A stretch of DNA of 32,000 bases from Polyangiaceae bacterium (lineage in GTDB: Bacteria > Myxococcota_A > Polyangia > Polyangiales > Polyangiaceae). Location: positions 70,633 through 102,632 of the forward strand of contig JBNKUV010000091.1 of NCBI GenBank assembly GCA_050298815.1, read 5' to 3'. Shown here in pieces: positions 1-32,000 of this stretch. Within the stretch, counting starts at the first letter, position 1, and each line of letters opens with the position of its first letter. The position numbers and the translations under genes were made by a program. The notes beneath the pieces are model-generated. The model saw only the letters and a program-made list of their open reading frames with translations. It was not told the origin of the DNA and did no database searches.

Positions 1-810
1 CCAGGAGGCATGAACATGTGGGTTCTTTCATATCGCAACGACATCGTCGCCATGGCCGAAGCTCAAGGTACGCTCCCGCTGCCTGATGGCAGCTTGATCG
101 TCAAAGAGAACTATCCATCGAGCGATGCACCGACGCCGATGGCGTTGACGATCATGTCCAAACAGGACGGTGCTTGGTTCTGGCTGCAGTCCACGCCCAA
201 CGGCGAAGTGTTGCTCGATCCCGAGGGGAACCCGATGGAAGGCACCGACGTCCCCATGTGTGTCACCTGTCACACGGCGGCGGAAGAGAACGACTTCGTG
301 TACCTCCACGACTTCAGCGAACCGACGGGCCCGATGACGGTCGAGCCCGACGTGGCAACCCAAGAAGTGCTCGACGCGATCGAGGGATATGTCGAGTGGA
401 ATACATTCGACGAGAATTCAGAGTTGATGCAGTCATCGGGCCATATTCCCAACGGCAACGCGATGTTCGTCATTTCCTACAAGAATGCCGTCGTTGACGC
501 GGCGGAGCAGGACGGCACGTTGCCGCTGCCCGACGGTAGCTTGATCGTCAAGGAGAACTACCCGACAATGGACGCGCCGACGCCGATGGCGTTGACCGTT
601 ATGGCGAAGCGAGATGGCGCGTGGTTCTGGCTTCAGTCCACCCCTGGAGGTGACGTGATGCTGGACCCAGATGGTAATCCCATGGCTGGTGCCGACGTAC
701 CGATGTGTGTGACCTGTCACGCCGCCGTCGAAGGCAACGACTATGTCTACCTCCACGACTTCGGCGCCCCAGCTGGCGGTGACGCCGGAGTGCCCGACGC
801 GGGTGAGTAG
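1..810 (+). CDS. Tandem cytochrome P460-like haem-c domain protein, 5' end outside window
   Basis: Two about 120-aa tandem repeats share LPLPDGSLIVKENYP, DGAWFWLQSTP and PMCVTCH (CXXCH) followed by ND(F/Y)VYLHDF, the P460-type order of motifs. The frame is open to nt 1. PGGMNMWVLSY at the start parallels PNGNAMFVISY before repeat 2, so the gene continues upstream. Confidence 0.7.
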   Translation, partial: PGGMNMWVLSYRNDIVAMAEAQGTLPLPDGSLIVKENYPSSDAPTPMALTIMSKQDGAWFWLQSTPNGEVLLDPEGNPMEGTDVPMCVTCHTAAEENDFVYLHDFSEPTGPMTVEPDVATQEVLDAIEGYVEWNTFDENSELMQSSGHIPNGNAMFVISYKNAVVDAAEQDGTLPLPDGSLIVKENYPTMDAPTPMALTVMAKRDGAWFWLQSTPGGDVMLDPDGNPMAGADVPMCVTCHAAVEGNDYVYLHDFGAPAGGDAGVPDAGE

Positions 811-824
811 CAAGCGATCGAGCC

Positions 825-862
825 CGCGACACGCGCGCGCCGTCAGTGCGCGTCGTGTCGCG
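825..862. terminator. GC-rich hairpin 15 nt after the P460 gene stop, no U-tract
   Basis: 825-833 pairs with 854-862 (9 bp). 834-840 pairs with 846-852 (7 bp including one G-U). There is a 1-nt bulge (853) and a 5-nt loop. No T-run follows on either strand. Confidence 0.3.
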
Positions 863-984
863 TGCTGAGTCGCCCGGCGCCGGTCACTCCACGACCACGT
901 TGTCGATGTAGATGTCGACGCCGGCTGGGGGGGAGCTCTGCGCGGCATCCCATGCTGCGCGCAAGTCCGCGAGGCGGGCCTGGG

Positions 985-1176
985 GCTGAGGCAGCGGCTG
1001 AGGCGGCTGAGGCTGAGGCTGAGGCTGAGGCAGTGGCTGAGGCTGAGGCAGTGGCTGAGGCTGAGGCTGAGGCGGCACCTGGTGCGGAGGCAGCAGCGGA
1101 GACGGTGGCGGCGCTGCCGGAGGGTTGTGTTCTTGCCCGGGGGCGCACCTTCTGCGCCACCTCTGGCGTGGTTCGT
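985..1176 (+). repeat. Composite repeat copy 1: (GAGGCT)n hexanucleotide tract (985-1073) plus conserved core (1074-1176)
   Basis: The left edge GCTGAGGCAGCGGC is shared with 3859 and 11488. Core 1098-1141 is 44/44 identical to 11613-11656. Core 1074-1176 aligns to 3897-4005 with 7 substitutions and 2 indels (hand alignment). Confidence 0.85.
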
Positions 1177-1242
1177 TAACCTACGGTGGGTCGGTGTCAC
1201 AGAAGCTGCGCTGGGAGGGGCATGAACACAACCCTCCGGCAG
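1114..1242 (+). promoter_or_regulatory. Long imperfect hairpin covering the ribosome-binding region and start codon of the four-helix-bundle gene
   Basis: A perfect 19-bp inverted repeat joins 1114-1132 and 1224-1242. It extends by 5 more bp (1134-1138 with 1218-1222) after one mismatch. A second helix pairs 1143-1154 with 1200-1211 (11/12). ATG 1222-1224 lies inside the stem. Confidence 0.6.
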
Positions 1243-1560
1243 CAACTGCTCAAGCAAGTCATCACCATCATTCAACAAGCACGTCCACTAGTCGCGGATA
1301 TCGAACGCAAAGATCGAGACCTCGGGACTCAACTCAAACGCTCGCTCAATAGTGTGGCACTCAACGTGTCCGAAGCCTTCGGCGGGCGAGCAGGCAATGC
1401 ACGCCTCAGCTTCCGTCGAGCGCTCGGTGAACTGTATGAGTCGCAAGCCGCTCTGCAGCTGGGCGCGGCGTGGGGATACGTGGCAGCTGCAGACGCGCAA
1501 GCGTCGGTGGATGCGCTGAGTGCGCTGGGGGCTCGCCTTTATGGGTTGTCGCAACGGTGA
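1222..1560 (+). CDS. Four-helix-bundle protein (23S rRNA intervening-sequence protein / Avd-like family)
   Basis: LGTQLKRSLNSVALNVSEAFGGRAGNARLSFRRALGELYESQAALQLGAAWGYV matches the family pattern QLxRAxxSIxxNIAEGxGR...F...A.GSL.E....L.....GY. About 112 aa. GGGAGGGG lies just upstream of ATG 1222. The track ORF starts at GTG 1186. Confidence 0.75.
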   Translation: MNTTLRQQLLKQVITIIQQARPLVADIERKDRDLGTQLKRSLNSVALNVSEAFGGRAGNARLSFRRALGELYESQAALQLGAAWGYVAAADAQASVDALSALGARLYGLSQR

Positions 1561-1877
1561 GGGGCGAGAAGCTGTGAGCTTTCTATGCTGGCGTTCGCGG
1601 TTCGGGTCTTGCTGGAGGCGCTCCCCGCTCCGTCCAGGCGGCTGCTGCGTCCGCTCTGAATGGACTGAGGCCTGGTCGCTATTCCTGCCACCGGCGCTCG
1701 AACCGCCGCCTGCCGCCATTGTCTCACCAAGCGACGCGGCACGTGTCGCCAGCTCACACAGCGCAAACCCGCGTCGCGCTGTGGCGGTCTGGAAACAAAC
1801 GAACACCCCGGGGGAGTCCGCCGGCTGCGGGTTGGGAACGAGTTGACCGGCTCGGTTGCCGAGGCTACATTGCGTTG

Positions 1878-3491
1878 ATGCCGAGAGAGTGCAGGGGGCG
1901 GCTCGCAGCCTTCGGATGTGGGGTCTTGGTCGCTTGCTCGAGTGAGTCCGGGGAAAGCGTGCAGACCGGGGGCGAGCACGATTTCGAAACGTTCAACGTC
2001 GACCGCCAAGAAAGGTTCGACGAGTGGAAGCGACTGAACCCCCTAGAGGCCATCGTCGATCCCAGCGTCGACACGCCTGCCGACGCACCCTTTGCGGCTG
2101 GTCAGCGGCGCAACGTCGGAGATGCCGATACGGCGTACGAGCACCTCTACTACCCCTCGGGTATCGCCATGCCAGGTGACTTGGACGGTGACGGTCTTGG
2201 AGACATCGTGATCTGGGAGTTCGACCCTGATAGCGTGCCCGAAACGCCTGACGCTGACGAGACAGGGATCTCGCCTGCCCTCGGCAGAGCACTGATCCAT
2301 GTGATCTACGGCGATCCGGAACTGGGCGAGAACCTGCTAGCACCAGACGCTACGTTCACGAGCCCCTACGTGGACACCCTACGGAGTGCTGTGAGCAGTA
2401 CTAGCAAGAGTGGGTCGCGAGGCAGTGACCTGCTGGTTGGGGTGGGAACCGGTGGCTGCTGGCAAGGTCATGTGTACTCGATTCCTGGGGGTAAACGGTA
2501 CGCGGGTCACAGTGACATTCGCGACGTCGGCGCCTTGATTCGCGAAACGACAGATTGCACCGGGTTCGGTCTCGTCAGTGGCCTCGGGGATATCGACGGT
2601 GACGGATACGAAGACTTTGCCATCGGCGCCCCCGAAGCGACCAACGCCGAAGACGAGGCAGCCATGGGGCGTGTGTACCTCTACTACGGCGCTGAGGTTG
2701 TAGGTGACCGACGCAGCGAGGCCGATGCGGCGGGTTACTTCTTCAATGCTAGCGCCCCCTGGGGCAGCGCCCACGCGGCGGGTGACGTCAACGGGGATGG
2801 ACTCATGGACTTCGTGCTGGGCAGCGAAGTCCGCAGTTTGCATGAGACCTGGAGTGTGAGTAGACGCGATGAAGCTTGGTTGGTGCTCGGGCAGCGGGTT
2901 CCCTTTGAGGGCGCTATCGATGTCACGACCGTCGGAACGCGACTCCCCGGCAAGGGCGCCATCGGCTTGGGCGACCTAGACGAGGACACGTTCAGTGAGC
3001 TCGGCATGCTCCTGCAGGATGAGCAAGCGGTTGGCGCCGGAATCTTCGCTGGCCGCGATGATTGGCAGAACGCCGACCCGGCGCGCGACCTCACCTGGGT
3101 CGAGTCTCCGCAGACATCGAGGCAAAACCCCACGCTGCTGGCCGCTGGGGACGCGAATGGCGACGGGTTGCTCGACGTCTTGTACGCTGACCCTACTTAC
3201 GGCACCGAAGCTGATTGCGAAGGAGTGGGCGCCGTTTACCTGCTACCAGGCCCGTTCGACCTCACGCGGACAGAGCTTTCGCTGGATGAAGGGATCGCAT
3301 TCCTCGGACAGCGTTGGCGCCCTGAACATGACCTCGAGGACAACTGCGAGGAGAGGAGGGACCACGTCGGAGTGCTTCTCGCCGCGGGTAGCGACGTGAA
3401 CGGCGACGGTATGGACGACTTTCTGCTGACTGCGCCGGGTGGACTTCGGCAGGGCGTGACGCACCTTTGGCTCGGGCGTCCAACGCAATGA
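1878..3491 (+). CDS. FG-GAP / integrin-alpha-like repeat lipoprotein (beta-propeller)
   Basis: Repeated Ca-binding DxDGDGxxD motifs: DLDGDGLGD, DIDGDGYED, DVNGDGLMD, DANGDGLLD, DVNGDGMDD. N-terminus MPRECRGRLAAFGCGVLVAC has a lipobox LVAC. ATG at 1878. Confidence 0.8.
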   Translation: MPRECRGRLAAFGCGVLVACSSESGESVQTGGEHDFETFNVDRQERFDEWKRLNPLEAIVDPSVDTPADAPFAAGQRRNVGDADTAYEHLYYPSGIAMPGDLDGDGLGDIVIWEFDPDSVPETPDADETGISPALGRALIHVIYGDPELGENLLAPDATFTSPYVDTLRSAVSSTSKSGSRGSDLLVGVGTGGCWQGHVYSIPGGKRYAGHSDIRDVGALIRETTDCTGFGLVSGLGDIDGDGYEDFAIGAPEATNAEDEAAMGRVYLYYGAEVVGDRRSEADAAGYFFNASAPWGSAHAAGDVNGDGLMDFVLGSEVRSLHETWSVSRRDEAWLVLGQRVPFEGAIDVTTVGTRLPGKGAIGLGDLDEDTFSELGMLLQDEQAVGAGIFAGRDDWQNADPARDLTWVESPQTSRQNPTLLAAGDANGDGLLDVLYADPTYGTEADCEGVGAVYLLPGPFDLTRTELSLDEGIAFLGQRWRPEHDLEDNCEERRDHVGVLLAAGSDVNGDGMDDFLLTAPGGLRQGVTHLWLGRPTQ

Positions 3492-3850
3492 CCCGCTACG
3501 CACCTGGTTGCGCCCCTTCTGCACGACGCGTCCTCTTTGCGGTGGCACTCACGTTAGCAACCAGCTGCGGTGCCCGCACGGACCTCCCGAACGCCTCCGC
3601 CACGCTCGCTCCTGGAGAGCCTGAGCCCGAGTCGCCCAGCCCACCCGCAAGCGATGGGGTGACAGGAGCCGGCGCTTCTTCCGGACCGACTACCGAAGAC
3701 CTCGCGGACCCTGCGAACGACGAAACGCTGAACGTGACCTGCGGCGTCAACACCTGCCGCCGAGACGAGATCTGTTGCAACGAGAGATGTGGTGTGTGCG
3801 CTTTTCCCGGCGAGTGCACCCAGCGTGCGTGTGCCGGGGAACAGCGCTGA
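3488..3850 (+). CDS. Small Cys-rich lipoprotein, translationally coupled to the FG-GAP gene
   Basis: ATGA start/stop overlap at 3488-3491. Signal peptide with lipobox (LATSC). Low-complexity linker. C-terminal CGVNTCRRDEICCNERCGVCAFPGECTQRAC contains 8 Cys. Confidence 0.6.
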   Translation: MTRYAPGCAPSARRVLFAVALTLATSCGARTDLPNASATLAPGEPEPESPSPPASDGVTGAGASSGPTTEDLADPANDETLNVTCGVNTCRRDEICCNERCGVCAFPGECTQRACAGEQR

Positions 3851-3858
3851 GCAAACGG

Positions 3859-4007
3859 GCTGAGGCAGAGGCGGCTCCTGGTGCAGAGGCAGGAGCGGCA
3901 CCTGGTGCGGAGGCAGCAGCGGCGGCGGAGACGGTGGCGGAGCTGCCGGAGCGTTGTGCTCTTGCCCGGGGCGCACCTTCTGTGCCACCGCTGGCATTGT
4001 TCGATAG
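3859..4007 (+). repeat. Composite repeat copy 2: hexamer tract almost absent, core present, ends at 4007
   Basis: Begins 9 nt after the stop of the Cys-rich gene with GCTGAGGCAGAGGCGGCT. Core 3897-4005 matches 1074-1176. It has a 6-nt insertion (CGGCGG) and a 1-nt deletion in the G-run after CCC. Confidence 0.8.
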
Positions 4008-4204
4008 CTCGAGTCTCCCGACTACCGCGCAGAGTCACGCGCAGTCTGAGCGCATCGTCAACCAGGTTCGTACCGATGCCAACCGGAGGTGATGACCTGG
4101 ACGGACGTCTTACTCCAGCTGTTTGGCGATAAGACCGAACCGTCTCGAGGCAGCGCGATACCAGCGGAAGGTCGATGGGGCCGTCAGCGCCCACGCTCAG
4201 CTCG

Positions 4205-4234
4205 CCGTCCGACGGCATATTATCCGTCGGACGG
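4205..4234. terminator. Perfect 11-bp stem hairpin between the repeat copy and the SDR gene 3' end
   Basis: CCGTCCGACGG-catattat-CCGTCGGACGG followed by TTT on the + strand. It lies 11 nt beyond the SDR stop on the - strand. Confidence 0.45.
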
Positions 4235-4245
4235 TTTGGATGGAC

Positions 4246-4977
4246 TCAACCAACTTGGTGATGCATGTCGTGCACCAGTTTCTCCAGTTGGCGGTAACCT
4301 CCCTTCCATACTTCGAACATCTGGCGTCCACCAGGATCGGGAAAGATGTCAGCTTCGCCGGCCGCCAGTCCATCGACGATGTGCTTCGCGGTGTCTTCTG
4401 GCGTCGCCTTGCCCATGGCGAGGGGGCGAGCCATGTCCGTATCGATGGGTCCTGGATTAACGGTGTGCACCCTGATACCCCGCGGTGCCAACTCGATTCG
4501 AATACCCTGCGAGGCGGAGAAAAGGGCGGCTTTGGACGCACTGTAGCCTCCGAGACCCGGGAAGTTGACGAACGCTGCCATGGTCACGACGTTGACGATC
4601 GTCGCCTCCGGCTTGCCTTCGAGCACGGGGATGAATGCCCGCATCATGTCGAGAGTCCCGTAGTAGTTGGTACGCATGTCCCGCTCGAACAGTTCTGGCT
4701 CTCGGCCCAGCAGGCTCGTGAATGCAGCCACGCCGGCGTTGTTCACCAACACCGAGACGTCGCGGGCGGCCTCGGCCGCGGCAGCGACCTGAGCGGAGTC
4801 GGTGATGTCGAGCTGCAGCGGGACGACCCGCGGGTCGTCGAAAGCGCGCAACGTTTCTAGCTTGCGCGCCGTTGCGTACACTTTCGCCGCGCCCCGATTC
4901 AAGAATTCGGTAACGAGGGCTCGGCCGATGCCGCGGTTGGAGCCAGTGACCACCACTGTTTTGTTCTCGATCTGCAT
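4246..4977 (-). CDS. SDR-family (short-chain dehydrogenase/reductase) oxidoreductase
   Basis: TGSNRGIGRA (TGxxxGxG cofactor motif), NNAG, YSASK (YxxxK catalytic). Start taken at MQIENK. An upstream in-frame ATG at 5004 is possible. Confidence 0.85.
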   Translation of the reverse strand: MQIENKTVVVTGSNRGIGRALVTEFLNRGAAKVYATARKLETLRAFDDPRVVPLQLDITDSAQVAAAAEAARDVSVLVNNAGVAAFTSLLGREPELFERDMRTNYYGTLDMMRAFIPVLEGKPEATIVNVVTMAAFVNFPGLGGYSASKAALFSASQGIRIELAPRGIRVHTVNPGPIDTDMARPLAMGKATPEDTAKHIVDGLAAGEADIFPDPGGRQMFEVWKGGYRQLEKLVHDMHHQVG

Positions 4978-5072
4978 GAGTTTGCCTTTCTGAGAGGGAG
5001 GCACTACGCCTCCGACCCGTTAGGTCTAGGATGTGCAAGAGAGCTCCGCTCTATGCATTTTTCCTGGATTGA

Positions 5073-5088
5073 TGTGCGTATTTGCACA
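5073..5088. promoter_or_regulatory. Dyad TGTGC-N6-GCACA in the SDR/LysR divergent intergenic region, candidate LysR-type operator
   Basis: Perfect 5-bp arms, AT-rich centre, 12 nt upstream of the LysR ATG. Assigned by position only. Confidence 0.3.
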
Positions 5089-5099
5089 ATGCTTCCCGC

Positions 5100-5966
5100 A
5101 TGAATTGGGATGACATGCGGGTATTTTTGGCGGTGTGTCAGACGGGTTCGCTCAGCGCGGCCGGCGCAAGCTTGGACATGAATCACACCACCGTCGGGCG
5201 CCGAATCGCAGCCCTCGAAGACGTGCTCGATACCAGGCTGTTCGACCGAAGTCGTGGCGGCTATTCGATGACCCAAGCCGCCGAAGAAATCTTCGGTCGT
5301 GCTCGTCTGATGGAAGAGCAAACTCAGGCCATATTGCGCGAGAACGTCGGAAGAGACCGGGAGCTCCGGGGTAGCCTCGTTCTCACCGTACCGTCGGACT
5401 TTGCGGACAACGTGCTGGTCCCACACCTGGGAAAATTTCTGCGCCGTTATCCTGGCATCGAGTTGGAGCTATCGACGAGCCTGAACCTCGCAAACCTCGA
5501 CGCACGTGACGCCGATCTGGCGTTGCGGGTTACCAAGGCGCCACCAGACCATCTGGTAGGCCGTCGCGTGTACCCCTTGTGCCTGGGTGTGTACGGTAGT
5601 CGGAAGTATCTCGACAAGAACGGACCCAAGGAACTGATCTTGCATCGCGGTGAGCGCAAGCCTCCCAAATGGACCCAAGCATTCCCGCACGCGAAGCTCT
5701 GCTGCCGCATCGATAGCGTGGCATCCCAGCATCGCGCCGTGCGAGCGGGGCTCGGCATTTCGCGTCTACCTTGCTTCATCGGCGACGGCGACTCTTCCCT
5801 CCTACGCTTGCCCGTCGAAGTTTACACCGATTGGGGGATCTGGGTTCTCCACCACGCCGATCTCCGCGCCACTGCGCGTGTCCGCGCATGCCGCGACTTC
5901 CTGTACGAGGTACTCGAGCAGCAGCGTTCCCTGCTGTTGGGTGAAAACTCTCGGTACTTCGAGTGA
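5100..5966 (+). CDS. LysR-family transcriptional regulator
   Basis: N-terminal wHTH MNWDDMRVFLAVCQTGSLSAAGASLDMNHTTVGRRIAALE. About 290 aa. Divergent from the SDR gene, the classic LTTR arrangement. Confidence 0.85.
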   Translation: MNWDDMRVFLAVCQTGSLSAAGASLDMNHTTVGRRIAALEDVLDTRLFDRSRGGYSMTQAAEEIFGRARLMEEQTQAILRENVGRDRELRGSLVLTVPSDFADNVLVPHLGKFLRRYPGIELELSTSLNLANLDARDADLALRVTKAPPDHLVGRRVYPLCLGVYGSRKYLDKNGPKELILHRGERKPPKWTQAFPHAKLCCRIDSVASQHRAVRAGLGISRLPCFIGDGDSSLLRLPVEVYTDWGIWVLHHADLRATARVRACRDFLYEVLEQQRSLLLGENSRYFE

Positions 5967-5972
5967 AGGAGT

Positions 5973-7826
5973 TCACACAATCAGCCGAACACCCCCCAAG
6001 TCTTCGACTCGGTGGCGGAACCGCGCCCCTGGCGTGCCGATGAACATCTGATTCTTGGGCACCCCCAATCGACGCGACAGGGCGTCGATCAATTGAGGCC
6101 CGAAGGTACCTCGCACCGCCACGAAGTCGATGCGGATCTCGGGGTAGAGATGGTCGAGCGCGGTGAGGTGCTCAGCCAATTCCGCTGGCACCTTCTCGTC
6201 GGGCTCGTAGACGTGCACCACCTTCAGACGATTAGTCTGCTCGTTCTGGAGAACGTACTGGACGGCCCGGTTCAAGATCGCCGGCTCGTCCCCTTTGGTA
6301 AAATAGACCATGTCCGTGCTGTTGATGATGTCGATGTGAGCCAAGACCCGTTTGCGCACACGGTCGTTCATGCTCTGCACCTTGTCGGCTATCGAACGCA
6401 TCACGGAGAGCACGACGCGAAGGATGTGCAGACGTAAGAACATCACCGCCACCACAGCGACCACGGCCAAAAAGTAGCCAGCGAATATCTCGACGTTGAC
6501 TGGGTCCATCACGATGTTACCGACCAGACCCAACAGCACGGCAAACAAGGCCACCGACACCGTGGGCCAACCAGCACGGGTATCCCGAGGCAGACGGCCT
6601 CGCCGTGCTTTGAGCAACATGTTTCCGATGGCAAACAGGCTCATCACCGAAAGAAAAGACAGAGTGTAAACCCCTGCCAATGTCTCAATCTGCCCCGCAG
6701 TGATGAACAGAATGGTGACGCATACCAGAAAGAAGGAAAGCAGGATCCAATGATTCGTCCCTCGCCAGCGGTTGGCACGCAAGAAGAACTGAGGGAGGCA
6801 GCGGTCCAGAGCCATCCGACGCATCAGGCCCGTCACGCCGACGAAGCTGGTCAATACGGCGCCGGAGAGCACGAGGACCGCGTCGATGCCGACCCAAAAA
6901 CCCAGCCACTCGTCGAGTGATCGCGTGCCCATCTCCGCGAGCAGGTCCGGAGGAACTTCTTGGATCTCTCCGAGGGGCAGGAGCCCGAGCGAGAGCAAGC
7001 TCATCAGTGGATTGAAGACAGCCACCGCGGCCCACATGTTGGGCAGCGTCTTCGGGAAGACTCCCGGCTTTTGTTCTTCGATGAAGTTCGCTGAGCTTTC
7101 GAAGCCGCTGATGCCGAGCATCGCCGCAGCAAAGCCGAAGAACAGCGCGTGCAAGAATCCGTGCTGACTCGGAAGATGCAGATTCGTGTAGAGCGTCGAA
7201 GGATCGTTGGCGACCGTTACGATCGCTGCCCCCGACAGCACGGTCAGGGTCGCCAAGTGCAGCGTGAAGATGACCAGCGCCACCACTGCGGACTCGCTGA
7301 TACCCAGAGTCGTCAAGGTTGCGAACAGGGCCAGCAACCCTATCGTCGCGGGAAACACCGGCAGGCCCCCGTACAGGTGATGAGCGTAGTGCATCGCCTC
7401 GCCCGCAGAGATCACGGCGGTAGCGACGTACGACAACAGCGTCAGGCACGCCGCTGCGGCCGCAACGCGCTTGTTGGTCGTGTTGAGCAGGACCGTGTAG
7501 CAGCCGCCGTTGAGCGGCAATGCACTGCCCACTTCGGCGTAGACCTTTCGGAACAAGTACAACACGCCCGCAACAATGAGCAGAACGAGAGGCGCGAGAG
7601 CGCCTGCGTGGGCGGCACAAAGCGCCGAGACGTAGAGACAGCTGGACGTGATATCGTTGCCGCAAATGGCCGTCGCTCGCCAGGTGCCGAGAGTGCTCTT
7701 GGTCGGCTGATCGAGACGAGCAATGGGCCCATCAACGGGTTGAAGGTCCGTGATGTTCGTCGCCTTGCCCCAACCCGCGAACTCCCAGGACTCGGGAACG
7801 TCTGTCGCATCGGGCTGAATCGTCAT
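5973..7826 (-). CDS. APC-superfamily amino acid/polyamine permease with about 190-aa cytoplasmic C-terminal domain
   Basis: Multiple hydrophobic TM segments. Motif NDITSSCLYV...GSALPLNGGCYTVLLNT. GGAG lies 5 nt upstream of ATG 7826. The track ORF starts further upstream at 7970. Confidence 0.8.
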   Translation of the reverse strand: MTIQPDATDVPESWEFAGWGKATNITDLQPVDGPIARLDQPTKSTLGTWRATAICGNDITSSCLYVSALCAAHAGALAPLVLLIVAGVLYLFRKVYAEVGSALPLNGGCYTVLLNTTNKRVAAAAACLTLLSYVATAVISAGEAMHYAHHLYGGLPVFPATIGLLALFATLTTLGISESAVVALVIFTLHLATLTVLSGAAIVTVANDPSTLYTNLHLPSQHGFLHALFFGFAAAMLGISGFESSANFIEEQKPGVFPKTLPNMWAAVAVFNPLMSLLSLGLLPLGEIQEVPPDLLAEMGTRSLDEWLGFWVGIDAVLVLSGAVLTSFVGVTGLMRRMALDRCLPQFFLRANRWRGTNHWILLSFFLVCVTILFITAGQIETLAGVYTLSFLSVMSLFAIGNMLLKARRGRLPRDTRAGWPTVSVALFAVLLGLVGNIVMDPVNVEIFAGYFLAVVAVVAVMFLRLHILRVVLSVMRSIADKVQSMNDRVRKRVLAHIDIINSTDMVYFTKGDEPAILNRAVQYVLQNEQTNRLKVVHVYEPDEKVPAELAEHLTALDHLYPEIRIDFVAVRGTFGPQLIDALSRRLGVPKNQMFIGTPGARFRHRVEDLGGVRLIV

Positions 7827-8136
7827 TCGTGCTCCAAAAAAGTTGCGCCCCGCAGTTCGAAGCGCCACTGAAGTAGTCGGACAGCCTCGAAGGCTCGTCA
7901 AGTCGAAGCACTGGATAACCTCCCCGAACACCAAGCAGCCCCGGGACACGGGTCCAAGCGCTTCGCCCACGGACGGGCATCGAGTGACTAGCTCCCACGC
8001 ACGGACCTGCCGTTCGCGCTATCCGACCTACGGCCCGCTGACGGCTCGGCCGAGGTGCCCGGCCACCCTCGGGCGCTACCTGCGACCGCTAGACGCTGAG
8101 CTCGCCGTTGCCCGGACGTACTGGTAGGCTGGCGCC

Positions 8137-9375
8137 ATGCGAGTCAAGGCCATCGTGTTGGGGATTGGTCTCACCGCGTTGGTGGGCGGCGGGGCAGCTA
8201 TTGCGCTGCGCCCCAAGGTCGTTAGGGTGGAGAGTCCGCGGCAAGGGCCAATACAGCAAACGGTGGTCGTCAGTGGGCAGGTGATGCCGCCCGCCGAGAT
8301 CCGCCTGGCGTCGTTCGTCTCGAGCACGGCGCGCAAGCTCTACGTTCGCGAGGGCGACAGTGTCGACAGTGGTCAGCTGTTACTCGAGTTGGACGAACAG
8401 GATGCAGAAGCGCAAGTGGCGCAGGCCGAGGCAGCGTTGGCATCGGCTCGCGCCGGGCGGAGTGAGCTCAGCCGTCTGAGTGCACCGCAGGCAGAAACCG
8501 AGTTGAGTCGAGCCGAGACCAACCTGGCTGAGGCACGCCGCCGCCTCGCGCGCGAAAAGCACCTGTTCGAGGCGGGGGTGACCCCTCAGGAGATCTACGA
8601 GGAGGTGAAGACGGCGGAGGAGTTGGCGGAGGCCCAGCGGCAGGCAGCGCTGTTGCAGGTGCGGGCTGCTTCTGCTGGGGGGAGTCAAGCGGTGCGCGCG
8701 CAGGCCAACGTGGCGCTCGCCGAGGCTCAGCTCGGGGTCGCCCGAGTGCAACTGGCGCGGCACGAAGTGCGCGCTCCAGCTTCCGGCGTCATCATCTCGC
8801 GTGAAGTGGAACCGGGGGACGCGGTGCTGAGCGGGAGCCCGCTGTTCGTGCTTTCTGCGACTGGCGCAACGCGGCTGCGCGTCGAGCCGGATGAACGCAA
8901 TCTCGCCTTGCTGCGCGTCGGGCAGCGCGCCGTGGCCTCTGCCGAAGCGTTTCCCGACGATCAGTTCGATGCTGAGGTGCAGTACATCGCGCCATCGGTG
9001 GATCCCGCGCGCGGAACTGTGGAGGTGCGCTTGTTGGTCGATGAGCCACCGGAGTTCTTGCGCCAGAACATGACCGTGTCGGTGGAGATCACGGTCGCGA
9101 AGAAGGAGGCGGCGCTGCTCGTTTCCCGTTCGAGCGTGGTTGCCGAAAAGCTCGAGCCCCACGTGCTGACGCTGGGAGCGGGTCGGGTAAACAAGACGCC
9201 TGTCGAGCTGGGGCTGGTTGGCGATAGGGTAGTCGAGGTCGTCTCGGGCCTCGACGCGAGCGATCGCGTCATCACGGATGCCTCGCCCGACGTTCAACCG
9301 GGGGATAGGGCGCGTGCCGAGCAAGTGGTGGCGTCGACGCACGCGAATGGGGAGTCGCGTACTGAGGGCCTATGA
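8137..9375 (+). CDS. HlyD/MFP-family periplasmic adaptor subunit (MacA-like)
   Basis: N-terminal TM segment, lipoyl-like VREGDSVDSGQLLLELD, and a long Ala/Glu/Gln/Arg-rich stretch (about residues 85-215) consistent with an alpha-helical hairpin. First gene of a three-gene operon with overlapping stops and starts. Confidence 0.8.
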   Translation: MRVKAIVLGIGLTALVGGGAAIALRPKVVRVESPRQGPIQQTVVVSGQVMPPAEIRLASFVSSTARKLYVREGDSVDSGQLLLELDEQDAEAQVAQAEAALASARAGRSELSRLSAPQAETELSRAETNLAEARRRLAREKHLFEAGVTPQEIYEEVKTAEELAEAQRQAALLQVRAASAGGSQAVRAQANVALAEAQLGVARVQLARHEVRAPASGVIISREVEPGDAVLSGSPLFVLSATGATRLRVEPDERNLALLRVGQRAVASAEAFPDDQFDAEVQYIAPSVDPARGTVEVRLLVDEPPEFLRQNMTVSVEITVAKKEAALLVSRSSVVAEKLEPHVLTLGAGRVNKTPVELGLVGDRVVEVVSGLDASDRVITDASPDVQPGDRARAEQVVASTHANGESRTEGL

Positions 9376-10595
9376 TGCGGCGTCTCGGGTTGGCCTGGTT
9401 TCTGGCGCTGCAGCTACTCCGCGAGCACCGTGCCCAGGCGTTGCTGACCGTGTCCGCAGTGGCGGTTGGGGTCTCCGTCATGATTTTCCTCTCAGCGCTG
9501 ATCACCGGACTGCAGGAGAGCCTGATTCGACAGACCCTCGGCAGCCAAGCTCACATCACGGTGGCACCTCCCGAGGAAAAGACGCGACCTCAACTCGAGG
9601 GTATGGGCATCATTCGCCGTGTCGAGGAGCCGCAGCAGCGTTTTCTCTCGATCAGTGATTGGCAGAACGTCGCCGCGCGCCTGAGCGATGAGCCTGGTGT
9701 CCTGGAAGTTGCGCCGGGCGTCACGGGCAACGCTTCGGCCCTGCGTGGCAATGCCGAACGCTCGGTGGTGCTGATGGGGTTCGACCCTTCTGAGCTCGAT
9801 GGTGTGATCGAGGTCAGCGAACGTTTGGTGCAAGGACAGTTCGAGCTCAGCGGGGCCGAGGTGGTCTTGGGTGTTCGCTTGGCGCACGACTTGGGGGTGG
9901 GCTTGGGCGACAAGTTGCGCCTGCGAACGCAGACTGCTGGCGAGATGCTCTTCACCATCGTTGGGATCTTCGACTTGGGTAGCCAGCAAGTGAACCAACG
10001 TTGGGTACTGTTGTCGCGGCGTAGTGCTCAGAGCCTGGCGGGGCTCCCCGGCGGCGTGAACCTCATGTTGATAGAAGTTCGGAAGATATTCGAGGCGGAA
10101 GAGATCGCGCAGCGCATGGTCGCGAGCACTGGGCTCGTGGTGGATTCGTGGATGAAGACCAACGAGCGCCTGCTGGTGGGACTGCGCTCGCAGTCGAGCT
10201 CCAGCTACACCATTCAGTTCTTCGTCTTTCTTGCCGTCGCGATCGGCATCGCCGCGATCTTGGTGGTCTCCGTGGTACAACGCACACGGGAGATCGGCAT
10301 CTTGCGCGCGATGGGTATCGAGCGCTCGACGGTCTTCTCGCTATTCGTGGTGCAGGGAGGGCTGATCGGGCTCGTGGGGGCCCTTGTCGGAGCGGTGCTG
10401 GGGACGGGGTTATCGAGCCTGTTCGCCCACGTCGCGCAGGCGCCGGATGGGTCACCGACGTTTCCAATGGCTCTGTCGCCGGAGCTCTACCTCGTCGCCA
10501 TCACCTTGGCGACGGTGACGGGTATGCTGGCGGCGGCGCTACCGGCGCGCTGGGCAGCGCGGTTGGACCCGGTGGAAGCGATTCGTCATGCCTGA
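9372..10595 (+). CDS. ABC transporter permease, FtsX/MacB/LolCE type
   Basis: ATGA overlap with the adaptor gene. TM1 plus a large periplasmic domain plus the C-terminal FtsX-like block REIGILRAMGIERSTVFSLFVVQGGLIGLVG. Confidence 0.8.
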   Translation: MMRRLGLAWFLALQLLREHRAQALLTVSAVAVGVSVMIFLSALITGLQESLIRQTLGSQAHITVAPPEEKTRPQLEGMGIIRRVEEPQQRFLSISDWQNVAARLSDEPGVLEVAPGVTGNASALRGNAERSVVLMGFDPSELDGVIEVSERLVQGQFELSGAEVVLGVRLAHDLGVGLGDKLRLRTQTAGEMLFTIVGIFDLGSQQVNQRWVLLSRRSAQSLAGLPGGVNLMLIEVRKIFEAEEIAQRMVASTGLVVDSWMKTNERLLVGLRSQSSSSYTIQFFVFLAVAIGIAAILVVSVVQRTREIGILRAMGIERSTVFSLFVVQGGLIGLVGALVGAVLGTGLSSLFAHVAQAPDGSPTFPMALSPELYLVAITLATVTGMLAAALPARWAARLDPVEAIRHA

Positions 10596-11316
10596 GACTA
10601 CGCCCCTGCTCGAGCTGCGCGAGCTACGCAAGAGCTACGGCGAGAAGGTTGTCACGGAGGTATTGCACGGCATCGACCTGCAGGTGTCCGCTGGCGACTT
10701 CACTGCCATCATGGGTCCCTCTGGATCGGGCAAGAGCACACTCCTCAACCAGATCGGTCTCCTCGATCGGCCGACTTCCGGCAGTGTCCTCGTGCACGGC
10801 AAGGAGACGCAGCATCTGAACGACGAGGAATTGACTGCGCTGCGCGGTCGCACTCTCGGCTTCGTCTTTCAGTTCCATCATCTGATCAATGCGCTCAGCG
10901 TGCGCGACAATCTGATGATGCCGCTGTGGCTCAGCGACGGGCACGACCCGCGACTGACCGCCGCCGAGCGTGTGCAGAAGGCTCTGGAGCAGGTAGGGCT
11001 TGCGGACAAGGCGCACGCCCACCCGGACGAGCTTTCCGGAGGCCAACAACAGCGAATCGCCGTTGCCCGCGCGCTGATTCACCGCCCGGACCTGGTTCTG
11101 GCAGACGAGCCCACCGGCAATCTCGATTCGAAAACCGCCGATGAGGTATTCGAGCTTCTGCGCCAGTTCAACGAAACGCTGGGCACGACATTTCTGATCG
11201 TCACCCACGATCCTCGTATGGCAGAACGCTGCGACAGCGTCATCACCATCGAGGATGGCGTGATTGCTGGGGTCACTCCGCGCCGAAGCGACGGGACTTC
11301 GCCGGATAGCGAATGA
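10588..11316 (+). CDS. ABC transporter ATP-binding protein (MacB/LolD type)
   Basis: Walker [10 protein letters not shown], signature LSGGQQQR, Walker [14 protein letters not shown]-loop VTHD. 8-nt overlap with the permease gene. Confidence 0.9.
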
Positions 11317-11487
11317 GAGTCCCCGTTCGCAGCGGTGAAGACGATGAACCGACCGGGTTGTTCTTCGGGGAAGAGCTCGACCCGGGCGTGGGCGCCGCTG
11401 TCGTCGACTAGTCTAGAACCTGGAACTGGAAGCGGTACTCTTGGGTAAACGCATCGACGATGGGCTCTGAGCGCACGTGGGCGTCGA

Positions 11488-11656
11488 GCTGAGGCAGCGG
11501 CGGCTGAGGCTGAGGCTGAGGCTGAGGCGGCGGCTGAGGCTGAGGCTGAGGCAGCGGCGGCGGCTGAGGCTGAGGCTGAGGCTGAGGCTGAGGCTGAGGC
11601 TGAGGCTGAGACGGAGACGGTGGCGGCGCTGCCGGAGGGTTGTGTTCTTGCCCGGG
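11488..11656 (+). repeat. Composite repeat copy 3: longest (GAGGCT)n tract plus 44-nt core, ending exactly at CCCGGG
   Basis: Same left edge GCTGAGGCAGCGGCGGCT. 11613-11656 is identical to 1098-1141. Homology to copies 1 and 2 stops at 11656. Confidence 0.85.
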
Positions 11657-11829
11657 AAAATCACTACGGCTCCCGCTCAGAGCGCGGCACTTGGGGTGCG
11701 GCGTTGATGTACAGCCTGCTCGACTCCGCTGAGTTGGCTGGCGTGAACCCGAAGGTGTACTTGTCCGCTGCGGTAGACGCTGCCCTGAGCGGCCGGACCA
11801 TTCCGTTGCCTCACGAACTCGCGGTGTAG
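11657..11829 (+). pseudogene. IS66-family transposase C-terminal fragment
   Basis: [44 protein letters not shown] matches the conserved IS66 tail GRKNWLFAGSxxGGxxAAxxYSLIxTAKLNGxxPxxYL (recalled consensus). The N-terminal approximately 450 aa of a transposase are absent. The frame is continuous with the repeat core. Confidence 0.6.
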
Positions 11830-11863
11830 CCGCTGCGGCTCCTGACGCGGCCAAACCGGTCGC

Positions 11864-11888
11864 AAAAAAACGCGGCGCCTCCGCCCGT
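11864..11888 (-). terminator. Candidate intrinsic terminator downstream of the CheB-CheR gene
   Basis: On the - strand, ACGGGCGG-AGG-CGCCGCGT forms a 7-bp GC stem with one bulge, running into a T7 tract. That tract is the A7 run at 11864-11870, striking in this GC-rich DNA. Confidence 0.5.
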
Positions 11889-12026
11889 AAACGTCGAAAA
11901 GGGGCAACGCCGACTTCGTACGCCTGACTTACGCGTCGCCGAGTTGCAGGGCCTTCCTCGAGCTGACTGCGGCACGCGGCTTGAATCTCGGTAGCGCGAC
12001 ATTTCCACCGGGGTAGACCTCAGAAT

Positions 12027-14921
12027 CTACTCGGGTTGCGCTCTGAAAACGGCGAACAACAGCCGTGCGCCCGTTTCTGTGTCGGTCTTGGACTGAACGC
12101 TCAGCTTGACCGGCACCTTCGTGCCATCCGCGCGCACCAGTTCCCGTTTGACGGTAAACGGGACATCCAAGCCTCCCTTGATGAGATCCATCCCTTCCTT
12201 CATTCTCTCACGAGCTTCCGGAGCGAACACTGCTAGGGCTGAGTCCAGCGTCACTCGCCCTGCCTCCATCCCGAGCAGCCTCCTGGCTCCCGACGAGAAG
12301 CGGACTTGTTCGTTAGTGAAATCCAGGATCGCATAGCCAAAGCCGGCGATCTCCTCTGCCATATCTTGCGCACGTTCGAGCCGCCTGAGCTCGGAACTGG
12401 CGCGGGTTAGCTCGGACACCTCTTGCAGGGTGATAATAACTCCGCGTGGATCATCCGCAGAGGCTTGGAACACTCGCATCACAATGCTCCACCAAGTTCC
12501 GTCATCACCTAGGATCTTGCGCGTCGTGCGCTGCCCGCTTGCCAGCACTTGTTGTGCATCCGTGGCCAGCGTCGGATAAGCTGCCTGTACGGCGATCTCT
12601 TTCAACGGACGCCCTAGGTCCTCACGCCGCATTGGTAGGAGGTGGGTAGAGGCCTCGTTGTACCGGCGAATGCAAAGCGTATCATCGAGGAAGACAACGC
12701 CAGCAGCCATGACGCGTAGCAAGTTCTCCAGATCGGCGTTCAGCTCTTCTAGCTCACCAATTTTCTGCTGATATTCCGTATTCACCGTATAGAGCTCTTC
12801 ATTGACGCTCTGGAGTTCTTCATTGGTGCTCTGAAGTTCTTCGTTGGAAACCGTCAGTTCCTCGTTGGTTGCCTGCAGTTCCTCATTGGTCGCCTCTAGG
12901 TCCTGAACTGCCGAGTGCAGGTGCTCGCGCGCAATCGTTAGCTCATCCTCCAGCTGGTGGAGACGCTGACGCGTCGCTACGTCAATGTCGACATTGCCTA
13001 CGATGTCCGACGGTCGCCGCTCCTGCTGCTCAAAAAAGACGAGGAGAGTCGCCGGAAGGCCGCTGGTCTTCAGGAGAGGAGTGATGCGTACCGTGTAGGC
13101 CAGCTTCTCATCCTTCTGCTGGAAGTACACGTCAGGCACGCACACTTCTTCATCCTGACTCAGCGCATTGCGCGCCGCCGAATTGAGCAATACGGCGACG
13201 GCTTGGGGCACCATTTTCAAAAGGTTGACCGAGACACGGCCCTGCGGAAATCGCAGGAACCGGGACACGTCGCCAAGCGATTGGACAATATCAAGGTTGG
13301 TGTCCACGGCAAGAGTGGGCGGACACTGGCGTGAAATGATGGCGCCATACAGCAGCTCGTTCGTTCGAGATGGATTTCTAGGGAAGAGCTCTTCCCCACG
13401 GCTCATGCGGCTAGGGGTTACCATTAAGGCGGTAGAAGGCGGCGGGGTTCCTCTAGCAATGTAGGTGTTGGTTCGCTTGTCCAACGTTTGAAAACTGGCG
13501 TTGGCGTCCCCGACTGATTCACTGAGCCCTAGTAGCATGATTCCGCCGTCCACCAAGGAGTGGCGAAACCGCGCAAATGCGCGTTGCTGAGCTTCATGGG
13601 AGAAGTAGATCAGCATGTTCCGACAGCTGATCAGGTTTAGCTGAGTGAACGGAGGATCCGAAAGGATGTCGTGCTGGGCGAACGTGATGCTATCGCGCAG
13701 ACTCCGTCGCACAACGTAGTGATCGCCATGGGCTTCGAGATAGCGATCGCGCAGACGCTGGGGAATCATCTCGCATGCCGCCACGGGATAAGCGGCTGCC
13801 CGCGCAAAGGTTAGAGAGTCTTGGCGTGCGTCAGTCGCAAAGAGCCGGTAGCTGACAGGTCGGTTTGACGCACGGAGGACTTCCTGCAGTAGGATGGCAA
13901 GTGTGTAGGCTTCTTCCCCTGTTGCGCACCCTGAGCACCAAGCTCGGATTGTTGTGTGGTCCGGGGCAGCCGCTAGTATTTCTGGGATTACCGACTGCTT
14001 CAGGTTTTGCCAGACTTCCGGGTCACGAAAGAATTGAGTCACACCGATCAACATCTCTCGCGAAAGTAGCTCCAGCTCGTTGGGCTCGTCCGCCAGGTGC
14101 TTCGCGTACTCCTCGACCGAGGAAAGTCCAAGCAGGGATGTGCGTCGCTGGATTCGACGCGTTACGGTCCCTCGCTTGTACAACCCGAAGTCGATCTTGG
14201 TGTGATGATGAACAGACCTGATGATCTCGGCAACCGCCTCTTGTTCTGTCCGATCCTTCTGAAGCGCTGGCGAGCGAACGATTGGGTGTTGCGCGTAGCT
14301 AGCCAAGCTCTGGCAGAGCGCGGCGGGACCTCCCACTTGATCGGCCAGGTTCGTTGTGATCACGCTTCGTGGCATGCCGTCAAACTTGGCTGTTCCCGGC
14401 TCTTGCGCGAGCACCAGTCCGCCGGCCTCCTTGATTTGGCGACAACCGTGGGTGCCATCTGTGCCAGTCCCGCTGAGAATCACGCCTGCGCACAATTCAC
14501 GCTGTTCCCGGGCGAGGGACTCAAGAAAGACATTGATGGGTAAGACAACGCGGCTTGGATCTCGCTCATCCAAGACGAACTTGCCGTCCTCCACCAGAAG
14601 TGTGCGCTTTGGCGGAAGCAGGTAGATGGCGTCCGGCTGCGGTGTTTGCCCTTGGGTGACGTCCGTCACCTCCAGCGGCGTGTGACGAGAGAGTAGCTCT
14701 ACCATCATGCTCTTGAAGTCGGGGGAGAGGTGCTGCACCACGACGTACGCGATACCCGCCCCCTTCTTGGCCGCACTGAAGAACTCCGTGAGCGCCTCCA
14801 AACCGCCAGCGGACGCGCCAATGCCCGCGACGAAGTAAGGGAGTACCGGCTCGCGGCCAAAGTCTTCAGACGCTAGCGTTGAGGCGGGTGCGGATTCATC
14901 CGTTGGTGGACTGTCGGTCAT
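12027..14921 (-). CDS. CheB methylesterase - CheR methyltransferase - coiled coil - tandem PAS fusion protein (no kinase domain)
   Basis: CheB-type GIGASAGGLEAL, VVQHLSPDF and GTGTDG. CheR SAM motif WCSGCATGEEAYT. Heptad run ATNEELQATNEELTVSNEELQSTNEELQSVNEEL. C-terminal PAS-like region. ATGA overlap with the upstream RR gene at 14918-14921. Confidence 0.85.
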   Translation of the reverse strand: MTDSPPTDESAPASTLASEDFGREPVLPYFVAGIGASAGGLEALTEFFSAAKKGAGIAYVVVQHLSPDFKSMMVELLSRHTPLEVTDVTQGQTPQPDAIYLLPPKRTLLVEDGKFVLDERDPSRVVLPINVFLESLAREQRELCAGVILSGTGTDGTHGCRQIKEAGGLVLAQEPGTAKFDGMPRSVITTNLADQVGGPAALCQSLASYAQHPIVRSPALQKDRTEQEAVAEIIRSVHHHTKIDFGLYKRGTVTRRIQRRTSLLGLSSVEEYAKHLADEPNELELLSREMLIGVTQFFRDPEVWQNLKQSVIPEILAAAPDHTTIRAWCSGCATGEEAYTLAILLQEVLRASNRPVSYRLFATDARQDSLTFARAAAYPVAACEMIPQRLRDRYLEAHGDHYVVRRSLRDSITFAQHDILSDPPFTQLNLISCRNMLIYFSHEAQQRAFARFRHSLVDGGIMLLGLSESVGDANASFQTLDKRTNTYIARGTPPPSTALMVTPSRMSRGEELFPRNPSRTNELLYGAIISRQCPPTLAVDTNLDIVQSLGDVSRFLRFPQGRVSVNLLKMVPQAVAVLLNSAARNALSQDEEVCVPDVYFQQKDEKLAYTVRITPLLKTSGLPATLLVFFEQQERRPSDIVGNVDIDVATRQRLHQLEDELTIAREHLHSAVQDLEATNEELQATNEELTVSNEELQSTNEELQSVNEELYTVNTEYQQKIGELEELNADLENLLRVMAAGVVFLDDTLCIRRYNEASTHLLPMRREDLGRPLKEIAVQAAYPTLATDAQQVLASGQRTTRKILGDDGTWWSIVMRVFQASADDPRGVIITLQEVSELTRASSELRRLERAQDMAEEIAGFGYAILDFTNEQVRFSSGARRLLGMEAGRVTLDSALAVFAPEARERMKEGMDLIKGGLDVPFTVKRELVRADGTKVPVKLSVQSKTDTETGARLLFAVFRAQPE

Positions 14922-15355
14922 GTTGGATCCAAGGCAGGGTCGGCGGGTGACACGAGCTTCAACCAGAAAGCCTCTACGCATACAATCGTCTGGCTAAACG
15001 CATGCAGATCCATCGGCTTGACGACATGGGCGTTGGCACCCAGCTCATGGCTTAGGAGCCGGTCGTCCGCGTTGGAGGAGCCGGTGAGTATCACTATAGA
15101 AAGGAGATGCAACTTCGGCGTGGAACGGATCTGCCTGAGTAGCTCGTGCCCAGACATGTCGGGCAACGTGAGATCGAGGAGCACCAAAGAAGGACCTGGC
15201 CCCCCCCATTCCGTAAGCATCCGATAGGCTTGAGTGGCAGTGGACGCGGTGGTCACCTTGGCCTCGGGATTGGCACTGAGGAAAGCCTCCCGCACCAGCA
15301 TTGCGTCCGCGTCGTTGTCCTCCACCAGAAGCACCGTGAATCTATCTCCGCCCAT
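14918..15355 (-). CDS. Single-domain response regulator (CheY-like receiver)
   Basis: LLVEDNDADA, acceptor region LVLLDLTLPDMSG, conserved T (ILTGS) and K (VVKP). Confidence 0.9.
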   Translation of the reverse strand: MGGDRFTVLLVEDNDADAMLVREAFLSANPEAKVTTASTATQAYRMLTEWGGPGPSLVLLDLTLPDMSGHELLRQIRSTPKLHLLSIVILTGSSNADDRLLSHELGANAHVVKPMDLHAFSQTIVCVEAFWLKLVSPADPALDPT

Positions 15356-15472
15356 CGCTCGTCCCTTCGCCGCGCAGACTTGCTGTTCTCCCCTTCAAGG
15401 GCAGCGCACCCCTCCGCGACACCTGTATCCAGCCCGTAAGTTTTTCGCAGTTGCGCGCGTATAGTCAACTGC

Positions 15473-18154
15473 ATGGCGGGAGATGAATCAAACAGAAAGG
15501 TCGAGGTTGTTGCGATAGGCGAGCTGGGCAACATCCCGAGAGCCCTCGCTGAGCTGAATGTCAACGTTTCGCGCGTGGCTCACATGGGCCGTCTGAACGC
15601 CTGGTTTTCGTCACGCGCACGCTTCGCGTTGGTGGTACCCGAACGCCTGTGCAGAGCCGGCCACCATCTGCCCCTTGCCATGTGGAGGCGCCGCCTACCG
15701 CAGGTCCCGATTCTGGTCGGCGGACCAGAGGACCTCGAGGATCGGGCCTTGTGCTTTGGGCTCGATGGGTACCTTTCGGTCGACGCGCCACCGCGAAAGC
15801 TACTGAGTACGATTGAGCAAGCCATCGAAAGACGGCAGGCCCGCGCACAGCCTTGGATCGACGGTCCGCAAGGGGTAGCGTACTTGCGCTGGGATATCGT
15901 TGAATGCGCGGAAGTGTGCGACGCCCTGGCTGGGGAGGGATGGGGAGTCTACGAGTCCGTCGAACCCCGTCACCTACTGGGGCAGATCAGGGCGCGTCCG
16001 GACGCTCGAATTGTGTTGTGCCCCGCGGAGGCGAAGTTCGGAAGCCGAAGTCTCGTTGAGTGCCTGGTTGACTTTGATCCGCGCTTGCGTGTCGTGGTGA
16101 CCTCCAGTCACCCTGATGCTGAGCCCGTTTTGCGCGCACTGGCAGATGGGGCCTGCGACTATCTGCTTTCGCCCACCGGCCGTCACCAGGCGGTCGGTCT
16201 AGTTCGAGCGCAGGTCTCCGCGTACGTCCGAAGTGACAAAGCGTTCCCTGCCCTGAACGTGCTTGTAGTCGAGCAGCTCGCGGGTTTGGGAAAGCTGATC
16301 GTTGAGGTTCTCTCGCTCGACAACGAGGTTCGCCCCGACGTCGTCAGGGGACTCGACGCAGCAGTATCTGCAGTGAAGAGCTCAGTTTTTGACGCAGTCG
16401 TACTCCAAGCTCCCCTAGAGCGGGGTTCGATGGGCATCTTGAGGGACCTTCACACGTTGTCCAGAGCGACACCCACCACCCCCATCATAGTCCTCTCCCG
16501 GGAATGCACCGAAGACTATGAGGCAGCACAACGGCTGCTTGTTGCTGGCGCAGAAGATGTGGTCAGCGAGCAGCGCATTGGAGCAGAAGCACTGGCTTCG
16601 CGTGTGCGTAATGCGGTGGTGAGGTTCCGTTCGGGGCTCCAACGCTCGCGGTTCGTCCGAGACCTTCACCATCGCGAGGCCAGCCAAAAGGAGCTGGTCG
16701 CTCGTAGCCTTGATGCCATGATGGTGGTCGACTCCCATGACCGGGTAGCCTTCTGTAACCCGGCCGCCGAGCGTATGTTCTCCACTGGAAAGCGCGGACT
16801 GATAGGACTCAGGAGCCCGGTCCGTCCCCGGCCAAATGAGACGCTGGAAGTTCCGATCGAGACGAACGAAGGGGTTAGGATTGCCGAAGTCACCTGCTTG
16901 GAGATCCCCTGGAGGGGTAGTGAGGCATGGCTTGTCGCAGCGCGCGACGTGACAGAGCGCCACAACGCTGCGGCGCTTCGCGAAAGGCTGAGTCACCAGG
17001 ATCGGCTATCGGCGATTGGCCAACTCGCCGCAGGCATTGCTCACGAGATCAACAACCCCGCGTCCTACGTCGTCGCCAACACGCAGACGATTCAAGAACA
17101 CCTGGAACTCATGGCGAGATACCTCTCGGACGCGCCCGGGAAATTGCTGCAACTACACTCGGACATCCTTGAGATGACCAGGGAGAACCTGGACGGGATG
17201 AAGCGCATCAAGAGCATCACTAGTGACCTACGTTCGTTTTCCCGGATAGATAGCGATGAAGTGGCAGAGGTTGACGTCAACCAATGTGTGGAGTCCGCTA
17301 CTAGGATTGCGGCTAGTGCGTTGAAGCACCGCGGACGCTTGGTGGTGAACACACAGCCCCTGCCCCCCATCTCTGGCTCAAGTGCGAAATTGGCACAGGT
17401 CATGATCAACTTGGTGGTCAACGCGGCGCAGGCCCTTCCTGAAGGCAATGTGGACGGGAACCAGGTCCTGCTATCCACGTGCCTGCATGAGGACCACCTG
17501 CTCGTTAGTGTTGAGGACTCCGGCCCGGGCGTTCCAGTGCAAATTCGCGAGCGGATCTTCGACCCTTTCTTCACTACCAAAGCGCAGTATGAGGGCACTG
17601 GCCTCGGGCTGGCCATGTCGGCGGACATTGTCCGAATGCATGGGGGCCGCATTGAGGTAACTGATAGTCAGCTTGGTGGGGCTCGGTTTGACCTGTGGCT
17701 CCCTCGCCGAACGGGACTAACAGGCTCGGTGGCTCCGCCCAGGACCGTGACTCCAATACGAAAACCAGGCTCCCGCCTGCGAATCCTTGTGATCGATGAT
17801 GAGCCGCTGGTCTTGCGGTCCTTTTCGCGGATGTTGCGGGATCATGAGGTGGTGACAGCGCTTGGGGGAGAAGAGGGGATACGGGTCCTGGCTGGCGCGA
17901 CGGACTTCGACGTGATTCTGTGTGATCTAATGATGCCGGGAGTCGACGGTTCGCAGGTGTTTGAGTGCGTCGCCGCGCGCGGTCCAGAGCTCCGTAGGAA
18001 GTTTGTCTTTTGTAGCGGCGGCGCGTTTTCCACGCGAGTGACCGAGTTCCTCAAGGAGAATGCGCCCCCGCTGCTGGAGAAACCGATCACAATCGAGGAT
18101 TTTCAAGCGGCTGTGGCCAGATTGTCCGCTACGGATCTCCGGGTTGTACAGTAA
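15473..18154 (+). CDS. Hybrid sensor histidine kinase: degenerate receiver-like N-terminal region, PAS, HisKA, HATPase_c, C-terminal REC
   Basis: H-box AAGIAHEINNPASYV, N-box NLVVNAAQAL, G-boxes DSGPGVP and GTGLGLAM. REC with VILCDLMMPGVDG. The start codon is not supported by an obvious SD. Confidence 0.85.
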   Translation: MAGDESNRKVEVVAIGELGNIPRALAELNVNVSRVAHMGRLNAWFSSRARFALVVPERLCRAGHHLPLAMWRRRLPQVPILVGGPEDLEDRALCFGLDGYLSVDAPPRKLLSTIEQAIERRQARAQPWIDGPQGVAYLRWDIVECAEVCDALAGEGWGVYESVEPRHLLGQIRARPDARIVLCPAEAKFGSRSLVECLVDFDPRLRVVVTSSHPDAEPVLRALADGACDYLLSPTGRHQAVGLVRAQVSAYVRSDKAFPALNVLVVEQLAGLGKLIVEVLSLDNEVRPDVVRGLDAAVSAVKSSVFDAVVLQAPLERGSMGILRDLHTLSRATPTTPIIVLSRECTEDYEAAQRLLVAGAEDVVSEQRIGAEALASRVRNAVVRFRSGLQRSRFVRDLHHREASQKELVARSLDAMMVVDSHDRVAFCNPAAERMFSTGKRGLIGLRSPVRPRPNETLEVPIETNEGVRIAEVTCLEIPWRGSEAWLVAARDVTERHNAAALRERLSHQDRLSAIGQLAAGIAHEINNPASYVVANTQTIQEHLELMARYLSDAPGKLLQLHSDILEMTRENLDGMKRIKSITSDLRSFSRIDSDEVAEVDVNQCVESATRIAASALKHRGRLVVNTQPLPPISGSSAKLAQVMINLVVNAAQALPEGNVDGNQVLLSTCLHEDHLLVSVEDSGPGVPVQIRERIFDPFFTTKAQYEGTGLGLAMSADIVRMHGGRIEVTDSQLGGARFDLWLPRRTGLTGSVAPPRTVTPIRKPGSRLRILVIDDEPLVLRSFSRMLRDHEVVTALGGEEGIRVLAGATDFDVILCDLMMPGVDGSQVFECVAARGPELRRKFVFCSGGAFSTRVTEFLKENAPPLLEKPITIEDFQAAVARLSATDLRVVQ

Positions 18155-18186
18155 CCCGGCACGTTTGCGAAGGAGTCCATCAAAGA

Positions 18187-20289
18187 ATGCACGAACCAGC
18201 CCAAGAAGTTCACGTAGAGGAGCACAGCGTCCTGGTGGTGGACGATGATCCTCAGGTACGGAGCAGTTTGTCCACGGCATTGGCGGATGCCGGGATCCCG
18301 GCCATAGTCGCCGCGACAGCTGAAGAAGCTCTGGCGCTGGCGGACGGGATACCGTTGCTGGCTCTGGTTACCGAGCTGTGCATACCGGGAATGGGGGGTC
18401 TAGCGCTGATGCAAAGACTGAGCACCATGCATCCCAATGCCCGCTTCATCGCCACGGCGAATGCTCCCGTTGATTTCAGTCTCTTTCCAAAAGGACATCG
18501 CACCAAGTTCCTGTCCAAGCCGGTCAACGCTGAACGAGTTCTTTCGCTGATTCGTCAAGAAGGACCACTCAAGTCGAGTTATCCCCCCGCCCCAATTCAC
18601 GTCCAGCGAGCGACCAATCTGCTGCTAGTAGAGGACAGCCAAGCGGACGCTGCGCTCTTCTCCACCGCGCTCCGCATTGGTGCTCCTGACAGGTACGAGG
18701 TTACGCATGTCTCGACCCTCGCCGCTGCGCAGAAGGCGCTCGCAGAACAGTCTTTCGACATTGTCTGCGTCGACATGCATCTGCCCGACTCAGATGGGCC
18801 TCAAACCGTCATCAAGCTCATCTCAGAGGCTTTCGATGTCAGCGTGGTGGTGATCTCTCACTCCGACGACGAGCAGCTAGCTCTGAAGACTGTTCAAGCA
18901 GGGGCTCAAGACTTCCTCGTCAAAGGGAAACTCGGCCCGCAGTCGATCGTCAAGGCGCTGAAGTACGCTCGAGAAAGAAAGACGGTAGAGCTCAGACTTT
19001 CGGAAATGGCGCTCAAAGACCCGCTAACTGACCTAGCAAACCGCACCTCGTTTCGACAACGAGTCGCGCGCGCTGTGAGCCGATGTAGAAGGTCTGGTCA
19101 GTCCTTTGCAGTGCTGCTTGTGGACTTGGATCGCTTCAAGCCTATCAACGACAACTTCGGACACGATGTGGGAGACGCCTTCCTGACATGTGTAGCGAAA
19201 CGACTTCGCGACGCGACTCGCCCGACCGACTTGGTTGCCCGACTTGGCGGAGACGAATTTGCTCTTCTATTGGACCCCGTGCCTCCAGACCTGGGGGTAG
19301 AGGAACTAGCGACACGCATTCTAGACAGGTTGCGCCAGTCCCTCGAATTGGGAGGGACGACAATGCGACCATCTGCGAGCATCGGTGTGGCGCTTTTTCC
19401 AGATGCGGGTCGGGATTGCGACTCTCTGTTGGCAGCGGCTGACGCAGCGATGTATGCGATCAAGGAGAACGGGCGCAACAGCGTCCAGGTACATGGTAAG
19501 GAGCTGGGGGCGGCGGTCAGAACGAAACTCCTCCTGGAACAGAGTCTTCGGAGGGCAGTTCAGAAAGAGTTGTTTCAGCTACACTACCAACCCATAGTGG
19601 GCCCACAAGGTTACTTGCTAGGGGTAGAAGCGCTGTTGCGTTGGCCGCGAGAAAACAGTGTGGAGCCCGCAGAGCGTTTCATCGGCCCGCTGGAGGACAT
19701 GGGCCTAGTTGCAGAGGTAGGGCCGTGGGTCTTGAACGAAGCGTGTCTTCAACTGCAGCTTTGGCGTCAGCAGGGGTGCCATGTACCGAGTATGAGCATC
19801 AACGTTTCCCCTGCGCAGTTTCTTTCTGCGGAGTTGGCAGATCAGGTGAAGGCCTCGTTGGACCGGTCCGGGCTGCGCGGAGAGGATATCATGTTGGAAA
19901 TCACGGAGCGGACGCTGCTTTCCGAGGATGACCTCACCAGGAATCTACTTGGAGATATTGCCAATCTGGGATGTCGCATTGCTTTGGACGACTTCGGAAC
20001 GGGGTATTCATCGCTCGCTCATCTGAACAACTTCCCGATCACCGACGTCAAGATTGACCGGAGTCTTGTTCGCGACATTTCCGAGTCATCGCGACGCCGC
20101 GCACTGGTCGGGGCGGTTCTTGGCCTAGCTTCAAGTCTGGGACTTGGGGTTGCCGCCGAGGGCGTAGAGAATGAGGTACAGGCCCAAGTGCTGCGGCAGC
20201 AAGGATGCAAGGCTTTTCAAGGGTTTCTCTATGGCCGTCCGACCAGCGCTGAAGACTTTCAGAGAACTTGGTCCGCTGCATCCGCCTGA
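18187..20289 (+). CDS. REC-REC-GGDEF-EAL protein (c-di-GMP synthase/phosphodiesterase)
   Basis: GGDEF intact (RLGGDEFALLL) with RxxD (RPTD) 5 residues upstream. EAL motifs EALLRW, DDFGTGYSS, KIDRS, EGVE, QGFLYGRP. REC2 has DMHLPDSDG. REC1 has Glu at the acceptor position. Confidence 0.9.
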   Translation: MHEPAQEVHVEEHSVLVVDDDPQVRSSLSTALADAGIPAIVAATAEEALALADGIPLLALVTELCIPGMGGLALMQRLSTMHPNARFIATANAPVDFSLFPKGHRTKFLSKPVNAERVLSLIRQEGPLKSSYPPAPIHVQRATNLLLVEDSQADAALFSTALRIGAPDRYEVTHVSTLAAAQKALAEQSFDIVCVDMHLPDSDGPQTVIKLISEAFDVSVVVISHSDDEQLALKTVQAGAQDFLVKGKLGPQSIVKALKYARERKTVELRLSEMALKDPLTDLANRTSFRQRVARAVSRCRRSGQSFAVLLVDLDRFKPINDNFGHDVGDAFLTCVAKRLRDATRPTDLVARLGGDEFALLLDPVPPDLGVEELATRILDRLRQSLELGGTTMRPSASIGVALFPDAGRDCDSLLAAADAAMYAIKENGRNSVQVHGKELGAAVRTKLLLEQSLRRAVQKELFQLHYQPIVGPQGYLLGVEALLRWPRENSVEPAERFIGPLEDMGLVAEVGPWVLNEACLQLQLWRQQGCHVPSMSINVSPAQFLSAELADQVKASLDRSGLRGEDIMLEITERTLLSEDDLTRNLLGDIANLGCRIALDDFGTGYSSLAHLNNFPITDVKIDRSLVRDISESSRRRALVGAVLGLASSLGLGVAAEGVENEVQAQVLRQQGCKAFQGFLYGRPTSAEDFQRTWSAASA

Positions 20290-20327
20290 GGTGGGCCCCG
20301 ATTCGCCCTGGAGGCTGAACGCGAAGC

Positions 20328-21044
20328 TTGCTAGTCTTAGAACCCGTGAATCGTTCTCCCGAAGCAGCGAACACCGTCTCTCGAGCTGAGCAACGCCTGA
20401 GTGAAGTGGGGGTTGCTCTGTCCCATGATGTCCGGGCACCGCTGCGTGCGGTCCATGCCTTTGCTGAACGTCTGGAGGTCACGCTCGGTTCAGAACTTCA
20501 AGGTGTCCAGCGGGAGTACCTACGGTTCATGATTGACGGCGCCACTCAGCTGAACACGATGCTTCAGGGTTTGCTTCTTCTCGTCCGGGTCGGCGAAGAT
20601 GTTCGGGAGCCCGTTGAGGCCGTTTCCATACCCCGGTTGCTGGATCAGATTGATGTCGGGGGGCTACTGGTTCGGGTCCAGGGAGAACTTCCGCTGGTTC
20701 GTGGCCGAGTCTCTCAGCTCAGAACCGTAACGAGCGCATTGACCTCCAACGCCTTGAAGTTCCGTCATCCAGACAGAGAGCCAGAGCTGACCATTTCAAC
20801 GGAGAAGGAAGCCGCCAATTCCGTCGTGCTGCGTTTTCAGGACAACGGCATAGGCGTGGCTCCAAGTCAGCAGAATCGCCTATTCAAGCTCTTCACGCGC
20901 CTACACACGCGGGAAGCATATCCGGGTGAAGGGCTGGGGTTGGTCACAGTGCGCTGGATAGCTGAGGAGTATGGCGGATCGGTCTGGCTCGAGTCCGATG
21001 GTCAGACGGGAACTGCAGTTTTCCTCCGCCTTCCTGGCGCTTGA
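20328..21044 (+). CDS. Soluble histidine kinase core (DHp + HATPase_c) without a sensor domain
   Basis: H-box LSHDVRAPLRAV, N-box SNALKF, G1 DNGIGV, G2 GEGLGL. Only about 30 aa precede the H-box. TTG start at 20328; a GTG at 20346 is the alternative. Confidence 0.75.
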   Translation: MLVLEPVNRSPEAANTVSRAEQRLSEVGVALSHDVRAPLRAVHAFAERLEVTLGSELQGVQREYLRFMIDGATQLNTMLQGLLLLVRVGEDVREPVEAVSIPRLLDQIDVGGLLVRVQGELPLVRGRVSQLRTVTSALTSNALKFRHPDREPELTISTEKEAANSVVLRFQDNGIGVAPSQQNRLFKLFTRLHTREAYPGEGLGLVTVRWIAEEYGGSVWLESDGQTGTAVFLRLPGA

Positions 21045-21045
21045 G

Positions 21046-21468
21046 CTAGTTTCTTTCTGCAGACTCGTGAGAAAAGTGAGTTCGAAGTAGCTCCTTGAGC
21101 AGAGCCTCACTCAGTGGCTTGGTACAAAATTGGTGCACTAGGGGATGACCCTGGGCGCGCTGTTCGTCTTCCGGGTTCCGAGATGTAGTGAGCATCACAA
21201 CAACAATGGCCCCCAGGCCATCTGGAAAGCGCTCGTACAGACGATCCAGTAGCTCCCACCCAGTCATCTTAGGCATATTGATATCTAGGAAGATGAGGTC
21301 AGGCGGAGGGTCACCTTTGAGGTGCTGGTCAATGAGGTATGCTACTGCGTCCAAGGGATCCGTCTTGGAATTCACCTTCTGGCAACAGTTCAGCCCCTCA
21401 ATGAGCTCCGTGTGCAAGAAGTTGTCCGCTTCGTAGTCGTCAACTAGCAGAATTTCTTTGAGCAGCAT
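21046..21468 (-). CDS. Single-domain response regulator
   Basis: ILLVDDYEADN, LIFLDINMPKMTG, MLTTS, CTKP. ATG 21468 chosen. It overlaps the 3' end of the upstream HK gene by 29 nt. Confidence 0.85.
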   Translation of the reverse strand: MLLKEILLVDDYEADNFLHTELIEGLNCCQKVNSKTDPLDAVAYLIDQHLKGDPPPDLIFLDINMPKMTGWELLDRLYERFPDGLGAIVVVMLTTSRNPEDEQRAQGHPLVHQFCTKPLSEALLKELLRTHFSHESAERN

Positions 21469-23341
21469 TCTGAGTACCTTCCTGTATAGTGAACACGAGA
21501 CGAGCGCCTCCCAAGGGGGAGTCTTCCACCCAAATCCGTCCCCCATGAAGCAGAACAATCTTCTTGGCGTGCGCTAATCCTATCCCAACGTCTGCGGTCG
21601 CACCGCGGGCCTGAGCCCGGTAAAACATCCGGAACACGCGTTCTCGGTCTGGGGTCGAGATGCCAGGACCGTTGTCATCCACCCATACTCTCCAACCATC
21701 CCGGTCCGCGGCAGAGTCGACGACGATGTGTGGGGAGGTATGCTCCGGGACGAACTTGAGCGCATTGCTGATCAAGCTGTGAAGTAGTAGACCTAGCTCC
21801 TTACGGAAACCCCAGAAGCTAGGCAAATGGGTGAGCTCCATGTCAGCTCGACGCACGTCGATGAGGGCGCTCAACTCCGCGATCACTTCTTGAGCCACAA
21901 TATTCAAGTCCACCATCTCGGCATGCGCGTGCCTCCCAATTCGACTTAGGTCCAGTAGGCCGTCAATCAAGCCGGTCATGCGCTCCGCCGCCTCACCCAC
22001 GTACCGCACACACTGTTGCCCTTTCGCATCCAGCTGCGTGCTGTACCTTGCGCTCAGCAAATCAGCAAAGCTCGACAGAGTTCTGAGAGGTTCTTGAAGA
22101 TCGTGAGAGGCAACGTGGGCGAACTCCTCCAGTTCACGGTTAGCTATGCGAAGGCGCTGGTTCTGCAGAGCCAGACTTATAGCCTGACGCAAGCTGTCCC
22201 CTAGGATCCTTGCGTCACCGGTGAGGTCTTCGGGAATCTCTATATGGGCGTCGTTGGTGGACATTCGTTGCGCAGCATGGATGAGCTTCCGCAGTGGGCT
22301 CGAGGCGACGTTCGTCAGCCAAAGTCCAACAAGCAAGCCCAGGAACGTCAGTCCGCTGATCAGAGCCAATAGTTCGGGGATTGACTGCTTAAAGGCTTCC
22401 AGCCCGACAGACTGCGGAAGGTGGAGTAACACTCCCAATCTGCGTGCTTGGGGATTGTCGCGTTCCAGCGCAATCGACCGCGCACTCGTGACGCCCTCTG
22501 GGCCGATTTGGGTCTCTTCTCCGTGCTGTTGCAGCGCTGAGTGGAGCATTGGCAGCTCCTCAGACAGAGTAGCACGACGTCCGTGCTCCCATTCAAACGC
22601 TCTCTCGCCTTCGGGGTGGACCAGAAACTGGCCTTCGTGATTGACGACGTAGGTCGTGTGCAGTCCTTCCCCTTCTCGCAACTGCTGTAGTAGCCGGGTC
22701 GCCGCCATGTTGATGATTACCAACCCGTAGGGCCTGCCCCGGCCCTCCTCCAGTACTGGAACCGCCGCCCTGATCACGGGCGTATCAGCCTGAATAATTC
22801 CCCACTCTCGGTTGAGCTCGATATCACTCAGGTACACGCGGTTGGGCGTGTTCAAGATATCCAGCGCTGCTTTCACATATGGACGGTGGCCCTTCTTCTG
22901 AAGCCGTTCCTTTGCCGTCTCACGGACTCCATCCGCCGTTCGCTCAACGCGCACTAATTCCAGTCCCTCGTTGGCCACTCCGACAAACCTGGCTTGGAGG
23001 TACTGCTCCTTTGTTCGTAGCAGCTGACTGAAGATCATGGCGAGCCTTCGCTTCCACTCTTGTGCGCTTGACCCATCAACGGGGTCCGTTCCGCCGTTCG
23101 CCTCCGCACGCGCCAGGCCTTGAATTGGAGGTGTCCCCGCCAGCAACTCAACGTCGCCCTCGAGCTCCCTTATCAGCCCGTCGAAAGCTGTGGCGTTGCG
23201 GTCTAGCAGCTGAGCTTGCTTGGCCAATTCCACCTCCGCCGTGTTGCGGATGGAAAGCGTTGCCAGGTATCCCGCGGATGCAATTGACGTTGCCAGGGTA
23301 GAGCCGGCAACGGCGAGCGCGAACTTTGAGAACAGCTTCAT
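21440..23341 (-). CDS. Membrane sensor histidine kinase (TM - extracytoplasmic Cache-like domain - TM - HAMP - HisKA - HATPase_c)
   Basis: N-terminal TM FALAVAGSTLATSIASAGYL and second TM LISGLTFLGLLVGLWL. H-box ASHDLQEPLRTL. SNALKF, DDNGPGI, GIGLAHAK. ATG 23341 (MKLFSK) chosen; the track start is TTG 23353. Confidence 0.85.
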   Translation of the reverse strand: MKLFSKFALAVAGSTLATSIASAGYLATLSIRNTAEVELAKQAQLLDRNATAFDGLIRELEGDVELLAGTPPIQGLARAEANGGTDPVDGSSAQEWKRRLAMIFSQLLRTKEQYLQARFVGVANEGLELVRVERTADGVRETAKERLQKKGHRPYVKAALDILNTPNRVYLSDIELNREWGIIQADTPVIRAAVPVLEEGRGRPYGLVIINMAATRLLQQLREGEGLHTTYVVNHEGQFLVHPEGERAFEWEHGRRATLSEELPMLHSALQQHGEETQIGPEGVTSARSIALERDNPQARRLGVLLHLPQSVGLEAFKQSIPELLALISGLTFLGLLVGLWLTNVASSPLRKLIHAAQRMSTNDAHIEIPEDLTGDARILGDSLRQAISLALQNQRLRIANRELEEFAHVASHDLQEPLRTLSSFADLLSARYSTQLDAKGQQCVRYVGEAAERMTGLIDGLLDLSRIGRHAHAEMVDLNIVAQEVIAELSALIDVRRADMELTHLPSFWGFRKELGLLLHSLISNALKFVPEHTSPHIVVDSAADRDGWRVWVDDNGPGISTPDRERVFRMFYRAQARGATADVGIGLAHAKKIVLLHGGRIWVEDSPLGGARLVFTIQEGTQNAAQRNSAS

Positions 23342-23395
23342 TCTACTGTGCAACTTGAGACAGCGCCGCGCGGAGACCCGAGCTGGGCGCCACGT

Positions 23396-25822
23396 TCAAT
23401 TGATCGCCTCGTCCTCACGTTGGCGTTCGTCTTCAGTGCGTACTACGTCCGGGTCCGTCGCGTCAGACGTATCAACGTGGCGTTTCTTCAGGGTGAAATG
23501 GAAGACTGACCCGGTGCCGACTTCAGACTCCACCCAAAGCCGCCCACCATGGAGCTCCACGATGCGTCTACACGTGGTGAGACCAATTCCACTTCCGGGA
23601 TACTGCGCGCGAGAGTGCAGGCGCTGAAACATCTCAAATACCCGATCATGGTAGCGAGGCTCGATCCCTATCCCGTTGTCACTCACGGAGATTTGCCAGC
23701 AATCTGACCGCTCCCTAGCTCGCACTGTGACCTCTGGGATCTTCTCTGAACGATACTTCAGCGCGTTGCTGATGAGATTCTGAAACAGCTGCGTCAGCTG
23801 CGCGATATCTCCTTCTACGTGGGGCAGTTCTTGATAAGACACCCGCGCACCGGTAGCTTGAATGGGACTGGCAAGGACGGAGAGCGCATCCTTCATCACG
23901 TCCTCGAGCAACAGAGGTCTGAAGTTCGTTTTTGAGCGCCCAAGCAAAGAAAAAGAAAGCAGGCCTTCAATCAACCGCCGCATTTGCTCGGTCCCTTCGA
24001 CCATGTGTCGCATCAGCTTGTCCGCTTTGGAGTCGAGCTGGCCCGCGTACTGCTTGGCAAGTATCTGCGCACAGCCGGAGACGGCTCGGAGCGGCTCCTG
24101 CAAGTCATGCGAGACGGAGTAGGCAAAGCGCTCAAGGTCCTCGTTACTTCGCTCAAGCTCCTGCTTCCAACGCAAATGTAGCTCCTCCATCTCCTTGCGC
24201 TCGGTGATGACCTGGCTGAAGAAGATGATTCCTCCCACGGTCCCGTCAGGCCTCCGCCAGGGGCGAGCCTCCCACTGCACCCACTCCAGGATTCCATCCG
24301 CGCGCGGGAACTGATCCTCCGCGCACCGTTCAGTATTGCCGGCAAGAACTCGTTGGTGGATCTCCTTCCAGCGCGGGGGGACGTCCGGAAACACCTCATA
24401 GTGACTCTTTCCGATCATGTCTCGACCCTCCAGCCTGAAGTCCTGAAGCCACTTGTCACTGACATGGAGGTAACGCAGGGCAGGATCCAGCATCGCAATT
24501 GCGGCGGGGGCATACTTCACAAACTGTTGCAACAGCTGTTCACTCTCTACCAGCGCGGACCGCAGCTCGACTTCGGCTGTGACGTCCCAATTCACACCGA
24601 GCATGCGTGACGGCTCGCCATCATCTTCATAGAAGACGCGAGCACAGCCCTGCACATACCGCACCGAGTTGTCGTTCAACCGCACCCTGAATCTTTCATT
24701 GAACGACCGTTTTCCGGCCAGAGCGGCTTGAACGGCCTCCTCCACCGGACCTGCGTCCCCTGGGTCTAGCCTGGACTTCCATTGCTCATATTGAATCACC
24801 ACAGCCTCTGCACCTGGATCCCCCAAATCATAGAGCGCCATCATGGTCGGATCCCACCACAGCTCTTTGGTCTTCAGACTCCAGTCCCATACGCCCATCC
24901 CCACGGCGCTGGTGGCCAGCCTAGCCCTTGCTGCCGCGCGATCTCGCTCCGCTCGTGCCGTGAACAACTCCGTGATGTCCTGGAAGGTGCCAACAAGTCT
25001 CAAGGTGGAGCCGTCGGAAGCCAGGACCGCTCTGCAGCGCGCCAGTGCTTTCCTGACCTCTCCACTCGGCCTCTGGAAGTCTACCTCCAGCTCATAGCCC
25101 TCACCGGTTGATAGCGCTTTGGAGATCCCATCTTGGATGAGTTTCCAGCTGTGGTCACTGAAGAGCCTGCGATGCTCTTCATAGGGGGGCTCTCCTAGTT
25201 CTGGGTCCAGTCCCATAATTCGGAACAGCTCATCAGACCAGATCACCTGATTGTCGCTCGCACGGAGCGACCAACTGCCAAGCCGGGCGAGACTCTCCGC
25301 CTCAGCCAACTGCGAAGCGGTAGCGCGCAGCACCGAGTTGAGATGATTCAGGTCCTCCGTACGCGCACGAACCCTACTTTCCAACTCAGCATTGAGGCGC
25401 CTGAGTTCAGCTTGGGCCTGACGATTCTCCTCAATGTCAGTGTTTATCCCCAACCACTTTCGGATCTCGCCTTCATCATCTCTGAGCGGTATCGCCCGAG
25501 TAGCGAACCAGCGATAGGTACCGTCGTAGCGTCGGATGCGAAACTCGATCTCAAACGGCTCCCCTCGGCTTGAAGAGAGCTGCCACTTGTCTATCGTCGG
25601 CTGTTTGTCATCCGGGTGGAGTTGTTCCAGCCATCCGTACCCGAGCTGTTCCGCCTCCGGAATCCCCGTGTACTGCACCCATTGCGGTCCGAGATAGTCG
25701 CAGGGGCCATCCGGCGCGCACGTCCAAACCAGTGACGGAAGTGACTCCGCTAGCTCCCTGAACGCGACCGACCCGGCCTCCCCATTGCTAGCGCTGCTCC
25801 GAGTCTCGTCCAGTATGCCCAT
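23396..25822 (-). CDS. Cytoplasmic multi-PAS/PAC sensor histidine kinase
   Basis: Several PAS/PAC-like modules (W..PDG...Y.....W..YTG; recurring RRxDGxxxW). H-box VSHDLQEPLRAV. SNALKY, DNGIGI, GSGIGL. ATG 25822 has GGGGAG upstream. Confidence 0.85.
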   Translation of the reverse strand: MGILDETRSSASNGEAGSVAFRELAESLPSLVWTCAPDGPCDYLGPQWVQYTGIPEAEQLGYGWLEQLHPDDKQPTIDKWQLSSSRGEPFEIEFRIRRYDGTYRWFATRAIPLRDDEGEIRKWLGINTDIEENRQAQAELRRLNAELESRVRARTEDLNHLNSVLRATASQLAEAESLARLGSWSLRASDNQVIWSDELFRIMGLDPELGEPPYEEHRRLFSDHSWKLIQDGISKALSTGEGYELEVDFQRPSGEVRKALARCRAVLASDGSTLRLVGTFQDITELFTARAERDRAAARARLATSAVGMGVWDWSLKTKELWWDPTMMALYDLGDPGAEAVVIQYEQWKSRLDPGDAGPVEEAVQAALAGKRSFNERFRVRLNDNSVRYVQGCARVFYEDDGEPSRMLGVNWDVTAEVELRSALVESEQLLQQFVKYAPAAIAMLDPALRYLHVSDKWLQDFRLEGRDMIGKSHYEVFPDVPPRWKEIHQRVLAGNTERCAEDQFPRADGILEWVQWEARPWRRPDGTVGGIIFFSQVITERKEMEELHLRWKQELERSNEDLERFAYSVSHDLQEPLRAVSGCAQILAKQYAGQLDSKADKLMRHMVEGTEQMRRLIEGLLSFSLLGRSKTNFRPLLLEDVMKDALSVLASPIQATGARVSYQELPHVEGDIAQLTQLFQNLISNALKYRSEKIPEVTVRARERSDCWQISVSDNGIGIEPRYHDRVFEMFQRLHSRAQYPGSGIGLTTCRRIVELHGGRLWVESEVGTGSVFHFTLKKRHVDTSDATDPDVVRTEDERQREDEAIN

Positions 25823-25861
25823 CCTTCTCTTGCTCCCCACGCGTGAAGGCCTGAGAGTGTC

Positions 25862-26266
25862 TCAGTGGTGTCCGGAGCGCAACCTCCTGCTGCTCGAAAC
25901 GTCCACCAAACGGAGAACCACCGCGCACGTCTCCAGCGCACTACTCCACTCTGTGCGCGTGGACGCGCCCTGCAGATCTGCCGCGCCATTCTACCCAAAA
26001 GGACCTCCGCGCTGCACGTCCTCAGGCCGTTCCTCCGTGAACGCACGCCAGCGCAGCAGCTCTTCCGCTCCGGTCTGCCGAGACGTCGCCGCGCACTGGC
26101 ACCAAACAACGAGGCCCTCCGCCGGCAAAGTTCCGAGCGGCACGTCGTCAGGGAGCCTCCGCCCGGAGATGGTGCTCGCGCATGGCTTTTCCGCTTCAAG
26201 TCCCCCTCGCGCTACGAGGCGCCCATATGGCAGTGGACCAGACCCCGTCCACGCGGTCATAATCAC
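25862..26266 (-). pseudogene. Unidentified ORF interrupted by an in-frame TAG (25991-25993)
   Basis: The same frame reads ...RAFTEERPEDVQRGGPFG * NGAADLQGASTRTEWSSALETCAVVLRLVDV... The frame also stays open upstream of GTG 26266 without any start. The composition is protein-like but I recognise no family. Confidence 0.25.
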
Positions 26267-26951
26267 GTGCAGAGCCGCGTCCGGATCAGTCCCTCGCGCC
26301 GTAGGGCTTGAGATTGCTCCGCGACCGCAGATGTCATGATCTGTTTCAGCCCAGGAAGACAGCTTCCGATAGTCTCTTCCGCTTCTGAATTGCTGGGAGT
26401 CTGATACTTCTACCGAGTAGTCGGGGGCCGCCAGCGGGGCTGCATGCGCTCAGTAGTGCGAGCAACCCGTGTCTCACGCAACAACAATCGTTTGGTCGCG
26501 CCTGCTTCTTTCGGGTCTTCTCCTTGTTGGTGTCGATGGACGCCTCCCGATGACAACCTCCTCGTTGGCGGTCTAGCAACCGGGTCAAGGTTCATCCACG
26601 ACAGCCAGATCGACGAGTGTGAGCCCACCGAGGTTAGTTCGTCTGCCGCATTGCAATGGGTACGGCACAGGTCGAGCCGCTTCGGCAGATCAACGCCGCG
26701 TCTCCGTCGCCGTGAAGGACGCTCGTCGTCAGCTCGCCGATTCGCGTCTCGACGCCACTGGCTGTTTCGATTTACGCTGAGTCCCAGCGCTCAAGCGAGT
26801 GAACAGTGCACCGGAGACAACACGTTTGCCAGGCGTACGGCGACGGCGACTGCTGCCCCGGCTATTTCTGTAGTGCCGGGAACTGCAGGTACCGGGTAAG
26901 GGTGAGGTAGGCTCGGACAAGCCGCGCACACCCGCGCTATGTTTGCGGCGA

Positions 26952-27460
26952 ATGACCTCTGACAAGCGCTGCTTCGAGCGGACAACGCCTGGGACCGGAT
27001 GGCATGCGATCCGCAAGGCGCTGCAGATTGGTCTGACCGTCGCCGTTTGCCTGGCTTCCGCAGGATGCAAGGATGAGTACTGCGCCCAGGGCTCGACCTC
27101 CGTCTGCGGTGAGGGCTCGGATGAGGCGAGCTGCGCGGAGCTCAACAGTTGTCGTTGGGGCTCGCTTTGTGTCCCAGTTCAGTGTTCGCGGCGCAGAAGC
27201 CAGGAAGAATGCGAGACCTTGTCTTGGTGTCATTGGCGTGAGAGTGCACGCCTCTGTAGGGATCTACCAGATGCCGGCGCTCGGCCCCTTGCCATGAGCG
27301 TTCCGACGCCGGGAGTTGCGCTACGCTGGGGGAGCGCTGCCGTTGGGGCGATTTCTGTCAAAGCACCACGACGGCGGAAGACTGCAGCAGCATAACATCC
27401 AGGTCCACATGCAACTCTACCGGAGCCTGCAGTTGGCACACGACGTCGTCGCTGCACTGA
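26952..27460 (+). pseudogene. Cys-rich repeat lipoprotein gene with a frame break near 27260-27292
   Basis: Signal peptide and lipobox (LTVAVCLASAGC). Motif [ST]xxxC-x2-L-x2-3-C-x-W-x3-5-C occurs twice in frame 0 (SCAELNSCRWGSLC, ECETLSWCHWRESARLC). It continues twice more only in the -1 frame (SCATLGERCRWGDFC, DCSSITSRSTCNSTGACSW) down to TGA 27458-27460. Confidence 0.5.
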
Positions 27461-27609
27461 AACGCCGCTGCGCGTAAGTGATACAAGCGGCCCCCTGTTG
27501 TTCGACGCGGGTCCGGAGGAGCGCCCTTCTCCTGCCCGAACGCCCAGACCACATGCGGGAGAAGCGCACAAGTGCGCTATTGGTGTCCTCGGAGCGTCTG
27601 AGTCACCGA

Positions 27610-27984
27610 TCAGCGGGGCAGCGGAGCCTTGCCGCAGGGGCGGCGCGAAGCTCTGGAGCAAGAATAGGCGCACCCTCGGGGTGGGGCTCTTTGGGGAGCA
27701 TCGGTGGGTTGTCGGCGCAGGCTTTGGGGACGGGTCAGCAATGCTTTGAGCTGCATCGACCCGCCGCACTTGGAGCACTGGATGTCGATGTCGAAACTGC
27801 GTTTGAGCAGCTCCGGCCAAGGCCTCCAAGTCGAGCGCGCCTTGCGTGCGCCATCTGCAGCGGGCGGCGGTGGGGCGCGACCTTCCCCGGAGCGCTCGGG
27901 CTCAGGGACGATCAGTGGTCGCCATCTGGCTGCGGATGAGAGGATGCCTCCGTAGCGAAATGTGAGACGGGCGCAGGACCGGGT
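27610..27984 (-). mobile_element. IS91-family (HUH/Y-transposase) C-terminal remnant
   Basis: Open frame without a start codon reads ...EGRAPPPPAADGARKARSTWRPWPELLKRSFDIDIQCSKCGGSMQLKALLT... This matches the recalled IS91-type tail W(A/P)ELLRRVFxxDVxxCxxCGGxMxxxA. A stop lies immediately upstream at 27985-27987. Confidence 0.5.
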
Positions 27985-28516
27985 TCATTGTTCGCGCTGG
28001 AGCCTCCTGTTGATGCTGCCGCACCGCCGCTCTCGGAGAGTTGCGCACTCGCGCTGCCATTGGAGTCCGCAGTGTCTTGGGACATAACTGCGCCGCCGGA
28101 GTCAGACGACATGTGCTCTTCGGACGAGTTGGACTCCTCTGACGGGCCCCCGCGGTGTCCCCACTAGCGGAGGTGGTGCCTGGATCCGCGTCAGCGTCAG
28201 CCGCCCCGTTGCACGCGCAGAGCAGCGATGGGGTAGATAGAGCGGTGTGCGGGAGCCATGGCTCCAGCCTGATGGCTAGCTGCCGAGGACTCAATGAGAA
28301 GCGGCGGATGGGGCAAGGTTTTCGTATTCTTACAGAATACGCTTCCGTGCTCATGCGAGCGGTCAAGGAGGCCCGCGCGGCTATGCCGCAGCCGACCTGA
28401 ACACAACTACACTCAGAGGCAGACTTGGTACGGCATTGATAGTGCACGTGAGAACTATTTCGCCCAATCTTTGAACGGGATTGGTTGTCAGACGGCGAGG
28501 GGGGAGATGAGGCCGG

Positions 28517-29206
28517 ATGAAGAAGGAAGAACGCAAGTCAGACGTGCCAGTTGGGAGTGCCACACGCGCTGGGGGGTTGATGTTGCTGCTGGGTTTGGCG
28601 GCAGGTGCGGCTTCGTTCTCGCTTTGGGGAGCTCGGGAACAGAGCGCACAAGTTGGCACGGCCACTGAGCCCCAGGGGAACGTGGACGCTCGACCATCGG
28701 TTGCTTCAGCTTTGGCCGCCACTCCCGCGGCATCTTCCGGGCTGCGCGCCGTGGCATCAGCCACCGCGATGAGGCTTCCTGCAGGCAATCCGCCGGACTC
28801 TTCCAAGGCCGGCGCAACGTCTGGGAGCAACTCTGCCCTATATCCGGATGCGGTGAGCGCCGAGGAAGGCGTTGCTCATCCCACTCCCACTGAACGTGAT
28901 GCCATCTACAAACGCGTGACCCAGCACATGCGGCAGCAATTCCTGCCTTTGGCGGAGCAGTGCTATGAGGGGCTACTGGAGCGCGACGATCAGGCGAGCG
29001 GTGTTGTGGAAATGGAGCTCACCGTGGTGGGGGATGACGGTGTTGGCGGGATAGTAGAGCGGGCGCGGCTGGGGGATGGGACTACGTTCACGGATGCAGA
29101 CTTCAGGACTTGCATCACGGAATCCTCTTTCACTACGGAGTTTGATCCCCCCGAAGGTCTGGACGGCAAGGTGACGATTGTCTATCCGCTGAGATTCGCG
29201 CCGTAG
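28517..29206 (+). CDS. Membrane-anchored protein with AgmX/PglI-type (TonB-C-like) C-terminal domain
   Basis: TM GGLMLLLGLAAGAASFSLWG, Ala/Ser/Pro-rich linker, then C-terminal CYEGLLERDDQASGVVEMELTVVGDDGVGG...DADFRTCITES...FDPPEGLDGKVTIVYPLRF. This is typical of the myxobacterial tail domain. Confidence 0.6.
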   Translation: MKKEERKSDVPVGSATRAGGLMLLLGLAAGAASFSLWGAREQSAQVGTATEPQGNVDARPSVASALAATPAASSGLRAVASATAMRLPAGNPPDSSKAGATSGSNSALYPDAVSAEEGVAHPTPTERDAIYKRVTQHMRQQFLPLAEQCYEGLLERDDQASGVVEMELTVVGDDGVGGIVERARLGDGTTFTDADFRTCITESSFTTEFDPPEGLDGKVTIVYPLRFAP

Positions 29207-29416
29207 CGTGGGTGTGTGCTCGTGGAAACGATGAGCACCCCTTTGCCGTTGTAAGCGTGTCGAGCCGCGCGAGAACCCGCTGTACTACCGCCCGCCGCTG
29301 ATCGACGGCAATGGCTCGGCGATCGATTGGCGGACCTACAGCTTGCGCGTTGCTGTTGAGCGTCGATTGCAGTGTGCCGTCCGCCGCACAGCCCTGCGAG
29401 AACTTCGTCCATCGCT

Positions 29417-29527
29417 GCTCTGCAGCTGGGCGCGGCGTGGGGATACGTGGCTGCTGCAGACGCGCAAGCGTCGGTGGATGCGTTGAGTGCGCTGGGGGCG
29501 CGGCGTTATGGGTTGTCGCAACGGTGA
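29417..29527 (+). pseudogene. 3'-terminal fragment of a four-helix-bundle gene (36 codons plus stop)
   Basis: 29417-29531 aligns to 1450-1564 with 110/115 identities (hand alignment). It encodes ALQLGAAWGYVAAADAQASVDALSALGARRYGLSQR*. Upstream there is only weak, out-of-frame resemblance (AVRRTALRELRPS vs SFRRALGELYESQ). Confidence 0.7.
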
Positions 29528-29610
29528 GGGGGGGCGAGTGGCAAGCAGCCTGGAGTGTGCACTGGCTCCGGCACCGGCAGAACGCTGGCCCACGAGCGGG
29601 GCCGAGGTTG

Positions 29611-30021
29611 TTAGGGCGAATCGGAGCAAGCCTGGAGGAGGTTGGCGAAGAGATGCTCTGGATCATGCAAGACATGGATGCCTCCAGAGACGACTCGGCG
29701 AGTGCCCGGATCCACAGGAACGGCGCACCATTCGGTTTTGGCGAAACCGAACTCCACCTCCGGTCCGTCCTGGAAGAACACACGGACCGTCGTCAGCTTG
29801 CCCCAGCGCTCGATGGCGGTGCCCCGCGGCACTCCAAGCTCGCATACCCACTGCTGGTCTCCAGCATAAGTCTCCGGGGCATCGGTCAGAATGACCAAGT
29901 CCACATCAGATGTCGGTGTCGGGTTTCCTGTGGCGTACGAGCCAACGAGGGCCAGACCTCGCAGGTCGGCACGTCTTTGTGCCCACTGCGGGATAGCGGC
30001 GATGAGCTCACTGGTACGCAA
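29611..30021 (-). CDS. Minimal nucleotidyltransferase (Pol-beta superfamily, MNT-like)
   Basis: GSYATGNPTPTSDVDLVILTD (GS-x9-13-DxD). Start proposed at TTG 30021 with AGGA 7 nt upstream. The track ORF extends to 30291 but overlaps the upstream gene. Confidence 0.65.
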   Translation of the reverse strand: MRTSELIAAIPQWAQRRADLRGLALVGSYATGNPTPTSDVDLVILTDAPETYAGDQQWVCELGVPRGTAIERWGKLTTVRVFFQDGPEVEFGFAKTEWCAVPVDPGTRRVVSGGIHVLHDPEHLFANLLQACSDSP

Positions 30022-30031
30022 AGTGATTGTC

Positions 30032-30526
30032 CTATAGTGCTTCTGACAAGCGAGAGTGGTCGCGTGCGGCTTTGACGACAGCGTTGACGGCTTTGACAAC
30101 CTCTGCGGGGGATTCGAGCGGAATGTGATGCGAGCTGTCGCGGAGAGTGACCACGACGCTGTTGGACGACATGGCGGCCAGTTCGGCTTGGGCTTTCTGC
30201 CTCGCGACGAATTTCTGCTGCGCGCGCTTCGCGTGAAGTTCGGCAACCATGTCCCGATTGGAATGTGGAGGAGGAGCGGGGCTGCTGGCACCCAATCCAG
30301 CCCGATCGTACGCGCACGCCCTGGTCAGTTTGGCGACTTCGGGCTGGACCTTGGACCAAGCGCGCGCGTCGTTGCCCAGCCCAGACTCGAAGACGACGGT
30401 GGGAGACCCCTCGCCGTTGCAGACCAAGTGGAGTGACAAGCCATCGACCGGGACCTTCGTGTCGAGTGTCGCTGGGTCGTGACACGCGACAGAGCAGAGC
30501 AGGGGGAGCACGTGTCGTGAACGCAT
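30032..30526 (-). CDS. Alpha/beta-hydrolase-like lipoprotein lacking the nucleophile-elbow segment (probably inactive, internally deleted)
   Basis: Signal and lipobox LPLLCSVAC. N-terminal block TVVFESGLGNDARAWSKVQPEVAKLTRACAYDRAGLG and C-terminal block SSHHIPLESPAEVV are present. There is no GxSxG, and the length is 164 aa instead of about 280. Confidence 0.55.
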   Translation of the reverse strand: MRSRHVLPLLCSVACHDPATLDTKVPVDGLSLHLVCNGEGSPTVVFESGLGNDARAWSKVQPEVAKLTRACAYDRAGLGASSPAPPPHSNRDMVAELHAKRAQQKFVARQKAQAELAAMSSNSVVVTLRDSSHHIPLESPAEVVKAVNAVVKAARDHSRLSEAL

Positions 30527-30649
30527 GACCTACAAAAAAGGGAGGGATGCGGCACTGTCAAGTCTGCCGAGCAAAGCGTGGTTGATGGTCGGACATTGCG
30601 GTAGCCCTATGAGTTGACGGTCCAGCTCAGGGCGTGAGTTGGGCAGCGC

Positions 30650-31138
30650 TCATTCGGACCGCGACGGGTTCTTCCGGGAATTGGGGTCTTGATCACCGAG
30701 GTGTTCGACCATGAATGCTCGAGAAGAGGAGGCGAGTGTCATCTCGATACGCGCACGCATCGTTGGTCGTGACACCATGGTGAGCGCACTTGGAACGGGA
30801 AACCACCCCACGCGAGCGCTCTCGCCGCTGGTTTGGAGGGCCCCGCCGATCGGTTTGGCTTTGAAAAGAAAGGAGCAGATGCTTTTGGGCACGTTCTGAA
30901 AGACACCGGCAAGTCCGAGCAATTCGACCAGAATACCGGATTCTTCGCGGACCTCACGCAGCGCAGCATCCTGAATGGACTCGTTCAGCTCGACCTGGCC
31001 GCCGGGGATTTCCCAACCCCTGCGCGGCGATTCGACGAGGAGAATTTCATCATCCGGATTGGCGACAACGACTGCTGCAGACACGACGTGACGCGGTGAT
31101 TGGAGCCAGAGCGGCGAGGCGAACCAGTCGTCGGACAC
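30650..31138 (-). CDS. NUDIX hydrolase
   Basis: Nudix box GGQVELNESIQDAALREVREESGI (Gx5Ex7REUxEExGU). GTG start. Confidence 0.85.
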   Translation of the reverse strand: MSDDWFASPLWLQSPRHVVSAAVVVANPDDEILLVESPRRGWEIPGGQVELNESIQDAALREVREESGILVELLGLAGVFQNVPKSICSFLFKAKPIGGALQTSGESARVGWFPVPSALTMVSRPTMRARIEMTLASSSRAFMVEHLGDQDPNSRKNPSRSE

Positions 31139-31197
31139 GAGGACACCTTACAGTACGGATGGGACGGAATCGAGCTCGCCTGTCCCGTGTAGTAGCC

Positions 31198-31443
31198 TCA
31201 CTCTCGAGCGGCAGCCTGCGTGAGGGTGGAGTGCATGAAGGTCTGTTCGACAGCGTCGAAGAGTGGGGGGAAGGACCGCCGGAGCTCGTGCAGCTGCCTG
31301 ACCCTATCCTCGGTGCTCATCGACATGACCATGTTCATAATCGTGGCGCGTGTGTTGATGTGCGTCAACACCGGCGCAAGGCCAGTGGGGGCCCTGGAGA
31401 TCAGCGTTGACGGCGCCGCCCCGAGCAAACGGTCAGACGACAT
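31198..31443 (-). CDS. Hypothetical small protein (81 aa or shorter)
   Basis: Third codon positions are mostly G/C on reading the frame. It sits between the ATPase fragment and the NUDIX gene on the same strand. No recognisable motif. Confidence 0.4.
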   Translation of the reverse strand: MSSDRLLGAAPSTLISRAPTGLAPVLTHINTRATIMNMVMSMSTEDRVRQLHELRRSFPPLFDAVEQTFMHSTLTQAAARE

Positions 31444-31455
31444 GCTTGCGACTAG

Positions 31456-31917
31456 CTAACGCCGCGCGGCCAGGGCATCGCGAATCTCCGCGCGGGTCAT
31501 CGGGCCGCGCATGAAGGAATACGCCCAGCGGGGTTGGAACAAGCGCATGCCGGTCTCGTCGTGCACGTCGCGCAGGATGAACCACCGCTTCGACAGGCGT
31601 TTGACGAGGTGGTTCAGGTCTTTGGGGGAGCCCGGGCCAGCGTTGGACAGCGACAGCCCGTCGATGACGCGAGCGCGATCGGCATCCGTCTGCAGTCGCC
31701 CGATGCACCACATCCCGGCGTTCGACAAGGCGCGGTAGTCCAGATCCATGGGGTTCTGCGTTGCCAGGACGACGCCAACGCCGTAGGCGCGTGCTTGCTT
31801 CATCAACGAAACGATGGGGCCCTTCGTCGGTGGGTTGTTCGGGTGTGGGGGCAGCAACCCGGGAGTGTCAGAAATCTTGTGTAAGTTGACGAAGCCAGGT
31901 GACTTAGCAGGAGTCAC
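31456..31917 (-). pseudogene. C-terminal third of a HerA/FtsK-like (DUF87-type) P-loop ATPase, N-terminal part missing
   Basis: PPHPNNPPTKGPIVSLMKQARAYGVGVVLATQNPMDLDYRALSNAGMWCIGRLQTDADRARVIDGL...KRWFILRDVH...RWAYSFMRGPMTRAEI matches the conserved tail of large HerA-like ATPases (recalled). No Walker A is present. The upstream frame has no homology and a + strand ORF starts at 31920. Confidence 0.55.
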
Positions 31918-31919
31918 TT

Positions 31920-32000
31920 ATGGAACAACCAACCAAGGACAAGAAGAAGCTCAGCAATCGGGAGATCGCCGAGCGCAAACGTGAGCTCATCGACCAGTTA
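31920..32000 (+). CDS. Start of an unidentified ORF running off the window (Lys/Glu-rich, coiled-coil-like N-terminus)
   Basis: ATG 31920, MEQPTKDKKKLSNREIAERKRELIDQL. Only 27 codons are visible. Confidence 0.3.
   Translation, partial: MEQPTKDKKKLSNREIAERKRELIDQL

Follow-up and report, generated by a model that had tools for sequence, protein, structure and literature searches.

Open reading frames (ORFs) of the S23p (PF05635) family are known from intervening sequences (IVS) in the 23S rRNA genes of Leptospira, Coxiella and Xanthomonas, where a long, nearly perfect stem (more than 20 bp) brackets the ORF and the insertion sites are helices 9, 25 or 45. These ORF-bearing IVS are regarded as selfish, and their function is unknown (PMC4990558). 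A second relative, this time by fold, is Avd, the small and basic accessory protein of diversity-generating retroelements (DGRs), found in the DGR reverse-transcriptase complex.

The window considered here, which is the whole 32,000-nucleotide stretch of DNA that was analysed, comes from a member of the Polyangiaceae (myxobacteria). The repeats in it belong to a small multi-copy gene cassette of these bacteria, with one intact member and three wrecks (Table 1). The full unit consists of three parts in order, a simple-sequence tract, a hairpin and an ORF for a 112-aa four-helix-bundle (4HB) protein, and this layout was found in 33 loci from Polyangiaceae MAGs and metagenomes, with protein identities of 42-90%. 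The cassette has in common with IVS the protein family and an ORF tied to a long, nearly perfect stem. Unlike IVS, however, it lies outside rRNA genes and is flanked by protein-coding genes, it occurs in multiple copies in mRNA 3' untranslated regions, it carries the additional simple-sequence tract, and it has both arms of the stem at its 5' end, with the first 22 nt of the ORF forming one of them; in the window copy nothing complementary was found past the 4HB stop codon. No rRNA or tRNA gene is present in the window, and across the 32 kb every Rfam family stayed below its gathering score. The hairpin itself matched no curated family in Rfam 15, only generic miRNA-precursor hairpins at 30 bits against a gathering score of 168. 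Literature searches on the family names and on myxobacterial repeats returned no account of the tract/hairpin/4HB architecture, which seems to have gone undescribed until now. An exact-pattern search with the core gave 0 matches in representative genomes, since the source MAG does not serve as a species representative there. We favor, with an estimated probability of about 0.45, the reading that this is a duplicative, selfish-like cassette in which the hairpin would gate 4HB expression from read-through transcripts, while copies would spread by way of the tract and then decay.

Table 1. Cassette copies, their parts and an adjoining element in the 32,000-nt window.
Feature	Position	Strand	Basis or remark
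Copy 1 tract, (GAGGCT)n, ~16 units	980-1073	+	simple-sequence tract
Copy 1 G-rich spacer, tract to hairpin	1074-1112	+	common to copy 2, partly to copy 3
Copy 1 hairpin, 131 nt	1113-1243	+	complementarity, folding, covariation
Copy 1 left outer arm	1113-1135	+	
Copy 1 internal loop CCCGGG	1136-1141	+	
Copy 1 left inner arm GGCGCACCTTCTGCGCCACC	1142-1161	+	
Copy 1 apical loop, variable	1162-1192	+	
Copy 1 right inner arm GGTGTCACAGAAGCTGCGC	1193-1211	+	
Copy 1 G-run	1212-1220	+	
Copy 1 right outer arm: last pre-start base, ATG, codons 2-8	1221-1243	+	
4HB gene, intact, 112 aa	1222-1560	+	PF05635/TIGR02436 (Avd/S23p-like)
Copy 2, wreck: short tract, spacer, left outer and left inner arm	3859-4007	+	
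Copy 3, wreck: ~18-unit tract, left outer arm, CCCGGG	11488-11656	+	
IS66-family transposase C-terminal fragment, outside the cassette, adjoins copy 3	11657-11829	+	NF033517, E 6e-6
Fourth locus: last ~37 4HB codons, stop, 4 nt beyond	29414-29531	+	95% identical to 1447-1564 over 118 nt

The earlier note on this DNA had argued that these repeats are not ordinary intergenic DNA, and a recurrent, decaying multi-copy cassette with a 4HB gene and a length-variable 5' tract bears this out. The positions and counts that it gave all hold on recheck. The 44/44 identity of 1098-1141 with 11613-11656 is part of an exact block of 45 nt (1097-1141 and 11612-11656) with which copy 3 ends, and the comparison of 1074-1176 with 3897-4005 again yields seven substitutions plus a 6-nt and a 1-nt indel. 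The part of the spacer common to copies 1 and 3 is its last 16 nt (1097-1112), and the left outer arm of copy 3 is 11628-11650. That copy ends at CCCGGG, exactly where the note had placed its end (11656), because the IS66 transposase fragment begins at the next base. In copy 2 the left outer arm (approximately 3942-3964) and the left inner arm (3970-3989) are preserved; the copy breaks off close to the apex of the hairpin, with no 4HB gene behind it. For the inner-arm 20-mer, two occurrences in the window compare with 0.02 expected by chance. As had also been noted, all three copies lie downstream of + strand genes, which encode a P460 protein, a lipoprotein-like ORF and an ABC ATPase, respectively; the flanks of the three copies have nothing in common past the tract edge. 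The start-codon hairpin, which is the main feature of the unit, had been missed.

The ORF at 1222-1560 scores 37.8 bits against TIGR02436, above the cut-off of 24, and 33.8 bits against PF05635, exactly on the cut-off, in agreement with the family assignment made earlier. A precomputed PF05635 domain is present in 59 of 59 full-length homologues. Judged from its coding sequence, the protein is under purifying selection, with dN/dS of 0.04-0.25 at dS values from 0.75 to above 2. The protein is basic, and an AlphaFold model of the monomer has a mean pLDDT of 94.4 and four helices (residues 5-30, 32-54, 57-83 and 89-111). Its best Foldseek matches are 2GSC and 2RLD (TM 0.81-0.87), followed by Avd in 4DWL and 8UB7 (TM ~0.8-0.85; sequence identity only ~14%), and the sequence profile matches 2GSC at E = 4e-7. 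The predicted fold thus matches those of XCC0516, BT_0352 and DGR Avd; the structure search and the literature both agree with the link from PF05635 to 23S rRNA IVS ORFs and Avd that the earlier note had drawn.

The likeness to Avd suggests a retroelement satellite whose Avd-like protein would recruit its reverse transcriptase from another locus. On this view slippage or repeated copying of a short template would have left the tract behind, and the hairpin would serve for priming or mark the template boundary. DGR reverse transcriptases have PF05635 as their most frequent neighboring family (PMC10053308), and a one-sided, length-variable tract would suit such an origin. We nevertheless consider it highly improbable. 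No reverse transcriptase domain was found in the 30 ORFs of the window or in the gene calls of L001-L004, which speaks against a satellite, as does the lack of a single preserved end among the fragments. The differences between copies 1 and 2 are not adenine-specific, as A is involved in only two of the seven substitutions, and there is therefore no template-repeat/variable-repeat relation of the kind found in DGRs.

The hairpin of the window copy results from the complementarity of 1113-1138 to the start of the 4HB gene (25 of 26 positions match the reverse complement of 1218-1243), and the segment 1085-1270 folds at -103.5 kcal/mol (z = -5.9). In the family as a whole the hairpin measures ~131-133 nt. 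In its outer stem of 22-23 bp, the start codon and the first seven codons are held by an upstream arm, and its inner stem of ~20 bp is conserved in sequence, with three conserved mismatches and a varying apical loop. We inspected 31 related loci in representative genomes, the window being counted besides, and in 27 of them an arm agrees with reverse-complemented CDS nt 1-22 at 15-22 of the 22 positions. The distance is fixed at 81-98 nt (mostly 86-90), and folding energies across related loci range from -53 to -99 kcal/mol.

Covariation was assessed on 25 sequences and 43 pairs, with slid partners and 500 shuffles as controls. Paired cells amount to 85%, compared with 28-45% when partners are slid; both sides have changed in 32 of the 43 pairs, in both stems, and the 170 compensatory cells were reached by none of the 500 shuffles. 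Differences in the coding arm between related copies are mirrored in the upstream arm in 34 of 42 cases, mostly at CDS nt 9, 12, 15, 18 and 21, which are third codon positions. For example, CTC CGG with CCGGAG in the window corresponds to CTG CGA with TCGCAG in L003, a locus of the same genome. Comparative evidence that a nucleic-acid structure is functional is seldom as clean as this. The structured element proposed earlier is thus present as a strong, conserved hairpin, and what had been taken for a conserved core forming the element's terminus is the left arm of this ~131-nt structure.

In order to examine the link between hairpin and gene, we scanned metagenomes with a structure-agnostic DNA pattern. 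The scan returned 120 stretches, of which the eight with an outer-arm match of at least 17/22 all have a 4HB ORF and an upstream tract, while the other 112 have neither. The hairpin was never seen beside any other type of gene. The description of the 4HB protein as cargo does not fit a hairpin that is built from the first 22 nt of the gene and co-evolves with it.

The conserved inner arms could also be taken for a sigma-54-type (-24/-12) promoter duplicated as a palindrome, with the hairpin as a by-product. Such a promoter would point outward and drive minus-strand transcription through the tract; in some copies it would also act on the plus strand and yield a near-leaderless 4HB mRNA. In 24 of 25 loci the left inner arm, when reverse-complemented, gives TGGC-N8-TGC, in which the GG and GC doublets have the consensus spacing. 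The GC of the right arm is found in 25/25 loci but its GG in only 8/25, and the ATG lies 12-15 nt past the -12 GC. However, the motif is short and GC-rich and matches only 7-10 of 12 consensus positions, and no activator-binding site or enhancer-binding-protein gene was identified. This explanation, which leaves the 22-nt arm mirroring the coding sequence and the synonymous changes without a cause, is improbable in our view.

The mismatches in the stem bear on the molecule that folds. Only 5 of 1074 cells are G·U pairs (4 G·T/T·G cells in another tally), whereas A·C mismatches take up 44 cells in the 25-sequence set. To judge from these alignments, such a combination would usually be unexpected under selection on a plus-strand RNA helix and seems to agree better with maintenance at the DNA level or with the opposite strand as the one that folds. 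In 18 of 27 loci the more stable fold is that of the minus strand. Outside the fixed positions, the first 25 loci show 20 A·C against 4 G·T, which is suggestive of minus-strand folding, since wobble pairs would then be tolerated on the minus strand only; the asymmetry was not reproduced in eight new loci (2 vs 2).

These observations also bear on a reading in which the hairpin acts as DNA, that is, as a single-stranded or cruciform recombination site of a non-autonomous mobile gene cassette, with a recombinase encoded elsewhere and a logic like that of an integron attC, a folded attP of CTX phage or an IS200/IS605 end. Besides the A·C excess, almost strict Watson-Crick pairing, the variable apical loop and the fixed mismatches (columns 39/100 C·C in 20/25, 46/92 C·A in 16/25 and 48/90 C·T in 18/25) are consistent with such a site, as are tandem and convergent arrays, units directly past stop codons and the 68-nt direct repeat around the L003 unit. 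Integron cassettes are likewise compact single-ORF units in arrays, each with an imperfect palindrome of ~60-140 nt that has fixed mismatches and a variable apical loop, and they too keep structure while sequence varies. The cassette described here differs from them in having no integrase and no R'/R'' core sites, in a palindrome that lies upstream of the ORF and overlaps its start, and in the attachment of only ever one kind of ORF. The stem base has no conserved core such as GTTRRRY: its columns vary freely, and the outer stem simply equals the coding sequence. In addition, no integrase, HUH or Xer-type gene adjoins the cassettes among loci with gene calls, clean filled/empty site pairs are absent, and the A·C/G·T asymmetry is gone in the eight further loci. 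We think this reading unlikely. An equally doubtful variant is a new type of non-autonomous mobile or self-duplicating cassette, in which the hairpin would be the target of a trans-encoded enzyme on ssDNA or cDNA and template switching would keep the arms complementary; here the Avd-like protein would be the cassette's own nucleic-acid-binding factor and the microsatellite an insertion scar or substrate.

The tract is GC-rich, fast-evolving and 60-450 nt long, with a repeat unit that differs by lineage. Although not conserved in sequence, the tract occurs at 31 of 33 loci. In the window, Tandem Repeats Finder gives two arrays of period 6, one of 16 copies at 980-1073 and one of 18 copies at 11502-11610, and at 3862-3923 only a 24-nt period repeated 2.6 times; the 32 kb contain no other intergenic simple-sequence tract, and the sole other tandem repeat lies inside a CheB/CheR gene. 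The variation in tract length claimed earlier is confirmed by a sister MAG, which differs from the window over a 415-nt region by one GAGGCT unit fewer and two SNPs, all within the tract. A second assembly has the same sequence at copy 2, and its contig stops within the tract of copy 3. Short-read assemblies of Polyangiaceae are interrupted at the cassettes, and the tract attracts spurious ORF predictions from gene callers. At L013, L081 and L125 the tracts on either side of the gene are reverse complements, like the terminal repeats of IVS.

Several functions for the tract were considered and rejected. It is not protein-coding: the Ala-rich, PQ and other frames are out of constant phase with the ATG and are not consistently open on either strand, a minus-strand pseudo-start ORF meets a stop after eight codons in several loci, and the minus-strand PQ frame of copy 1, ending in VDIYIDNVVVE, is conserved at no other locus. 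Nor does it form a specific RNA structure, with z = -0.2 on the plus strand in the window. Minus-strand tracts of the window type are unstructured (z = +2.3 and +3.2), but an unstructured C-rich, rut-like RNA is no general rule, as z ranges from +3.2 to -4.5 over 20 tracts. A positive GC skew is seen at no more than about two thirds of loci, and no universal tract property could be demonstrated across them.

The repeats extend beyond the window. L003 is a second full copy elsewhere in the same genome, and each MAG has two to four or more non-orthologous loci, N- or C-terminal fragments included. The usual site is the 3' untranslated region of a co-oriented host gene, with the tract beginning no more than ~30 nt past its stop codon (seen for window copy 2 and for L003, L004, L006, L010, L011, L018, L023, L026, L073 and L081). 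Many cassettes are truncated, by an IS66 junction, by an end near the hairpin apex or by internal deletions, and the fragments have no one preserved end in common. Their nested truncations look like ordinary deletions rather than systematic one-sided truncation.

We found no transposase, integrase or reverse transcriptase among the cassette neighbors, no target-site duplications, and no terminal repeats or conserved element ends past the tract edge and the stop codon. The sole inverted repeat is the internal hairpin, unlike in IS or MITE elements, and the only flanking direct repeat found is the 68-nt one at L003, which includes part of the tract. The decay in the "decaying mobile or recombining cassette" of the earlier note is thus borne out by many wrecks, whereas target-site duplications, a recombinase and two defined ends were not found. 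Because no recombinase or reverse transcriptase lies nearby and there are no target-site duplications, mobility, and with it the mode of copy spread, is something we can only infer. Like REP/BIME and MITE-type repeats, the cassette is a GC-rich, palindromic, multi-copy intergenic repeat downstream of genes; it is far longer than these, bears a gene, has neither terminal inverted repeats nor target duplications, and its palindrome sequence is copy-specific because it mirrors coding sequence. P460 orthologues in two relatives are followed by short intergenic regions without the element; since these relatives (63-65% identity) also lack downstream synteny, no exact filled/empty junction can be defined.

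The same data bear on whether anything selfish or mobile is involved at all. Ordinary, vertically inherited paralogues with a regulatory 5' leader, a neutral microsatellite as the tract and pseudogenes as the partial copies would account for the purifying selection on the protein, the age of within-genome paralogues (dS 0.75 between the window copy and L003) and the absence of mobility genes and target duplications. They would not account for multiple copies and numerous wrecks at unrelated places in each genome, three recent near-identical fragments inside 32 kb, the lack of an element downstream of the P460 orthologues, the stereotyped placement directly past host stop codons, or a tract retained in nearly all loci despite its unconserved sequence. 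Additionally, related 4HB genes are reported wedged between cas genes (PMC3936711). This makes plain paralogy distinctly unlikely.

Returning to the favored reading, in which the hairpin gates 4HB expression, we infer a regulatory role that could work as follows. Read-through from the host gene would transcribe the unit, and the upstream arm would then fold onto the initiation region. The AUG would be hidden in a long perfect duplex, which would block translation and/or create an RNase III-type substrate, by analogy with the rRNA intervening sequences that bear related ORFs. Transcripts starting within the hairpin, at the conserved inner arm, would lack the upstream arm and could be translated. 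In this way the hairpin would insulate a tightly controlled, selfish-like gene against host transcription, while new copies may arise by duplication or recombination involving the slippage-prone tract, and decay by deletions that begin in the tract or the hairpin. Tract instability and recombination are supported by the one-unit difference between sister MAGs, the 68-nt direct repeat at L003, the tandem and convergent units and the assembly breaks. Several observations count against the favored reading: the scarcity of G·U pairs next to many A·C mismatches, a G-run only ~3 nt from the ATG, which is a poor Shine-Dalgarno spacing, a hairpin region for which promoter prediction gave nothing of the sigma-70 type, the lack of a tract property common to all loci, and the failure to find target-site duplications, terminal repeats or a recombinase. 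Fold-back inhibition in IS10 and IS50 and in hok-type mRNAs offers a parallel, as a segment in cis pairs with the translation-initiation region, outside transcripts remain untranslated and the gene is selfish. The cassette differs from those systems in a much longer, compound stem, in a structure kept over deep divergence, in its coupling to a microsatellite and in having no transposase.

Proteins of PF05635/TIGR02436 are very widespread. Besides rRNA intervening sequences and DGRs, they turn up between cas genes and as multi-copy genes that stand alone, and no function is known for them except in DGRs. The cassette provides a defined and conserved cis element whose bases change in step with those of the first codons of the gene. 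If the reading as a non-autonomous mobile cassette were true, it would provide a first way into the function of thousands of free-standing "four helix bundle protein" genes and also into the origin of ORF-bearing rRNA intervening sequences.

The segment in which the plus-strand repeats of this stretch end was described in the earlier note as a conserved core. Its conservation stands, but as the left half of a hairpin it pairs with the translation-initiation region of the gene (1222-1560) for a four-helix-bundle (4HB) protein, which forms the right half. This assignment follows from three observations. The repeat finder reports 1113-1138 as the reverse complement of 1218-1243 at 25 of 26 positions, the latter segment running from a few bases upstream of the gene through the ATG and 19 nt further into the coding sequence; a second, imperfect stem lies inside this outer one, with GGCGCACCTTCTGCGCCACC (1142-1161) facing GGTGTCACAGAAGCTGCGC (1193-1211); and positions 1085-1270 fold into one long hairpin of -103.5 kcal/mol (z = -5.9 against dinucleotide shuffles). 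No family in Rfam matches the hairpin, and no sigma-70-type promoter was predicted in or near it.

A profile-guided scan of one genome per species yielded 41 loci, nearly all in Polyangiaceae or Myxococcales MAGs. We inspected 31 scan loci in addition to the window and found 27 loci in which the upstream arm is the reverse complement of CDS nucleotides 1-22 at 15-22 of 22 positions. The distance from arm to gene is near-constant across these loci, and the hairpins measure 125-142 nt, mostly 130-134 nt, with folding energies of -53 to -99 kcal/mol. The match persists despite divergent N-termini (MNTTLRQ, MTTTLRQ, MHTPLRQ, MHHSKSS, MRNQLHQ, MHSLISN). Three more distant 4HB genes (L036, L037, L039) have different upstream hairpins, and their start codons lie outside them. 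We also scanned metagenomes with a pattern that fixed inner-arm bases and the ATG and nothing else, which returned 120 stretches. Where the outer-arm match reached 17/22 or more (eight stretches), a 4HB ORF was always present, of 112 aa in seven cases and of 104 aa in one, together with an upstream tract; the other 112 (15/22 or less) have neither. The hairpin was therefore never observed beside another gene.

In order to examine the pairing itself, we used a structural alignment of 25 hairpins (A3) in which a 23-bp outer and a 20-bp inner helix were specified. Paired cells make up 85%; sliding the partners by 1-3 columns lowers this to 28-45%. Two-sided changes occur in 32 of 43 pairs, with 170 compensatory cells, and none of 500 shuffles reached the observed values for paired cells, two-sided pairs or cells, or covariation score. 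Differences in the coding arm between related copies are mirrored by a complementary change in the upstream arm in 34 of 42 cases, mostly at CDS nucleotides 9, 12, 15, 18 and 21, which are third codon positions. The two full copies of the window's own genome illustrate this: the gene reads CTC-CGG in the window and CTG-CGA in the second copy (L003), and the arm CCGGAG and TCGCAG, respectively. Since the 4HB genes are under purifying selection (dN/dS 0.04-0.25) at high dS (from 0.75 to above 2), these mirrored third-position changes indicate that the upstream arm tracks the synonymous drift of the gene.

The pairing is also strict. G·U pairs are nearly absent (about 4-5 of 1074 cells in the 25 hairpins), the left-arm base of a mismatch is almost invariably C (C·T 51, C·A 34, C·C 34), and the inner stem has conserved mismatches at three positions (columns 39/100, 46/92 and 48/90). 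With the fixed mismatch positions set aside, the first 25 loci have 20 A·C against 4 G·T, an excess that would mean that wobble pairs are tolerated on the minus strand; in eight new loci the counts are 2 and 2. The minus strand folds more stably than the plus strand in 18 of 27 loci. Template switching in quasi-palindromes is one example of pairing maintained at the DNA level. Strict Watson-Crick pairing is compatible with such maintenance and also with a need for perfect duplex RNA; that the hairpin is a DNA-level recombination site we regard as a rather unlikely reading. Another reading is a palindromic sigma-54 promoter. The reverse complement of the left inner arm shows TGGC-N8-TGC, the spacing of the sigma-54 -24/-12 core, in 24 of 25 loci (minus strand: TGGCGCAGAAGGTGC at 1142-1161 in copy 1, TGGCACAGAAGGTGC at 3970-3989 in copy 2); in the right inner arm only 8 of 25 loci show the GG, and the GC of that arm lies 12-15 nt upstream of the ATG. 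We treat this putative core as a lead, not a finding, and consider the promoter reading decidedly improbable.

Of the first 25 loci, 23 have a tract of simple sequence upstream of the hairpin, as do all eight new ones. Its repeat unit changes by lineage (GAGGCT, GGCAGC, GGCGTCAGC, GGGGCAGGGGCTGCT, GGCAAC, GAGCCTGGGCCT, GGTGACCGTGAC, GGATTCGGAATC and others), and its start usually lies about 30 nt or less from the stop codon of the preceding, co-oriented gene. We found no property common to all tracts: neither strand keeps a consistent reading frame, only about two thirds of the loci have positive GC skew, and RNA structure is neither consistently present nor consistently absent. A public gene call at 952-1179 (+; L001 2731-2958), a 75-aa ORF (AEAEAE...) over the hexamer tract and left hairpin arm, is probably spurious, since its frame is not kept in other loci. 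Behind the 4HB stop codon some loci have a second tract, which repeats the upstream one directly in L003, L007 and L008 and in inverted orientation in L013, L081 and L125. In L003 the unit is bracketed by a 68-nt direct repeat, one copy of which starts at the stop codon of the upstream gene and the other at that of the 4HB gene; L007 has tandem units, and in L011, a locus of a long-read MAG, two units lie convergent within 1.2 kb, each with tracts on both sides. In a sister MAG, a 415-nt region differs from the window by one hexamer unit and two SNPs, all within the tract, so the length is variable. Judging from this difference and from the flanking, tandem and convergent arrangements, the tract is unstable in length and takes part in duplications.

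Within the window, the sequence comparisons of the earlier note were reproduced. The three same-strand elements share the start edge GCTGAGGCAG(C/A)GGCGG; the hexamer arrays span 980-1073 and 11502-11610, with almost none at 3862-3923, and the repeat finder reported no other intergenic simple-sequence tracts in the 32 kb. The identity between copies 1 and 3 extends to 45 nt (1097-1141 and 11612-11656), and 1074-1176 differs from 3897-4005 by 7 substitutions, one 6-nt indel and one 1-nt indel. Copy 2 retains the tract, the spacer and the entire left half of the hairpin, stopping near the apex; copy 3 retains the tract and left outer arm and is cut at CCCGGG, where an IS66 transposase fragment begins. 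The gene's 3' end recurs at 29414-29531 (118 nt, 95% identical to 1447-1564).

Features in and around the cassettes (window coordinates unless a locus is named)
Feature	Position	Strand	Remarks
Cytochrome P460-domain gene upstream of copy 1, internal tandem duplication	16-315 and 463-762		two segments of 300 nt with 73% identity, spacing 447 nt
Orphan IS66-family transposase C-terminal fragment, ~55 aa	11657-11829	+	NF033517, E 6e-6; adjoins truncated copy 3
CheB-CheR-PAS fusion gene, 984 aa	12027-14981	-	contains 21-nt-period tandem repeat 12796-12904
ORF with AgmX/PglI C-terminal domain	28517-29206	+	36.4 bits, just below cut-off 40
Nucleotidyltransferase-domain ORF	29611-30291	-	NTP_transf_2, E 9e-8; adjoins 4HB 3' fragment 29414-29531
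Second L011 cassette, different subtype	L011 2500-3336	convergent to first	own hairpin 3001-3130

Among the neighbouring genes, the P460 duplication gives a protein with two P460-like modules, the tandem repeat in the CheB-CheR-PAS gene falls where its protein weakly matches coiled-coil families, the AgmX/PglI domain is a tail of the myxobacterial gliding-motility type, and the nucleotidyltransferase ORF may be part of a toxin-antitoxin-like pair. In this genome each of the two full-length cassettes has an ECF sigma factor and NrsF anti-sigma pair (L001 1-1234, L003 3334-4735) no more than about 1.8 kb away. Polyangiaceae encode very many ECF sigmas, and given this abundance the proximity in two of two cassettes may be due to chance.

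The proposal of a decaying mobile or recombining cassette held in part. The unit is multi-copy and leaves truncated copies, but no target-site duplications or terminal repeats of the cassette and no exact pair of filled and empty sites were found, nor any transposase, integrase or reverse transcriptase as its partner in the window or in the gene calls of other loci. For mobility we count several diverged copies per genome at unrelated loci, three near-identical pieces within 32 kb, absence of the element downstream of P460 orthologues in two relatives, the stereotyped position behind stop codons, and the report of relatives of the 4HB gene wedged between cas genes (PMC3936711). MAGs carry 2-4 or more loci each, N-terminal-only and C-terminal-only fragments included. 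Dozens of 112-aa homologues (46-90% identity) were found, many on contigs under 2 kb, which is what an assembly-breaking repeat looks like; independent short-read assemblies of the same organism likewise end at about 1455, 4062 and 11526, a Logan contig covering ~1455 to ~11526 and a sister-MAG contig ending at ~4062. Among the decayed copies, L026 has an internal deletion that reaches from the right inner arm as far as residue 57, and L040 has its tract joined directly to residue 57; others are C-terminal halves from residue 58 (L038, L044) and a fragment of residues 12-61 lying 8 nt past the host stop codon (L032). In L027 (~1470-1510) an 87-nt hairpin interior is gone and a short perfect palindrome, GTGTGCATGCACAC, spans the ATG; this contig is labelled Phycisphaerales, which could reflect a binning error or transfer, and its ORF, which has an insertion, is probably a pseudogene. 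No single preserved end is common to the fragments, so they look like ordinary deletions. We describe the unit as duplicative and selfish-like, and consider it improbable that these are ordinary paralogues with a regulatory leader.

The protein belongs to a known family: a profile search placed it in TIGR02436/PF05635, and both literature and structure bear out the suggested tie to rRNA intervening sequence (IVS) ORFs and to Avd of diversity-generating retroelements (DGRs). Its AlphaFold model has four helices (mean pLDDT 94), and the nearest solved structures are XCC0516 (2GSC; profile match E = 4e-7) and BT_0352 (2RLD), then Avd, both on its own (4DWL) and as part of the DGR reverse-transcriptase complex (8UB7), with TM scores of about 0.8-0.85. 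PF05635 is the Avd-like family most frequent beside DGR reverse transcriptases (PMC10053308). In the window and in the loci with gene calls no such enzyme accompanies the cassette, and a retroelement satellite seems very unlikely.

We tentatively favor the hairpin as an expression gate for the 4HB gene, with a probability of about 0.45. In read-through transcripts from the host gene, the upstream arm would bury the AUG in a perfectly paired duplex longer than 20 bp. This would block translation and/or offer a substrate of the RNase III type, like that of the related rRNA IVS; in the IVS of Coxiella, RNase III cuts a 28-bp terminal stem that encloses an S23p ORF (PMC4990558). Transcripts starting inside the hairpin would escape the gate. 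In the literature we found no description of an element that joins a microsatellite to a compound hairpin built in part from nucleotides 1-22 of the gene itself and sits in the host 3'-UTR, and nothing in Rfam corresponds to this cis architecture. We regard the cassette as a free-standing relative of both ORF-bearing rRNA IVS and selfish 4HB genes, and it could count as a new class if mobility through the hairpin were shown.
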